From contig CAVYJM010000010.1 of assembly GCA_963768855.1 (NCBI GenBank), positions 145,691-209,690 on the forward strand: 64,000 nt of DNA, given 5' to 3'. The first letter of the stretch is position 1. Every line of letters starts with the position of its first letter. The translations under genes and the position numbers were made by a program. The DNA is from an uncultured Thermoplasmata archaeon. Its GTDB lineage: Archaea; Thermoplasmatota; Thermoplasmata; RBG-16-68-12. A model generated the notes under the pieces. That model was not told the origin of the DNA and made no database searches. It saw nothing but the letters and a program-made list of their open reading frames with translations. Shown in pieces: positions 1 through 64,000 of this stretch.

Positions 1-1
1 C

Positions 2-607
2 GTCGACTTCCGCCTGGGGCGCACCCTTGTCATCGGCACCCTCCTCGGCGCGGTCCTGGGCACCTACGCCCACATCGGCTTCGTGGGCAAGGACGCGTTC
101 AAGGTCATCTTCGCAATCATCCTCGTCACCTTCGGCGCGGTCATGGTGCACGATTGGCTGAGGAACGCCCGCCCGGTCGACGAGGATGACGATTCGAAGG
201 TGAACCCCAAGCGGGTGGCCGGGACGACCGTCACGATGGTCGGCTCGGGCTTCCTCTCCGGACTCGCGGGCGTCGGCGGCGGGCTCCTGAACGTCCCGCT
301 GATCATCCTCCTCCTCGGCCGGAAGACACGCGTCGCGATCGGGACGTCGTCGTTCCTGATTGTCCCGACCGCCGCCCTGGGCTTCAGCCTGTACGTGTTC
401 GGTCGGTACCTCGGCTCGTCTTCGTTCTCCTGGCCCGAGGAGTTCATCCTGATCCCGATTCTCATGCCCTTCGTCTTCGTCGGGGCGCTCCTCGGCTCCC
501 GCCTGGGACTGGCGAAGCTGAAGACGCGCTCGGTCTCCCTGATCTTCATCCTCGTGATCTTCGTCGCGGCCGCCCAGATCCTCCTCGACATCCTCGGCAT
601 CCTGTGA
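2..607 (+). CDS. TauE/SafE (TSUP) family membrane transporter, 5'-truncated by the window edge
   Basis: Frame is open from base 2 (VDFRLGRTLVIGTLLGAVLG...). Hydrophobic helices with the GFLSGLAGVGGGLLNVP and AIGTS motifs typical of TSUP. Confidence 0.8.
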   Translation, partial: VDFRLGRTLVIGTLLGAVLGTYAHIGFVGKDAFKVIFAIILVTFGAVMVHDWLRNARPVDEDDDSKVNPKRVAGTTVTMVGSGFLSGLAGVGGGLLNVPLIILLLGRKTRVAIGTSSFLIVPTAALGFSLYVFGRYLGSSSFSWPEEFILIPILMPFVFVGALLGSRLGLAKLKTRSVSLIFILVIFVAAAQILLDILGIL

Positions 608-696
608 CGGGACGCATCGTCCACGCCGAGCGCCCTCCTTACAAAAGTGCCAAATAGCCGGCGATGGGTGCCCGCCATACCGGATTCAGGGATGGG

Positions 697-1971
697 ATGA
701 CCCGCGAGAACGGATCGCGGTGGTTCTACAGCTACCTACCGCAAGGCATCGCCGGCGGCGCGACGTCGCCCCTCATCCCGCTGTTCGCGTACGCGCTAGG
801 CGCGAGCCTCGGGGACGTCGGCATCATCGCCGCGGCCACGAGCATCGCGTCCGTCCCGGCTTTCATGCTCTGGGGCTCCCTCTCGGACCGGCTCAAGCAG
901 AGGAAAGCCTTCCTCATCCTCGGGTTCCTGGGGACCGCCGTCAGCCTCCTTGCGATGGGCGTCTGCTTCAACCTCGGCGAGTTCTATCTGGCCAACCTCC
1001 TCATCGGCTTCCTCGGAGCGGCGAGCGCCCCCGTGGGGGCCGTCCTCGTCATGGAGACGACGGAACGGCCCAGATGGCCCAACCGCCTCGCCTTCATGAG
1101 CCAGCTCACCGGGGTGGGCTACATCGTCGGCCTGAGCGTCGGAGCCTTGTGGCTCGTCATCGGCCCCACCGTGCTGGACACGGAGAGCGCCATGCGTGGC
1201 CTCTTCGTTATCGGGGCCGCGCTCGGCCTCCTCTCCGGTCTCCTCGCGGGCCTGTGGCTCAAGGAGCCGAAGGAGTACCTGGAGCGACGCTCGATCCATC
1301 TCGTCGACTCCCTGTTCCGGATCGAGCGAGTCAAGTTCCTGCCGATGCGGATGCTGCATTACCTGGATTTCCGGAACCACCACCGCGCGTCGAAGTTCTC
1401 CCCCTCGCTCCGGCTCTACCTGGCCTGCGTGTTCCTGCTGTTCAGCGGCTTCACCGCCTTCTACGCCTTCTTCCCGATCCTCCTGCAGCAGGTCTACGGG
1501 CTCTCGAACCCCGAGGTCTTCGCGGTCTACATCGCGAGCCAGATCGGTTCGGTGACTGCCTACGTCCGGGTGGGTCAATGGGTGCGGGACCGCGGCGGAC
1601 GGCGCACCCAGATCTACGCATCACTTGGCCGGACGGTCCTCTTCCCTGCGTTCCTGGTCCTCGGCCTCCTCTCCCTGTCCCCCGTGGCCATCCTGGCGGG
1701 GATCCTGCTCCTGCACGCTGCGGTCGGTCTCTGCTGGGCCCTCATCAACGTGTCCGGCTCGACCCTGGTGTCCGAGCTGGCTCCCGACGATGGCCGGGCG
1801 GAGGCCATGGGCGCATACAACGCGGTGCAAGGCTTCGGATCCATCCTCGGCCCTCTCCTCGGGGGCTTCGTCGCCGAGTTCTATGGCTACGCTCCAGGGA
1901 TTGCCGCGTGCGTCGCGTTCATCCTCGCCGGCGTTGCGATCCTCGCGTTGACCCGGTCCCTCGGGGACTGA
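697..1971 (+). CDS. Major facilitator superfamily transporter
   Basis: About 12 hydrophobic segments, MFS motif-A-like WGSLSDRLKQRK and C-terminal AEAMGAYNAVQGFGSILGPLLGG. ATG 664 is an alternative start. Confidence 0.85.
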   Translation: MTRENGSRWFYSYLPQGIAGGATSPLIPLFAYALGASLGDVGIIAAATSIASVPAFMLWGSLSDRLKQRKAFLILGFLGTAVSLLAMGVCFNLGEFYLANLLIGFLGAASAPVGAVLVMETTERPRWPNRLAFMSQLTGVGYIVGLSVGALWLVIGPTVLDTESAMRGLFVIGAALGLLSGLLAGLWLKEPKEYLERRSIHLVDSLFRIERVKFLPMRMLHYLDFRNHHRASKFSPSLRLYLACVFLLFSGFTAFYAFFPILLQQVYGLSNPEVFAVYIASQIGSVTAYVRVGQWVRDRGGRRTQIYASLGRTVLFPAFLVLGLLSLSPVAILAGILLLHAAVGLCWALINVSGSTLVSELAPDDGRAEAMGAYNAVQGFGSILGPLLGGFVAEFYGYAPGIAACVAFILAGVAILALTRSLGD

Positions 1972-1997
1972 GGGGGCCGCGGCCGGGCACATGGCCT

Positions 1998-2009
1998 CAA
2001 AGTACTTTG
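1998..2009. promoter_or_regulatory. Perfect 12-bp palindrome CAAAGTACTTTG upstream of the dehydrogenase-gabT pair
   Basis: Self-complementary sequence in the intergenic region, about 30 nt upstream of TATA-like GTTATCTA. Confidence 0.4.
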
Positions 2010-2082
2010 TGCAATTACCTCGTTCTTCCTCCGGGACAAGGCGTTATCTACCCTCCTGTCGTCAGGGTCCCACGGGTGTTCT

Positions 2083-3264
2083 ATGAAAGTGCTCATCCTA
2101 GGGGGATACGGGGCGATGGCGCAGTCCACCGTGCCCGATCTTCTCGAAAGCCCTGGTGTGCAGCGCGTAGGGATCGCAGGCAGGAACCTCGAGAAGGCGA
2201 AGGCCTTCGCGAACCTGTGGAAGGACGATCGTGCCGTGCCGATGAAGCTCGACGCGCGCGACAACGACGCGCTCAAGAAGGAGTTCAAGAACTGGGACGC
2301 GGTCATCAACAGCGCGTGGTACGACCTGAACGTCCCGATCATGGACTGCGCGATCAAGGCGGGCATTCACTACATCGACCTCGGCGGCCTGTACCACCAG
2401 GCCCTGCGCCAGCTCAAGATGGACAAGCAGGCGAAGGACGCTGGTGTCACGTGCATCCTCGGCATCGGCTCGACGCCCGGCACGATGAACGTGATGGGCA
2501 TGTACGGCGCGAGCAAGCTGGACAAGGTCCACAAGATGATGCTCCGCAGCAGCGGCATCACCGTTGAGGGAGGGGAGCCCGGGAAGTTCGTCGTGCCCTA
2601 CGCGGTCCGCACGATCTTCGACGAGTTCTCGATGGACGCCCCGATCCTGCGGGACGGGAAGATCAAGTTCGTCCCCGCCCTGACGGGCCTTGAGGTATCC
2701 GAGTTCCAGGCCCCGGTCGGCAAGGTCGAGGGCTACTACACGATCCACTCGGAGCTCGCGACGATGCCGCAGACGATCGGGAAGGGCATCAAGGAGCTCG
2801 ACTTCATCGTCGCCTTCCCGCACGAGTTCACCTCGACGATTGCCACCATCGTCCGCCTGGGCCTCGCGACCCGCCAGGAGCACGTCGTCGAGGGCCAGAA
2901 GGTCCGGCCGTACGACGTGACGTCGACGATCATCGACGACCTCCCGAAGCCGAAGGAGCCCGAGAAGGACCTCGACATCCAGCGCGTCGTGATCTGGGGC
3001 GAGAAGGACGGGAACCCGGTCACGCTCCGGTACGAGGCGGCGACCTGGCCGCACAAGAAGTGGAACGTCGGCGGCGGGACCGTGGACACGGGCGTGCCGC
3101 CCTCCATTGCGGCCCAGTGGATCCTGAGGAAGAAGACCAAGGTCACCGGTGCGATCCCGCCGGAAGTGGCGTTCGATCCGATCCCCTACTTCAAGGACCT
3201 GAACAGCCAGGGACGCGGGATTGTCGTCACCGAATTCGCGGAGACGACGAAGAAGCTGAGCTAG
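2083..3264 (+). CDS. Saccharopine dehydrogenase / lysine 6-dehydrogenase-like NAD(P)-dependent oxidoreductase
   Basis: N-terminal Rossmann MKVLILGGYGAMA; HYIDLGG and GIGSTPG motifs of the family. Confidence 0.85.
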   Translation: MKVLILGGYGAMAQSTVPDLLESPGVQRVGIAGRNLEKAKAFANLWKDDRAVPMKLDARDNDALKKEFKNWDAVINSAWYDLNVPIMDCAIKAGIHYIDLGGLYHQALRQLKMDKQAKDAGVTCILGIGSTPGTMNVMGMYGASKLDKVHKMMLRSSGITVEGGEPGKFVVPYAVRTIFDEFSMDAPILRDGKIKFVPALTGLEVSEFQAPVGKVEGYYTIHSELATMPQTIGKGIKELDFIVAFPHEFTSTIATIVRLGLATRQEHVVEGQKVRPYDVTSTIIDDLPKPKEPEKDLDIQRVVIWGEKDGNPVTLRYEAATWPHKKWNVGGGTVDTGVPPSIAAQWILRKKTKVTGAIPPEVAFDPIPYFKDLNSQGRGIVVTEFAETTKKLS

Positions 3265-3283
3265 ACGCCATCGAGATGATCTC

Positions 3284-4597
3284 ATGCCTGCCAAGGGCAA
3301 GTCTGCAGAGGAACGGCTCAAGGAGCGAGACGAGTACATTCCGAAGTCCGTGCGCACGGGCACGCCGATCTTCATCGACCATGCGAAGGGCGCCAAGATC
3401 GTCGATGTGGACGGCAAGGAGTACATCGACTTCACGGGAGGCATCGGCGTCCTGAACACGGGACACCTGCCCGACGCGGTCACGGACGCCGTGCGGGCCC
3501 AGCTGGACAAGTACCTCCACCTGTGCTTCATGGTCGTGAACTACGAGCCCTACATCGAGCTCTCCAAGCGGCTCCGGCCCACCCTGCCGTTCGAGCGGGG
3601 CAAGACGGCGTTTTTCAACAGCGGCGCCGAGGCCGTGGAGAACGCGGTCAAGATCAGCCGGGCCGTCACGAAGCGGCCGAACGTGATCACCTTCCAGAAC
3701 TCGTTCCATGGCCGCACCCTGCTCACCCTGACCATGACGGGCAAGTACCAGCCGTACAAGGTGAACTTCGAGCCCTTCGTGCCCCACGTGTATCAAGTGC
3801 CGTTCGCGTACTGCTACCGCTGCCCGATGAAACTCTCGTACCCCGAGTGTGGCGTCGCCTGCCTGCAGTACATCGACGACCTCTTCCGCGCCGAGGCGCC
3901 CGCGGATAAGACGGCCTGCATCGTCGCGGAGCCCATCCAGGGCGAGGGCGGATTCGTCGTGCCCCCGAAGGAGTATTGGCAGGGGCTGCGGAAAATCACG
4001 AAGGACAACGGCATCCTGTTCGTAGACGACGAAGTCCAGGCCGGCATGGGCCGCACCGGGAAGTTCTGGGCCACGGAGCACTTCGGGGTGAAGCCGGACC
4101 TGATCACCTCCGCGAAGGCGCTTGGCGGCGGTCTTCCTCTGAGCGCCGTCTCGGGCCCCGCCGACCTGATGGACATCCCCGTCCCCGGGTCGATTGGAGG
4201 CACGTTCGGCGGGAATCCGCTCGCCTGCGTGGCCGCGATTGCGAACCTCGGGTTGATTCAGAAGAGTCTCTCGAACGCCGCCGAGCTAGGCCGGATGATC
4301 GAGAAGCGGTTCAAGGAAATGGCGGAGGACCACGCGTGGATCGGCGACATCCGCGGCCTCGGGGCGATGCGGGCTATCGAGCTCGTGAAGGACCGGAAGA
4401 CGAAGGAGCCCGCGAAGGACGAGACGAACGCAATCATCGCGGAGGCGCGTGGCCGCGGCGGCCTGTTCCTCTCCGCCGGATGGTACGGGAACGTAATCCG
4501 CCTCCTGCCCCCGCTGAACATGGCGAAGGACGCCCTCGCCGAGGGACTCGACATGCTCGACGCGTCCTTCTCGGTCGTCGAGAAGAAGGTCGCCTGA
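3284..4597 (+). CDS. gabT: Class III PLP aminotransferase, 4-aminobutyrate transaminase-like
   Basis: DVDGKEYIDFTGGIGV, NSGAEAVENAVK, EPIQGEGG, DEVQAGMGRTG, PLP lysine in SAKALGGGLP, GGTFGGNP. Confidence 0.85.
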   Translation: MPAKGKSAEERLKERDEYIPKSVRTGTPIFIDHAKGAKIVDVDGKEYIDFTGGIGVLNTGHLPDAVTDAVRAQLDKYLHLCFMVVNYEPYIELSKRLRPTLPFERGKTAFFNSGAEAVENAVKISRAVTKRPNVITFQNSFHGRTLLTLTMTGKYQPYKVNFEPFVPHVYQVPFAYCYRCPMKLSYPECGVACLQYIDDLFRAEAPADKTACIVAEPIQGEGGFVVPPKEYWQGLRKITKDNGILFVDDEVQAGMGRTGKFWATEHFGVKPDLITSAKALGGGLPLSAVSGPADLMDIPVPGSIGGTFGGNPLACVAAIANLGLIQKSLSNAAELGRMIEKRFKEMAEDHAWIGDIRGLGAMRAIELVKDRKTKEPAKDETNAIIAEARGRGGLFLSAGWYGNVIRLLPPLNMAKDALAEGLDMLDASFSVVEKKVA

Positions 4598-4626
4598 GCT
4601 GGCCTCAGGTCGTCGCGCGTTCGGTT

Positions 4627-4650
4627 CGAGGGAGCGCTCACGCTCCCTCG
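4627..4650. terminator. 10-bp perfect hairpin between the convergent aminotransferase genes
   Basis: CGAGGGAGCG-CTCA-CGCTCCCTCG. Confidence 0.55.
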
Positions 4651-4682
4651 TTCACCACGCTCCGATTCGGCTCGACCCGACA

Positions 4683-6137
4683 TCACACGCTGGGCGGGAT
4701 CGGGGCCTCGCCGTACACCACGGCCTGCGCGTTGACGGCCTGGACCTGGACGCTCGGGGCCCGGGCCTTCTGCCGGCGGACCTCTTTCGCGACCGCCGCA
4801 AACCCGTTGTCCGCGACCTCGAGGGCCCACTCGATGTCCTCTTCCGTGTGCTCCGTGCAGATGAAGGCCCGCTCCGCGGCCTGCGGGATCCCGAACAGGA
4901 CGTTGTTCCCGAGGCAGTGAATGAACCAGTTCCACCAGCGCTTCGTGTTCACGTCGAGGGTGTCGCGGAAGTCGCGGATCTCGTCCTTCGTCGTGAAGTA
5001 GACGTTCCCGATGGACCCGACGTACTCGACCCAGGCTGGAAGACGCCGGTCGTCCGCGAGGTCCTGGAGGCCGCTGTAGAGCTGCCGTCCGAGGGAGTTC
5101 ACATGGTCGTAGTACTCCGGGTGGGCCTCGAGGATCTGAAGGGCCTTGAGGCCCGCCGCGACGCTGACCGGATGCCCGTTGTACGTGCCCGCGTGGAAGG
5201 TCCCGTGGCGCCAGCCCTTGCCCGGCTCGAGGACGTCCATGATCTGCGCCTCGCCGCCGATGCCCGCGAGCTGGAAGCCGCCGCCCGCGATCTTCCCGAA
5301 GCACACGAGGTCGGGACGGACATCGTAGTACTCGGCCGCGCCGCCATACGCCAGGCGGAAGCCGGTGAGGACCTCATCGAAGATGAGGACGATCCCGAGC
5401 TTGCGGGTGAGGTGACGGATCTTCTTCAGGTAGTTGTTCTTGGGAGCGATGACACCGGGTCCACAGAGGACCGGCTCGACGATGAACCCGCCGATCTCGT
5501 CCACGCCGTTCTCGAGGATCTCTGCGGTCGTGTCGTAGTCGTTGTACGGGACGATCGCCATCGTCTCCGCGATCGCCTTCGGGATCCCCTTCCCGTAGGT
5601 CACGGGCTGGTATCCGTTCATGCGCCGCGCGGTGCGGGCGTCCATGTCGAGGCTCATGAGCGCATAGTCGTTCGCGCCATGGTACGCGCCCTCGATCTTC
5701 GCGATCTTGTCCTTCCCCGTGTAGGCTCGGGCGACCCGCATCGCGTGCATCGTCGCCTCCGTCCCGCTGTTCGCGAGGCGGACCTTCTTCATCCATGGCA
5801 TCGCCTTCTGGATTTGCTGGATGTATTCCGGGAACAGCTCGGTCGTGATGCCCATCATCGAGCCGGACTCGAGCTGCTTGATCACTTCGAGGGCAATGTC
5901 GCGGTTGTTGTGGCCGAGGAGGAGGGCGCCGAACCCCATCATGAAGTCGAGGATCTTGTTGCCGTCCACGTCGTAGATGTACCCGCCGTCTCCGTAATCC
6001 GCGAAGAACGGATGCGGACGGAAGAAGCGGATGTTGCTCTCGACGCCGCCGGGCGATAGCTTCGCGGCACGCTTCCAGAGCTGGGCGCTCTTCTTGTGCC
6101 TCGTCAGGTACTTCCGGCTGAACTTCTGGGACGGCAT
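4683..6137 (-). CDS. Class III aminotransferase of the glutamate-1-semialdehyde aminomutase (HemL)-like clade
   Basis: GGVESNIR, DVDGNKILDF, NSGTEATMHAMRVARAYTG, FDEVLTGFR, GKIAGGG, GTYNGHP. Start ATG 6137 follows SD GAGGGTGA. No other hem genes nearby, so substrate is uncertain. Confidence 0.8.
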   Translation of the reverse strand: MPSQKFSRKYLTRHKKSAQLWKRAAKLSPGGVESNIRFFRPHPFFADYGDGGYIYDVDGNKILDFMMGFGALLLGHNNRDIALEVIKQLESGSMMGITTELFPEYIQQIQKAMPWMKKVRLANSGTEATMHAMRVARAYTGKDKIAKIEGAYHGANDYALMSLDMDARTARRMNGYQPVTYGKGIPKAIAETMAIVPYNDYDTTAEILENGVDEIGGFIVEPVLCGPGVIAPKNNYLKKIRHLTRKLGIVLIFDEVLTGFRLAYGGAAEYYDVRPDLVCFGKIAGGGFQLAGIGGEAQIMDVLEPGKGWRHGTFHAGTYNGHPVSVAAGLKALQILEAHPEYYDHVNSLGRQLYSGLQDLADDRRLPAWVEYVGSIGNVYFTTKDEIRDFRDTLDVNTKRWWNWFIHCLGNNVLFGIPQAAERAFICTEHTEEDIEWALEVADNGFAAVAKEVRRQKARAPSVQVQAVNAQAVVYGEAPIPPSV

Positions 6138-6143
6138 GGGATC

Positions 6144-6255
6144 ACCCTCAAGCGAAAATCCGCCCGGCCCACGGCCGGACCCGAGTTTCGGCAGGATGCG
6201 CCGGGACCGTGTCCGTTGCGACACGGGCCTCCGTCGGACCCCGGTTCGCTTGGGT
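6144..6255 (-). promoter_or_regulatory. Highly structured 5' leader (candidate riboswitch-like cis-regulatory RNA) that pairs with the SD
   Basis: ACCC-AAGCGAA / TTCGCTT-GA-GGGT closing stem enclosing two branched arms (see findings). Confidence 0.55.
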
Positions 6256-6358
6256 AGGTCATGATTGCCTGGAAACTATGAATAGGTTTCGTACTTAGGC
6301 GGGGGTTCATATATCCAAACGAAATACGCATAAAATTATATGTCGGAGCTAAATCGAT

Positions 6359-6367
6359 TGTCCGACA
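6359..6367. promoter_or_regulatory. Palindrome TGTCCGACA, putative transcription factor site
   Basis: Identical copy at 28686-28694 and a TGTCAGACA variant at 24990-24998; all three are intergenic. Confidence 0.4.
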
Positions 6368-6542
6368 GTTGTCGGGCGTCCGTGCTACAACCGAGCTTAT
6401 AACCTTCATAAGGCCCACGTACAAAGAGCGTCACGGAAGGCCAGAAGGGCCGCGGTCCCGACCCGGCCGCGTTTCCGGTTGAACGTACAGACTTGTACTT
6501 CGGGTCCGCGTATGTTCCTGCACGCTTGCAGGCGTCGGAGGA

Positions 6543-6627
6543 TGCGTGGGGCAGGATTTGAACCTGCGAACCCCTACGAGACAGGATCCTGAGCCCTGCG
6601 CCTTTGACCAAGCTTGGCAACCCACGC
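6543..6627 (-). tRNA. trnL: tRNA-Leu(CAG)
   Basis: Reverse complement GCGTGGG...CCCACGC-A acceptor stem, anticodon arm CAGGG-CTCAGGA-TCCTG, long variable arm, GGTTCAAATCC T-loop. No encoded CCA. Confidence 0.95.
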
Positions 6628-6739
6628 ACGGAACGGTCGGTGGCGAACAGGCGGAGCCGTAATAAAGTTGCGGTGGACGCACCGGGTCCAGGGCTTCCCA
6701 TCGATAGCTCCATATCGCCGCGGCTGTAATGCGCAACGC

Positions 6740-7246
6740 ATGTTCCAGAAGCGGGAAGTTCATTTCGTGGCGGGCTCGAAGCCGGCTGATCTCTGGCCCA
6801 AGGTGTGGGACTGGTGGGCGCGCCAGGGGTTCCAGCTGTCCCAGTCGGGCCCCTATTCGATGCGCGGCACCTCGGTCTCCAGCAACATCGGCCTCCGCCG
6901 CGAGTTCTGGCTCATCCTCTCGGAGGCGGCCAACGGCGCGAATGTCGACCTATCCCTCAACGCGCAGATCACGGACGAGGGCCTCGTCGTGGGCGCTGTC
7001 TCCGCGGTCGTCTTCTGGCCCATCGCGGTGGTCGGCGGGGCGATCTCCTACTCTGAATACGAGACGGACGCCCGCAACCTGATGATCGCGTTCTGGCAGT
7101 CCTTGTACTCCACGGCTGCCCCGCCGGGATCCGGGCCTGCGAGCCCAATGTCCCTCCCACCGCCCTGCACGAGCTGCGGAGCCGCCCTGCTGCCCGATTG
7201 GAAGGTGTGCCCGTACTGCGGCCGCGCGCGGCCGAGCTCGACGTGA
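6740..7246 (+). CDS. Hypothetical protein with one TM segment and a C-terminal Zn ribbon
   Basis: CTSC...CPYC at the C-terminus and a hydrophobic GLVVGAVSAVVFWPIAVVGG segment. The 6614 start in the track overlaps the tRNA, so ATG 6740 is used. Confidence 0.7.
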   Translation: MFQKREVHFVAGSKPADLWPKVWDWWARQGFQLSQSGPYSMRGTSVSSNIGLRREFWLILSEAANGANVDLSLNAQITDEGLVVGAVSAVVFWPIAVVGGAISYSEYETDARNLMIAFWQSLYSTAAPPGSGPASPMSLPPPCTSCGAALLPDWKVCPYCGRARPSST

Positions 7247-7256
7247 CCTGCTGCGC

Positions 7257-7475
7257 TCAGCGCGCGCGTCGCATGATCTTCATCCAGCCGCCCGACTCGT
7301 AGACCTGGAGCCGTCGCCTCGACAAGGCCTCGCGGAACTCATCCCAGGAGATGACTTCGAGCCGGGCGTTGCGCCCTTTCGTGAACTGGATGCCGTGGGT
7401 GCCCTTGACGCGTCCTGGTTTCAGTCCCTTCTTCTTCGCCTTCTCGATCGCGGACTCGACGCTGATGGGTTCCAT
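7257..7475 (-). CDS. Small basic hypothetical protein
   Basis: MEPISVESAIEKAKKKGLKPGRVKG...YESGGWMKIM with high-GC3 codon usage; start uncertain (7475 or 7526). Confidence 0.6.
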   Translation of the reverse strand: MEPISVESAIEKAKKKGLKPGRVKGTHGIQFTKGRNARLEVISWDEFREALSRRRLQVYESGGWMKIMRRAR

Positions 7476-7633
7476 GACCACGGAAATCCCTCTGACGCCC
7501 GACGAGAGCCTCTCTCCGTTGCCCATCGGACGGTCTCTATATAATTCTTTCATTATAAAATCCCCCGGCATCTCCCATGAGGGGGACCGGCGTTCGCGAA
7601 GGGCTTTCTATCCGCGCCCCGGTATCCGGTCGG

Positions 7634-8938
7634 ATGGCCCGCTTCGGATCGTCTGGAATCCGGGGACTCGCCAATGTCGAGGTCACGCCCCAGCTCGCCC
7701 TTCAAGTGGGCCAGGTCGCCGGCGAGCTCTACGGCTCTGTGATCGTCGGGCGGGACCCGCGGACGAGCGGACCGATGCTCGCGTCCGCCCTGATCGCGGG
7801 CGTCCTCTCCTCGGGCGCGGATGCGATCGACGCCGGGCTCGTCTCCACGCCGACCCTCGCCCGCGGAGCCGCGGAGTACGGATGCGGGGTCGAGATCACC
7901 GCGTCCCACAACCCCGCCCCATACAACGGGATCAAGCTCTGGAACCCCGACGGCATGGCGTTCGATGAGACGCAACAGGACGAGATCGAGAAGGCCTTGG
8001 ACGCGGGCCGATTCCGCTCGTCGGGGTGGGATCAGGTCGGTCGGCTGTCCTCCCGGGACGATCTCGTCGCCGAGCACATCGACGCGATCCTCGCCGAGAT
8101 CGGCCCGGTGAAGCTCCGGGTCGTCGTCGACTGCGCTTGCGGGGCCACGACCACGATCACGCCGTTCCTCCTGCGCCGGATGGGGTGCGAGGTGATCGCC
8201 CTCAACGCCCAGCCGGACGGCCACTTCCCGGGCCGCGAACCCGAGCCCACGGAGGAGAACCTGGGCCTCCTGAAGAGCACGGTCCGGAACGTGCACGCGG
8301 ACCTCGGGATCGCGCATGACGGCGACGGGGACCGGATGGTCGCCGTCGATCAGGACGGGACGTACCTGGGTGGCGACTCCTTGCTCGCCCTCTTTGCGAA
8401 ACAGGAGGTCCGCCGTTCGCTCGTGGTCCCCGTGGACGCCTCGATGGTCCTCGAGGACCTCCTCCCGAAGGCGACGATCTACCGCACCCGCGTCGGAGAC
8501 GTCTACGTCGCCGGGGAGCTCAAGCGCCGCGGCGCCGACTTCGGCGGCGAGCCTTCCGGCACCTGGATTTTCCCCAAGGCTACGCTCTGTCCCGACGGCG
8601 TGTACGCCGCCGCGCGGCTGGTCAAGATGGCCTCGGAGTCCTCGCTGACCGCAGCGGTTCGGGCGATTCCCCGCTACCCGATGCTCCGCGGTGCCGTGGC
8701 GTTCGAGCGCTCTCGACGCGCCCAGGTCGAGGCGAACCTGGACACGGCGCTGCGGGGCCTCGGCGCCGACGTCACGACCGTGGACGGCTGGCGACTCCGG
8801 TGGGACGACGGCTGGGCTCTCGTGCGGCTCTCCGGGACGGAGCCGAAAATCCGTGTGCAGGCGGAGTCGCGCGACGCGGCCAGAGCAAAGGCGATATATG
8901 CCACGGCCCTATCGAGCGCGCAGGGCGCGGCCACATGA
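7634..8938 (+). CDS. glmM: Phosphoglucosamine mutase / phosphohexomutase
   Basis: FGSSGIRG, catalytic ITASHNP, metal site DGDGDR, FGGEPSG, RLSGTEPKIR. Confidence 0.9.
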   Translation: MARFGSSGIRGLANVEVTPQLALQVGQVAGELYGSVIVGRDPRTSGPMLASALIAGVLSSGADAIDAGLVSTPTLARGAAEYGCGVEITASHNPAPYNGIKLWNPDGMAFDETQQDEIEKALDAGRFRSSGWDQVGRLSSRDDLVAEHIDAILAEIGPVKLRVVVDCACGATTTITPFLLRRMGCEVIALNAQPDGHFPGREPEPTEENLGLLKSTVRNVHADLGIAHDGDGDRMVAVDQDGTYLGGDSLLALFAKQEVRRSLVVPVDASMVLEDLLPKATIYRTRVGDVYVAGELKRRGADFGGEPSGTWIFPKATLCPDGVYAAARLVKMASESSLTAAVRAIPRYPMLRGAVAFERSRRAQVEANLDTALRGLGADVTTVDGWRLRWDDGWALVRLSGTEPKIRVQAESRDAARAKAIYATALSSAQGAAT

Positions 8939-10161
8939 AGGCGGTCATTCTCGCGGCCGGCGAGGGCACGCGGATGCGCCCCCTCACGGCGAACCTTCCC
9001 AAGCCCCTCCTCCCGGTTGCAGGCAAGCCGTTCCTCCGCCACACCCTCGAGGCCGTTCGCCAGGCCGGCATCCGCGAGGTGACGATCCTCATCGGATGGC
9101 AGGGCCATCGGATCCGCGAGAGCTTCGGCCGCGGCGGTGATTCGGAACTGGTCATCGACTACGAGGAGCAGACGGAGCGCTTGGGGACTGCGAACGCGAT
9201 CGGGCAGCTCCGCAAGCACGTCGACGGTCCCTTTCTCAGCATCAACGGGGACGTGGTCGTCTCGGGCGAGGCGCTCAAAGGCCTCGTTGCCTACCACGAG
9301 AAGGCTGGCGGCCCCGTCATGGCCCTCGCGGAGGTGCCGGATCCGCGGCCGTTCGGCGTGGTCGAGCTCACGGACGGGCGCGTGAGCGGACTCGAGGAGA
9401 AGCCGCGGGCGCCGAAGTCCCACCTGATCAACGCGGGCATCTACGTCTTCGAGCCGGACATCTTCCCCCTCATCGACGCCACGCCGAAGTCGCCGCGGGG
9501 CGAGTACGAGATTACGGACACGATTCGGACGCTCCTGACGAAGCGCGACGTGCACGGCTTCCGCCTCCCGGGCGAGTGGCTCGACGTCGGCCGACCGTGG
9601 GACCTGCTCCGGGCCAACGCAGCCCTTCTCAAGCCGCTCAAAGGCGCGGTCCACGGGACCGTGGACGCGGGCGCGACCCTCGTGGGTGAGGTCCTCGTCG
9701 AGGCGGGCGCCCACGTTCGGCCGGGCTCCCACGTCGAGGGCCCCACGATCATCGGCCCCGAGGCGGAGGTCGGCCCCAACTGCTACATCCGGCCATCCAC
9801 CGCCATCGGCCCGAAGGCGAAGGTCGGCAACGCGTGCGAGGTGAAGAACAGCATCCTCATGGGAGGCACGCACGTCCCCCACCAGAACTACGTCGGGGAC
9901 AGCGTGCTCGGGGAGCGGTGTAACCTCGGCGCCGGCACGAAGGTCGCGAACCTGCGCTTGGACGAGGCGAACGTCCGGGTCCGGTTCGGCGGCGCGGAGG
10001 TCGACACCGGGCTCCGCAAGCTCGGCGTGATCATGGGGGACGACGTGAAGGTCGGCATCAACGCCTCGATCGACGCCGGCACGATCATCGGGGAGGGCAC
10101 GTTCATCGGACCCGGAGCGAGCGTCCGCGGGAACATCGCCCCGCGGAGCCGGATCTTCTGA
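8935..10161 (+). CDS. glmU: Bifunctional sugar-1-phosphate nucleotidylyltransferase/acetyltransferase (archaeal GlmU type)
   Basis: MKAVILAAGEGTRMRPLT, PKPLLPVAGKP and C-terminal hexapeptide repeats. ATGA overlap with the glmM stop. Confidence 0.85.
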   Translation: MKAVILAAGEGTRMRPLTANLPKPLLPVAGKPFLRHTLEAVRQAGIREVTILIGWQGHRIRESFGRGGDSELVIDYEEQTERLGTANAIGQLRKHVDGPFLSINGDVVVSGEALKGLVAYHEKAGGPVMALAEVPDPRPFGVVELTDGRVSGLEEKPRAPKSHLINAGIYVFEPDIFPLIDATPKSPRGEYEITDTIRTLLTKRDVHGFRLPGEWLDVGRPWDLLRANAALLKPLKGAVHGTVDAGATLVGEVLVEAGAHVRPGSHVEGPTIIGPEAEVGPNCYIRPSTAIGPKAKVGNACEVKNSILMGGTHVPHQNYVGDSVLGERCNLGAGTKVANLRLDEANVRVRFGGAEVDTGLRKLGVIMGDDVKVGINASIDAGTIIGEGTFIGPGASVRGNIAPRSRIF

Positions 10162-10171
10162 GGTGGGCGTC

Positions 10172-11323
10172 GTGCGCATCGCCCAGGTATCGCCATGGTT
10201 CTATCCCCACCTCGGCGGCGTGGAGAGCCACGTGCAGGTCCTTTCCCGCGAGCTCGCCGCGCGGGGTCACGAGGTCACCGTCATCACCGCCCGCCACACC
10301 TCGTCGGCGCCCGAGCGGGAATCGGTGGACGGCTTCGACATCATCCGGGTCAAGCCGCGGATGATCGTCCTGCGCACGCCCATCGCCCCGAAGATGCGCC
10401 CGCTGATCCGCGGCCTCGACGTCGACGTGATCCACGCGCATCTCCCGCCGCCCCTCAGCGCGCACTACGCGGCGGACGCGGCCGAGCAGCGCGGGCTGCC
10501 CCTGGTCCTCACCTACCACTGCGATGTCGAGATCCCGTCTCCCGTCGGAGCCCTGATCGAGACGCTCTACCGCCGCAGCCTGGGCGCTTCCACTCTGAAT
10601 CGGGCCGCAAAGGTCATCGTGACCACCCGGACCTACGCGGCCACGAGCCGCGCGGTCTGGCGGCAGAGCCCCGTCGTGATCCCGAACGCCGTCGACGCCC
10701 ATCACTTCCACCCCGAGGTCGACGGCAGCAGCGTGCGGACGAAGCTCCGGATTCCCCGCGACCGCCCGGTCGTCCTCCTCGTCGGCCGGATCGTGGCCCA
10801 CAAGGGCGTCGAGCATTTCATCGAGGCCGCCCGATACCTGCCTGGCGTCTCGCTCGTCGTGGCGGGAGAAGGCTCCTCCCTCGAGGCGATGGAGCGCCTC
10901 GCGGCCACCCTCGGCGTCCAAGACCGGGTGCAGTTCCTCGGCCGCGTGTCCCAGGAGAACCTCCCGAAGGTGTATGCCGCCTGTGACGTCTTCGTGCTCC
11001 CGAGCGTGTCCCGCCTCGAAGCGTTTGGGATCGTCGCCCTCGAGGCCATGGCGACCGGCAAGCCCGTCGTGGTCGCGGACATCCCCGGAGTGCGGGAGAT
11101 CATCGAGGACGGGCGCGAGGGCCTCCTGGCCGATCCGATGAACCCGCAGGACCTGGCGCGCAAGATCCAGACTCTCCTGGCCGACCCGGGGCTGCGCGCG
11201 GAGATGGGCCGGCGCGGCCGGGAGAAGGTCCTCGCGGCGTTCACAACGGAGACGGTTGCGCAGCAGGTCCTCGACGTCTACGCGGACGTCCTCGCAGCAG
11301 GTGCCGCTACGGCACGACGCTGA
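10172..11323 (+). CDS. Glycosyltransferase family 4
   Basis: MRIAQVSPWFYPHLGGVE; EAFGIVALEAMATGKPVV (EX7E motif); SD GAGGTG before GTG 10172. Confidence 0.9.
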   Translation: MRIAQVSPWFYPHLGGVESHVQVLSRELAARGHEVTVITARHTSSAPERESVDGFDIIRVKPRMIVLRTPIAPKMRPLIRGLDVDVIHAHLPPPLSAHYAADAAEQRGLPLVLTYHCDVEIPSPVGALIETLYRRSLGASTLNRAAKVIVTTRTYAATSRAVWRQSPVVIPNAVDAHHFHPEVDGSSVRTKLRIPRDRPVVLLVGRIVAHKGVEHFIEAARYLPGVSLVVAGEGSSLEAMERLAATLGVQDRVQFLGRVSQENLPKVYAACDVFVLPSVSRLEAFGIVALEAMATGKPVVVADIPGVREIIEDGREGLLADPMNPQDLARKIQTLLADPGLRAEMGRRGREKVLAAFTTETVAQQVLDVYADVLAAGAATARR

Positions 11324-11684
11324 GGGGGACGCGCTCCCCCTTGTTCGTCCACGCGGCCCAGGTCTCCTCCGTGAACGGGTGGCCGGTGATCAGGTGGAGG
11401 CCGCTGAAGTTGCTGAACAGCAAGCGGTCCTCGTCGGAGGGACGGAAGACGCCGCTCGGGTGGGAGTGGACCGTGCCCACGACGCCCAGGTTCGGCGGGA
11501 GCATCCACGTCTGGAAGATTGCGTGCCGCCGTCCGCTCACCGTGCCCGGGATCATCACGAGCTCCACGATGACCCCCTCCTCGGCGCGGAGGAAGGCGCC
11601 GAACTCGTTCGGGTACATGTCCCGCGAGGCCTCGAGGATCATCCGGAGGCATTTGCGTGTGATCGAGGTGGGTCGCTTCGGCAT
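11307..11684 (-). CDS. JAB/MPN (Mov34) family metalloprotease
   Basis: Upstream Glu (YPNEF) and JAMM motif HSHPSGVFRPSDED. Confidence 0.85.
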   Translation of the reverse strand: MPKRPTSITRKCLRMILEASRDMYPNEFGAFLRAEEGVIVELVMIPGTVSGRRHAIFQTWMLPPNLGVVGTVHSHPSGVFRPSDEDRLLFSNFSGLHLITGHPFTEETWAAWTNKGERVPLSVVP

Positions 11685-11689
11685 GGCCC

Positions 11690-12496
11690 TCACTGGCGGG
11701 AGATCTTCTCTTCGAACCGCTTGTAGAAGTCGTCCCGGAACCGGATGAAGCGGGCCGGTCGCTCCGAGGCGGTCACGGAGATTGTCTCGGCCCCCTTGAG
11801 GTGCGTCTCGCGTTGGCCGTCCATGACGAGGAGGCACTCCTTCGGTTTGACGAGGCTGACGCGGACCTGGCTCGCCGCGGGGAAAACGTGAGGCCGGCAG
11901 GACGGCTTGAACGGCGCGATCGCGTTCAGGATGATCGCGGGCACACGTGGGTCGACGATGGGCCCGCCGACGGACATCGAGTACGACGTCGAGCCGGTCG
12001 GCGTCGCGAGGATTATCGCGTCCGCCCGCACGCGGGTCACGAGGGCGTCGTCGAGGTGGACCTCGAAGTGGCGGATCTTCGCCACCTGGGCCGTGTGGAC
12101 CACGACCTCGTTGAGGCAGTCGAAGAGCCGCTGCCCGTCGACCGTGACCTTCAGCCGCAGGCGTTCCTCGACCTTGTAGTCCGTCCGCACGATGCGCCCG
12201 AGGAAGGTCTCAACCTCGTTCGCGTAGACCTCCGCCAGGAACCCGAGCGAGCCCGAGTTGATCCCGAGGATGGGCGCCTCCGTGAGTTGCAGGGCCCGCA
12301 GGATCGTCCCGTCGCCGCCGACCGCGAGGATGATGTCCGGCTTCATGTGGGCCAGCGGGACGCCCGTGCGGCCAACGTCCTTCGCGATCTCCGTCTCCAG
12401 GACGACCTCGTGCTTCGGTTCCAGGAACCGGAGGATCGTCTTTGTCGCCTCGAGGGAATCGGGGATGTGCGGGTTCGCGGTGATGCCGAACTTCAT
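11690..12496 (-). CDS. nadK: NAD(+) kinase
   Basis: GGDGTILRA, GINSGSLGFL, LNEVVV, ATPTGSTSYSMSVGGP. Confidence 0.9.
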   Translation of the reverse strand: MKFGITANPHIPDSLEATKTILRFLEPKHEVVLETEIAKDVGRTGVPLAHMKPDIILAVGGDGTILRALQLTEAPILGINSGSLGFLAEVYANEVETFLGRIVRTDYKVEERLRLKVTVDGQRLFDCLNEVVVHTAQVAKIRHFEVHLDDALVTRVRADAIILATPTGSTSYSMSVGGPIVDPRVPAIILNAIAPFKPSCRPHVFPAASQVRVSLVKPKECLLVMDGQRETHLKGAETISVTASERPARFIRFRDDFYKRFEEKISRQ

Positions 12497-13260
12497 TGGA
12501 TCGCCTCCCAGGCCTTCCGGTCGCCGACGGCGACCAGGTCCGTGCGAGCGTCCGAGGTGAGGGGCAGGTCGAGGTCCTCTCCGTCGAGCGCGAGGACCTG
12601 GCCGCCCGCCTCACGGACGATGAGCGTCCCCGCCGCGATGTCGCATGCGCGGAGCTTGAGCTGGGGGACCGCGCTGTGCATGTAATACAGATCCGCTGCG
12701 CCGCGAGCGACGAGGCAGAGGTCCAGGGAGGCGGCTCCGAGGTGCCGTACGCGACGGGCCTTCGCGGCGATCCGGGATGCCTCGGGGTGGGCGTTCGTTC
12801 CCAGGTACACGCTGAAGAGGACATCCTTCGGGTCGAACGGTCTCGTCTCGATCCGGCGACCGTCGAGCGACGCGCCCTTCCCCTTCGCGGCGTAGTAGGT
12901 CGCTCCGCCGACGAGGTCCCGAACGAGTCCCTCCTCGACGTCGCCGAGAGAATCCCGCCCGATGGCCATGGATACGGAGAAAGCGGGAACGCCGCGGAGG
13001 GCGTTGTGGGTGCCGTCCACGGGATCGAGCACGAGCACGCGGTCGCCTCCGCGCTCGACCACGCCGGCCTCCTCGCTGAGCACGTTCAGCTTGACCCGCT
13101 TCTCGTCCAGCCGCTTCAGGACCGCGGTCTCGGCAACCCGGTCGATGCGGGTGCTCGGAGCCCCGTCGGCGCCGCGGCCCAGGACATCCCCCGGGTTTCC
13201 TTGCAACGTGTCTACCGCCCGCTGGACGGCTCTCGCCAGATCAAGGAGGAGGGCCTTCAC
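12493..13260 (-). CDS. Inositol monophosphatase/FBPase family (possible NADP phosphatase)
   Basis: LSEE, LDPVDGTHNA, GAASLDLCLVARG, DIAAGTLIVREAGG; 4-bp overlap with the nadK start. Confidence 0.85.
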   Translation of the reverse strand: MKALLLDLARAVQRAVDTLQGNPGDVLGRGADGAPSTRIDRVAETAVLKRLDEKRVKLNVLSEEAGVVERGGDRVLVLDPVDGTHNALRGVPAFSVSMAIGRDSLGDVEEGLVRDLVGGATYYAAKGKGASLDGRRIETRPFDPKDVLFSVYLGTNAHPEASRIAAKARRVRHLGAASLDLCLVARGAADLYYMHSAVPQLKLRACDIAAGTLIVREAGGQVLALDGEDLDLPLTSDARTDLVAVGDRKAWEAIQ

Positions 13261-13365
13261 CGAGCGCGCTACCTCCTTGCCCCTAATAGACCTATTGCCG
13301 TGACCGCTGAGCTCGCCAACGCCGGCCAGTCTGGCGCGGCAGGACTCGACCCAACAATGAAACGC

Positions 13366-13373
13366 TTATATAG
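13366..13373 (+). promoter_or_regulatory. TATA box of the thermosome/chaperone operon
   Basis: GAAACG-CTTATATA (BRE-like purines followed by TATA) about 65 nt upstream of the start codon. Confidence 0.55.
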
Positions 13374-13435
13374 AAGTCCCAACATAGACTTGAGCCCCGG
13401 ACATGAGTCCGTAGGGTTTCGGAGGCATGTAGACC

Positions 13436-15088
13436 ATGATGCCAGCAGGTACCCCGATCTTCGTTTTGAAAGAGGGAACGCGCCGAGAGCGCGGGAAGGG
13501 AGCGCAGTTCAACAACATCGCGGCCGCCAAAGCCGTGGCCGACGCGGTGCGATCGACCCTGGGTCCCCGGGGCATGGACAAGATGCTCGTGGACAGCCTG
13601 GGAGACGTCGTCATCACGAACGACGGGGTCACGATCTTGAAGGAGATCGACATCGAGCACCCGGCCGCCAAGATGCTCGTCGAGGTCGCGAAGACCCAGG
13701 ACGAGGAGGCTGGCGACGGCACGACCACCGCGGTCATCCTCGCGGGCGAGCTCCTGAAGAAGGCCGAAGACCTCATCGACATGAACATCCATCCGACCGT
13801 GATTGCGTCCGGCTACCGACTCGCGAGCGTGAAGGCCCGGGACATCCTCGAGAAGATCGCCACCAAGATTTCGATCAAGGACCCGGACACTCTGAAGAAG
13901 GTCGCAATGACCTCCATGTCCTCGAAGTCCTCGAGCGGCCACAAGGAGCACCTCGCCGACATCTCCGTGAAGGCCGTATCAACGGTTGCGGAGCAGCGGG
14001 CCGACGGCTCGTACTTCGTCGACGAGGACAACATCCAGATCGTCAAGAAGCAGGGCGGATCCATCGCCGACACGGAACTCGTCGACGGCATCATCGTCGA
14101 CAAGGAGCGCGTGCACCCCGGCATGCCCTCCGAGATCAAGGATGCGAAGATCGCCTTGGTCGACGCGGCCCTTGAGGTCAAGAAGACCGAGATCGACGCG
14201 AAGATCGAGATCACGGACCCGGCCCAGCTCCAGGCCTTCCTCAACGAGGAGGAAGGGATGCTGAAGCGGATGGTCGACACGGTGAAGAAGAGCGCCGCCA
14301 CGGTCCTGTTCAGCCAGAAGGGCATCGACGACCTCGCCCAACACTACCTCGCGAAGGAGGGCATCTACGCCGTCCGGCGCGTCAAGAAGTCTGACATGGA
14401 GAAGCTCGCGAAGGCCACGGGCGGGAAGATCGTCACGAAGCTCGATGAGCTCGCCAAGGACGACCTCGGGTACGCCAAGATCGTCTTCGAGAAGAAGATC
14501 GGAGACGACTCTATGACGTTCGTCACGGGCTGCAAGAACCCGAAGGCCGTGTCCATCCTGATCCGCGGAGGCACGGAGCACGTCGTCGACGAGGTCGAGC
14601 GGTCCCTCGAGGACTCCACGAGCGTCGTTTCCGTCGCCATCGAGGACGGCAAGGTCGTGACCGGTGGCGGCTCCAGCGCGATGGAGATCGCCCTCGGCCT
14701 GCGCGATCACGCCTCCACGGTCGGAGGGCGCGAGCAGATTGCGATCGAGGCCTTCGCCGACGCGATGGAAGCCGTCCCGCGCACCCTCGCCGAGAACGCC
14801 GGGCTGGACCCCATCGACATGCTGATTGAGCTCCGCAAGGAGCACAAGAAGGGCAACAAGAACGCCGGCGTGAACGTCTTCACCGGCAAGGTCTCCGACA
14901 TGAAGAAGGAGAACGTGATCGAGCCGATCCGCGTGGGCAGCCAGGCCATCAGTTCCGCGACGGACGCGGCGGTCATGGTCCTCCGGATCGACGACGTCAT
15001 TGCGTCCAAGTCCGGCGGCGCACCGGGCGGCAAGGGCCCGGGTGCCGGCGGCGAGGGCGACGAGGGCGGAGCCGGAGAAGAGTTCTGA
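13436..15088 (+). CDS. ths: Thermosome subunit (group II chaperonin)
   Basis: [29 protein letters not shown], helical protrusion [11 protein letters not shown]; acidic Gly-rich tail. Confidence 0.97.
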
Positions 15089-15128
15089 GGGGGCCGATCG
15101 GGAGGCCCCGCGGCCCCCGGGGGTCTCC

Positions 15129-15560
15129 ATGAACGAGGAACGCGACTCGGACCCGGCCGGAGCGCCGGACACGGCGAACCACCCGCGAGGGCGGCGCAAG
15201 CCCGTGCCCTCCCTCCCCGGGCCTAATCCCGCCTCCGGGCGGCCGGCCCTTGCGGCGCCGTCTCCGACGGTCGACCCGCCATCCGCCCGCATTCCCACCG
15301 CCGAGGTGACGCTCTCCCCGAGCCACGTCTACGTGACCGTTGAGCTGCCCGGCGCCCCGAAGGACGCGCTGGACATCCAGGCGACCGAGGCCTCGCTGAC
15401 GATTGATGCGAAACGCGTCCAGGGGCCGGCCTATCATCTCGAACTGGCGTTGCCCGCCTCCGTGAAGCCGGGATCGGCGAAGGCGACGTACCTCAACGGC
15501 ATCCTCGACGTGACCCTGACCCGCGCGAGGCGATCCGGAGGTGACCGTCATGGCGCATGA
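15129..15560 (+). CDS. Hsp20/alpha-crystallin family small heat-shock protein
   Basis: VYVTVELPG...ELALPASV...AKATYLNGILDVTL alpha-crystallin domain preceded by a Pro-rich N-terminus. Confidence 0.75.
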   Translation: MNEERDSDPAGAPDTANHPRGRRKPVPSLPGPNPASGRPALAAPSPTVDPPSARIPTAEVTLSPSHVYVTVELPGAPKDALDIQATEASLTIDAKRVQGPAYHLELALPASVKPGSAKATYLNGILDVTLTRARRSGGDRHGA

Positions 15561-16092
15561 AGCACCGAAGGTGAAACCCGAGCCCCCGGAGACGCCCCTC
15601 GAGGAACCCGGGGAAGCCCCGCCGGAGTCTGCGGCGCCCTCGGAGCTCGAGATCGAGCGGAGGCGGAACGAGGAGCTCCTGAACCGGCTCAAGTATCTCC
15701 AGGCCGACTTCGAGAACTACCGCAAGCGCGTTTCGCGGGAGACCGAGGCCGTCGTCAAGCTGGCCAACGAGGCGCTCGTTGTCCGCCTCCTGCCGATCCT
15801 CGACGACATGGATGCGGCGCTCCTGCACTTGGACGGCGAGCCGGCGAAAGGCGTCCGCATGGTCCAAGAGAATCTATTGAAGGCCCTTCGGGCCGCGGGA
15901 CTCGAGGAGATCCCGGCCGAGGGCGAGAAGTTCGATCCATACGTGCACGACTGCGTCCAGCAGGTGGCCGACCCCGGGCGGGAGGACGGCGCCGTGGCGG
16001 AGGTCGTGCGGAAGGGGTACCGGCTGCAGGACCACATCCTGCGTCCCGCTCAAGTCATTGTCATCCAGAACAGAGGTGAAAACCATGCCTAA
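15550..16092 (+). CDS. grpE: Nucleotide exchange factor GrpE
   Basis: [41 protein letters not shown]; SD GGAGGTGA. Confidence 0.95.
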
Positions 16093-17929
16093 AATCATCG
16101 GAATCGACCTCGGCACGACAAACTCCGAGGCCGCGTACATGGAAGCGGGAACGCCCAAGATCATCCCGAGCGCGGAGGGCAGCGCCTACGGCGGGAAGAT
16201 GTTCCCGTCCGTGGTCGCGTTCACGAAGGACGGAATCCTCGTGGGCGAGCCCGCGAAGCGCCAGGCCGTCCTGAATCCGGACAAAACCGTCATGCAGATC
16301 AAGCGGAAGATGGGGACGGACTACAAGGTCCGGATCGAGGGGAAGGACTACACCCCGCCGGAGATCTCCGCGATGATCCTGCGGAAGATCCGGACGGACG
16401 CGGAGGCGTTCCTGGGCGAGAAGATCACGCAGGCCGTCATCACGGTGCCCGCGTACTTCAACGACAACCAGCGCCAGGCCACGAAGGACGCCGGCAAGAT
16501 CGCCGGCCTCGAGGTGCTGCGGCTCGTGAACGAGCCGACGGCCGCGGCCTTGGCGTATGGGCTGGACAAGAAGGGCGAGGGCAAGATCGCCGTCCTCGAC
16601 CTCGGGGGCGGCACGTTCGACGTGACGCTCATGGAGATGGGCGAGGGCGTGTTCGAGGTCATCGCCACGTCCGGCGACACGGCCCTTGGCGGGATGGACA
16701 TGGACAACGCGGTGATCCAGTGGCTCGTCTCCGAGTTCCGGTCCGAGCAGGGGATCGACCTCTCCGCGGACAAGCAGGCTCTTCAGCGCCTGCGCGACGC
16801 GGCCGAGAAGGCCAAGATCGAGCTCACGAGCGCGGTCGAGACGACAATCAACCTCCCGTTCATCGCGCAGAAGGGCGGGCAGCCCGTCCACCTGGAGAAG
16901 AAGGTGACGCGGTCCAAGCTCGAGCAGCTCATCGAACCCGTCCTGGCGCGCCTCGAGGCGCCCATCCGCGGCGCGTTCAACGACGCGAAGTGGAGCTTCT
17001 CGGATGTCAACCACACCATCCTCGTCGGCGGCCCGACCCGCATGCCCGTCGTCCGCGAGCGCTTCGAGCGCATCCTCGGACGGCCCGCGGAAAGGACCGT
17101 CGACCCGATGCAGTGCGTCGCGCTCGGCGCGGCGATCCAGGGAGCCGTGCTCAGCGGCGATGTGAAGGACATCGTCCTCCTCGACGTGACGCCGCTCAGC
17201 CTGGGCGTCGAGACCCAGGGCGGCGTGTTCCACAAGCTGATCGAGCGGAACACGACGATCCCCACGAAGAAGAGCGACATCTTCACGACCGCGGCGGACG
17301 GCCAGACGGTCGTCGAGGTCCACGTCCTCCAAGGGGAGCGCTCCATGGCCTCGGACAACATCAGCCTGGGGAGATTCTACCTCCAGGGCATCCCGCCCGC
17401 GCCGCGCCACGTGCCCCAGATCGAGGTCGCGTTCGACATCGACGCGAACGGGATCCTGAACGTCTCGGCCACGGACAAGGCGACGGGCAAGAGCGAGAAG
17501 CTCACGATCATGGCGCCGCAGCGGATGGACCCGTCCAAGATCGACCAGGCCATCCGGGATGCCCAGTCCCACGCCGAGGACGACCGGCGCCGCCGCGAGC
17601 TCGTCGAGGCCCACAACCAGGGCGAGGCGCTGGTCTACGCGACGGAGAAGCTGCTCAAGGAGCAGGGCGCGAACATCTCCGAGGCCACGAAGAAGGAGGT
17701 CCAGGAGAAGATCGACGCGCTCAAGAAGGTCCTGGCCTCGGACGACCTGTCCCAGCTGCGCCGGGCGATCGAGGAGCTGAACGCCGCGAGCCAGAAGATC
17801 GGGATCGAGATGTACCAGAAGAGCGGCGCCGCCGCGGCCCCTCCCCCAACGGGCGGGTCGGAGGGGTCGGGCGACTCGTCGGAACCGGGGGTCGTGGACG
17901 CGAACTTCGAGGACGTGGACAAGAAGTGA
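16085..17929 (+). CDS. dnaK: Hsp70 chaperone DnaK
   Basis: [38 protein letters not shown]; lacks the diderm ~23-aa insert. Confidence 0.98.
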
Positions 17930-17964
17930 AGTAGCCACGGCGCATGTGGACGGAAGAACGCGGT

Positions 17965-19137
17965 ATGGCCGGACCGGACTACTACGAGACCCTCGGCGTC
18001 CCTCGCGGGGCATCCAAGGACGAGATCAAGCGGGCCTATCGCAGGCTGGCCAAGAAGTACCATCCGGACCTGAACAAGGACGACCCCAAGGCCGCCGAGG
18101 AGAAGTTCAAGCAGGTCTCCGAGGCCTACGAGGTCCTCGCCGACGATGAGAAACGTCGCATCTACGACCAGTTCGGCCCCGAGGGCCTCAAGCAGCAGGT
18201 GTGGGGCGGCCAGGGTTTCGATTGGGACCGCTTCACCCACGCCGCCGACGTGGAGGACATCTTCGGTCGCGACTTCTTCGAGACCTTCTTCCGGGGCGGA
18301 GGCTTGGGCGGAGGCGGGCTGTTTGACCAGTTCTTCGGCGGCGGGATGGGCCGGCCGCGAGGCCCCGCCTCCGGGCGTTCGTTCCGCGTCGATGCGGAGG
18401 TCCGGCTCGAGGACCTGCTCCATGGTTCCCGCAAGGAGCTCACCCTCCGGGCTCCGCAGTCCTGCCCCGCCTGCCAGGGGACCGGCGCGGAAGGAGGCAA
18501 GCTCGTGACGTGCCCGACCTGCAAGGGTCGCGGCCAGGTGACCAGCTCCGCACGCCGCGGGTACAGCCAGTTCGTCACGATCACCCCGTGTCCCAAGTGC
18601 CAGGGCCGCGGGAAGTGGCCCGAGGCTCCCTGCCGCCGGTGCGCGGGCGCCGGCCGCATCACGGAGCCGAGGACTGTCGCCGTGGAGATCCCCGCGGGCG
18701 CTCCGGACGGCCTCCAGCTGCGGATTCGCGGCCACGGGGAGGCAGGGGAAGCGGGAGCCCGACCCGGCGATCTCTTCGTGGTCGTCCACGTCGCCCCCCA
18801 TCCTACCTTCGAGCGGGACGGGGAGGACGTGATCATGACCCTGCCGATCACCTACCCGCAGGCGGCCCTGGGCGCCGAGGTCGAGATCCCGACCCTGGAC
18901 GGATCCGCGCGTCTCCATGTCCCGCCGGGGACGCAGTCCCATTCTCTGCTGCGCCTGCGCGGGAAAGGCTTACCTCGCCTCCAAGGCGGAGGCCGGGGCG
19001 ACCAGCTCGTCCGAGTGGTCGTCGCGACGCCGGAGAAGGTCTCGGCCGAGGAGCGGAAGCTCCTCGAACGCCTGGCGGAGCTCCAGGGAAGCGCCGATGT
19101 CCGGCGGGGCGTCTTCGATCGGTTCCGGAATCCCTAG
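17965..19137 (+). CDS. dnaJ: Hsp40 co-chaperone DnaJ
   Basis: J-domain with HPD, G/F-rich region and four CxxCxGxG repeats. Confidence 0.97.
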
Positions 19138-19295
19138 GGGAACGGGATGCCGGACAGGTAGGAGACGAGCTTGATCATTCCGTAGAAGGCGACGAGGGCT
19201 CCCACCACCGTCAGAATCGCGAGTGCGTCCCGGAGCAACAAGCCTTTGGCGTCGAGGTCCGGCGCCGCTTGTACCTGAGAGGAATTGGCCTGCAC
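19134..19295 (-). CDS. 53-aa single-pass membrane small protein (absent from the ORF track)
   Basis: GTG after GGGGAG; [53 protein letters not shown]; stop overlaps the dnaJ stop (CTAG). Confidence 0.5.
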
Positions 19296-19440
19296 GGTGG
19301 TTTCTCCCCGGGATTCGATGGAGACGGCGCATATGAATCGCTTCCGCTCTGGTTGTCACGCGTGTGAATCATTCCTGGTAACAACGGCCCGGGGCGCGCA
19401 ATCGGACAAGATTATCTCGCCCGACTCCGTTCGCGCTGGC

Positions 19441-20199
19441 GTGCGCAAGGTGCTGGGCATCCTGACGGAGGACTTCCGCCTCTACCACGACCTGGTCGGC
19501 GCGCTCAAGGCTCGGGGCGCTCCCTTCACGAGTCTTTCGTTTTCCCGCCGCGTCCCGGAGACGGTTGGGGCCGTCCTCACATCGGCGGCCGAGGCGCCGC
19601 GGATCCGGTTCAAGAACGTGGTCGTGGTCCACGACCTCGACAACGCGATCGCCCGCGCCCTCCAGCTCCTGAAGGGGAAGACGGAGTGGACAGAACTCCT
19701 CATCGGCGTGGATCCGGGTCATGAGCCCGGGGTCGCGGTCGTCGGGGACGGCGACGTCCTCGACACGTACCTCGCGCCCAGCCCCGAGGCCGTCCGGGAC
19801 CAGGTGCGTACCGCCCTCCGGACATTCCCGGCGAAGCGGGTGCGCGTGCGGGTCGGCCACGGCGATCCGACGAACCGGAACCGCATCCTGAACTCCCTGG
19901 CGGACGACGGTCTCCGCCTCGAGATCGTCGACGAGGCGGGCACGACCCACCGGACGCCCCAACCGGACCTGGACGCCGCCGTCGACATCGCCCGGACTCC
20001 CGGCGTGCGGGTCGAACCCCCGTTCGAGGTGCGGCCGACGCCCGGAGAGGTGCGCGAGATCCAGCGGCGGTCCCGTCTGCAGAGCGGCGGCCAGGTGACG
20101 ATCTCCTCGGAGCTCGCGAACGGCGTGGCACAGGGGAAGCTGACCCTGGACGAGGCCGTTGCCCGGCAGCGGCGGCGCGACCGGAGTTCAAAGGACTGA
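19441..20199 (+). CDS. Conserved hypothetical protein with a possible RNase H-like (YqgF-like) domain
   Basis: LIGVDPGHEPGVAVVGDG strand pattern, RVGHGD and IVDE motifs; GTG start. Confidence 0.6.
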   Translation: MRKVLGILTEDFRLYHDLVGALKARGAPFTSLSFSRRVPETVGAVLTSAAEAPRIRFKNVVVVHDLDNAIARALQLLKGKTEWTELLIGVDPGHEPGVAVVGDGDVLDTYLAPSPEAVRDQVRTALRTFPAKRVRVRVGHGDPTNRNRILNSLADDGLRLEIVDEAGTTHRTPQPDLDAAVDIARTPGVRVEPPFEVRPTPGEVREIQRRSRLQSGGQVTISSELANGVAQGKLTLDEAVARQRRRDRSSKD

Positions 20200-20601
20200 C
20201 GCGTACCGGGCCTCGAGTTCCTTCCGCTTCTTGAAGTACATCTCTTCGGCGATCTCCCCGGAGGCCAGTCGGCCCTCGAGGGCCTCGAGCTCCCGATCGT
20301 AATCGAGGCGGAACAGGTCCCTGTACTCCTTCACGACCCTCTCCAGGAGGTCGAGCAGGTCCCTCCCTCGCTGCGTCACCTGGTACACGATTCGAGGCCG
20401 GCCGTTCGGCGGGAAGATGGCGGCGCGGTCGACGAGCCCCCACTGGAACAGCTCGAGGAGCTGCTTGTCCACGGACGTCCGTCGGATCTTGAGCTTCTTC
20501 GCGAGGTCTTCCGGGTGGTCGAACCCCTGCTGCAGGAGGCGGAGGATCTGGCGACGCGTCTCGGACGACGCGATGCGGACAAGCTCGAGCGGTTCCGGCA
20601 T
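20188..20601 (-). CDS. ArsR-like winged-helix transcription regulator with a C-terminal SHOCT-like helix
   Basis: SETRRQILRLL...EDLAKKLKIRRTSVDKQLLELFQWGLV...IVYQVT; tail LEGRLASGEIAEEMYFKKRKEL. Confidence 0.75.
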   Translation of the reverse strand: MPEPLELVRIASSETRRQILRLLQQGFDHPEDLAKKLKIRRTSVDKQLLELFQWGLVDRAAIFPPNGRPRIVYQVTQRGRDLLDLLERVVKEYRDLFRLDYDRELEALEGRLASGEIAEEMYFKKRKELEARYASVL

Positions 20602-20757
20602 CGACGAGCCGGCGACCTCCCTGTGCCTACTTCAAAGTTCTTCCGCTCCCTGTCGGGACGTTTCTCCCGCGAAGGAGAAGATGATTTCTGCAGGGCTGAG
20701 GATGTTATTTCCGCCCGCGAGGCTTGGATAAGTACGCCGCCGTGGCTGTCTCGGGAC

Positions 20758-20961
20758 ATGTACCCGAACAAGACGGCGGGAATCTGGGAGACCGTGATGA
20801 GCGCCCTGTCCTTGGTGATCGTCCGAGGCAAGCCGCTGGCGAGCCGTCCGCGGCGCCGCCCGCTTCGGCCGGACCAGGACGCACAGAGGTCGATCCTCAC
20901 GGCCGCGCGGCAGAAGGAAACCTATTTCCAGATGGCGCGACAGTTCCGGTGGAACCGATGA
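20758..20961 (+). CDS. 67-aa basic hypothetical protein
   Basis: TATA-like GGATAAGT about 30 nt upstream (leaderless); stop overlaps the next ATG (ATGA). Confidence 0.5.
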   Translation: MYPNKTAGIWETVMSALSLVIVRGKPLASRPRRRPLRPDQDAQRSILTAARQKETYFQMARQFRWNR

Positions 20962-21917
20962 AGCGCAAGGACATCCTCCAACGCCTCGAGGAGCGGCTGG
21001 CGCGGGGCGAGATTTCCGAGAAGACGTACCTCGACATCAAGGCCCGGTACGATGCGGAGCCCGAGGAGACGGAGGCTGCCGCCGCGCCAGGACCGAGCCT
21101 CGGGGACTCCATCCACGAGACCGTGAGCCGGGCCACCGAGGAGGCCTTCCGGGCGAGCCAGGAGTCCATGCAGGCCGTCAACGACTCGATGGGGGCGATG
21201 CGGGAGTCCATGCGGGCGACGCGCGATTCCGTGCGGGCGATGGACTTCGCAGGCATCGGCGTGAAGCTCAGCGGCGAGGAGATCAAGATCGTCGGCTCCG
21301 GCGTGGTCGCGGGAAACCCCGTGAAGACGATCGAGTTCAAGGCGGCCGGGAGCGCCCGGGTGAAGGGGCCGCTCGAGTGCGAGAGCGTGAAGGTCTCCGG
21401 CTCCTGCGACTTCGACGGGGACGTCCAGTGCGTGGAGTTCCGGTCCTCCGGCTCGGCCCGAATCGCGGGTTCCCTCAAGGCGCAGGACGTGGACGTCAGC
21501 GGTTCGCTCGAGGTCTCGAAGGACATCGACGCGGTCGACATCTCCGCGAGCGGGGGCCTCCGGGTGGACGGGAACGTCCACGGCCAGGACTTCCACTCCT
21601 CGGGTGTCGTGCGGATCCCCGGGGAGCTCAAGGCGCAGGACGTGGACATCGAGCTCGGCGGGAGTTCGCAAATCGGCAAGATCGAGGGCCAGGATATCTC
21701 CGTGCGGGCGGCGGGCGGGTTCGTCCGTTCCCGCGGCGACCTGACCGTGGACCGCATCGTGGGCCAGGACGTCGCCCTCGTCGGGACGAACGCCGCCTAC
21801 CTCGAGGGCCGCGACGTCCGGATCGGGCCCCACTGCCACATCGGCGTGGTCGTCGCGCAGGACCTCGTCGTGCACGAGTCGAGCGAGGTCAAGGAGCGCC
21901 GCATGCCGAATGCCTGA
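20958..21917 (+). CDS. Bactofilin-like (YhbE/YhbF-type polymer-forming cytoskeletal) protein with an N-terminal SHOCT-like helix
   Basis: Repeated SGS/AGS beta-helix rungs and C-terminal LEGRDVRIGPHCHIGVV; N-terminal LEERLARGEISEKTY. Confidence 0.7.
   Translation: MKRKDILQRLEERLARGEISEKTYLDIKARYDAEPEETEAAAAPGPSLGDSIHETVSRATEEAFRASQESMQAVNDSMGAMRESMRATRDSVRAMDFAGIGVKLSGEEIKIVGSGVVAGNPVKTIEFKAAGSARVKGPLECESVKVSGSCDFDGDVQCVEFRSSGSARIAGSLKAQDVDVSGSLEVSKDIDAVDISASGGLRVDGNVHGQDFHSSGVVRIPGELKAQDVDIELGGSSQIGKIEGQDISVRAAGGFVRSRGDLTVDRIVGQDVALVGTNAAYLEGRDVRIGPHCHIGVVVAQDLVVHESSEVKERRMPNA
21159..21242 (+). repeat. Four degenerate 21-bp tandem repeats (heptads) in the bactofilin linker
   Basis: QESMQAV/NDSMGAM/RESMRAT/RDSVRAM. 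Confidence 0.7.
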
Positions 21918-21996
21918 TTCGGCCCTTGGTCTCTCCATATGAAACATTGACAAACACCCCACAACGTTGATATAAGCCGGAGGGTTTTGAAGCGCC

Positions 21997-24216
21997 GTGC
22001 CCGAAAGGGTCGTTCTCAAGGTTGCGGAAGCGCCCCAGAGTGACGTCGGCCTGGGTCGAGCCCGGGTCGACACGAAGACGCGCTTGGCGCTCGGCGTCGA
22101 CGTGGGCGAGATCATCCAGATCATTGGGAAGAAGTCCACTGCGGCCAAACTCTTCCGCGTCATGCAGGAGGACGAGGGCAAGGGCATGATCCGCATCGAC
22201 GGCCTGGTCCGCCGCAACGTCGGCGTGAGCCTGGGCGACAAGGTCGAGGTCCGGAAGGCGGAGGTCCTCCAGGCCGAGCGGGTGACGATCGCCCCCATCA
22301 TCAGCGAGGGCCACAAAATCTCCTTCGGGCAGGGCATCGAGAACTTCGTGAAGCGCGGGCTGCTGAAGCGGCCGCTGAACAAGGGCGACGTCGTCATCGT
22401 CCCCGGAATCGCCCTGATGGGCGGCGCGCTCCCGTTCATGGTCATCAACACGGCGCCCAAGGGCGTCGTCCAGATCAACGACGACACGATCGTCGAGATG
22501 AAGGAGGAGCCGGTCCGCGAGGGCGAGGTCCTCACGCCGACCGTGACCTACGAGGACATCGGAGGCCTGAAAGAGGAGCTCATGAAGGTCCGCGAGATGA
22601 TCGAGCTCCCGCTGAAGCACGCGGAGCTGTTCGAGCGCCTCGGGATCGACCCGCCGAAGGGGGTCCTCCTATACGGTCCTCCAGGCACCGGCAAGACCCT
22701 GATCGCGAAGGCGGTGGCCAACGAGGCTGGCGCCAACTTCTACTCGATCCAGGGCCCGGAGATCATGTCCAAGTACTACGGGCAGTCGGAGGAGCGCCTC
22801 CGCGAGAAGTTCGAGGAGGCCCAGAAGAACTCGCCCTCCGTGCTCTTCATCGACGAGCTCGACTCGATCGCCCCGAAGCGGGAGGAGGTCACCGGCGAGG
22901 TCGAGCGGCGCGTCGTGGCGCAGCTCCTGACCCTCATGGACGGCCTCTCCGGACGCGGGCAGGTCATCGTCATCGGCGCGACGAACCGGGACGAGGCTAT
23001 CGACCCGGCGCTCCGCCGCCCCGGGCGCTTCGACCGCGAAATCGAGATCGGGGTCCCGGACCGCGACGGCCGCAAGGAGGTCCTCCAGATCCACACGCGG
23101 GGCATGCCTATTGAGGGAGCCGAGGAAGAGCGGGACCACCTGCTCAGCGAGCTCTCCGACGTCACCCACGGGTTCGTCGGCGCCGACCTCGCGGCCCTCG
23201 CGCGGGAGGCGGCCATGAAGACGCTCCGCCGCTACCTGCCGGACATCGACCTCGAGAAGCCCATCCCCGCCGAGACCCTCGAGAAGATGCGCGTCCTCCC
23301 GGAGGACTTCAAGAACGCCCTCAAGGAGGTCGAGCCGAGCGCGATGCGCGAGGTCCTCGTGGAGATCCCCAAGATCTCCTGGGGCGACGTTGGCGGACTT
23401 GGGGACGTGAAGATGAAGCTCCGCGAGGCCGTCGAGATGCCCCTCAAGGACCCCGACGCGTTCAAGCGCATGGGGATCAAGCCGCCGCGCGGCATCCTGT
23501 TGTACGGCCCGCCGGGCTCGGGGAAGACCCTGCTCGCCAAGGCCGTGGCCAACGAGTCCGAGGCCAACTTCATCTCGATCAAAGGCCCCGAGGTCATGTC
23601 GAAGTGGGTCGGCGAGTCGGAGAAGGCCGTCCGGACGATCTTCAAGAAGGCGAAGCAGGTCGCCCCGTGCATCGTCTTCCTCGACGAGCTCGATGCGATC
23701 GCGCACCGCCGCGGGTTCGACAACGACTCCGGCGTGAGCGAGCGCGTCGTGAACCAGCTCCTGACGTCGATGGACGGCCTCGAGACCCTCGAAGGCGTCG
23801 TGGTGATCGGCGCGACGAACCGTCCCGACATGGTCGACCCGGCGCTCCTGCGCACGGGCCGGTTCGATCGAATCCTGCTCGTCCCGGCGCCCGACAAGGC
23901 CGCCCGCCTGGAGATCCTCAAGGTCCACACGAAAAGCATGCCCCTGGAAGCCGTCGACGTCGACGAGCTCGCGGAGGAGCTCGACGGCTACACGGGCGCG
24001 GACATCGAGGGTCTCTGTCGCGAGGCCGCGATGATCGCCCTGCGGGAGAAGAAGGACGCCCGGAAGGTGTCCATGGTCCACTTCCAGGAAGCGATCAAGG
24101 TCGTGCGGCCGAGCCTGGACGAGGACACGGTCAAGTTCTACGAAAACCTCGGCAAGACGATGGAGCGCGGCACTGCGCGGCGCCAGAAGGAAGAGGTCCT
24201 CGGGTACTATCGCTGA
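21997..24216 (+). CDS. cdc48: Cdc48/VCP family AAA+ ATPase (VAT)
   Basis: N-domain plus two AAA modules ([14 protein letters not shown] and [14 protein letters not shown]), each with an SRH motif. Confidence 0.97.
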
Positions 24217-24276
24217 GATCCGCGGCGTAAACGCGAGGTCGCACCTTTTTTATCCGCTCCGCGCCTTCCCGGAGAC

Positions 24277-24936
24277 ATGTCAGCGGTAAAGTCGGTCAGG
24301 ACCTACGTCAATCGGTTCCTGGGGCTCGGGTGGGCCCGGGTCTTCCTCGTCCTCGGAATCATCTTCGTCATTCTGACTTTGGTGAGCCCCCTTTGGGCGG
24401 TAACCGATAACGGAGCCCCCGGCGAATATGACACAACGACCTACGGATGGACCTCCGTCACCGTCACCACATACCATGGCGGCGTGTGGGAATCCACCGC
24501 CACTCTCTCCTACAACGCGCGCGGCTTCGATGCCCATACGATTGCGAATGCCCTTGGCACTTCCTACGTTCTGTCGATTGTCCTCCTGATTGTCTTCTTT
24601 GCGGCGGTCGCGCTTTACTCCCTTGAGTCGGTGCATCGTCTCCCGGGCCTTGGGCTCCTCATCCTTGGTCTGATCGTCGTGGTCTTCGCCTTCGTCGCCC
24701 TTCTATATCCAGTCCTGACGGTCCCGTCGGCGGCAGCAGCCGATGTCCGCAACGCCGCGATCACGGGATACTGGGGTTCCGCAGGATCGCTCTCCTGGGG
24801 CGCCGCCCTCGGATGGTGGTTCCTCCTCATCGGTGTCATCCTGGGGATCGTCGGGGGCGTCTGGCCCTTCCTGAAGAGTATGCGGCAGCCCATGGTCCGC
24901 GCCCCGCCGCCCCGCGAGTGGCAGGTCGAGCGCTGA
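24277..24936 (+). CDS. Four-TM membrane protein with a large beta-rich first loop
   Basis: Four hydrophobic segments; Thr/Tyr-rich loop; lower GC3 than its neighbours. Confidence 0.65.
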   Translation: MSAVKSVRTYVNRFLGLGWARVFLVLGIIFVILTLVSPLWAVTDNGAPGEYDTTTYGWTSVTVTTYHGGVWESTATLSYNARGFDAHTIANALGTSYVLSIVLLIVFFAAVALYSLESVHRLPGLGLLILGLIVVVFAFVALLYPVLTVPSAAAADVRNAAITGYWGSAGSLSWGAALGWWFLLIGVILGIVGGVWPFLKSMRQPMVRAPPPREWQVER

Positions 24937-24989
24937 CGTCCATCCGGTCGGCCGTTGACGGAAGCCTCATATAGGTCGCGTCAGATGTA

Positions 24990-24998
24990 TGTCAGACA
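24990..24998. promoter_or_regulatory. Palindrome TGTCAGACA downstream of a TATA-like box, before the PRC-barrel gene
   Basis: Variant of the TGTCNGACA motif; CTCATATA lies about 20 nt upstream. Confidence 0.3.
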
Positions 24999-25058
24999 AA
25001 GGGATGGGATTCCGACGCGGCGGGGCCGCGGAGGGCCCTCACCGATGCGGGTGATGGG

Positions 25059-25295
25059 ATGAAGAAATTCGCCACCGAGCTCCGGGGGAAGACCGTCATG
25101 ACGAATGATGGCCAGATCCTCGGCACGATCGACAATTTCATCGTGAACACGAAGAGCGGAAAGCTGTCCGACGTGCTCGTCGCGCCGGCCGAAAACGTGG
25201 GCGGAAAGGAGTTCAAGACGGACCCCGAGGGCCGGTTCATCCTGCCCTTCAAGGGAATGCGGTCCGTCAAAGACGTCGTCGTGATGACGCTCTAG
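25059..25295 (+). CDS. PRC-barrel domain protein
   Basis: ELRGKTVMTNDGQILGTIDNFIVNTKSGKL...VKDVVV. Confidence 0.85.
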   Translation: MKKFATELRGKTVMTNDGQILGTIDNFIVNTKSGKLSDVLVAPAENVGGKEFKTDPEGRFILPFKGMRSVKDVVVMTL

Positions 25296-25465
25296 GCGCT
25301 CCCCGTCGCCTTCCGCCCCGAGAGCACCGCCAGCGCGCGCTTCATCGCCTCCGGCTCCTCGAGCAGAGCCTCGAGGACTGCCTCGATCAGCGCCTCGGTC
25401 GACCAGATCTCAATAATGAGGTCGGGGTCCCGGTGAAGGGACCACTCGACCTTGGGCGGATTCAC
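25292..25465 (-). CDS. 57-aa hypothetical protein directly downstream of flotillin (absent from the ORF track)
   Basis: GTG 4 nt after the flotillin stop, with GTGAGGG SD-like; MNPPKVEWSLHRDPDLIIEIWSTEALIEAVLEALLEEPEAMKRALAVLSGRKATGSA. Confidence 0.5.
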   Translation of the reverse strand: MNPPKVEWSLHRDPDLIIEIWSTEALIEAVLEALLEEPEAMKRALAVLSGRKATGSA

Positions 25466-25469
25466 GCCC

Positions 25470-26951
25470 TCACTTCGTGACGTCCTTCAGCTTGCCTGCC
25501 AGCTCCGTGAGGTCCATGCCCGTGAGGGCCTTGACGAGGGCCGGCGCGGTCGCAGCGATGTCCACGACGCTCGAGACAAGCTGGGACGGTCCGCCACTGC
25601 CCATGATGATGAGCTTCTGGGTCGTCTCGAGGGACTTCGCGGCGTTCGCGACGATCTCCGGGAGCTTCTCCACGATGAGCTGCGTGACGGCGGCCTTGCC
25701 GTACTTCTCCCAGGCCTCGGCCTTGGCCTGCATCGCGACGGCCTCGGCGAGCCCGGTGGCCTTGATCGCGTAGGCCTGGGCTTCACCTTTCAACCGGATG
25801 ATGTCCGCCTCTGCGGTCCCTTCCTGCCGGATCCGCTCCGCCTCACCCATCGCGGTCCGGGCGAGGCGCTCGCGCTCGCCCTCCGCGACGAGGATCGCGC
25901 GTTCCTTCTCGCCTTCCGCGGTGATAATGAGCTTCCGCTTCTCGCCGTCCGCATTGGCTGCAACGGCGTCCGCGGCCGCCCGGGCCGGCACGACCTGGGC
26001 GGCGATCTGCTCCTGCTCACGGCGCTTGACTTCCTGCTCCTGGACGAGGACCTCCTGCTCCTTCGCGCGGATGTCGATCTTCCGCTGCTCGACAATGAGC
26101 TCCTGGTCCCGCTTCGCGGTCTGGAGCTGGAAGGCGATTTCCTTGTTCGCCCGCTCGAGCTCGACCGTGGCCTCGGACTGCTGCTTGATCACGTCCCGGT
26201 CTCGGTGGAACTGGGCGACGTTGGCCTCGGCTTGGGCGTTCGCCCTCTCGGCTTCTTGGGCCGCGGTTGCCTCGGCGACGGTCGCTTCGCGGTTGGCGTT
26301 CGCCTTGCCGACGCGAGCGTCCCGCTTGACTTCCTCCGTCCGCTTGACGCCGAGGGCGGTCAAGTAGCCCTGCGCGTCCTCGATTTCCTTGATCACGAAC
26401 GAACGGATCTCGATGCCCATGTTCCGCAGGTCGTTCCCAGCCATCCCGAGGATCTTGGACGCGATCGCGTCCCGGTCCGAGTTGACCTCTTCGACGGTGA
26501 GGGTGGCGCACACGCCACGGACGTGGCCCTCGAGGGTCTTCAGGGCGATCTCGTCGACCTGCTGCTCCGTCTTGCCGAGGAGGTTCTCTGCGGCGGTGTT
26601 GAGAGTGGCCTCGTCCGAGGAGATTTTCACCTGGGCGACCGCTTTGATGTTGATCCGCGCGCCGGACCGCTTGACGTCCGTCACGATCTCCGCGACGATC
26701 AGGTCCAGGGTGCGCACGTCGAGGCGCAGCCACTCGATCGACTCGACGATTGGGTAGATGAGTTTCGCGCCCCCCGAGAGCACCTGGTATCCGCGTCCTC
26801 CCTGGCCCCTCTGCTTCCTCCCGTAGACGACCATCGCCATGTTCGGTGGCACTTTCTTGTAGCGGCTCGCGTACAGCAGGATGGCCGCAAACACGACAAT
26901 TACGATCCCCAAGATGACAAAGCTCAGTATCTCTTCGCCCGCCACAACCAT
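25470..26951 (-). CDS. Flotillin-like SPFH (band 7) protein
   Basis: N-terminal TM, SPFH domain (YKKVPPNMAMVVYG...LEGHVRGVCATLTVEE), Ala/Glu-rich coiled-coil flotillin domain; SD GGAGAGGTG. Confidence 0.9.
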   Translation of the reverse strand: MVVAGEEILSFVILGIVIVVFAAILLYASRYKKVPPNMAMVVYGRKQRGQGGRGYQVLSGGAKLIYPIVESIEWLRLDVRTLDLIVAEIVTDVKRSGARINIKAVAQVKISSDEATLNTAAENLLGKTEQQVDEIALKTLEGHVRGVCATLTVEEVNSDRDAIASKILGMAGNDLRNMGIEIRSFVIKEIEDAQGYLTALGVKRTEEVKRDARVGKANANREATVAEATAAQEAERANAQAEANVAQFHRDRDVIKQQSEATVELERANKEIAFQLQTAKRDQELIVEQRKIDIRAKEQEVLVQEQEVKRREQEQIAAQVVPARAAADAVAANADGEKRKLIITAEGEKERAILVAEGERERLARTAMGEAERIRQEGTAEADIIRLKGEAQAYAIKATGLAEAVAMQAKAEAWEKYGKAAVTQLIVEKLPEIVANAAKSLETTQKLIIMGSGGPSQLVSSVVDIAATAPALVKALTGMDLTELAGKLKDVTK

Positions 26952-26963
26952 CACCTCTCCGTG

Positions 26964-27500
26964 TCACACCTTGTGTACCTTTACCGAGTTCCCAACGACG
27001 CTATCCACGACCACGTGCTCGTCCGTGGTAATTTCCGTGTCCGCGATGGCCTGCAGGAGGGTCCGTCCGCGGGCTTCCGTGACCACGACGACTTGTCCGG
27101 GCTGGCCCGGGCGGATCGGGACGAGGACTTGGCCCTTGTAGCCCACGATGGCCGCAAGGTCGACCTTCGTCTCCGCCTGGGTCTTCACGAACACGTTGAG
27201 CATCAGGACGTACATGCCCGCGCCGACGAGGCCGGCGCACGCGGCGGCCAGGAGCGGCGTCAGCACGGGGCCGTAGTTGAGGAACTCGAAGATTGTTCCG
27301 AACCCGCCGAAGGCGGCGCCGAAGGAAGAGATGATCGGCAGGCTCAGGGGGCTCACGCCGCCGTCGATGTCGCCCCCAACGCCAATGTCGTGGTCGAAAT
27401 CGATACCACCGATGTCGCCCAGGGCCATGACCAGGAACAGCAGCAAAATGAACGCGATCATGATCCAAGTGTACGGGCTCAAACCAAGCAACCAAGCCAT
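26964..27500 (-). CDS. NfeD-like (YuaF/NfeD1b-type) membrane protein
   Basis: Three TMs and a C-terminal OB-fold (VGYKGQVLVPIRPGQPGQVVV...VVVDSVVGNSVKV); adjacent to flotillin. Confidence 0.85.
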   Translation of the reverse strand: MAWLLGLSPYTWIMIAFILLLFLVMALGDIGGIDFDHDIGVGGDIDGGVSPLSLPIISSFGAAFGGFGTIFEFLNYGPVLTPLLAAACAGLVGAGMYVLMLNVFVKTQAETKVDLAAIVGYKGQVLVPIRPGQPGQVVVVTEARGRTLLQAIADTEITTDEHVVVDSVVGNSVKVHKV

Positions 27501-27504
27501 GCTC

Positions 27505-28023
27505 TCAACGCTCCTCGGAGCGCCGCCACTCTCGCGTGGCGGGCTCCGTCCTCTTCTTGGGCAGCTTCACGACCTCTGCGACGCCCTTCGCCTGCGCGCC
27601 GCAGTTCCAGCAGAAGGTATCGCCTGTGTGCAGCTGGACGCCGCAGTACGCGCAGTAGAGGATGCCCGGCTTCGCAGGTGGCGCGGGCCGCTTCGGTGCG
27701 GCCGCAGGGGTCTTTACCGCAGGAGGCCGCCTTCCGGGCGGGGCGGCCGGAGGCTTCGGCGGAGGAGGCGTCGGCGGGCCCTCGAAGACGGTCCCGCATT
27801 CGTTGCAGTTCGTGGCGTCGGGCGCGACGAGGGCGCCGCAGATCGGGCAGATGTAGCCTCGGAACACGACCCCCCGCTGTCCGAATCCCAGGTCGCGGTT
27901 GGGCTGGAACTCGAGTTCCCGCGAGAACAGGAAGTCCAGCGGCCGACTTGAGTCGAACGTCAGCGGTCGACCGGGCTCGAATTCGAGCTTGCGGTTCGGG
28001 TCGAAGTTTAGGTACCCCGCCAT
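27505..28023 (-). CDS. Protein with two Zn ribbons and N-terminal octapeptide repeats
   Basis: CPIC..CNEC and CAYC..CWNC separated by a Pro/Ala linker. Confidence 0.75.
   Translation of the reverse strand: MAGYLNFDPNRKLEFEPGRPLTFDSSRPLDFLFSRELEFQPNRDLGFGQRGVVFRGYICPICGALVAPDATNCNECGTVFEGPPTPPPPKPPAAPPGRRPPAVKTPAAAPKRPAPPAKPGILYCAYCGVQLHTGDTFCWNCGAQAKGVAEVVKLPKKRTEPATREWRRSEER
27868..28011 (-). repeat. Six 8-residue (24-bp) repeats LxFxxxRx
   Basis: LNFDPNRK/LEFEPGRP/LTFDSSRP/LDFLFSRE/LEFQPNRD/LGFGQRGV. Confidence 0.7.
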
Positions 28024-28100
28024 GTCCCTCCACTCCAGTGGGCACTATGGGGGGTCTTGGCATGATATAGATTGTGTAGGAACTCCCCATATTCCGACAC

Positions 28101-28559
28101 TCAGGGGAGGACCCGGCGCTCCTCCTTCACGACGTTGAGGACGACCTGGGTGTACGTGTTCTCGACGTATTCCATGGACCCCAGGTGTTTGATGAATCCG
28201 TCGAGCTCCCGGGTGCTCTTCAGCCGCACGACGAGGATCGAATCCCATTCGCCCGTGACGTCGAAGACGTGCGTCACGTGGTCGTCCTTCGCGATCCGCC
28301 GCTGGACCTCGAGGAGCCGGCCCTTGTGGATCTTGACACCCACGACGGCCAGCACGTCGAACCCGATCTTCGATTCGTCGATGAGCGGGGCGTAGCCCGT
28401 GATGACCCCTTCCGACTCGAGCTTCCGGATGCGGTTGGAGACCGTGCTGATGCTCGCGTCGACCTCCTTCGCGATGTCCCGGTAGGACTTCCGGGCGTCC
28501 TGGTTCAGCAGGGCCACGATTCGCAAATCGAGCTCGTCGAGTTTCACCATCGGAGTCAT
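28101..28559 (-). CDS. Lrp/AsnC family transcription regulator, divergent from glnA
   Basis: LDELDLRIVALLNQDARKSYRDIAKEV...RIRKLESEGVITGY; RAM domain VTGEWD; SD AGGTGA. Confidence 0.92.
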   Translation of the reverse strand: MTPMVKLDELDLRIVALLNQDARKSYRDIAKEVDASISTVSNRIRKLESEGVITGYAPLIDESKIGFDVLAVVGVKIHKGRLLEVQRRIAKDDHVTHVFDVTGEWDSILVVRLKSTRELDGFIKHLGSMEYVENTYTQVVLNVVKEERRVLP

Positions 28560-28685
28560 GGGGTTCACCTGGGGAACGGCACTCCGAGCATGACGGTTCC
28601 GGTGCCGTTCGAATGCTCGAAATCGGAGGCGGGGCTGAGGTCTGGATGCGACATTGTCTGATGAATCGACATGGGAGCGTTCAAA

Positions 28686-28716
28686 TGTCCGACAATACAA
28701 CATATCCATTTAAGTA
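28686..28716 (+). promoter_or_regulatory. glnA promoter: TGTCCGACA palindrome followed by TATA box TTTAAGTA
   Basis: Palindrome at 28686-28694; TATA at 28709-28716; start codon at 28801. Confidence 0.55.
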
Positions 28717-28800
28717 TGTATCACTTGCTTCGATGGGACCGGCAGGACGGAGCTTTTCGCCCGGCCTAAACCCCTCACGGGGTTCCGAGGGAGGAAGCGG

Positions 28801-30255
28801 ATGGCGGCCAAGAGAACGACCAGCGTAGAGACCGTGCTGAAACGGATGCAGGCGGAGAAAATCCGGTGGGTCGATTTGCAGTTCGTGGACGTGCTCGGCG
28901 GGCTCCAGCATATCACGATCCCGTCCACGTCGATCGGAGCGGACGACTTCAAGCGGGGCATCGGGAAGCTCGATGGCTCCTCGATCAAGGGATTCAAGGA
29001 GATTCACGAGTCGGACATGGTCATGAAACCCGACCCGGCGACCTTCGCGATCCTTCCCTGGTACCAGGGCGAGCACCGCACCGCGCGGATGATCGTCGAC
29101 GTCTACGAGGGCGGCACGTACGAGCGCTTCACCCGGGACTCGCGCTACATCGCGCAGAAGGCCGTCCAGTTCGCCAAGGACTCCGGGTACGACACGACGT
29201 ACTGGGGCCCCGAGATCGAGTTCTTCGTCTTCGACGGGATCCGACTCACGCCGACCCCGGACCATGCGCGGAACCCCTGGTCCGGCGCGGGCTACGAGAT
29301 CCTGAGCCGCGAGGCGCCCTGGCACGAGAACGGTGGGAAGGACTTCCCGATCCGCTTCAAGGAGGGCTACTACCCCGCCCCGCCCCTCGACAGCCTCGTC
29401 GACTTCCGGAACGAGGCCTGCCGTGTCCTGATCGACGACTTCGGCATGACGCTGGACGCCCACCACCACGAGGTGGCCACCGCCGGCCAGTGCGAGATCG
29501 ACATGCGCTACACAGAGCTGGTCCCGCAGGCGGACAACTGCGTGACGTACCGGTACGTCATGAAGATGGTCGCCCACCAGATGGGGATGCTGGCCACCTT
29601 CATGCCCAAGCCCATCTTCGGCGACAATGCGAGCGGGATGCACGTGCACCAGAGCGTCTGGACAAAGGGCAAGAACATGATGTACGACCCGGACGACGAG
29701 TACGCGGAGATTAGCCAGACCTGCCGCTACTACATCGGCGGCCTCATGGATCACGCGTCCTCGCTCTGTGCCTTCACGAACCCCACGACGAACTCCTACC
29801 GCCGGCTCGTGCCGGGTTACGAGGCCCCCGTGTTCATCGCGTGGTCCAAACGGAACCGCAGCGCGAACATCCGCATCCCGATGTACTATAGCGGGATCGA
29901 GGCGGCGAAGCGCCTGGAGTACCGCACCCCGGACTCGTCGTGCAACCCCTATCTCGCATTCGCGGCCTGTCTCAGCGCCGGCCTCGATGGCATCAAGCGG
30001 AAGCTGGATCCAGGCAACCCGGTCGATGAGGACCTGTACCACCTGACCTCGTCCAAGCGCAAGGCCCTCGGCGTCCGCGAGCTCCCCGGATCACTCAAGG
30101 AGTCCGTGGAACACCTCCAGACGGACTACACGTTCCTCAAGACGGTGTTCACGCAGGACTTCCTCGAGAAGTACGAGGACCTCAAGCTCGACGAACACCT
30201 GCAGACGTCGCTTCGGCCGTCGCCGTACGAGTTCTACCGGTACATGGACGCCTGA
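28801..30255 (+). CDS. glnA: Type I glutamine synthetase carrying the GSI-beta-type insertion
   Basis: DGSSIKGF..ESDM, GPEIEFF, HHEVATAGQCEI, PKPIFGDNASGMHVHQS, LVPGYEAP, NRSANIRIP; long insert after the EFF motif. Confidence 0.93.
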   Translation: MAAKRTTSVETVLKRMQAEKIRWVDLQFVDVLGGLQHITIPSTSIGADDFKRGIGKLDGSSIKGFKEIHESDMVMKPDPATFAILPWYQGEHRTARMIVDVYEGGTYERFTRDSRYIAQKAVQFAKDSGYDTTYWGPEIEFFVFDGIRLTPTPDHARNPWSGAGYEILSREAPWHENGGKDFPIRFKEGYYPAPPLDSLVDFRNEACRVLIDDFGMTLDAHHHEVATAGQCEIDMRYTELVPQADNCVTYRYVMKMVAHQMGMLATFMPKPIFGDNASGMHVHQSVWTKGKNMMYDPDDEYAEISQTCRYYIGGLMDHASSLCAFTNPTTNSYRRLVPGYEAPVFIAWSKRNRSANIRIPMYYSGIEAAKRLEYRTPDSSCNPYLAFAACLSAGLDGIKRKLDPGNPVDEDLYHLTSSKRKALGVRELPGSLKESVEHLQTDYTFLKTVFTQDFLEKYEDLKLDEHLQTSLRPSPYEFYRYMDA

Positions 30256-30349
30256 GTGCTCGTCCCGAACCCATCCCGGGGACGCATCCCCGGGCCCCTC
30301 CCCCGTTGGAAGATCGATGCGGGCCCAGGCTTGAACGCGCGAAAGGGGC

Positions 30350-31636
30350 TTGAGGATCCTTCGCGATGGTCCAACCACGCGCTACCCCTCCATCCGCCTC
30401 GCCATCGTGGCCAGCGTGGCCTACCTCGCTCTCTGGATCCTCTCCTCTCTCGTGCGGACCCTCGCCGACATCTCCGGTGCCGGGGGGTGGGTGGCCGCCC
30501 TGTCGACGACTGGCTGGACCTTGTACCTGCCTGCCCTGGGCTTCATCGGACTCATGGTCATGGGGATGGCCCAGCAGTTCATCCCTCTCTACTCCGGGCG
30601 GGAGCTCTGGAGCGGTCGCGGGGCGTTGCTGCAAATCTCCGTGGCCGTCGCCGGCGTCGCCCTCCTCCTGATCAATCCGATCCTGGAGCCGGTGGGCCTC
30701 GCCCTGTGGTTGCTCGGCACGCTCCTGTTCCTCCTGTGGATCGTCATGACCCTTCGCTCGCCGAAGCTACCCGTGCGGCCGCAGGGGAAGCACCCCGAGT
30801 TCCACCGCATGGACGTTCTCGGCATCCCGATGACGAGCGCGGCGGTGCTCTACCTAATCGTCGCATCGGTGGGTTTCCTCTTGGCCTCACCGTCGGAAGC
30901 GCCCCTCGTCCCTTTCGTCGCCGAGCACTGGTTCTCGTTCTTCCACCTGTACACGCTCGGCTTCATCGTCCTCATGGTCTTCGGCGTGGGCTTCCATCTC
31001 TTCCCGCGGTTCACGGACACCGTTCCGGACCTGCGATTGGCGAAAGTCATCACCGTCATGGCGGTGCTCGGACCCGCGATGGTCGCCCTGACGATGCCCT
31101 TCTTGGACACGCCCTCCGTCGAGTTCGTCTTCGCCATCTTCGCGGTCTTCGAGGCGGTGGCCGCGTTCCTGTTTGCGCTGCTCGTCCTCGGCCTCTGGAG
31201 CCGCAGCGCCCATCGACGGCCCGCGTCGGCGTTCAACGCCGCGGCGGGCCTGTGGCTGATCCTCGGGGTCACGTTCGCGAGTCTGTTCGGCATCGCCCCG
31301 GATTCGACGCTGCAGTGGGTGCCCGCCCACGGGTGGATCAACCTCCTCGGGTTCGCGGGGTTCGAGATCTTCGGCGTGACCCACGAGGTCCTGCCGCCCT
31401 TCACCTCGATGGGCCTCAAGGTCTCCCATCGCGTGACCCGCACGGACTTCGCGCTCGCGAACCTTGGCCTGGCGGGCGTCGTGCTCTCCGTGGCCGCGGA
31501 CGTGTTCGGGTTCCCCGTGGCAGGCGATCTCCTGGCCGTCGCGGGTTTCTCGATCCTGCTCGCGATGGTCGCGCTGTACGGGTGGGGCACGTTCTACGCC
31601 TTGTTCGCCATCGTGCATCCCCGCGCGGCGAAGTAA
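30350..31636 (+). CDS. ~12-TM membrane protein with three pseudo-repeats (NnrS/heme-copper oxidase subunit I-like architecture)
   Basis: Repeats LGFIGLMVMGMAQQFIP, HLYTLGFIVLMVFGVGFHLFPRF and HGWINLLGFAGFEIFGVTHEVLPPF; TTG start uncertain. Confidence 0.6.
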   Translation: MRILRDGPTTRYPSIRLAIVASVAYLALWILSSLVRTLADISGAGGWVAALSTTGWTLYLPALGFIGLMVMGMAQQFIPLYSGRELWSGRGALLQISVAVAGVALLLINPILEPVGLALWLLGTLLFLLWIVMTLRSPKLPVRPQGKHPEFHRMDVLGIPMTSAAVLYLIVASVGFLLASPSEAPLVPFVAEHWFSFFHLYTLGFIVLMVFGVGFHLFPRFTDTVPDLRLAKVITVMAVLGPAMVALTMPFLDTPSVEFVFAIFAVFEAVAAFLFALLVLGLWSRSAHRRPASAFNAAAGLWLILGVTFASLFGIAPDSTLQWVPAHGWINLLGFAGFEIFGVTHEVLPPFTSMGLKVSHRVTRTDFALANLGLAGVVLSVAADVFGFPVAGDLLAVAGFSILLAMVALYGWGTFYALFAIVHPRAAK

Positions 31637-31701
31637 AGGCAGCTCGGGCAGAACCTTTATGGACTCGCCCCCCATCGTGCGCCCGTTCGGGGTGGGCGTT
31701 C

Positions 31702-33039
31702 GTGGCCGACGACGATCCGAAGACAGCGGTCCTGGAGACGGCGAAGCGGGAGAAAGTCCAGTTCATCCAGATTATGTTCATGGACCTCGTCGGCTTCGTG
31801 AAGACGGTCACGATCCCCGTCTCGAAGCTCGAACGCTCGTTCGACGAGGGCGTCGTCTTCGACGGCTCCTCGGTCGTGGGCTACGCGACGATCGAGGAGA
31901 GCGACATGCGGGCCCATCCGGTCGCCGAGACGTTCCACGTGTTCCCGTGGACGAACGGGGATCTCAAGTCCGCGGGCATCGTGTGCAACATCTACGACTC
32001 GAAGGGGAACCGGTTCGCGGGCGACCCGCGGTACGTCCTCGAGCGGATCATCAAGCGCGCGCGGGAGCTCGGCTACGTACCCCACACGGGGCCCGAGTAC
32101 GAGTTCTTCCTGTTCAAGCTCGGTGCGGACGGCCGGCCGACGAACGTGCCGAGCGACAACGGCCGCTACTTCGAGCACCTGCCCGTCGACGCGGGGGAGC
32201 GGGTCCGGAAGCAGTCCGCGTTCTACGGGAACGCGATGGGCTTCGACGTCGAGGCGACCCACCATGAGGTCGCGCCGGGCCAGCACGAGCTCGACCTCCG
32301 CTATGCGGACGCGATGGCGTCCGCCGACCGGGTGCTGTTCCTCAAGCACCTGATCCGGACCGTGGCGATGGAGAACGGCCTCCATGCGACGTTCATGCCC
32401 AAGCCCATCTTCGGCGTGAACGGCACAGGGATGCACGTCCACCAGAGCCTGATCACCCCGGGCGGCGAGAACGCCTTCTTCGACCCCACCGCCAAGTGGG
32501 AGATGTCGGACCTCATGCTGCACTACCTCGCGGGGATCCTGGCCCACGCGCGCGAGAACTGCGCCGTCCTCGCGTCCTGGGTGAACAGCTACAAGCGGCT
32601 CGTCCCCGGCTACGAGGCGCCCGTCTACATCTCCTGGGCGAACAAGAACCGCTCCGCGATGGTGCGGATCCCCCAGGGCCGCGGCATGCGGACGCGGATG
32701 GAGGTTCGGAATCCCGATTGCGCGGGGAACCCATACCTCCAGTACTCGGTCATGATCGCCGCGGGCCTCGCCGGCATTGCGAAGAAGCTCGACCCGCCGG
32801 AGCCCGTCGAGACGGACATCTACGCGCTCACGGCGGCGGAGCGGCGGAAGATCGGGATCGGCTCCCTGCCCGGCAGCCTGGAGGAGGCGCTCGACGAGTT
32901 CGAGAAGTCGGAGCTGATGCGGGAGACCCTCGGCTCCCACGTCTTCCCCCACTGGCTGTACATCAAGCGGAAGGAATGGGACGACTACCGCGTCCACGTG
33001 ACGGACTACGAGCTCGAGAAGTACCTGCCCATCCTCTGA
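31702..33039 (+). CDS. glnA: Second type I glutamine synthetase (GSI-alpha type, 445 aa)
   Basis: FDGSSVVGYATIEESDM, GPEYEFFL, HHEVAPGQHEL, PKPIFGVNGTGMHVHQS, YKRLVPGYEAP; own TATA-like CCTTTATG near 31655; GTG after GGGGTGG. Confidence 0.9.
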   Translation: MADDDPKTAVLETAKREKVQFIQIMFMDLVGFVKTVTIPVSKLERSFDEGVVFDGSSVVGYATIEESDMRAHPVAETFHVFPWTNGDLKSAGIVCNIYDSKGNRFAGDPRYVLERIIKRARELGYVPHTGPEYEFFLFKLGADGRPTNVPSDNGRYFEHLPVDAGERVRKQSAFYGNAMGFDVEATHHEVAPGQHELDLRYADAMASADRVLFLKHLIRTVAMENGLHATFMPKPIFGVNGTGMHVHQSLITPGGENAFFDPTAKWEMSDLMLHYLAGILAHARENCAVLASWVNSYKRLVPGYEAPVYISWANKNRSAMVRIPQGRGMRTRMEVRNPDCAGNPYLQYSVMIAAGLAGIAKKLDPPEPVETDIYALTAAERRKIGIGSLPGSLEEALDEFEKSELMRETLGSHVFPHWLYIKRKEWDDYRVHVTDYELEKYLPIL

Positions 33040-33088
33040 CCCGCCATCGGGTTTAAGTGAGAGGGCCGCTGTGGCCTCCGCGAGCACC

Positions 33089-33466
33089 ATGGCGGAACCC
33101 CGCGACGACGTCAGCGAGGAGCGACAAATCCTGAAGGAAGCGAAGGTCCTCGACGACAAGCTCGTCGACCAGATGGACCTGTACCCCGGGGACCGCGTGC
33201 GCTTCCGGTTCTACCATCCCCAGGAAGGCTTCGAGGAGATTGTCGGGCATTTCCTTGGCTTCTACACGCTCTACGAGGGCCCGGAGGGCGGCGGGGACCT
33301 GAACCTGCAGATTCGAACCGTGAAGAACGGTCGTGCCACGGTCGTCTGCAAGGACCGCAACTACCTGGAGGAGTGGGAGATCCTCGAGCCGAACCTCGAG
33401 GTCCGCGAGCGGATCCGCGATCTCGACTCTCGCGCCGGACGTCACATCGGGCACGAGTTCGGGTGA
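33089..33466 (+). CDS. Hypothetical protein (predicted small beta-rich fold)
   Basis: High-GC3 ORF; TATA TTTAAG at about 33053 fits a leaderless start. Confidence 0.65.
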   Translation: MAEPRDDVSEERQILKEAKVLDDKLVDQMDLYPGDRVRFRFYHPQEGFEEIVGHFLGFYTLYEGPEGGGDLNLQIRTVKNGRATVVCKDRNYLEEWEILEPNLEVRERIRDLDSRAGRHIGHEFG

Positions 33467-33473
33467 GCCGCGC

Positions 33474-34355
33474 TCAGTAGGTGTCGACCCCGCGGGCGAG
33501 GTCCTGCAGGCGCCGGATGCGCTCCTCGATGGGCGGGTGCGTCCGGAAGATCCGTGTCAGGGTCGTCGCGCTGAACGGGTTCACGATGAAGAGGCCCTGG
33601 GACGCCGGGCTGCCGAACAGGAGCGGGCGCCGCTTGTTCGCGGCCTCGAGCTTCTGGAGCGCCGAGGCGAGGGCCAGGGGCTGTCCGATCGTCTTCGCGC
33701 CGGAGTAGTCCGCCTTCGTCTCCCGGCTGCGCGAGATGGCGAGCTGGACAAGGAGCGCCGCGATGGGAGCGAGGATCATCCCGAGGACCGCGATGATCAT
33801 CGTGCCCTCCGAGGAGTTCCGGTTGCGGCCCCCGCCGAGCATCGTGTTCCACATGGCCATCTGGGCCAGGTAGGAGATCGCACCCGCGATCGTGGCGGCG
33901 ACCGCCATGACGAGGATGTCGCGGTTCTTCACGTGCGAGATCTCGTGGGCAATCACGCCGCGCAGTTCATCCTCGGTCAGGATTCCCAGGATTCCCTGGG
34001 TCACGGCGACCACGGAGTGGTTCGGGTTTCGGCCCGTGGCGAACGCGTTCGGCGTCTGGGACGGGACGACGGCCACCCTGGGCATCGGGAGGCTGGCCTT
34101 CTGCGAGACCTCCCGCACGATACGGAAGAGGTCGGGTGCCTGTTCCTCCGTGATCATCTTGGCCCGGTAGGACCACAGGACCATCCGGTCCGAGAGGAAG
34201 TAGCTGACGATGTTGATGCCTGCCGCCATGATCAGGAACAGGATCACGCTCGTGACCGGGTCGCCGAAGAAGACGGAGCCGATGGCCCAGCCGAACAGGA
34301 CGAAGACCCCGGTCAGGGTCGCGAAGAGGACGAAGAGGCGGATGCGTGCTCCCAT
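33474..34355 (-). CDS. htpX: M48 zinc metalloprotease HtpX
   Basis: Two N-terminal TMs, PNAFATGRNP, HEISH zinc motif, SRSRETKAD, HPPIEERI. Confidence 0.93.
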   Translation of the reverse strand: MGARIRLFVLFATLTGVFVLFGWAIGSVFFGDPVTSVILFLIMAAGINIVSYFLSDRMVLWSYRAKMITEEQAPDLFRIVREVSQKASLPMPRVAVVPSQTPNAFATGRNPNHSVVAVTQGILGILTEDELRGVIAHEISHVKNRDILVMAVAATIAGAISYLAQMAMWNTMLGGGRNRNSSEGTMIIAVLGMILAPIAALLVQLAISRSRETKADYSGAKTIGQPLALASALQKLEAANKRRPLLFGSPASQGLFIVNPFSATTLTRIFRTHPPIEERIRRLQDLARGVDTY

Positions 34356-34475
34356 GGATTCCACACCCCACAAGCGTTGGGAGCGTTTTCACGCATACGT
34401 CCCTTATCAACTTAGCGTAACGGCCTCGGGTACGCCCCCACAAACGTCATATCCTGCTTCCCGGGGACGGCGGGC

Positions 34476-35771
34476 TCACAGGTGGAGGACGTCCGAATAA
34501 CCCTCCATGTCCATGAATCCATGGCCGCTGATGTTGAACGCGATGACCTTGGCCTCGCCGGTCTCCTTGCACTTCACCGCCTCGTCCATCGCGCAGGCGA
34601 TGCTGTAGGCGCTCTCCGGCGCGGGGAGGAATCCTTCCGTCTGGACGAACGTGCGGGCGCGCTCGAAGACATGCTTCTCGTCCGCGGGATACGCGACCGT
34701 GTCCAGGTAGCCGAGGTGGCGGAGCAACGAGAGGATCGGCGCGGCGCCGTGGTACCGCAGCCCGTCGCCGCGGATCGGATGCATCTCCGCGTGGTGGCCG
34801 AGCGTGTACATCTTCAGGAGCGGCGTGATTTCCGCGTGATCGGCGAAGTCGTACCGGTACTCGCCCTGGAGGTTCGGGGCGGCCTCGCTCTGCGCGGCGA
34901 TGAACTTGATTTGCCTGCCGTGGATCGCGTCCGCGAAGAAGGGCAGGGTGAAGCCGCCGAAGTTCGAGCCGCCGCCCAGGCAGGAGACCATGACGTCCGG
35001 GTACTCCCCGAACCGCTCGAACTGCCGCTTCGTCTCGAGCCCGATGACGGTCTGATGGAGCAACACGTGGTTCAGGACGGAGCCGAGGCAGTAGATCGCC
35101 TTGTCGTCGCCACGCGCGTCCTCGAGTCCTTCGGAAACGGCAATGCCGAGCGAGCCTGGGTGATTCGGATTCTTCTTGAGGAGCTCACGGCCCGTCTCCG
35201 TGTGATTGCTCGGGGATGCGTAGACCTCCGCGCCGTAGAGTTTCATGAAGGCCCGCCGCTGGGACTTCCAGTCGTGGACCGCGCGGACCCAGTAGATCGT
35301 CGTCTTGAGCCCCGCGAGGCTCGCGGCGTACGCGAGGGCGGTCCCCCACTGGCCCGCCCCCGTTTCGGTCGTTAGCCGCTCGTACCCCTCCTTCTTCGCG
35401 TAGAAGGCCTGGGCGAGGGCCGTGTTCACCTTGTGGCTTCCCGTCGGGCTGTAGAACTCCGCCTTGTAGTACAGGTGCGCGGGCGTCCCGAGTTTCTGTT
35501 CGAGGCGGAGGGCCCGGAACAGCGGGCGCGGCCGGCCCGCTTGTGCGTATAGGTCCTGGATCTCCTGTGGGATGTCGATCCAGCGCTCCGTCGAGCTCTC
35601 CTGGCGCAGGCACTCGCCGAGGAGCAGCTCCGGGAGCATCTTCACCCGGGACGGGCCTTCCTCGGGATCCTTCGGCGGGGGCAGCGGCTCAGGCAGATCG
35701 GCTTGGATGTTGTACCATTTCGTGGGACGGTCATCGTCAGGAAGAGTCACGACCAAAGAATCCGAATGCAC
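34476..35771 (-). CDS. trpB2: TrpB2 (tryptophan synthase beta type 2), stand-alone
   Basis: KWYNIQADLP, SPTGSHKVNTA (PLP lysine), TETGAGQWG, CLGSVLNHV, GGGSNFGG, GGLRYHG-like GDGLRYHG. Confidence 0.9.
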   Translation of the reverse strand: MHSDSLVVTLPDDDRPTKWYNIQADLPEPLPPPKDPEEGPSRVKMLPELLLGECLRQESSTERWIDIPQEIQDLYAQAGRPRPLFRALRLEQKLGTPAHLYYKAEFYSPTGSHKVNTALAQAFYAKKEGYERLTTETGAGQWGTALAYAASLAGLKTTIYWVRAVHDWKSQRRAFMKLYGAEVYASPSNHTETGRELLKKNPNHPGSLGIAVSEGLEDARGDDKAIYCLGSVLNHVLLHQTVIGLETKRQFERFGEYPDVMVSCLGGGSNFGGFTLPFFADAIHGRQIKFIAAQSEAAPNLQGEYRYDFADHAEITPLLKMYTLGHHAEMHPIRGDGLRYHGAAPILSLLRHLGYLDTVAYPADEKHVFERARTFVQTEGFLPAPESAYSIACAMDEAVKCKETGEAKVIAFNISGHGFMDMEGYSDVLHL

Positions 35772-35877
35772 CCTCACACCCCGCAGAAGCCCTCTCGGAG
35801 GGTATGTCCGAAAAGCGGCATTAGCGTTTCCCCGCCTCCCGATGCAGAAGTGTGGCACGGGGCCCAACAACGGGCCC

Positions 35878-37758
35878 TCAGGGCGTGAGGCCGACGGCCT
35901 CGATGATCTCGACGCTTCCTGGCGGGAGGACGCGGACGATCTCTTCAATCGGGACCTCGAAGGCCGCCGCAAGGCGCTTCGCGACGCGCTCGCGGTCCTC
36001 CTTCCCGGGTGTGAGCACGACGTACCTCGCAGACCGCGGCGTCACGGCGGAGACGGGGCCGCCCATGATCTTCCGGTGGCCCTCGATCTCGACCTCCCCG
36101 ACGGCCATGCGCACCGCGAGGTCGTGGAGGTAGTTGCGTTTCCCGCGGATGACGAACGCCCCGCGCGGCAGGAACTCCCCGGACTCGGCCTGCTTTGAGA
36201 CCTGCTCAGGCAGGACCCAGTATGCGCTGCCGCTCGCGATCCCCGCGGACCACGCCTTGCTGTACACGAGCGCGAACTCGCAGGCTTCCCGCAGCGTGGC
36301 CTCGCCCGCTTTCGACCCCTCCTTGACCACGGTCGAGGGCGCCCCGTGGAGGTCCGCGTGGGCGTACCGGTCTCCGTCCTTGAGGTGCTTCTTCACGAGC
36401 TGGTCGTTCGTCCGCGCGTCCCGGCCGCCCAGGATGAGGAAGTTCTCCGAGGACATCGTCCAGCGGTAGGCGTCGAACCACATCGCCCTCGTTCCCTTGA
36501 GTCGGGGCTTCTTCGCGACCTTCACGGCCTTCTTGCGCGCGGTCTCCAGTTCCTTCCGCGTCGCCTCGATGGCCTCCTCCACGCGTTGCGCCTTGAGTTG
36601 CGCCTCCCGCCTCCGGTCGTAGAGGGCCTGCGCGTTCGCGGTCACGTCCTTGTCGTAGTTCAGCTCGAGGGCGTCGAAGTCCCCGATTGCCACGGTCACC
36701 GTGTGCGCCTTGCGGTCCACCGCCTTGATTTGGCCCTCGCCGGGCGGCTCCTTCCCCTCGCGGGCCGCCTTCAGGAGTTCGTCGAACTCGGCGTAGTGGC
36801 CGTAGAGGAAGAGCGCCTGCGCTTCGTGGCGGACGATCTCGTCGCGGAGGGCTTTCAGCGTCTCTTCCTGCTGCGCGATCCGTCGCTCGAACTTCGCGGC
36901 GACCTCGTCTGGTGCAGCGGCCTCGGGCTCCGCGACGCTCAGGTAGCGGGAGAGGGCGGCGTTGAAGGTCGGGAACTCCTCCCGGTCCGCCTGCGCGTAT
37001 TGAAGGAGTTCGATCGGGGTCGCGTCGACCGCCTTGCCTTCCCTGGAGATGAGGGCCGGTCGCCGCTCCTGCTCGATCGCGACGACGACGTTGTTGAGGG
37101 CGGTGTAGAGCGCGTCGATCTGGGCTTCGGCAAGGTCGCGGACCTTCGCGTCCTTGTCCAGGCCCGCGCGGAGGCACAGCTCCTCCGCATACTGACCGCC
37201 GAGGTTCAGGATGCTCGCGAGGACACGCACGATTTGTCCCTTCGCCCCACGGATCGCAGCCCCGAACGCCTCCCGGTCCACTTCGAGCGGATCGATGCCG
37301 CCGGAAGGGAAGGCGTACGGCTCGCCCACGCGGACCGCCCGGTCCTTGTAGTTCTGCGAGGTCAGGCACGCCACGGTCACGTCGCCGCGCACGATAATCA
37401 GGTTGCCCTTCCCGAAGAGCTCGAAGATGACGCGGAGCGTCTCCCCGCCGCGGTCCACCGTGATGATCGCGATGCGGTCGAACCCCCGTTGCTCCACCGC
37501 GGTGACCCGCGCATTGTCAAGGAGCCGGCGGAGCGTCTGCGCGAAGGCCGGCGGGGTCTCGGGCTTGTCCTCGACCTCGTGCACGCAGAGCCACTGCCCC
37601 GACTTGGAGTAGAGTTCGACCCGCTCCCGCCCGGGGACGTTGATCCGGAAGATGATCTCGTCCTGCCTCTGGTAGGCCTTGTCGACGTACCCGCCGACGA
37701 GGTCCTGCCACTCCGCCACGAGGGCCTTGAGATCGAACGAGGAGAGGGCGGTCTTCAT
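35878..37758 (-). CDS. rqcH: Ribosome quality-control protein Rqc2/RqcH (NFACT family)
   Basis: NFACT-N with FDRI and ELFGKGN, coiled coil, and NFACT-R WFDAYRW...GGRDARTND...HADLHGAP. Confidence 0.92.
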   Translation of the reverse strand: MKTALSSFDLKALVAEWQDLVGGYVDKAYQRQDEIIFRINVPGRERVELYSKSGQWLCVHEVEDKPETPPAFAQTLRRLLDNARVTAVEQRGFDRIAIITVDRGGETLRVIFELFGKGNLIIVRGDVTVACLTSQNYKDRAVRVGEPYAFPSGGIDPLEVDREAFGAAIRGAKGQIVRVLASILNLGGQYAEELCLRAGLDKDAKVRDLAEAQIDALYTALNNVVVAIEQERRPALISREGKAVDATPIELLQYAQADREEFPTFNAALSRYLSVAEPEAAAPDEVAAKFERRIAQQEETLKALRDEIVRHEAQALFLYGHYAEFDELLKAAREGKEPPGEGQIKAVDRKAHTVTVAIGDFDALELNYDKDVTANAQALYDRRREAQLKAQRVEEAIEATRKELETARKKAVKVAKKPRLKGTRAMWFDAYRWTMSSENFLILGGRDARTNDQLVKKHLKDGDRYAHADLHGAPSTVVKEGSKAGEATLREACEFALVYSKAWSAGIASGSAYWVLPEQVSKQAESGEFLPRGAFVIRGKRNYLHDLAVRMAVGEVEIEGHRKIMGGPVSAVTPRSARYVVLTPGKEDRERVAKRLAAAFEVPIEEIVRVLPPGSVEIIEAVGLTP

Positions 37759-37863
37759 CCGGAGCCACCGAAGGAGGCGGCATTACTTGACCATTCCTCC
37801 CGCTACATGGCATTTATACGCGGGAGGGGTTCTCCGCTCCGGGTCCAGGACCGGTGAAAGACG

Positions 37864-38730
37864 ATGGGAGCGTCCTACGGCTGCCAGAGCATGGTCGACC
37901 CGCTCCGCCGTGTCCTCGTCCGACGTCCGGACGCTTCCTTCGCGGTCGAGGACCCGCGCGCCTGGCACTACACGGGACGCCCGGACCTGGGGGTCGCCCG
38001 GGCGGAGCACGACGCATTCGTCGGCATCCTCCGCGACGCGGGCGTCGAGGTCGTGTATCACGACGCCCCGCAGCCCGGGCGCGCGGACGCGGTCTTCGTC
38101 CATGATCCCGCGATCGTCACGGATCGCGGCGCGATCCTGCTTCGCATGGGCAAGCGGCTCCGCGAGGGGGAGGAGATCGCGATCGGGCAGCGGTTCGAGG
38201 AGGCGGGCGTGCCGATCCTCTGCCGCCTGCAAGGCGAAGCGCGGGCGGAGGGCGGGGACCTGGTGTGGATCGACCACGACACCCTGGCGGTGGGTCAAGG
38301 GTTCCGCACGAACGCGGAGGGTCATCGGCAGATTCGGGAGGCGGTCGAGCCGCTGGGAGTCCGGACGGTGTCCGCTGATCTGCCGTACGGCCAGGGACGC
38401 GACGCCTGCCTCCATCTGATGTCTCTGATCAGCCTGGTGCGACCGAACCTCGCCGTCATCTACGAGCCGCTCCTCCCCGTCCCGCTCCACGAGTTCCTGG
38501 CGGAACTTGGCGTGCGCTTCGTGACTGTCCCCGACGAGGAGTTCCACACGATGGGCTGCAACGTCCTCGCCCTCGCTCCGGGGGAATGCGTGATGCTCGA
38601 GGGGAACCCCGTGACGAGGGCGCGCCTCGAGAAGGCGGGTTGCCGGGTGCGCACGTATCGCGGGAATGAGGTTTCGCTCAAGGCCGAAGGGGGCCCGACC
38701 TGCCTCACGCGGCCGATCCTCCGGCGGTAG
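37864..38730 (+). CDS. Dimethylarginine dimethylaminohydrolase/amidinotransferase (pentein) family enzyme
   Basis: FVHDP, EGGD, CLHL and C-terminal GGPTCLT (catalytic Cys/His/Asp). Confidence 0.88.
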   Translation: MGASYGCQSMVDPLRRVLVRRPDASFAVEDPRAWHYTGRPDLGVARAEHDAFVGILRDAGVEVVYHDAPQPGRADAVFVHDPAIVTDRGAILLRMGKRLREGEEIAIGQRFEEAGVPILCRLQGEARAEGGDLVWIDHDTLAVGQGFRTNAEGHRQIREAVEPLGVRTVSADLPYGQGRDACLHLMSLISLVRPNLAVIYEPLLPVPLHEFLAELGVRFVTVPDEEFHTMGCNVLALAPGECVMLEGNPVTRARLEKAGCRVRTYRGNEVSLKAEGGPTCLTRPILRR

Positions 38731-38740
38731 GGAGCCGAGC

Positions 38741-40000
38741 ATGCGCGACGAGGAGCGACGCGTTCTCGATTCGATCGACATGGACTCGCTGGTCGCCTTG
38801 GTCCGCGAGCTGATCGCCATCCCGAGCCTCGGCGGGCAGGAGCGCGCGGCCCAGGACCACGTGGCCGCGGCGATGCGCCGCATCGGGCTCGAGGTGGACG
38901 TCTGGGATCTCGACCTCCCGACGCTCCGGTCCCACCCCTTGTTCAACATGGAGGTCGAGCGGACGGAGGGACGCGGCGTCGTCGGCACCCTGCGCGGCCA
39001 GGGCGGCGGGAAGGCCTTGATCCTGAACGGCCACGTCGACGTGGTGCCTCCGGGGGATCCCGCGAACTGGCACGCCCCGCCCTGGGAAGGGACGGTCCGG
39101 GATGGCCGGATCTACGGCCGCGGCTCGGTCGATATGAAGGGCGGTCTCGCGTGCGCGCTCTTCGCCGCGAAAGCAATCCGCGAGTCGGGCGTACGCCTTG
39201 CAGGTTCCCTGTTCGTGGAGAGCGTGATCGGCGAGGAGGACGGCGGGGTCGGGACCCTCGCCGCATGCCTCCGGGGGTACCATGCGGACGGCGCGGTCGT
39301 CGTCGAGCCGACAGAACTCAAGGTCGCGCCGTCGCAGGCCGGCGCCCTCACCTTCCGCATCACGGTCCCGGGTCTTTCCGCACACGCGTGCGTGCGCGAA
39401 GAAGGCGTGAGCGCGGTCGAGAAATTCCTCCCGGTCCACGCTGCCCTCATGGACCTGGAGCGGGAGAGGAACCGCGACATCCCGGATCCGCTCTTCCGCC
39501 GCTACCGGCTCCCGTTCGCTCTGAGCTTCGGACGCCTCGAGGCGGGGAATTGGTCCTCTTCCGTGCCGGAGAGCCTGGTCGTCGAGGGACGCTATGGCGT
39601 CGCGGTGGGCGAAGACCCCGAGGATGCCCGGCGGAGCTTCGAAAACGCGGTCCAGCGGGCGGCCGTCGCCGACCCTTGGCTGCGCGAACATCCACCCCGG
39701 ATCGAGTGGTGGGGCGGCCAGTTCCATCCCGCGTCCATCCCGGCCGATCACCCGCTGCCGCAGACCTTGGGCCAGTCGTTCGCGGAGGTGAGCGGTTCCC
39801 CGGCGGTCCTCGAGGGAATGACCTACGGCTCGGACATGCGGCTCCTCGTCCACGCGGGGAAGACGCCCGCCCTCCTTTTCGGCCCCGGGGACGTGAGGCA
39901 GGCCCACCGGCCCGATGAATCCGTGGCCCTTTCCGACCTGCGGACCACCGTGCGTACGCTCGCGCTGACCGCTCTCCGGTTCTGCGGGACAGAGGGCTGA
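38741..40000 (+). CDS. M20 ArgE/DapE family deacylase
   Basis: LNGHVDVVP, YGRGSVDMKGG, VIGEEDGG, EPT, AHRPDE. Confidence 0.88.
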   Translation: MRDEERRVLDSIDMDSLVALVRELIAIPSLGGQERAAQDHVAAAMRRIGLEVDVWDLDLPTLRSHPLFNMEVERTEGRGVVGTLRGQGGGKALILNGHVDVVPPGDPANWHAPPWEGTVRDGRIYGRGSVDMKGGLACALFAAKAIRESGVRLAGSLFVESVIGEEDGGVGTLAACLRGYHADGAVVVEPTELKVAPSQAGALTFRITVPGLSAHACVREEGVSAVEKFLPVHAALMDLERERNRDIPDPLFRRYRLPFALSFGRLEAGNWSSSVPESLVVEGRYGVAVGEDPEDARRSFENAVQRAAVADPWLREHPPRIEWWGGQFHPASIPADHPLPQTLGQSFAEVSGSPAVLEGMTYGSDMRLLVHAGKTPALLFGPGDVRQAHRPDESVALSDLRTTVRTLALTALRFCGTEG

Positions 40001-40010
40001 GGCCTCCGGC

Positions 40011-40526
40011 TCACCAGCGCTCCCAGTGAAGGACCTCGTCCAGCGGCAGCCGCTCCGGAGGCGCGGGTTCCTCGGCGGGCCAACCGAGCGCCACGAGGGT
40101 GACGGGCCGCGCGGCGCGGGGGATTCCCAGGATCCCGCGGACCTCGTCCTCGTCGAAGGAGCCCATCCACACCGCTCCGAGGCCGCGTTCGTGGGCTGCG
40201 AGCAGGAGGTTCTCGGTGGCCGCAGCCGCATCCTGGACCGAGTACAGGTCGCGGCCCCGCGCGCCGTACTTTGCGATCCGGGACGAGTTCGTACAGACCG
40301 CGACGACGACCGGAGCCTGGGCCAGCTCGACCTGGTCGGCGGCGCGGGCGAGCGCTTCACGCCGCGTCTGGTCGCGGACCACGATGAAGTCCCGGGCCTG
40401 CAGGTTTCCCGCGGAAGGAGCCCAGTTCGCGAGTTCGCCGAGTTCGCGGAGGAGTGATTCCGGAACGGGCTCAGGCCGGAACGCCCGGACGCTGCGGCGC
40501 GAGCGGATGGCTGAAGCGAGATCCAT
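40011..40526 (-). CDS. Nitroreductase family protein
   Basis: IRSRRSVRAF, WAPSAGNLQ, AAHERGLGAVWMG. Confidence 0.9.
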   Translation of the reverse strand: MDLASAIRSRRSVRAFRPEPVPESLLRELGELANWAPSAGNLQARDFIVVRDQTRREALARAADQVELAQAPVVVAVCTNSSRIAKYGARGRDLYSVQDAAAATENLLLAAHERGLGAVWMGSFDEDEVRGILGIPRAARPVTLVALGWPAEEPAPPERLPLDEVLHWERW

Positions 40527-40656
40527 GGAATGCGGCAGGGAGGGCACGATGTTTCAACCTGAGGAAACGGTTGTATCGACCGAGCCGCATCGGACTGCCG
40601 GGGCGCGGGTTTCACCGATAGGCCTAAGTAACGCGCGCCGTTAGGCCGGATTCGCT

Positions 40657-40728
40657 GCCGCAGTGGCTTAGGGGTAGAGCGGCGCCTTGGTAAGGCGCAG
40701 GTCGGGGGTTCAATTCCCCCCTGCGGCT
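40657..40728 (+). tRNA. trnT: tRNA-Thr(GGT)
   Basis: GCCGCAG/CTGCGGC acceptor stem, anticodon arm GCGCC-TTGGTAA-GGCGC, T-arm GGGGG-TTCAATT-CCCCC. Confidence 0.95.
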
Positions 40729-40755
40729 CTCCTCACCTCGTCCGGGGAACTCGGT

Positions 40756-41001
40756 CTACTTCTTCTCTCCCTCTTCTTCCAGCTTCTTCCCCGCCTTCTT
40801 GGCGAGGGTTCCGACGCCGGACAGGGCCTTCCCACCGATCTTGAGGGCGCCTTTTCCGACCTTCTTCCCGACGTCCACGGTCGCCTCCCCCGCCCGCTCC
40901 GCGACGTCGCCCGTCTTCGTCATGAGCCCGACAGTCTGCCCGCAGCTCGGGCATGTAGCCGCGCCTTGCGGCAGCTCCGCCCCGCAGTGTTCGCAGTTCA
41001 T
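40756..41001 (-). CDS. Small Zn-ribbon protein with an amphipathic 11-mer repeat tail
   Basis: CEHC..CPSC followed by Gly/Lys-rich 11-residue repeats; SD GGGAG. Confidence 0.75.
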   Translation of the reverse strand: MNCEHCGAELPQGAATCPSCGQTVGLMTKTGDVAERAGEATVDVGKKVGKGALKIGGKALSGVGTLAKKAGKKLEEEGEKK

Positions 41002-41265
41002 GGTACTCCCCAAAAGGGAATCGACCTCGCACTAGCTAACGTTCCTTTGTTCGCTCTTGCCACGTAATCGGGCGCGGCCGAAGCAAGGCTTGAACGGTAG
41101 CGCAGGTACCCTGCGGCTTGGAAATCTTCTCCATCGGGCCCGTGGCCGGTGGCTCGCGACACCGCGCGACCGACCATTCCTTTGGTCCCCCGTCCCGGCG
41201 GCCTGGTGACGCTCCGTCTCCTTGTTGGCGAACCATGCGAACGGGAGGTTCAGGTTGCCGGGTGT

Positions 41266-44013
41266 TCAGAGCTCGTCGTCCGGCTTGTCGGAAGAATCCT
41301 TGGCCTGCCCCTTGCCCTTGACGACTTCCGAAGCAGGCCGCTCAGCGGGGGGTGAGGTCTGGGTCCGCCGGCTCGTCAGAATTCTGTTGCCGGAGACATC
41401 GCGCCGAGTCAAGGCGGTCATCGGAGATCCGCATTGATGACAGACCTTCGCCGTCATGGAGTTGAGCATGCCGCACCGGGGACAAGGTTTCGATCCCTTC
41501 TTGCGCACCTCTTCCTCTTCGCGGAGCCAGTCCTCGAAGGTGAGGAACGTGGGCTGCTTCCGCCACCACCCCTTGAATTCCTGATCGGACAGGGGGCGGT
41601 TGTAGGTCTCCTCCAGTTCCTCCCGGAGTTTCTGGACGACCTCCTCGTACTGGAGGCGCATCTTTTCCTGGTAGTCTTCGATTCCGAGTCCGCCCGTCGT
41701 GAACTCCACGCCGCATTCCGGGCACTCCCGGATATCGACCGGAATCCAGGCTTGGCAGTTCGAGCACTTCGCCATGTCGTTCTCGAACTCCACGCCGCAT
41801 TTGGGGCACCTCGTTGCGTCGACATGGATGAAGGCGCCGCACTCGCCGCATTCGACCATCTTGCCGAGACCGTAGACCTTGAAGTACAACGTCACTCCGA
41901 TGACGATTGCCGCGGCCGTCGCAAGGATGATCAGGAACACCCACCAGGGGATTCCGAGGAAGGGCACGGGGGTGGTCAGGAAGGGCTTGGAGGTCTGCAC
42001 CGCGATCGTGCGGCTGTCCGACTGGATGCCTGTCGGGGAGGGAGTCACGACGACCGTGTAGGAGCCATCCGGGGCGTTTCCGGGCACCGTGACCCTCCCG
42101 ACGAAGAATCCGTTGGTCCCCGAGGTCGACCGGTTCGTCGCGAGGACTGTCGTGCCGGATCGCAGCTCGATGGTCAGGGTGACGCCGACGATTGGGTTCG
42201 TGTTCAGGTCGCGGACGTATCCGGTCACGCTCAGAGAGGTCCCCGGTTCGAGAGCCTGGCCGACGTCCGGCGTCAGAATCGCGACAAATCCCGTAGGGGG
42301 TGGCAGGACATCGACCGTGAGGTTCGCGAAGTTGTTGCTCTCCTGCGCGACGGCGCCTTCGTTGATCGTGTTGTCCGGATCCACCACGAGCGCGAGCGTG
42401 TGCGTGCCCAGGGACGCGACCCCGGTGACGTTCACGGTCTCATTCAGGAACAGAGCCACCGTGAGGCCGTCGACGCGAGCCGCCTGGGCAGAACGGTTCC
42501 CATCGAGGAAAGCCGCGATTGACACGTTGGTGGCGTTCGTCTGGCCTTGGTTGTAGATCAGCACGTGGACCACGAAGGACTGGTTCTGGGTCACGCTGAG
42601 CGTCCCGGGATAGTCGGACTGGAGGAGGACGAGGTCGGGCGGCGTCCGGACGTGGACGTTGCCGAGGACCAAGGTGACCCCCGCGTTATTGTCCTCCGAG
42701 GTGACGGCGGGGTACGGGTTGAAGGCCACTCCGCCAGACGCGTTCGAAGCGCCGTAGGCGACGGCGAGATGGTAATTCCCGAAGGAGTCCGCGTTCGGCA
42801 GGCTCGCACTCGTGATTTCGTCCGTGTAGAGCGGAATGACCGCCAAGCCGTTGAGATCCGTCCGGTTCCACGCGTTCGGACCGCTCGCAGTCCGACCGAG
42901 GTAGGAAAGCGTCGTCGCGCTCGGGATGGGGGAGAGGCCGTTGTCCGGGTACTGGGCCGTCGCCGCACTCGGACTCAGGGTGGACCAGATGGTCGCGCCG
43001 TCGACGGGGAATCCGGTCGCGTCCACGACCTTCGCCCGGAGCCAACGCAGGATGTCGATGCGTCCGCCCGGGCTCGTCACGAACGCGGGCTTCCAGCTCG
43101 TCTCCACCGCGGGGTTCTGCGATGGGTCGATCGTGACGTTGTACAGGTACGCGGCCGATGTGTCGTCGACCTGGAGCTCGTTGTGTACACCCGAGAGGTT
43201 CGAGAAGTCCACTCCGATGTACGAGTCGTACGCGTAGAGCGCGCTTCCCGCGCTCAGGCTGACGTTGCCTTCGACGATCCCCGAAGCGTTGCCTGAGTTC
43301 CGAGCGGTCCAGTTCTCATAGAGCTGCGTGATTTGAGAGCTGTAGACGCTCGCGGTCGTCGAGGCCCACGAGAGCACCGCGCTGTCGTTGTTGTCGTCCT
43401 GGTACACTCCCGTGCCTGCGAGCTCCGCATTCGTGAAACCTCCGATACGGGAGTCCGTGATGCTGATCGTCGCATCTGTCGCGTTGAACCAGCCGGGGAA
43501 CTTGAGCATGGCGCCGTTCGTCATCATGAACCGGCTTCCTGCGCCGGTCACGTTCAGTGCGAGCTTCAGGTACGGGGCAATGGCACGGGTTTGCACGGTG
43601 ACGTTGGAATGATCGAGGACGAGTTCGCCGCCGCCGTTCACGGTGAGCGCATAGTCTACGTGTGAGGTGTCCTTGACGAAGCTCAGGCCCCCGTCGATGA
43701 GGGTGAGGCTGCCACCGGCGTTGATCGTCACGGATCCGTCGACGGTGTAGACAATCCCGCTGCAAGTCTGGGGAGTCGTGATCGTCCAGTTCGCGGCGAT
43801 CAGGCTGCCGCCCTGGTCGCATGTGCTCGCGCGGACCGGGGTGTCGATCGTTACGAGGACGATCGACACACCGCCCATGACGAAGAGCCCTACCCAGAGG
43901 AGGCTGAGAGCCTTGCACCACCGAGTGCCGTTCCGGGGCCGCATCGGCCCTCCCGGACTCCGGTCGAAGGAAGCGGTTGGGAGGAGCATCGCTGCTCGGC
44001 GTCCGGTGGGCAT
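41266..44013 (-). CDS. Large membrane-anchored surface protein: signal/TM, Ser/Thr/Asn-rich beta ectodomain, CARDB-like Ig domain, TM, cytoplasmic multi-Zn-ribbon tail
   Basis: IYNQGQTNATNV...VVDPDNTINEGAVAQESNN (CARDB-like); six CxxC motifs after the TM; TATA TTTAAG about 25 nt before ATG 44013. Confidence 0.8.
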   Translation of the reverse strand: MPTGRRAAMLLPTASFDRSPGGPMRPRNGTRWCKALSLLWVGLFVMGGVSIVLVTIDTPVRASTCDQGGSLIAANWTITTPQTCSGIVYTVDGSVTINAGGSLTLIDGGLSFVKDTSHVDYALTVNGGGELVLDHSNVTVQTRAIAPYLKLALNVTGAGSRFMMTNGAMLKFPGWFNATDATISITDSRIGGFTNAELAGTGVYQDDNNDSAVLSWASTTASVYSSQITQLYENWTARNSGNASGIVEGNVSLSAGSALYAYDSYIGVDFSNLSGVHNELQVDDTSAAYLYNVTIDPSQNPAVETSWKPAFVTSPGGRIDILRWLRAKVVDATGFPVDGATIWSTLSPSAATAQYPDNGLSPIPSATTLSYLGRTASGPNAWNRTDLNGLAVIPLYTDEITSASLPNADSFGNYHLAVAYGASNASGGVAFNPYPAVTSEDNNAGVTLVLGNVHVRTPPDLVLLQSDYPGTLSVTQNQSFVVHVLIYNQGQTNATNVSIAAFLDGNRSAQAARVDGLTVALFLNETVNVTGVASLGTHTLALVVDPDNTINEGAVAQESNNFANLTVDVLPPPTGFVAILTPDVGQALEPGTSLSVTGYVRDLNTNPIVGVTLTIELRSGTTVLATNRSTSGTNGFFVGRVTVPGNAPDGSYTVVVTPSPTGIQSDSRTIAVQTSKPFLTTPVPFLGIPWWVFLIILATAAAIVIGVTLYFKVYGLGKMVECGECGAFIHVDATRCPKCGVEFENDMAKCSNCQAWIPVDIRECPECGVEFTTGGLGIEDYQEKMRLQYEEVVQKLREELEETYNRPLSDQEFKGWWRKQPTFLTFEDWLREEEEVRKKGSKPCPRCGMLNSMTAKVCHQCGSPMTALTRRDVSGNRILTSRRTQTSPPAERPASEVVKGKGQAKDSSDKPDDEL

Positions 44014-44238
44014 TCGGAATCGATTTCGGATGGGTTCTTAAATACGTTCCCGAGCTGTTATCCGCCGCGATACATAGTATTATCACGCGAGAGAACGCCT
44101 CGGTTTCCTGGAAACAGATTTCCGCCCTTTGAGAGCTGGTGGGGAGCCTCTCGTCGCCGCGCCATTCCGTTGGAGGCGCCGTCGTCCGCGAGCTAAGTCG
44201 CGGGATCTCGGTTCATTAGGTATCGGTCTGTGGTAACC

Positions 44239-44298
44239 ACTGCGAACGCGTTATATATCGTCCGGCCGACTGCGAACGTGTCATCCCCGGTCCGGCCG
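44239..44298 (+). repeat. Degenerate 30-bp tandem duplication spanning the pilin promoter
   Basis: ACTGCGAACGCGTTATATATCGTCCGGCCG then ACTGCGAACGTGTCATCCCCGGTCCGGCCG (23/30 identical); the TATA box is only in copy 1. Confidence 0.7.
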
Positions 44299-44309
44299 GA
44301 GGGTCAGTC

Positions 44310-45938
44310 GTGAAGGTCATTCTCCGCGAACAGAAATCCGGTGTCGCGGAAGTCGTGGGGACGATCCTCATCCTCGGGATGACCGTCGCGCTGTTCTCCA
44401 CGGTCATCATGTGGGTCTCAAGCGTGCCCGCGCCGACCGCACAGACGCGGATCGACGTCGCGTCCGTCATGCAGCCGATCTACAGCGCCGCCGGTTTGGT
44501 GATCGGCGTGAACATCACGCTGACCCACCTGGGTGGGGAGGCCCTCCATCCCGTTCCGACGATCGTCTACGTGACCGACCAGCCCGGCTCCAACCCGCCG
44601 ACGACGGACGTCGCCACCCTCCATCTCTTCAACGGGCGGCTCGCGAACCCGAGCGGCCTCCTCGACGGTTCGGACAGCGTGTGGAGCACGGGCGAGCGCT
44701 GGGCATACGAGAACTTTGCGTTCTCGCCATCCGACAGCATCACGGTCACAATCGTGGACACCACGAAGAGCCTGGTCGTGTGGTCGGGGCAGATGAGCCC
44801 GGCCGCAGGGGTCCGGCCCCCGGTCTTCGTGAGTGTGTGGGCGGACGGGACTCCAAGCACTCTCGTTCCCGACCCGGTTCAAGCCGGCTTGGGCTTCGCT
44901 CTCGACGCGCAGGTTATCGATCCGGACGGGGACCTGAACCCGAACTCCGTGTACGCGACGATGACCGTCTGGTATGGGTCCAGCACCGTGTGCCAGATGC
45001 CCCTCCAAATGCGAGACGACGGCGTCTTCCCCGACCACATGCCGGGTGACGGGATCTTCGCCTTGGGCAGAAACGTCTGCATGAACGCCCCTTACCCGGC
45101 GTCAAGCTGGTCCGGATCCTTCATCCTCATCAACGCGACCGACTTGCGTGGCCACCAGACCACGACGCGTTTCGTCCTGAACGTCTTCTCCCAGGGCACG
45201 GGATCCGGCGGTGGCACCACGATTCCGAGCCAGCTGTGGCAGTACATCGGTTACGTCCAGATTCGCACCGGCGAGGTGTGGGTCTCGAACCTGAGCAACC
45301 CCTACACCACGGCGAACACGTACCAACCGTACCGCGTTCCGAAGACCTGGTTGCAGAACGGAGCCCTGTTCCACTTCAGGATGGCGAACCACGGGAACAC
45401 CACGATCTTCGTGGACGGTTGGACTGAGGCCTTCTTCCAGAACACCCAGTCCTCTGCCGGAATCGCGCTCTTCGTCGTGGCGCCCTGCAACCCCACGCCG
45501 GCCGCGGGTGCGGGCGGCGTCGTCGCATATCCGGGCAATCCCACGAACATCAACGACTTCGAATACGCGCATCCCGGGGTCCCTGCGTCGTGCAGCTCGA
45601 CGATCGCTCCGGCGGTCTTTGACATCAATCCGTTCGACCAGCAGACCGGAGGCACCCCCTACGTGACCTTGATCTACAACAAGGTCGCCTTCGGGGCCGG
45701 GTCGACGTACAACTGGCCTGCCTCGGCGACCTATTTCATCAGCATCCTGGTCTCGGGCATGGCGGGGCCCACCAACTACACCTATGCGCAGCTCGTCAGC
45801 GGCGGACCCAACCCGAGCGGCTGCGCGGGACTCGGACCCAACTACAACCCCCACGATCACCTTCTGGACCCGAACCCGGCATGCAGGACGCAGTGGTACG
45901 CCCAGGTCATCCCGTTCATCGGGATGGTTGTGTACTGA
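44310..45938 (+). CDS. Large archaeal type IV pilin-like protein (class III signal peptide, DUF1628-like N-terminus)
   Basis: EQKSG/VAEVVGTILILGMTVALF cleavage site and H-domain; internal MRDDGVFPDHMPGDGIF (choice-of-anchor-X-like). Confidence 0.85.
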   Translation: MKVILREQKSGVAEVVGTILILGMTVALFSTVIMWVSSVPAPTAQTRIDVASVMQPIYSAAGLVIGVNITLTHLGGEALHPVPTIVYVTDQPGSNPPTTDVATLHLFNGRLANPSGLLDGSDSVWSTGERWAYENFAFSPSDSITVTIVDTTKSLVVWSGQMSPAAGVRPPVFVSVWADGTPSTLVPDPVQAGLGFALDAQVIDPDGDLNPNSVYATMTVWYGSSTVCQMPLQMRDDGVFPDHMPGDGIFALGRNVCMNAPYPASSWSGSFILINATDLRGHQTTTRFVLNVFSQGTGSGGGTTIPSQLWQYIGYVQIRTGEVWVSNLSNPYTTANTYQPYRVPKTWLQNGALFHFRMANHGNTTIFVDGWTEAFFQNTQSSAGIALFVVAPCNPTPAAGAGGVVAYPGNPTNINDFEYAHPGVPASCSSTIAPAVFDINPFDQQTGGTPYVTLIYNKVAFGAGSTYNWPASATYFISILVSGMAGPTNYTYAQLVSGGPNPSGCAGLGPNYNPHDHLLDPNPACRTQWYAQVIPFIGMVVY

Positions 45939-46071
45939 GTCACCATGCACGAGGATGGGCCCTTCGATTTCCTCGCCGCGGGCCTTGACGCTGACATCGA
46001 ATTCGATTAGACCGCATCGTGTCAAAATCTGTTCCACTAAGGTTTTGGTAGACAACGTCCACCTGGAAGAC

Positions 46072-46971
46072 GTGCTGCGCCCTGCGAATCAGCACGAGAC
46101 CGCCGCGTTCTTCCTCGTCGAGCGGACGTTACGTCGAACGAGACCCCTTCTGGGCACTCGCGGACTCCGAGCCGCGGTCGTGGAGGAAGGAACGATCGAG
46201 CGCAGCTCGCTCGGACGGCTGCGGCTCCGCTTCAACGGCAACGATTCCGATGACGAGCCCGACAACCGGGTGACGACCCGCCCGTTGTCGGACGAAGAGG
46301 CAGCGTGGTGGGCCGGCCTCCGGAGGATGGTCGACGCCGCCAAGCCGGTCACCGATTCCCAATGGAATCTCGTCTCCATGCGCATCGGGCCACGGGTCCT
46401 CAGCCGTCTGCCCCTGGGTAGCGTGGTGGCATACGATCCCAATGGCACGCCCCCGTTCAAAGGCTCTCTCGATCTCTCGCTCTCCGGAGGGCAGCGCAGT
46501 CCACGTCCGCCCCGACGTGTGCGTCCGTTCGGCGAGGTGGAGCGGCTGGCGGCCATTGACGCTTTCATCCGGGAAGGAGAGTCTCCCATGGGACTCGAGC
46601 CAGCGTTGGCTCCCCAGTGGGAGCTGGCAAAGAATGCCAGACATCCCGATCATCTCGGGGTGTTGGCCCAGTGGGGTCACGGCCGCCGGGGCTCCCGGGG
46701 GAAGTGGCACCGGTGCCCCATCTGCCACGCGCCCGTGGTCAACGGCCGATTCAACCAGCGGATCCCGTTTGGCTCCCTCCGCGCGGGCGAGGGATCGATT
46801 CGCGACCTGCGCGGTGGCTATCTTTCCCGGTTGCGCGAGACGTACCTGATCAGTGACCCGAGCAGTCTCATCGCGCCCTCCCTTCCCGGCAGGGACGACG
46901 AGGCGGAGCACGGTCGGCAGCCGCTTCATCAGGTCGAAGCGGGCCACCCTATCGTCCAGGGAACGCTTTGA
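46072..46971 (+). CDS. Orphan hypothetical protein
   Basis: Open frame with high GC3 and one CPICH motif; start uncertain; an equally long antisense ORF exists. Confidence 0.35.
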   Translation: MLRPANQHETAAFFLVERTLRRTRPLLGTRGLRAAVVEEGTIERSSLGRLRLRFNGNDSDDEPDNRVTTRPLSDEEAAWWAGLRRMVDAAKPVTDSQWNLVSMRIGPRVLSRLPLGSVVAYDPNGTPPFKGSLDLSLSGGQRSPRPPRRVRPFGEVERLAAIDAFIREGESPMGLEPALAPQWELAKNARHPDHLGVLAQWGHGRRGSRGKWHRCPICHAPVVNGRFNQRIPFGSLRAGEGSIRDLRGGYLSRLRETYLISDPSSLIAPSLPGRDDEAEHGRQPLHQVEAGHPIVQGTL

Positions 46972-47121
46972 CGGCGCCCCCCGCTCTCGCGCCCCACCCT
47001 TCGAGATGGTGGATCCGCTCGGGCCGCGCTTCACGCCCCGCCTCGTCGACACGGGCCAGGCGTTCGGCGGGACTCTCGACCACCCCGTCCTCCCCTGCTT
47101 GGTCGAGGGCGAACGAGTGGC

Positions 47122-47994
47122 CTATCGAACGACTTCCTCAACCTCGCGGAACCACGGCTTGGCCGTGCCCACCTTGGCCCGCTTCTCCCAATGGCGCCCC
47201 TTCGGGACGCGGTGGAGCGCCGCCTCGAGCGCACCGATGCGCGCCTCGATACGGGAGGCCTGGTCCTGCTTCATCCGGCTCTCCGCGACGAACGTGCCCA
47301 TGAGCTGGCGGGCCTTCATCAGGTTCTGCGTCGCCTCGTACCAGAACCCCCAGTCGTCCGCAAGGAGCTCCGCAATGTACCCCGCATCCACGACTTCCTT
47401 CTCTGCGTTCGACGCAGGCTTGACGTCGTGCCCCAAGAACAGGATCATCAGGTCGACGAGGTCCTTCCGACCGATCTTGTGGATCTGCAGCTTCTCAAGG
47501 ACGATGTCGGTGAGCGTGATTGTCGGGAAGTCGAGCTCCAGGCGTCCGTCGCCCGGCTTCTTCCCGAACTCGACATCGTGACTGAACTCGAGCTTGTCCA
47601 AGAAGATGTCCACGTGGAATTTCCCGTTTCCCTCGTAGTAGATGAGCCGTCGGTCCCCGAAGAAGCCGTTCACCATGTTGTCCGGTTTGAAACCTAGTTT
47701 CTCCAGAACGCCGCTGATCGCGCGCCCCTGCTTCGCGTACCCCATCAGGTCGAGGTCCGTGAACAGCGGCGTCCCGGCGCTCACGCGTCCGAGGGCATGG
47801 AAGAGAGTGATGGCTTCGGGAACATGCACGGAATGGGCGAAAATCGCAAGCGAGCCGAGGATGCGCAGCGAGGTGCCCTCGGATTGAGCCGCCTGCACGA
47901 CGGTCTGGGCTTCCTTCAGGAACTCCTGATCTCCGAGCGCCACGAACGTCAGCTCATGCGTCGCGTTCGGGTCGGATGCTGTTCTATCCGCCAA
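47122..47994 (-). CDS. Uncharacterised nucleotidyltransferase-fold protein
   Basis: LGSLAI (hG[GS]), TDLDL (DxD), HVDIF (third acidic residue), LEKLQI and KDLVD helical motifs. Confidence 0.65.
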   Translation of the reverse strand: MADRTASDPNATHELTFVALGDQEFLKEAQTVVQAAQSEGTSLRILGSLAIFAHSVHVPEAITLFHALGRVSAGTPLFTDLDLMGYAKQGRAISGVLEKLGFKPDNMVNGFFGDRRLIYYEGNGKFHVDIFLDKLEFSHDVEFGKKPGDGRLELDFPTITLTDIVLEKLQIHKIGRKDLVDLMILFLGHDVKPASNAEKEVVDAGYIAELLADDWGFWYEATQNLMKARQLMGTFVAESRMKQDQASRIEARIGALEAALHRVPKGRHWEKRAKVGTAKPWFREVEEVVR

Positions 47995-48181
47995 CGGTTG
48001 CCTCGATGCGGCCGGGCCATCCCCCTCGGTCGGCCGCGCGCGGGGCTAATCGCTCGGCTCCTATAAGTTTGTCCTCCACCGGAAGGAGTGGAGCATCTTC
48101 TCGATGCGGTCGGGAGCTCGCCTCCGAAAGCTTGAAAAGAGCCGTGCCGGTTCCTGTCACGGGGTAACAGGGAGGGGGAAC

Positions 48182-49825
48182 ATAGCACACACTGAAGTCG
48201 ACAACTTCGCGAGACGCAGTGAGCCAGCGACCGCGCAGGTGCAAGTCTTCACACGACGGGCCTCGGGTCTCGTCCGGGTGATGTCTCCATACTCTGCGTT
48301 CGCGTACAACATCCTGAACATCGGGGTCATCTTCCCATGGGTGTACATCACGACGATCATCATCTTCCCGGGGGCGAGCATCTGGCTGGGAATCCTGATC
48401 ACGGGTGCCTTCACGGGATTCCTGGCGGTCGTGTATGCCGGCCTTGCGTCCGCGATGCCACGTACGGGCGGCGACTACGTGTTCCAGAGTCGCACGTTGC
48501 GCCCCTGGTTAGGCTTCGCCGTCGTGGCGACGATGATCATCACTTTCTTCCTTCAGTGGCAGGCGCTCGCAGGCTGGCTCGTGGCCACCCTGGGGCTCTC
48601 GCCGTTGTTCACCGGGCTCGGACTCACGATGAACAGCACCACGTTCATCGACTGGGGCACGTGGTTCGGCAGCGCGACCGGCGCGATGGTTGTAACGATG
48701 GTCTCATCGACGATTGCCGCCCTCGTCCTCATCAAGAGCTTCCGTTTGTTCGTGCAGCTCCAATGGGTGATGTGGTACGGCTTCCTCCTTAGCTACTTCG
48801 TCATGGTGGCGATGTTCTTCATCACCCCGACCACATCGTTCATCAGGAGTTATGACCACGCGGCCACGGTCATCGCAGGCTCCGGCCCCAACGCGTATGC
48901 CGACGTCCTCTCGAACGCCATCTCGAACGGGTTCACCCCTTCGCGAGCCATCGATCTCTTTGGAACCCTCCTGATCACGCCCGTCGCCCTGACGAGTCTG
49001 GGGTGGGTCGGGTACGCCCAGGAACAGGCTGGGGAAATCCAGGGTGCCCAGAGCCTCCGCAACCAGATGTTCATCAACCTCGGCGGGGGCCTTGTCAGCA
49101 CCGGTATGATGGCCTTGCTCGCGTTCGCAATGGTCGGCACCGTGGACCAGAACTGGCTCGCGGCGGCTGCGGGATCGGGCGCACCGATTGTCCCCTGGTT
49201 CAGCAATCTCGCCATGGTCCTGACCGACAATCCGATCATCCTGTTCCTGATGATCATCGGGATCCTGCTCAATGCGATCCAGATTGTCTTCAACGTCATC
49301 GTCGGGTGGACTCGTGTCGCCGTTGCCATGTCGATTGACGGGGTGCTTCCGAAGATTGTGAGCCGTGTGAGCCCGCGCACGCACACGCCGGTCGTCGCGC
49401 ACCTCATCTTCCTGATCCTCGGCGGCTTCGTGTACGCCTACATCTACAACATGGTCCCCGGGTACACGAGCCTGACGTTGGCTGTCACCGCTGTGGCAAC
49501 GGTGATGTACATCGGCACCGCCGTCGGCGGGGCGGTCTTCCCGAGGACACGGCCTGAAGTCTATCGCACCTCTGCGATCGCCAAGTACAAGGTCGGCCCG
49601 ATTCCGCTGATTACGATCTGCGGGGTCATCGCGGCGGGCTTCAGTGCCTGGATGCTCTACTGGTACCTCACCGAACCCTGGCTCGGGGTCAACAGCCAGC
49701 TCTCGGAGATCATCATGGTGGCGATCTTCGTGATCTGGGTCGCCTACTACTTCGTGCGTCGCTGGTACCTGCGTCGCATCGGAGTCGACCTCGACCTCGC
49801 GTACAAGGAGGTCCCGCCGATCTAG
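48182..49825 (+). CDS. APC superfamily amino acid/amine permease
   Basis: VFTRRASGLVR, SAMPRTGGDYVFQSR, about 12 TMs. Start is either ATA 48182 after a strong SD or GTG 48239. Confidence 0.85.
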   Translation: MAHTEVDNFARRSEPATAQVQVFTRRASGLVRVMSPYSAFAYNILNIGVIFPWVYITTIIIFPGASIWLGILITGAFTGFLAVVYAGLASAMPRTGGDYVFQSRTLRPWLGFAVVATMIITFFLQWQALAGWLVATLGLSPLFTGLGLTMNSTTFIDWGTWFGSATGAMVVTMVSSTIAALVLIKSFRLFVQLQWVMWYGFLLSYFVMVAMFFITPTTSFIRSYDHAATVIAGSGPNAYADVLSNAISNGFTPSRAIDLFGTLLITPVALTSLGWVGYAQEQAGEIQGAQSLRNQMFINLGGGLVSTGMMALLAFAMVGTVDQNWLAAAAGSGAPIVPWFSNLAMVLTDNPIILFLMIIGILLNAIQIVFNVIVGWTRVAVAMSIDGVLPKIVSRVSPRTHTPVVAHLIFLILGGFVYAYIYNMVPGYTSLTLAVTAVATVMYIGTAVGGAVFPRTRPEVYRTSAIAKYKVGPIPLITICGVIAAGFSAWMLYWYLTEPWLGVNSQLSEIIMVAIFVIWVAYYFVRRWYLRRIGVDLDLAYKEVPPI

Positions 49826-49845
49826 AGGACTCCGCACACCTCTGC

Positions 49846-49869
49846 GGGCGGCCGAGGGTCCGGCCGCCC
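49846..49869. terminator. 9-bp perfect hairpin between the convergent permease and phosphoesterase genes
   Basis: GGGCGGCCG-AGGGTC-CGGCCGCCC. Confidence 0.6.
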
Positions 49870-49871
49870 CC

Positions 49872-50855
49872 TTACCCCGACGTGAACTGGTAGCTCAACA
49901 CACGGTCTCGTTCGAGATTGACGATGACTCCGCGGAGCACGCCTGTGCTGTACTCCGATCCCGGGTCGACGCAGACGGTCCCCTTTACCTTCGCCGCGTT
50001 CTTCGTCTCGTGGATGTGGCCATGGAGGCCGACAACCGGCTGGGTTTCCAGGATGGCATCCTTGATCGAGGTGCTCCCGACGGGGATCAGGATCTCCTGG
50101 CCCCCTTGGGTAATGGGTCGCGGGGGGTCCGTCGTGGCGTCGAGCTTGGGCGCGATGTCGAGCCCCGTCTCGTACGGCGGCGCGTGCATCAGGTAGATTG
50201 CGTGGGCGGGGTCCTGGACCTTGTTCATGAGGGACTCTAGGCGTTTCGCGATCTGGTCTTCCTCGAGCTCCCGCGGCGTCTTCCAAGGCGAGGGGTTGGT
50301 CCATCCGAAGCCAACCAGTTCGTGGTCGTCGTCGAATCGCACCACCTGCTCGTCCACGTAGCGGACGTGGGGAGTCGAGACCGCGTGCTCGAGGGCCTCC
50401 GCCTTGTCGTCGTTTCCACCGATCCAATACAATGGGATCCCGAGCGGCGCGAGATGCTTCTCGGCCATGTCGGTCCACCGGTGAATCTCGTCAATCATCA
50501 GTTTCGTAAAGAGGTCCTCGACCTTCTTCGGATCGGCACGAAACGCGTCGTACTCCTCTTGCGTCAAGCGGACGGGGTACGGACCCGAGTCCGCGATGGA
50601 CCGCTCGATTGGTCGCAGTTCGGCTTCGGTGAGATGTTCGCGGAGCTGTCCAGCCAGCCGTGTGGCGAACGTCCCGTCCTTCTGCTGCACGATGGGTGTG
50701 ATCGTCTTGGCGGTCAGGTCACCACCCATCATGAGCGCATCAACGTCGTAGAGCTTGGTGGTGCCGAGGAACTTCCGGAACGTGAGTTCGGAGCCGTGGA
50801 TGTCGACGGCAAGGAAGATGCGCTTGAACTTTCGCCGCGATGAGCCGAAAGGCAT
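49872..50855 (-). CDS. Icc-related calcineurin-like metallophosphoesterase
   Basis: DIHGSE, GGDLT, GGNDD, MHAPPY, GLHGHIHE, DPGSEY. Confidence 0.88.
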   Translation of the reverse strand: MPFGSSRRKFKRIFLAVDIHGSELTFRKFLGTTKLYDVDALMMGGDLTAKTITPIVQQKDGTFATRLAGQLREHLTEAELRPIERSIADSGPYPVRLTQEEYDAFRADPKKVEDLFTKLMIDEIHRWTDMAEKHLAPLGIPLYWIGGNDDKAEALEHAVSTPHVRYVDEQVVRFDDDHELVGFGWTNPSPWKTPRELEEDQIAKRLESLMNKVQDPAHAIYLMHAPPYETGLDIAPKLDATTDPPRPITQGGQEILIPVGSTSIKDAILETQPVVGLHGHIHETKNAAKVKGTVCVDPGSEYSTGVLRGVIVNLERDRVLSYQFTSG

Positions 50856-50937
50856 CGAGACGAACCGGGCACGCAACCGCAGGGCATAGCTTTTTGGGCC
50901 CGGCTTCACCCGCGGGACCTAGCCTTCCGAAACCGGG

Positions 50938-51351
50938 TCAGCTTTTCTTCGAGGGCCAGCGAGGTGCAGGCCTTCCTCGTCGCTTCTCCGGACTCTGCTT
51001 TGGGGTGGCGACGGGTGCCGCGATGACCATCCGATGGTCCGTCCGGAGGTCATTGTGTGGGTCCGGCCTCTTGGCCCTGGGGATATCGTCAAAGGGAATC
51101 TCGAGGACGCGCTTCTCCTCTCCCCGTCCCAACGTCGCGATCTTCCCCCATGGATTTGCTAGGCAGAACTGGCCGGGGAACACCGCTCCGCGCTCCACCC
51201 CTATGCGGTTCACGACCGCCACGGAGATCCCGTAGGAGTAGGCGGTCGACATGGCGATGAAGGCGTAGGGGTACGGATCGCGGCTGGGCCCGTGCTCGTC
51301 CGCCGCGAAGGCCGTCGGTGTCAGGATGAGCTTCGCCCCCTGACGTCGAAC
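50938..51351 (-). pseudogene. 5'-truncated carbon-nitrogen hydrolase (nitrilase family) remnant
   Basis: After in-frame TAG: RRQGAKLILTPTAF...VAVVNRIGVE..VFPGQFCLANPWG. The catalytic Glu/Lys/Cys half is missing. Confidence 0.65.
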
Positions 51352-51382
51352 CTATTTACGGTCCCAGCGGATAGACGGCGCG

Positions 51383-51625
51383 ATGCCGGGCCGGACGTGG
51401 AAGGGCGCGACCCCGGACGGGCTCGCGAGGCTTCGCGAGATCCTCCTTCGCCGCGGGGCGGTCGAGGACAAGGAACTCCGGAACCCGCACGAGCTCTGGC
51501 GCGTCCGGATTGAACGTGTCGTGTTCACGGCCTACCGGAGCGGCTCGCTCTGTTGCACGGGCGGCGTGCTTCCCGAACTGCCATTCCTGTATCGGACAAT
51601 CTCCGAGGTGCTTGGGGTCGACTGA
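51383..51625 (+). CDS. 80-aa protein resembling the TBP-like N-domain of RNase HIII (DUF3378-like)
   Basis: LWRVRIERVVFTAYRSGSLCCTG; TATA-like TATTTACG about 25 nt upstream. Confidence 0.5.
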   Translation: MPGRTWKGATPDGLARLREILLRRGAVEDKELRNPHELWRVRIERVVFTAYRSGSLCCTGGVLPELPFLYRTISEVLGVD

Positions 51626-51636
51626 CCCTCGCCCCA

Positions 51637-52878
51637 TCACGCGGACGGCAGGCTCGCTGGCCGGGGAGATTTCACGCGGAGGCTGAGCAGCAGGCCCGCG
51701 GCGCTCAAGGCCATTCCGATGTAGAAGGCTGGCAGGAAGCTGCCCATCTCCGTCCGGATCCAGCCTCCCGCGAACAGGGCGACGATGTTCCCTACCCCGA
51801 AGGCGGTGAACAGGACGCCGTAGTTCGCGCCGGAGTGCACAACCCCGAAGTACAGGTTCGAGAGCGCCGGCATCACGGCGAGGAAGCCGCCGAACACGAC
51901 GCCCGCTAGGGCGATGCCGAACAGGACCGTCGTCGCGTCGCTTGCCACGGAGAGTAGGACCATCGCGCCGAAGAGGCATGCGCACATGAAGAGCAGCGTC
52001 CGCCTCGGCGACCAGAGGTCCGCGATGCGCCCGAACGCGGGGCGGCCGGCGCTGTTGAACACCGCGAGGACCATGACGGCGGCCGTAGCGAGGGCGTCGC
52101 TCGCCGATCCCCGCTCCACCGCGATCGTGTGCGCGTTCCCGATGATCATGAACCCCTGGGTGGTGCCCAGCACGTACAGGACCCACGCGGTCCAGAACAA
52201 GGGGGACCGGAGCATCGCTCGCGTCCCGACCTCGGCGAACGGCCTCCACGGATGCCGCGTCCGGGCCACGAGCTCCTCGGGAGGCCGCCACGGCTCCGGC
52301 GGGAAGCGGAGGAGGAGGGCGAGCGGGACGAGGGTCACGAAGAACAGGATTCCCAGGATCAGGAAGGTGGTCGGGACCCCGTACAGTCCTATGAGCAGGC
52401 TCGCGAGCGGAGCAGTGACCACGGGCGAGAGCCCGACGCCCATCACGACGATGCCCGAGGCCAGTCCCTTGCGCACGGGGAACCAGCGGACCGCGGTCGT
52501 GATCGTCGGGTTGTAGGCGAATCCGGTCCCGAGGCCGACGAGGCCCCCGTAGACTAGGGTGAGCGTGACCATGGGCCAGGGCGTCCGGTCCATGAGGGAG
52601 GAGAGCAGGTACCCCGCGCTGAAGACAACCGCCCCCGCGAGCGCGACCCGGCGAGGGCCATGGCGGTCCACGAGGCGTCCCGCGAAGATCATGCCCACCG
52701 CGAACATCGCCATCGCGACCGCGAACGGAAGGAGTGCGGTGAAGTCATCCGCACCCGCGCTGCCGAACTCCGCGATGAGGGCGTCCTTGATGACGCTCCA
52801 CGAGTACGCCGTCCCGAGAAGCAGATTCATCCCCAGGCCGACGGCCAGGTAGGCTCCGCGGGGAATCCTCGCCGGCAT
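51637..52878 (-). CDS. OFA (oxalate/formate antiporter) family MFS transporter
   Basis: GTAYSWS, AGRLVDRHGPR, YGGLVGLGTGFAY, RWFPVRKGLASG, FNSAGRPAFG, NYGVLFTAFG. Confidence 0.85.
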   Translation of the reverse strand: MPARIPRGAYLAVGLGMNLLLGTAYSWSVIKDALIAEFGSAGADDFTALLPFAVAMAMFAVGMIFAGRLVDRHGPRRVALAGAVVFSAGYLLSSLMDRTPWPMVTLTLVYGGLVGLGTGFAYNPTITTAVRWFPVRKGLASGIVVMGVGLSPVVTAPLASLLIGLYGVPTTFLILGILFFVTLVPLALLLRFPPEPWRPPEELVARTRHPWRPFAEVGTRAMLRSPLFWTAWVLYVLGTTQGFMIIGNAHTIAVERGSASDALATAAVMVLAVFNSAGRPAFGRIADLWSPRRTLLFMCACLFGAMVLLSVASDATTVLFGIALAGVVFGGFLAVMPALSNLYFGVVHSGANYGVLFTAFGVGNIVALFAGGWIRTEMGSFLPAFYIGMALSAAGLLLSLRVKSPRPASLPSA

Positions 52879-52945
52879 GGATGCGCCTCATCCGGATGCA
52901 GGCGTCAAAAGCCTATGGAACATACCGTAGCCGATGGAGGGCGCG

Positions 52946-53494
52946 TCAGTGGCGCTGGAGCGCCTTGCGAATCACGAGCCCCGCGAGGCGCCAGAACACT
53001 TCCTCGACGTTCTCCCCCGTCTTCGCGGAGGTCTTCACGATGTCGCAGTCAAAGGCGTGCGCGAACTTCCGGAGGCTCGTCTCGGGGATGTGGCGCTCCG
53101 CGGGCAAGTCCACCTTGTTCATGGCGAGGACGATCGGGACCGCGCCTGCGATCCGGTCGATCTGGTCGATCCAGATGTAGAGGTCATCGAGGGTCTCCGG
53201 CCGCGTGACGTCCGCGACCGCGAGGATGCCCTGCGCCCCCCCGAAGTACTGCTCCTGGAGGAGCTCGCGGAACCCCATCTGGCCCATGATGTCCCAGACG
53301 AGCAGGTTGACCATGACGGGATCCTCGTCGGGGAGCGGGACGCTGACCTGCTTCTTCGACACCTTCGTGCCGACGGTCGCAATGTAGTGGTCGTCGAACT
53401 CGTTCAGGACGTACCGCCGGACGAGGCTCGTCTTCCCGACGGAGCTTGCGCCCGCGAGGCAGAGCTTCGCCTTCATGATGTCCCGGTCGCCCAT
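52946..53494 (-). CDS. Rab/Ras-like small GTPase
   Basis: G1 GASSVGKT, G2 YIATVG, G3 WDIMGQ, G4 NKVD, G5 TSAKTGENVEEVF. Confidence 0.9.
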   Translation of the reverse strand: MGDRDIMKAKLCLAGASSVGKTSLVRRYVLNEFDDHYIATVGTKVSKKQVSVPLPDEDPVMVNLLVWDIMGQMGFRELLQEQYFGGAQGILAVADVTRPETLDDLYIWIDQIDRIAGAVPIVLAMNKVDLPAERHIPETSLRKFAHAFDCDIVKTSAKTGENVEEVFWRLAGLVIRKALQRH

Positions 53495-53584
53495 GATCCC
53501 CGTCGGCAGAGAGAGGTGGCACCGCGGATGACTTAACGGTTCCCTTCCGGGTCTCGCGGGTGATTGTACTCGGATCCGGACGGC

Positions 53585-55228
53585 TCACATCACGTAGGAG
53601 CCGGTGCCCGCGTTCGAGGCCGGATCGACGAGCACGTTGACGACGGCGGGCTTGCCGCTCGCGAAAGCCCGCTCGATCGCGGGACCGACCTCGCCGGGAT
53701 CGTCGACGAACTCCCCGTGCCCGCCGAGGGCCTTCGCCATCTCCTCGTATCGCGTCGCCTCGCCCAGGCGGGTCGCGACGGATCGCGCCTCCCCGTAGAG
53801 GCCGATCTGGGGTCCGCGGATTTGCGCCCACGCGCCGTCGTTTCCGATCACGGCGACGACGGGCACCGCGTGCCGCACGAGGGTGTCGATCTCCATCCCC
53901 GAGATGCCGAACGCGCCGTCTCCGAGGAGCGCGAGCACGCGTTTCTCCGGCCTCGCGATCTTGGCCGCGAGTGCGAAAGGGAGTCCCATGCCCAGGCATC
54001 CGAACCGCCCCGGGTCGAGCCAGCTTCCCGGCCACGGCGCCCGGATGACTTTGGATCCCGATGCCACGATGTTCCCCCCGTCCCCGACGACGATCGTGTC
54101 CTCCCCGACGAACCGGTCGATCTCCCGCGCCAGGCGGAGGGCGTGGACGGGTCGCAGGTCCGAGCCCGCCCCCTCGTCGAGCTTGGCGCGCTTGGCGGAC
54201 TCGATGGACCGCAACCTCTCCAGCCATGGCGTCGGCTCGCGGACGTGCAGCTCCTTGAGGGAGGCCGCGAGCTGCCGGGCGACGATCCCGACGTCCCCGA
54301 CGAGGCCGACCTCGACGGCCCGGTTGTGTCCGATCGTGTCGCCCGCGACATCCGCCATGAGGATCCGCGCGTCCGCCGCGATCGCGGGCGCCTGTCCGTA
54401 CCCGAGGCGGAAGTCGAACGGGGCGCCGAGGTCGAGGACCACGTCCGCTTCCTCGAGGGCCTTGCCCCGGGAGAGCGCGAGGAAGTAGGGATGGTCCGGG
54501 GGGAGGGCTCCCCGGGCCAGGGAGTTCAGGTAGACCGGGGCGCGCAGGACGTCGGCCAGGACGCGCAACCCGCCCGCATCCGCGCTCCAGCGAAGGGAGG
54601 TTCCCGCGATGACCGCCGGGCGTTCGGCCGCCGCGAGGATCTCGGCGGCGCGGCGGACCTCATCCGGATGGGCCCAGACCGGGGCCCGTGAACGGCTCGC
54701 GGCCCCCCAGTCCACGCTCCCCGCCGCGACCTCGTCGAACAGGACGTCCCACGGCACCTCGAGGAAGACAGGGCCCGTGCGCGGGCTCGAGGCATGGCGG
54801 AACGCGTCCGAGACGAACTCGGGGAGCCGCTTGGCCTGGCCGCAGGACTGCGCCCACTTCGTGACGGGTTCAAGGATGCGGACGTGCGGGGTCTCTTGGA
54901 GTCCTCCCTGGTCCTGGCGACCCGTCTCCGCCTGGCCCCCGAGGAGGACGACGGGCGAGTCGCTGTTCCTCGCGTTGACGATCGCGGTCAGGGAGTTGCA
55001 GACGCCGGGACCCGCGGTCACCGCCGCGACGCCGACCTCGCCGGTCACGCGCGCCCACGCGTCCGCAGCAAACGCGGCGGTCTGCTCATGCCGCACGTCG
55101 ATGACCCGGATGCCGTGGTCGAGGCAGCCCTCGTAGATCGGGAGGATGTGGCCCCCGCAGAGGGTGAAGACGACCTTCGTCCCCTCCTTCGCCAGAGCCT
55201 CCCCGACGAGCTGGCCCCCCGTGGGCAT
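53585..55228 (-). CDS. ThDP-dependent enzyme of the 2-hydroxyacyl-CoA lyase/IlvB-like clade
   Basis: FTLCGGHI, RHEQTAAFAADAWARVTG, TAGPG, WLDPGRFGCLGMG, GDGAFG...GND. Confidence 0.85.
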   Translation of the reverse strand: MPTGGQLVGEALAKEGTKVVFTLCGGHILPIYEGCLDHGIRVIDVRHEQTAAFAADAWARVTGEVGVAAVTAGPGVCNSLTAIVNARNSDSPVVLLGGQAETGRQDQGGLQETPHVRILEPVTKWAQSCGQAKRLPEFVSDAFRHASSPRTGPVFLEVPWDVLFDEVAAGSVDWGAASRSRAPVWAHPDEVRRAAEILAAAERPAVIAGTSLRWSADAGGLRVLADVLRAPVYLNSLARGALPPDHPYFLALSRGKALEEADVVLDLGAPFDFRLGYGQAPAIAADARILMADVAGDTIGHNRAVEVGLVGDVGIVARQLAASLKELHVREPTPWLERLRSIESAKRAKLDEGAGSDLRPVHALRLAREIDRFVGEDTIVVGDGGNIVASGSKVIRAPWPGSWLDPGRFGCLGMGLPFALAAKIARPEKRVLALLGDGAFGISGMEIDTLVRHAVPVVAVIGNDGAWAQIRGPQIGLYGEARSVATRLGEATRYEEMAKALGGHGEFVDDPGEVGPAIERAFASGKPAVVNVLVDPASNAGTGSYVM

Positions 55229-55289
55229 GGCCCGTGGCACCGGCGAGGGCGGAGATATAGGTATGGGGATTCGGCATCCCGAAAGGCGG

Positions 55290-57005
55290 TCAGCGGCTCG
55301 ATGGTGCGACGGCCCTGAGCTTCGCGCGCTCCTCGTCGCGCAGGGTGCGTCGGAGGACCTTCCCGACCTGGCTCTTCGGGAGATCGGTGCGGAACTCGAC
55401 CTGTCGCGGCACGCGGAAGGCCGCGAGGCGCTCGCGGCAGAATGCGATGACCTCCTGGTCCGTCGCGGTCGTCCCCGCCTTCAGCACGACGAAGGCCTTC
55501 ACCGTCTCGCCCCGGTAGGGGTCGGGCACGCCGATCACCGCGGCCTCGAGGACCGCCGGGTGGGAGTACAGGACCTCCTCCACCTCCCGCGGATAGACAT
55601 TGAACCCGGAGGCGATGATCAGGTCCTTCTTTCGCTCGACGATGTACAGGTACCCGTCCTCGTCCATCCTCGCGATGTCGCCCGTGTGCAGCCATCCGTC
55701 CCGAAGGGTCGCGGCCGTCTCCTCCGGCTGGTTCCAGTACCCCTTCATGACCTGGGGCCCACGGACGAGCAGCTCGCCCGCCTCCCCGACGGGCAGGTCG
55801 CGGGTCCCCGTCTCGAGGTCCACGATCCGCACGTCCGTGTCGGGGAACGGGATTCCCACACCTTCCTTGACGAGCCCATCCTGGGTGAGCGGGTTGGCCG
55901 AGACGACCGTGGAAGCCTCCGTGAGACCGTAGCCCTCGACGAGTCGTCCGCCCGTGAGGCTCTCCCACCGACGCCGGACCTCCACCGGCAGGGGCGCCGC
56001 CCCGGAGAGGCAGGCCTGGATCCCCCGCATGTCCGCCTTGCGGAGGCGGGGATGGTTCATCAGCGCGACGTAGAGGGTGGGCACCGCAGGGAACAGGGTC
56101 GGACGCTCCCGGTCGATGACCTTCAGCAAGTGCTTCAGGTCCCGCGGGTCCGGGAGCAGGAGCATCGTCGAGGCGAGCCGCACGGACACCAGGAGGCCCG
56201 CCATGAGCCCGTAGATGTGGAAGAGCGGGATCGCGATGAGCGTCCGTTCCCGGGCCATCTCCGTCCCGGGGACCCAGCTCGCGCACTGGTACGCGTTCGC
56301 GATCAAGGTGCGGTGCGTCAGCATCGCGCCCTTCGGCGTCCCGGTGGTCCCGCCCGTGTACTGGAGGACCGCGACCCCGTCCGGGTCCACGGTCTGCGGC
56401 TCCGCGCCGCGCTCCCCCGGCGTCTTGAGCATCTCGCGGAACGCGTGCATCCACGGCTCGTCCGGCACCTCGAGCGGCCAGTGGCCGGCCTTCTTCAGGT
56501 CGCTGCGGCGGCGGATCGGATAGAGGGTTGACAAGGGAGCAGGAAGGAAGTCCTTCAGGTCGACCACGACGACCTCATGGAGGGGCGTCTCGGGCTTGGC
56601 TTTCAGGAGGTTCGCAAGGAAGAGGTCCAGGCAGACGGCGGCCGTGGCACCCGCGTCCGCATAGAGGGCGGCCAGCTCTCCCGGGGTGTAGAGCGGGTTC
56701 GTCTGGACGACGATTCCGCCTGCGCGCTGAACCCCGAAGAACGCGATGATGTACGCCGGCGAGTTCGGGACGATCAGGCCCACGCGGTCCCCGGGCCGGA
56801 CGCCGATCCGCCTCAGGGAGGCCGCGAATCGGTCGGCCGCGTCATCGAGCTCCCGATACGTGAGTCGTGCGCCGTAGAAGACCGTCGCCACCGCCTTGCC
56901 GTGCGCATCCGCGGTCCGCCGCAGCATGCGTTCGACGGGGATCTGCGGGTAGTCGAGCGACTTCGGGACTCCGCTGGGCCAATGCCCGTACCACGGCTTC
57001 TCCAC
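55290..57005 (-). CDS. Long-chain-type acyl-CoA synthetase (AMP-forming)
   Basis: LQYTGGTTGTPKGAMLTH, EGYGLTE, WLHTGDI, RKKDLII; GTG after GGGGAG. Confidence 0.92.
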   Translation of the reverse strand: MEKPWYGHWPSGVPKSLDYPQIPVERMLRRTADAHGKAVATVFYGARLTYRELDDAADRFAASLRRIGVRPGDRVGLIVPNSPAYIIAFFGVQRAGGIVVQTNPLYTPGELAALYADAGATAAVCLDLFLANLLKAKPETPLHEVVVVDLKDFLPAPLSTLYPIRRRSDLKKAGHWPLEVPDEPWMHAFREMLKTPGERGAEPQTVDPDGVAVLQYTGGTTGTPKGAMLTHRTLIANAYQCASWVPGTEMARERTLIAIPLFHIYGLMAGLLVSVRLASTMLLLPDPRDLKHLLKVIDRERPTLFPAVPTLYVALMNHPRLRKADMRGIQACLSGAAPLPVEVRRRWESLTGGRLVEGYGLTEASTVVSANPLTQDGLVKEGVGIPFPDTDVRIVDLETGTRDLPVGEAGELLVRGPQVMKGYWNQPEETAATLRDGWLHTGDIARMDEDGYLYIVERKKDLIIASGFNVYPREVEEVLYSHPAVLEAAVIGVPDPYRGETVKAFVVLKAGTTATDQEVIAFCRERLAAFRVPRQVEFRTDLPKSQVGKVLRRTLRDEERAKLRAVAPSSR

Positions 57006-57143
57006 GCGCTCCCCCGGGCGAGAACGGACGGGGCGTACAATAAGGTTCGGCCCGGGCGGGACCCGCCGTCGGGAGCCGTCGCATGGCGGGCCATCCCTTT
57101 TCGAAGGAAGCAGCGTCCGCGATCCCGCATCGAGGTTGGCCTC

Positions 57144-57458
57144 ATGATCGCGCGCATCTGGCACGGACGGACCCAGGCGTCGGACGGCGACGCGTACCGG
57201 GACTACGTCATGGAGAGCGGCGTGAAGGAGCTCCGGCGGACGCCAGGGAATCGGGGCGTCTACCTGATGCGCGCCGTGAGAGAGGAGGTCGCGGAGTTCC
57301 TCGTGATTTCCCTCTGGGACTCCTTCGACGCGATCCGCGCTTTCGCGGGCGAGGACCTCGGGAAGGCCCGCTACTTCGACCAGGACCGTAAGTTCCTCCT
57401 CGAGTTCGAGCCGAACGTCGTGCACTACGAGGTCCTGTCCGCTCCATCCACTTCGTAG
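57144..57458 (+). CDS. Antibiotic biosynthesis monooxygenase (ABM)-like protein
   Basis: MIARIWHG...PGNRGVYL...ISLWDSFDAIRAFAG. Confidence 0.8.
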   Translation: MIARIWHGRTQASDGDAYRDYVMESGVKELRRTPGNRGVYLMRAVREEVAEFLVISLWDSFDAIRAFAGEDLGKARYFDQDRKFLLEFEPNVVHYEVLSAPSTS

Positions 57459-57507
57459 ACCTCGTCACTGGACGAGTTTTATAGGGAGCCTCGACTTGCC
57501 TGCGGGC

Positions 57508-58434
57508 GTGACCCAGGACGCGCTCCGCGCCGTCGACGTCCGCAAGACGTACCACACGCGCGGGGCTCCGGCCGTGGACGCCCTGCGCGGCGTCTCCCTC
57601 TCCCTCCGCAAGGGCGAGCGGGTCTCCTTGCTGGGCCGGAACGGGGCGGGGAAGACGACGTTCCTCCGCATCGCATCGACCCTGCTGGTCCCGACCTCGG
57701 GGACCGTGGAGGTCTTCGACTTGGACGCGGTCCATCACCCCGAGCAAGTCCGCCCTTTGATCGCGGTCGTGCCCCAGGAGGGGAAGCCGTTCTTCCACCT
57801 CACGCCGCGCGAGCAGATCTACGCCTACCTGCGGGCCCGAGGGATCGACCGGGAGGCCGCGAAGGCCCGGACGGAACAGGCGCTGGACCAGATGGAGATC
57901 CAGGAGGTCGCGGATCGCTTGTGCATCACCCTCTCCGGCGGACAGAAGCAGCGGGCGATGGTGGCGACGGTCATCGCGACGGAGGCGCCCCTCCTGTTCC
58001 TGGACGAGCCGACGATCGGCATGGATCCGTTCGCCCGCCGCGGCGTCTGGGACTCCCTGAGGCGGCTCACCTCGAAGGGCTCCACGATCCTCCTGACGAC
58101 GCACTACCTGGATGAGGCCGAGGCCCTCTCGGAGCGCCTCTACGTGGTCGAGGCCGGACAGGTCCTCGTCGAGGGCACGGCGGAAGCGATCAAGAAGCAG
58201 GTCGGCGGCACGCTCAAGGTCTCGATCGCCAACGGCACCGCCCTGATCGAGGAGCTCGCGACGTTCGGGGAGATCATCGCGGACGGCGGGACGGTGAACG
58301 TCGTGACGGCTCCGGAGCGGATCAATGAGATCATGGCCCTCACGGTGTCGAAGGGGCTCGCGGCGACGGTCGGTCCCGTGACCCTCGAGGAGGCATTCCT
58401 GCGGATCGTGGGCCGGTCGATCGACGCGGAGTAG
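57508..58434 (+). CDS. ABC exporter ATP-binding subunit
   Basis: Walker A GRNGAGKTT, signature LSGGQ, Walker B LFLDEP, H-loop TTHYLDEA. Confidence 0.93.
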   Translation: MTQDALRAVDVRKTYHTRGAPAVDALRGVSLSLRKGERVSLLGRNGAGKTTFLRIASTLLVPTSGTVEVFDLDAVHHPEQVRPLIAVVPQEGKPFFHLTPREQIYAYLRARGIDREAAKARTEQALDQMEIQEVADRLCITLSGGQKQRAMVATVIATEAPLLFLDEPTIGMDPFARRGVWDSLRRLTSKGSTILLTTHYLDEAEALSERLYVVEAGQVLVEGTAEAIKKQVGGTLKVSIANGTALIEELATFGEIIADGGTVNVVTAPERINEIMALTVSKGLAATVGPVTLEEAFLRIVGRSIDAE

Positions 58435-58441
58435 GGGAGTC

Positions 58442-59188
58442 ATGGCGATCGCCGTTCGATGGACCGGGATGAAGACGTTCGTCGCCACGGAGACAAGGGT
58501 CCAGCTCCACGAGTGGCTGGCGATCGCGACGGGAAGCCTGGTGCAGGCCGCGCTCCTCGTCTTCGTGTGGGTGCTGAACAAGGACCTCCTCGCCCCCGCG
58601 CTCATCGGCGCCCTCATCTATTCCACCTTCCTGATCGGACAGCGCGTCCTCAACGAGGCCGCGTACATCCGGATCGACCACAAGCTGAACGAGCTCTACC
58701 ACGCGAGCCCGATGACCCCCGAGTCCTACTTCCTGGGGATGTCGATCGGGATTCTGATCGCGTACCTACCTCCCATCGTCATCCTGACGCTCCTCCTCGA
58801 GATCGTGCGTCCCTTGGACCTCGCGACCCTGGCCGCCCTCGCCGCCACCCTGCTCGCCGTGTGGGCGTTTTCGTCGACCCTGGGGTACGTCATCTCGACC
58901 CTGTTCAAGGACATGAAGACGATCTGGCCGTACTCGAGCCTGCTGACGAACCTGTTCGGGATCGTGCCGCCCGTGTTCTACGGCATCCACTTCATCGACC
59001 CCGCGCTCCGCTCGATCGTCCTCGTCGTCCCGACGAGCTCGGCCGTCGCCCTCGTGGAGGGCGTCGCGGGGATGGAGTCCCTCACGTCCGGCGAATACCT
59101 TCTCGCGGGCGTCTCCCTCGCGGTCGAGGCGCTCGTCCTCCTGGCCTTCGGCCTGTACTGGGCGCGACGCACGGCCCGGGAGGTCTGA
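58442..59188 (+). CDS. ABC-2 type permease
   Basis: Six TMs, ELYHASP and PPVFY motifs; follows the ATPase gene. Confidence 0.8.
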   Translation: MAIAVRWTGMKTFVATETRVQLHEWLAIATGSLVQAALLVFVWVLNKDLLAPALIGALIYSTFLIGQRVLNEAAYIRIDHKLNELYHASPMTPESYFLGMSIGILIAYLPPIVILTLLLEIVRPLDLATLAALAATLLAVWAFSSTLGYVISTLFKDMKTIWPYSSLLTNLFGIVPPVFYGIHFIDPALRSIVLVVPTSSAVALVEGVAGMESLTSGEYLLAGVSLAVEALVLLAFGLYWARRTAREV

Positions 59189-59189
59189 G

Positions 59190-59972
59190 ATGGACGCGGT
59201 CGTCGACAAGAAGGTCCTCGCCGAGATGCGCAAGGGACGCGTCTTCCCCGCGTTCGCCCTCGTGGGCTGGCGGTGGATCGCCCGCAATCCGGTCGCGACG
59301 ATCGTCCCGATCCTCCTCCCGTTCTTCTTCCTCTACTTCCTGCACATCATCACGCCGCCGAGCGAGCAGGCGACTCTGTTCCCGCTCCAGGTCGCGGGGG
59401 CCATGCTCTTCACGACGCAGAATATCGGAAGCTGGTGTCTCTCCGACTCTGCCTACTGGCGGCTCGAGCAGCGGCTCCAGGACATCTTCGTCGCCTCGCC
59501 CCTCGACAAGTTCCGCTACCTGTTCGGGGTCGCCTTCTCGAACCTGATCCCTGCGGCGCCCGCGCTCGTCGTGCTCGGGATCATTCTCGCGTACTCCACG
59601 CCCGTCTCCCTGGCCGCCTGGCTCGTCCTCGCGGCGGCCATCTTCGCGATCTGGGTCCTCTACTCCGCGATCGGGATCGCAATCTCAAGCCGCCTTCAGA
59701 GCCAGATGGAGGTGTGGCCCGTCGGGAACCTCGTGTTCACGACGCTCGGCATCCTGTCGCCCCTGTACTATCCGCTCACGATCTTGCCGCCCGTGTGGCA
59801 GGGGCTCGCGCGGTTCCTGCCCGCGACGTACGCAGCCCTGCTCGTGCAAGACGCCCTCGGCCTGAAGACGGCCCTCCCCGCCGAAGCGCTGACCGACGCG
59901 GCGCTCCTCGTGATCTCGACCGTCGTCGGCCTCGTCCTTGCGATGCGTCTCTACCAGTGGCGCGAGCACTGA
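59190..59972 (+). CDS. ABC-2 type permease
   Basis: Six TMs, DIFVASP, PLYYPLTILPPVWQ..ARFLPATY. Confidence 0.85.
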   Translation: MDAVVDKKVLAEMRKGRVFPAFALVGWRWIARNPVATIVPILLPFFFLYFLHIITPPSEQATLFPLQVAGAMLFTTQNIGSWCLSDSAYWRLEQRLQDIFVASPLDKFRYLFGVAFSNLIPAAPALVVLGIILAYSTPVSLAAWLVLAAAIFAIWVLYSAIGIAISSRLQSQMEVWPVGNLVFTTLGILSPLYYPLTILPPVWQGLARFLPATYAALLVQDALGLKTALPAEALTDAALLVISTVVGLVLAMRLYQWREH

Positions 59973-59975
59973 TCG

Positions 59976-62900
59976 TCAAACAGGCTTCGACGGCGGGAGG
60001 ATGACGACTACCGCGCACGAGGCCTTCCGCGCGACCTCGCGTTCGTCCTTCGCCAGGAAGCCGCGCGCCCTCAGGTCCCACCGCCCCGCCATCAGGATGG
60101 CCTCGACATCGCGCTCCTCGGCGAACTCGACAAGGTCCCGCCCGACATCTCGGACCATGAGGATCTTGGGCGTGAGCATCCGGAGGATCGGCCTTTGCCG
60201 GAGGGCCTTCAAGAAGGAAAGCTCCCGGTCTTGGTCGATGAGCGACTCGGGCCGGTACGTCGAATAGAGCGGGACGATCTGCGGTACCTTGATGACCCGC
60301 GCCGCGACGACGTCGACGGCGGGGAACGAGGTCGAGGCCGTCAGGGACGCCGCCACGTCGAACGGCTCCGGATGGAACTCGTCAAGCACCGGAATCAGGA
60401 TGCGGCGGAGGCGCTCGGGTTCTTTCTCTCCCTCACGGGGGCCTCGGACGAGGATCACCCGACGGCTCCGGAGATCCGCGATCCAGTTCTCCGACCGCCG
60501 CCCCAGGCCTCCCGCGAAGAAGTCCGGTGGCACCGGGAGGACGATCGTGTCTGCCTGGATCCGATCCGCGAGCGCCGCTAGATCTCGTCCGGTGGACCCT
60601 CCGGCCCTCCGGCCTTTCGCGGTTGGGAGGTCGACGACGCTGCATGGGATCTCGGCCGCCTTCGCGAGCGCCTCGGCGCGGCGTTCCAGCGCCAGGGCCG
60701 CCGCGCCCCGTGATCCGAAGTCTGGGAGGCGAACGAGGACGATGCGGGACCCGGAATACTCCGCGAGGCTGAGCGCGATGGAGATCGCGGTCGGCTCCGA
60801 GCCCTGGCGGGCGAGAGGCACGAGGACAGGCGGCCCTCGCTCGATGAACGGGATTCGGATCCGCGCCTCTGCCCCGGGTTCGGGGAATACTGCGGTCGCC
60901 ACCGCGGGCACGACAATCTGCGGGACCGGAACCGCCTTCGCGGGAAGGAGGACCTTCCGGACCACATACTTACGCGACTCCTCGAACACGAGGATGACGG
61001 GCACGAAGGCGTACAGGTAGAGCCAGGTGATCGGAGGGAAGGGGCTGGTGGTGAACACGGTCTGCAGGAACGGCAGGTAGACGATGCCCAGGAGGATTCC
61101 GATCTCCGCCAGGACGCCCGGGAGGAGCCAGCGGTTGCGCAAGGGGCTGAAGGAGAAGGCCGATGCAACGTTCGTCCGCGTGGCAAGCAGAGTTCCGAGC
61201 TGGCCCGCCATGATCCCGGCAATGACGACCGTCGTTCCCATGAGGTAGGCCTGTTGCTGCGCGGCCGTCGAAGGCCAGGTGGCGTCTCCGAGATGCCACC
61301 CCGCCTGGGACCAGATCGAGAAGCACCAGAAGAGGGCCACGAGGCCGATCATCGTCCCGATGTAGAAGGACCTCGTGAGCGTCGCGAGATCGAAGAGGCG
61401 GCTGCCCTTCGGCCGGGGTGGGCGGTCCATGATTCCGGGCTCCGGAGGCTCGAGCGTCAGGGCGAGGGAAGGCGGGATTTCCATCCCTAGGTCGATGGCG
61501 AGGATGCCCACGACGGTGAGGGGGAGGGTCTGCGGCGTCAGGAAGAGGACGAACACGACGAACGTCGCGAGCTCGGCCCAGTTGTGGCTGAAGACGTACA
61601 CGATGAACTTGCGGAGGTTGTCGAAGACGGAGCGCCCCACCTCCGTCCCGTTCACGATGGATGCGAAGTTGTCGTCGAGCAGCACCATGTCCGCGGACTC
61701 CCGGGCCACGTCGGTCCCGGTGATGCCCATCGCGATCCCGATGTCGGCCTCGAGCAGGGCGGGCGCGTCGTTCACCCCGTCCCCGGTGACCGCGACGGTC
61801 TCGTCCTTCGCCTGGAGCGCGTGGACGATCCGCAGCTTCTGCTCCGGCGTGATCCGGGCGAAGACGAGCTCGGGCGTGTCGAGGACGGCCGAGAGCTCGT
61901 CCTCGGTCATCTTCACGAGCTGGTAGCCCGTGACGATTGCGTGCGCACCCGAGGTGATGATTCCGACCTTGCGGGCGATGGCCTCGGCGGTCAGCTCGTG
62001 GTCCCCGGTCATCATGACGATTCGCATTCCCGCCTTCCGCGCCCGGAGGACCGCGTCCGGGACGTCCGCGCGGGGAGGATCGAGGATTGCGACGAGCCCC
62101 ACGAAAGTCAGGCCGCTCTCGACCGTCTCGGACTCGTACTTGTCCATTTCGTGCGGGAGCTCGCGGACCGCGAGGGCCAGGACCCGGTATGCTTCGCGGG
62201 CGAAGGCGTCAATCTGGTTCCGGATCGTGGCGGCTCGATCCTCGGTCAACGGCACGATCGCGTCGCCCCACTGAGCCGTCGTGGACCGGCTCAGGATCTC
62301 GCCGCCAGCGCCCTTCACGTAGGCGGTGACTCGACCCGCCGCGTCACGGTGGACGCTCGTCATCATCTTCCGCGCGGATTCGAACGGAATCATCCCGATC
62401 CGCGGCCGCTCCGTGAGAATCTTCTTCGGGTCGAGGCCGGCCTTCGCGGCGAGCACGAGGAGGGCTGCGTCCGTCGAGTCCCCGACGGCGGTCCAGCGGG
62501 ACTTGCGCCGGTCCAGGGGCGGGACGAGCGTCGCCTTGTTGTCGAGCGCAGCGATGTCGCAGAGCCGCCGGAGGGCCGCGTCGTCCCGGGACCCGACCTT
62601 GCGTCCCTCGAGGAAGATGGACCCTTCGGGCTCGTACCCTTCCCCGGTCGCGTCGAACGTGCGGCCGCCGATCCACACCTTTCGGACGGTCATCTGTCCT
62701 TCCGTGATCGTCCCGGTCTTGTCCGTGCAGATGACCGTGGTCGACCCGAGCGTCTCGACGGACGACAGGCGCTTCACGACGACGTTCCGTTTCGAGAGCG
62801 CGAGGCTGCTCACCGCCAGGGCGAGCGTGACTGTGACCTGCAGGCCCTCGGGGACCAGCGACGTCATGACGCCGATCATGAAGAGGATGCTGTCCGAGAC

Positions 62901-63737
62901 CTGGAGGTGGACGAGGAAGTGACCGACGGCCAAGAAGAGGACCCCGAGGCCGATCGCGACGTACACGTTCACCTTCGCCGTGTGGTCGAGCTCCCTCTGG
63001 AGCGGGCTCAGCGGCTCCTCGACCGTCCTGGCGATGGCGACGACCCGGCCGAACTGCGTGTCGGTCCCGGTGGCGAGGACGAGCGCCGTGCCGGTCCCGG
63101 AGGCGACGACCGTCCCGGCGAAGGCGAGGTTCGGGTATTCGGTGATGGGTCCTTCGAAATCGGGAGGGGGCGGGGCCGTCGAGCGATGCTGCGGCTCCGA
63201 CTCGCCGGTCAAGTTCGAGTTGTCCACGGACAGCTCGAAGGCGGTCAGGAGGCGCGCATCGGCGGGGACCTTGTCACCCTCTTCCAGGGAGAGGACATCG
63301 CCCACGGTCACGTAGGAGACGGGGACTCGCTTGAGGGCGCCGTCCCGCATCACCTTCGCCTCCTCGGGCACGAGCTGCCGGAGCGCCTCGACGGCGCGCT
63401 CGGCGCGGTGCTCCTGGAACAGGCTGAATAGCACGGCGAGGACGACGACGCCCAGGATCGCGATGCCCATCTGCGGGGAGCTCGTCGCGAAGGAGAGGAG
63501 GGCCGCGACGATCAGCAGGAGGTTGAACAGGTTCCGGAGCTGGGCTAGGACCTTGCGGGAGAGGGGCACCTTCTTCGGGTCCGGGAGGACGTTGAACCCG
63601 TGGGCTTCGAGCCGCCGGGCCGCGTCGACCATCGCGAGGCCGTCCGGGCCCGTGCTGAGTTCGCTGTAGACCTCATCGAGCGGACGTCGAGCCCATCCTT
63701 TGATTGCCTCGGACGGACTGGGAGACGGATTCGCCAT
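59976..63737 (-). CDS. P-type II cation-transporting ATPase (IIC-like) with a C-terminal tandem USP-like extension
   Basis: TGES, VPEGL, DKTGTIT, MTGDH, GDGVND; about 285 extra C-terminal residues with USP-type PVLVPL and RILIPV strands. Confidence 0.9.
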   Translation of the reverse strand: MANPSPSPSEAIKGWARRPLDEVYSELSTGPDGLAMVDAARRLEAHGFNVLPDPKKVPLSRKVLAQLRNLFNLLLIVAALLSFATSSPQMGIAILGVVVLAVLFSLFQEHRAERAVEALRQLVPEEAKVMRDGALKRVPVSYVTVGDVLSLEEGDKVPADARLLTAFELSVDNSNLTGESEPQHRSTAPPPPDFEGPITEYPNLAFAGTVVASGTGTALVLATGTDTQFGRVVAIARTVEEPLSPLQRELDHTAKVNVYVAIGLGVLFLAVGHFLVHLQVSDSILFMIGVMTSLVPEGLQVTVTLALAVSSLALSKRNVVVKRLSSVETLGSTTVICTDKTGTITEGQMTVRKVWIGGRTFDATGEGYEPEGSIFLEGRKVGSRDDAALRRLCDIAALDNKATLVPPLDRRKSRWTAVGDSTDAALLVLAAKAGLDPKKILTERPRIGMIPFESARKMMTSVHRDAAGRVTAYVKGAGGEILSRSTTAQWGDAIVPLTEDRAATIRNQIDAFAREAYRVLALAVRELPHEMDKYESETVESGLTFVGLVAILDPPRADVPDAVLRARKAGMRIVMMTGDHELTAEAIARKVGIITSGAHAIVTGYQLVKMTEDELSAVLDTPELVFARITPEQKLRIVHALQAKDETVAVTGDGVNDAPALLEADIGIAMGITGTDVARESADMVLLDDNFASIVNGTEVGRSVFDNLRKFIVYVFSHNWAELATFVVFVLFLTPQTLPLTVVGILAIDLGMEIPPSLALTLEPPEPGIMDRPPRPKGSRLFDLATLTRSFYIGTMIGLVALFWCFSIWSQAGWHLGDATWPSTAAQQQAYLMGTTVVIAGIMAGQLGTLLATRTNVASAFSFSPLRNRWLLPGVLAEIGILLGIVYLPFLQTVFTTSPFPPITWLYLYAFVPVILVFEESRKYVVRKVLLPAKAVPVPQIVVPAVATAVFPEPGAEARIRIPFIERGPPVLVPLARQGSEPTAISIALSLAEYSGSRIVLVRLPDFGSRGAAALALERRAEALAKAAEIPCSVVDLPTAKGRRAGGSTGRDLAALADRIQADTIVLPVPPDFFAGGLGRRSENWIADLRSRRVILVRGPREGEKEPERLRRILIPVLDEFHPEPFDVAASLTASTSFPAVDVVAARVIKVPQIVPLYSTYRPESLIDQDRELSFLKALRQRPILRMLTPKILMVRDVGRDLVEFAEERDVEAILMAGRWDLRARGFLAKDEREVARKASCAVVVILPPSKPV

Positions 63738-64000
63738 TCACAGATCATGCCTCCTGAGGGGGCGTTGCGACGCGTCCTCTCGAAGGGCCCACGACGCTGG
63801 CCAGCGGCCCGCCAGCAGGGAGAGGCTTATCAAAATTGGCATCGGGGGCACTCCCGCGGACGCCGCACACCGTTGTCTGGTTTCAGACACCCGTATTTAA
63901 GCGAACGACCCCCTCGGCCTCACCGAGGCGATTCCGCCTCGCCGGATCAAGCCCGTCCCGCAAGGAGTTCGCCGATGCGGAGGGCGAGATGCGCTTGCGC

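Follow-up and report, generated by a model that had tools for sequence, protein, structure and literature searches.

Two questions are raised by the leader of the class III aminotransferase gene that lies on the minus strand of the window (the whole stretch of 64,000 nucleotides analysed here): is it a genuine RNA structure, and, if so, does it sense a ligand? A preliminary description, made from the letters of this one sequence, proposed a fully folded leader with two similar branched arms that buries the Shine-Dalgarno sequence (SD) of the gene and might be a novel archaeal riboswitch. To our knowledge, few conserved, covarying cis-acting mRNA structures have been found in Archaea, and the known archaeal riboswitches are mostly imports of bacterial classes. 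The locus offers a concrete example, open to experiment, of proposed post-transcriptional control in an archaeal order without cultured members.

Gene and predicted promoter

The aminotransferase gene (4683..6137, minus strand) is monocistronic, begins with ATG at 6137 and encodes a protein of 485 aa. The product matches PF00202 (4e-61), as expected of the class III aminotransferase named in the preliminary description, and is GSA-aminomutase-like: it scores 400 bits with NF000818 (cut-off 398) and falls under the cut-off of the hemL model TIGR00713. The N-terminus read from ATG 6137, MPSQKFSRKY, is kept in all orthologues.

Upstream of the gene, and also on the minus strand, a tRNA-Leu(CAG) gene recognised by Rfam (6628-6540) is followed by an AT-richer spacer and then by a BRE (CGAAAC, 6291-6286) and a TATA box (CTATTCATA, 6285-6277). 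The start codon at 6137, the SD GGGUGAUCC (6147-6139) and the combined element CGAAAC-CTATTCATA (6291-6277) were found where the preliminary description had placed them. From its agreement with the archaeal BRE/TATA consensus we infer that this element acts as the promoter; the sequence CGAAAnnTATTCATAG hardly varies among 36 leaders from the genus or among orthologues that are more distant. Two more conserved AT-rich elements are located upstream of the BRE, at 6305-6342 on the minus strand. One of them, TTTGGATATATGAAC (TTTGATATACAAAG in most orthologues), lies 15-30 nt before the BRE, and a second TATA-like box, which reads ACATATAATTTT or GCTATACTTTT, is found some 60 nt upstream; the two may represent a transcription-factor operator or a second promoter.

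Counted from the first T of TATTCATA, the first C of a (G/A)CCC motif lies at a constant distance, 30-34 nt in every clade. Because this agrees with the usual archaeal spacing between TATA box and start, and because ATG starts across the genome show a weak excess 30-33 nt after AT-rich 8-mers, transcription should begin at P1, as the closing stem is called here, or 1-4 nt before it. The predicted position is about A6255 (6252..6256, minus strand), which is 29-30 nt past the initial T of TATTCATA. A strict promoter pattern for calibrating the TATA-to-start distance gave too few matches genome-wide. The preliminary description had likewise put it at the 5′ end of this stem, and the constant spacing predicts the same. 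If this start holds, the 5′ end of the mRNA would be base-paired. Soil metatranscriptome contigs of relatives (88-95% alike, and a small share) cover the leader region; one of them includes the coding sequence, the leader and approximately 170 nt upstream of the promoter, which could reflect DNA carry-over, and it gives no strand, start or level.

Folding of a single sequence

The proposed closing stem, in which ACCC-AAGCGAA (6255-6245) pairs with UUCGCUU-GA-GGGU (6156-6144), can form, and all of the pairs listed in the preliminary description are canonical. The complete fold drawn from them is, however, not the best one, at -47.8 kcal/mol versus a minimum free energy (MFE) of -60.7 kcal/mol; the mean MFE of dinucleotide shuffles is -51.3 kcal/mol. 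The z-score of the MFE against such shuffles, a comparison suggested at the outset, is -2.28 for the 112-nt leader and -1.31 for 131 nt with short flanks, which for a single sequence is only marginally beyond chance. At the 65-70% GC of this genome, about -80 kcal/mol is reached by any upstream segment of 190 nt. Since GC-rich upstream segments all fold strongly, the thermodynamics of one sequence cannot settle whether the fold is real, and the evidence that follows is comparative.

A conserved three-way junction

The conserved core of the leader is a three-way junction of the helices P1, P2 and P3, all on the minus strand. P1 (9-12 bp) pairs the predicted 5′ end of the transcript with the bases just before the SD. 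Its 5′ strand in this sequence is ACCC-AAGCGAA (6245..6255), and its 3′ strand (6144..6156) consists of UUCGCUU, a GA bulge and GGGU, the last of which overlaps the SD; the orthologous columns covary. P2 (6192..6244), which corresponds to arm A of the preliminary description, is a variable hairpin of 26 to about 75 nt among orthologues and is sometimes branched; its base (GG...CC) and its inner hairpin CCGUGUC-GCAACG-GACACGG (6226-6207) are covarying, and the latter is conserved. P3 (6162..6180) is a GC-rich hairpin of 6-9 bp with a loop of 3-5 nt, its covarying core here being CCGGCC-GUG-GGCCGG (6178-6164). The junction J3/1 (6157..6161) has the sequence GGAUU; within the genus it is moderately conserved, mostly as CUYRUUU, and it differs in other clades. 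Leaders measure about 110 nt in this sequence and 96-165 nt in relatives, with domain energies of -40 to -73 kcal/mol.

The two similar branched arms did not survive comparison with the eight closest relatives. In these the stem that closes arm A, CCGGGG/UCCCGG, is 59% paired and the CGA-AAC-UCG hairpin 44-54% paired; what is kept in this subclade of eight sequences is P1, the inner hairpin CCGUGUC/GACACGG and P3. Because the arm-closing stems and the CGA-AAC-UCG hairpin are so poorly kept, the two-arm picture is at most peculiar to this sequence. The small hairpin in question (CCGA-AAC-UCGG, 6181..6191, minus strand) is present in the MFE fold, is lineage-specific and lies outside the conserved core. 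The closure of P2 in this sequence is ambiguous, and the MFE alternative fares no better in the subclade.

A second clade possesses a leader of related build. Its first bases are (R)UGCCC, the CCC of which pairs with GGG in or next to the SD, and this basal step is followed by a small internal loop, P1 (CUGGG/CCCAG), a long P2 and P3. Both clades retain the basal CCC/GGG pairing within the SD or adjacent to it. The junctions differ: J2/3 is GNNN in the genus and CAAC in the second clade, and J3/1 is 6-7 nt long in the former and 0-2 nt in the latter.

Conservation and covariation of the helices

Orthologues within the genus share 77-97% protein identity. A DNA search located the locus together with its leader in 35 of the 38 genomes of the genus, and 36 leaders were recovered. 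All 36 present the same elements in the same order, namely the promoter, a 5′ strand of the form CC-RRNYGRA, a variable GC-rich interior, a GC hairpin and the 3′ strand; in the orthologues the last of these passes directly into GGAGGUGAUCC, and a TTG or ATG start follows. The position of the leader is fixed with respect to both the promoter and the SD. The two strands of P1 vary in step with each other, as in AAGUGAA/UUCACUU, AAGCGAA/UUCGCUU, GGGUGAA/UUCGCCU, AGAUGAA/UUCAUCU, UGCGGAG/CUCCGCU and CGCGGACG/CGUCCGCC.

In an alignment of 14 short leaders made with MAFFT only, 96.8% of the cells are paired, versus 27-55% when the partners are slid, and 8 of the 22 pairs have changed on both sides. 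A covariance-model alignment of 31 genomes gave 93.7% paired and 17 of 22 pairs changed on both sides, with 0 of 500 shuffles reaching the observed value on any measure; for 48 distinct metagenomic rows the corresponding figures are 93.6%, 15 of 22 and, again on every measure, 0 of 500. Alignments built with a covariance model are biased towards the structure to which the model was fitted. The MAFFT-only alignment is free of this bias, as is an alignment-free test in which P1 strands folded with their own partners reached -17.5 kcal/mol and with swapped partners -15.5 kcal/mol (0 of 5000 permutations). AU, GC and GU replace one another at several pairs of P1, the columns of which are 94-98% paired, while P3 is 95-99% paired and contains 4-6 covarying pairs in every alignment. 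Compensatory changes occur in 14 of 41 pairs in the second clade. All of these sequences belong to one family, which limits the depth of the conservation statistics.

The covariation check called for in the preliminary description thus bears out the closing stem P1 and the hairpins CCGUGUC/GACACGG and CCGGCC/GGCCGG, and the comparative data indicate that the leader is a real, evolutionarily conserved folded RNA. One could still suppose that GC-rich DNA folds in this way by chance, that the leader is a repeat, or that it belongs to a longer coding region, initiated at GTG and 513 aa in length; the single-sequence z-scores of only -1.3 to -2.3 and a reading frame that stays open upstream of ATG 6137 would fit such a view. 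We regard it as highly improbable given the strong covariation, the single copy per genome, the conserved SD and start codon at 6147-6135, and leader lengths that differ by non-multiples of three, the upstream open frames ranging from 508 to 565 aa. The same differences in length led us to reject a leader peptide or an extended N-terminus. Constraint at the RNA level within the first codons of the gene is no outlier (synonymous identity 0.76 versus 0.65 overall; rank 7 of 47 windows).

Single copies were also the rule where repeats were sought. BLAST and covariance-model searches returned one copy in the 2.87-Mb assembly, and a covariance-model search of 44 genomes of the family revealed no second copy in any genome, so that the leader is not the known repeat that had been named as a possible objection. 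Two 33-nt matches (88%) on contigs C6 and C1 were discarded as second copies, because they fall in a duplicated coding region, and so were the covariance-model matches G009:C75 and G019:C84, which are inside coding sequence. The former two (G000:C6:867888-867921 and G000:C1:7055-7088; L002, L003) are the same coding stretch found on two contigs in opposite orientation; this duplication suggests assembly redundancy, in an assembly with an estimated contamination of 7.7%. One genome of the genus has two diverged copies of gene plus leader on different contigs (G007:C211 and G007:C136; L009, L064), with 80% and 79% identity to the query, which could be a paralogue or a mixture of strains in the metagenome-assembled genome (MAG).

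Beyond the genus, one genome of a sister genus has an orthologue (70% identity) with the same arrangement of promoter, leader and SD. Metagenomic and MAG orthologues with 68-75% identity possess the same BRE/TATA and the second-clade leader, of 150-165 nt. At 56-59% identity the leaders of orthologues are long and differently built, and homologues at approximately 49% identity lie within an operon and are without a leader. Altogether the motif is represented by about 50 distinct sequences from soil and sediment Thermoplasmata.

The ribosome-binding site

The SD of the gene, GGGUGAUCC (6139..6147, minus strand), is complementary to the 3′ end of the genome's own 16S rRNA, GGAUCACCUCCU, with an 8-nt core match, GGUGAUCC; in orthologues the SD GGAGGUGAUCC is an 11-nt complement of the 16S 3′ end. 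The sequence GGAGGTGATC is rare in the genome, with 17 occurrences. So strong and rare an SD beside a stable helix fits a ribosome-binding site that competes with structure. Most orthologues (L006-L025 and others) use TTG as the start codon after the 11-nt SD and one uses CTG, ATG being found in this sequence and in a few relatives.

In all cases the 3′ strand of P1 either stops within 0-3 nt of the SD or extends into it. According to the preliminary description the SD is buried by the closing stem. This is true of its first 2-4 bases; the remainder lies outside the helix, and the predicted accessibility of the SD is ordinary, with 0.26-0.47 unpaired versus a genome median of 0.28 (the background being 184 other SD-bearing starts, a crude set derived from ORF-based starts). 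With only 2-4 of its bases in a helix, the SD is abutted rather than locked. Comparison of duplex energies with dinucleotide shuffles did not detect an additional anti-SD element in the 5′ flank, the P3 strand or the C-rich loop (mean z +0.42, none below -2).

Proposed function of the leader

The explanation that we tentatively prefer, without rating it quite as high as even, is that the leader acts by structure alone, that it damps or gates the initiation of translation on the aminotransferase mRNA, and that it probably also shields this mRNA from 5′-end-dependent decay. It would be a lineage-specific, cis-acting three-way junction in the 5′ untranslated region, in which P1 and P0 (the basal CCC/GGG) join the beginning of the transcript to the margin of the SD by base-pairing. 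Action through shape is suggested because evolution has kept the helices and not the unpaired bases. Initiation would be damped or gated because a very stable helix stands immediately before the ribosome-binding site, and with its 5′ end paired, so that no free end is left, the mRNA would probably be shielded from decay that depends on that end. Damping would rest on the abutting helix and on the 2-4 paired bases of the SD, most of which is predicted to be single-stranded.

That same prediction would suit a leader which does not repress at all and is purely a 5′-terminal stabiliser or insulator, protecting the message from exonucleases and preventing the GC-rich leader from mispairing with the ribosome-binding site. 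In its favour, P1 begins where the transcript is predicted to start, structure alone is conserved, and the arm tolerates changes in size. Nevertheless, a single hairpin would be enough for this purpose, yet a three-way junction with a constant P3 has been kept, and so has the basal CCC/GGG next to or inside the SD in both clades; we consider a pure stabiliser unlikely.

The retention of a three-way junction where a simple hairpin would suffice hints at recognition by some factor. A trans-acting RNA-binding protein, or the aminotransferase itself, could bind the junction by recognising its shape and so repress or activate translation; the topology of the junction is conserved while its sequence varies, and the element is specific to one gene. 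Against this, inspection showed no conserved loop or K-turn-like motif, and no candidate protein gene was identified that co-occurs with the leader, so that this possibility appears quite remote. By-eye inspection for K-turn, C/D-box, hammerhead-core and bulge-helix-bulge motifs found none. An attenuator or intrinsic terminator formed by P3 and UUUU was rejected, as the U-run is absent in divergent members and belongs to P1.

Is the leader a riboswitch?

A metabolite-binding riboswitch would use the junction as an aptamer for an omega-amine, a polyamine, an amino acid or a PLP-related compound, and the ligand would stabilise P1 and turn translation off. Such an element would be expected to consist of several covarying helices meeting in a junction, to lie in the 5′ UTR of a gene of metabolism and to have a P1 that reaches the SD, as this leader does; genes for omega-amine and polyamine metabolism are abundant around the locus of relatives, and spermidine riboswitches are known in bacteria (PMC10853860).

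One comparison concerns the bases that a ligand would contact. Identity between sequences is 0.72 at paired columns in the genus and 0.71 in the second clade, and falls to 0.51 and 0.54, respectively, at unpaired interior columns; fourfold synonymous sites of the gene itself give 0.54 and 0.57, and the region from SD to start codon 0.82 (genus). These values, from one family, indicate that the helices are constrained and that the unpaired bases are, on average, neutral. The signature of a ligand pocket, which would be the reverse, is missing: in either clade unpaired and junction positions evolve as fast as fourfold sites, and conservation falls on the paired ones. There are a few conserved unpaired motifs, namely GCCC at the 5′ end and, in the second clade, UUCCCCCAA and CAAC, and the retention of motifs in that clade would agree with an aptamer. 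On the other hand, the lengths and sequences of the junctions differ between the clades, and loop sequences are not conserved. P1, at 9-12 bp, is stable without a ligand, and no conserved alternative or anti-SD pairing was found in the interior of the leader (z +0.42). The element is moreover confined to one family and one gene, and belongs to no Rfam class.

The absence of a match to known riboswitch classes, noted in the preliminary description, was upheld by searches with Rfam. Its 4227 models, including TPP, SAM-I, lysine, glycine, guanidine and c-di-NMP, detected two tRNAs only in the whole window at the gathering threshold, and tRNAs only in ten orthologous loci. In a local search by E-value no family emerged, the best match being che1 with 15.8 bits versus 54.1. 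The idea of ligand sensing fares less well, given the neutrality of the unpaired bases and the differences between junctions. We judge a riboswitch of any kind improbable, and a new archaea-specific class, in which an aptamer for an omega-amine or polyamine-type metabolite, a substrate or product of the aminotransferase pathway, stabilises the helix between 5′ end and SD and so switches translation, is if anything slightly more doubtful. The structure-only leader that we prefer would probably have no specific ligand. Were the leader to respond to one, it would represent a new archaeal riboswitch class tied to amine metabolism, among the very few native to Archaea; if it does not, it still documents an architecture for archaeal leaders that closes the 5′ end onto the SD.

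Relation to known RNA elements

We found no paper describing this leader motif. It constitutes a new family, absent from Rfam, of an established kind of element, the structured mRNA leader that acts in cis.

Translational riboswitches in which P1 lies at the ribosome-binding site include TPP (RF00059), which also occurs in Thermoplasmata. Like these, the leader is a multi-helix junction in a 5′ UTR, the 3′ strand of P1 reaches the SD of a metabolic gene, and the helices are supported by covariation. Unlike them, it has neither a conserved junction core nor an Rfam match, its P1 is long and stable, it is restricted to one archaeal family and one gene, and a ligand is only a candidate.

5′-terminal stem-loops that stabilise mRNA are exemplified by the 5′ UTR of E. 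coli ompA and the ermC and aprE leaders of B. subtilis, simple bacterial hairpins which act against RNase E or RNase J. The resemblance lies in a helix at the very 5′ end (predicted here), near the ribosome-binding site, and in conservation of structure only, whereas the present leader is a three-way junction of 100-165 nt in an archaeon. In RNA thermometers such as ROSE and fourU the whole SD is paired in a weak, mismatch-rich helix. Control at the SD by structure alone, as proposed here, would be common to both, but in this GC-rich domain only 2-4 SD bases are paired. The fully paired SD and marginally stable helix of a thermometer are not seen, and the predicted SD accessibility hardly changes, from 0.44 at 15 C to 0.51 at 50 C.

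The bacterial spermidine riboswitch is a variant of SAM-I that acts on transcription termination (Salvail et al. 2023, PMC10853860). It shares with our leader its nature as a leader RNA, a gene setting related to polyamines and a proposed off switch. It differs in that the leader described here has no SAM-I match, is a three-way junction and lacks a conserved U-run after P3.

Genomic context

The order to which the lineage is attributed, Ca. Angelarchaeales, is described as catabolising amino acids and peptides (PMC9038741). In the window, saccharopine-dehydrogenase-like and GABA-aminotransferase-like genes (2083-4597, plus strand) are convergent with the aminotransferase gene. In relatives (L102-L109) the gene stays together with its promoter and leader as a single unit, and the neighbours include genes for a saccharopine-dehydrogenase-like protein, a second class III aminotransferase (GABA-aminotransferase-like), an aldehyde dehydrogenase and a short-chain dehydrogenase, as well as a PotD/PotA-like ABC transporter, a pyruvoyl arginine decarboxylase and a deoxyhypusine synthase. 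This neighbourhood suggests a role in omega-amine, polyamine or lysine-type metabolism.

The tRNA-Leu(CAG) gene is located 250-450 nt upstream on the same strand, and a tRNA was also present upstream in all four orthologous loci of the genus that were scanned with Rfam. In the second clade the upstream gene is saccharopine-dehydrogenase-like instead of a tRNA.
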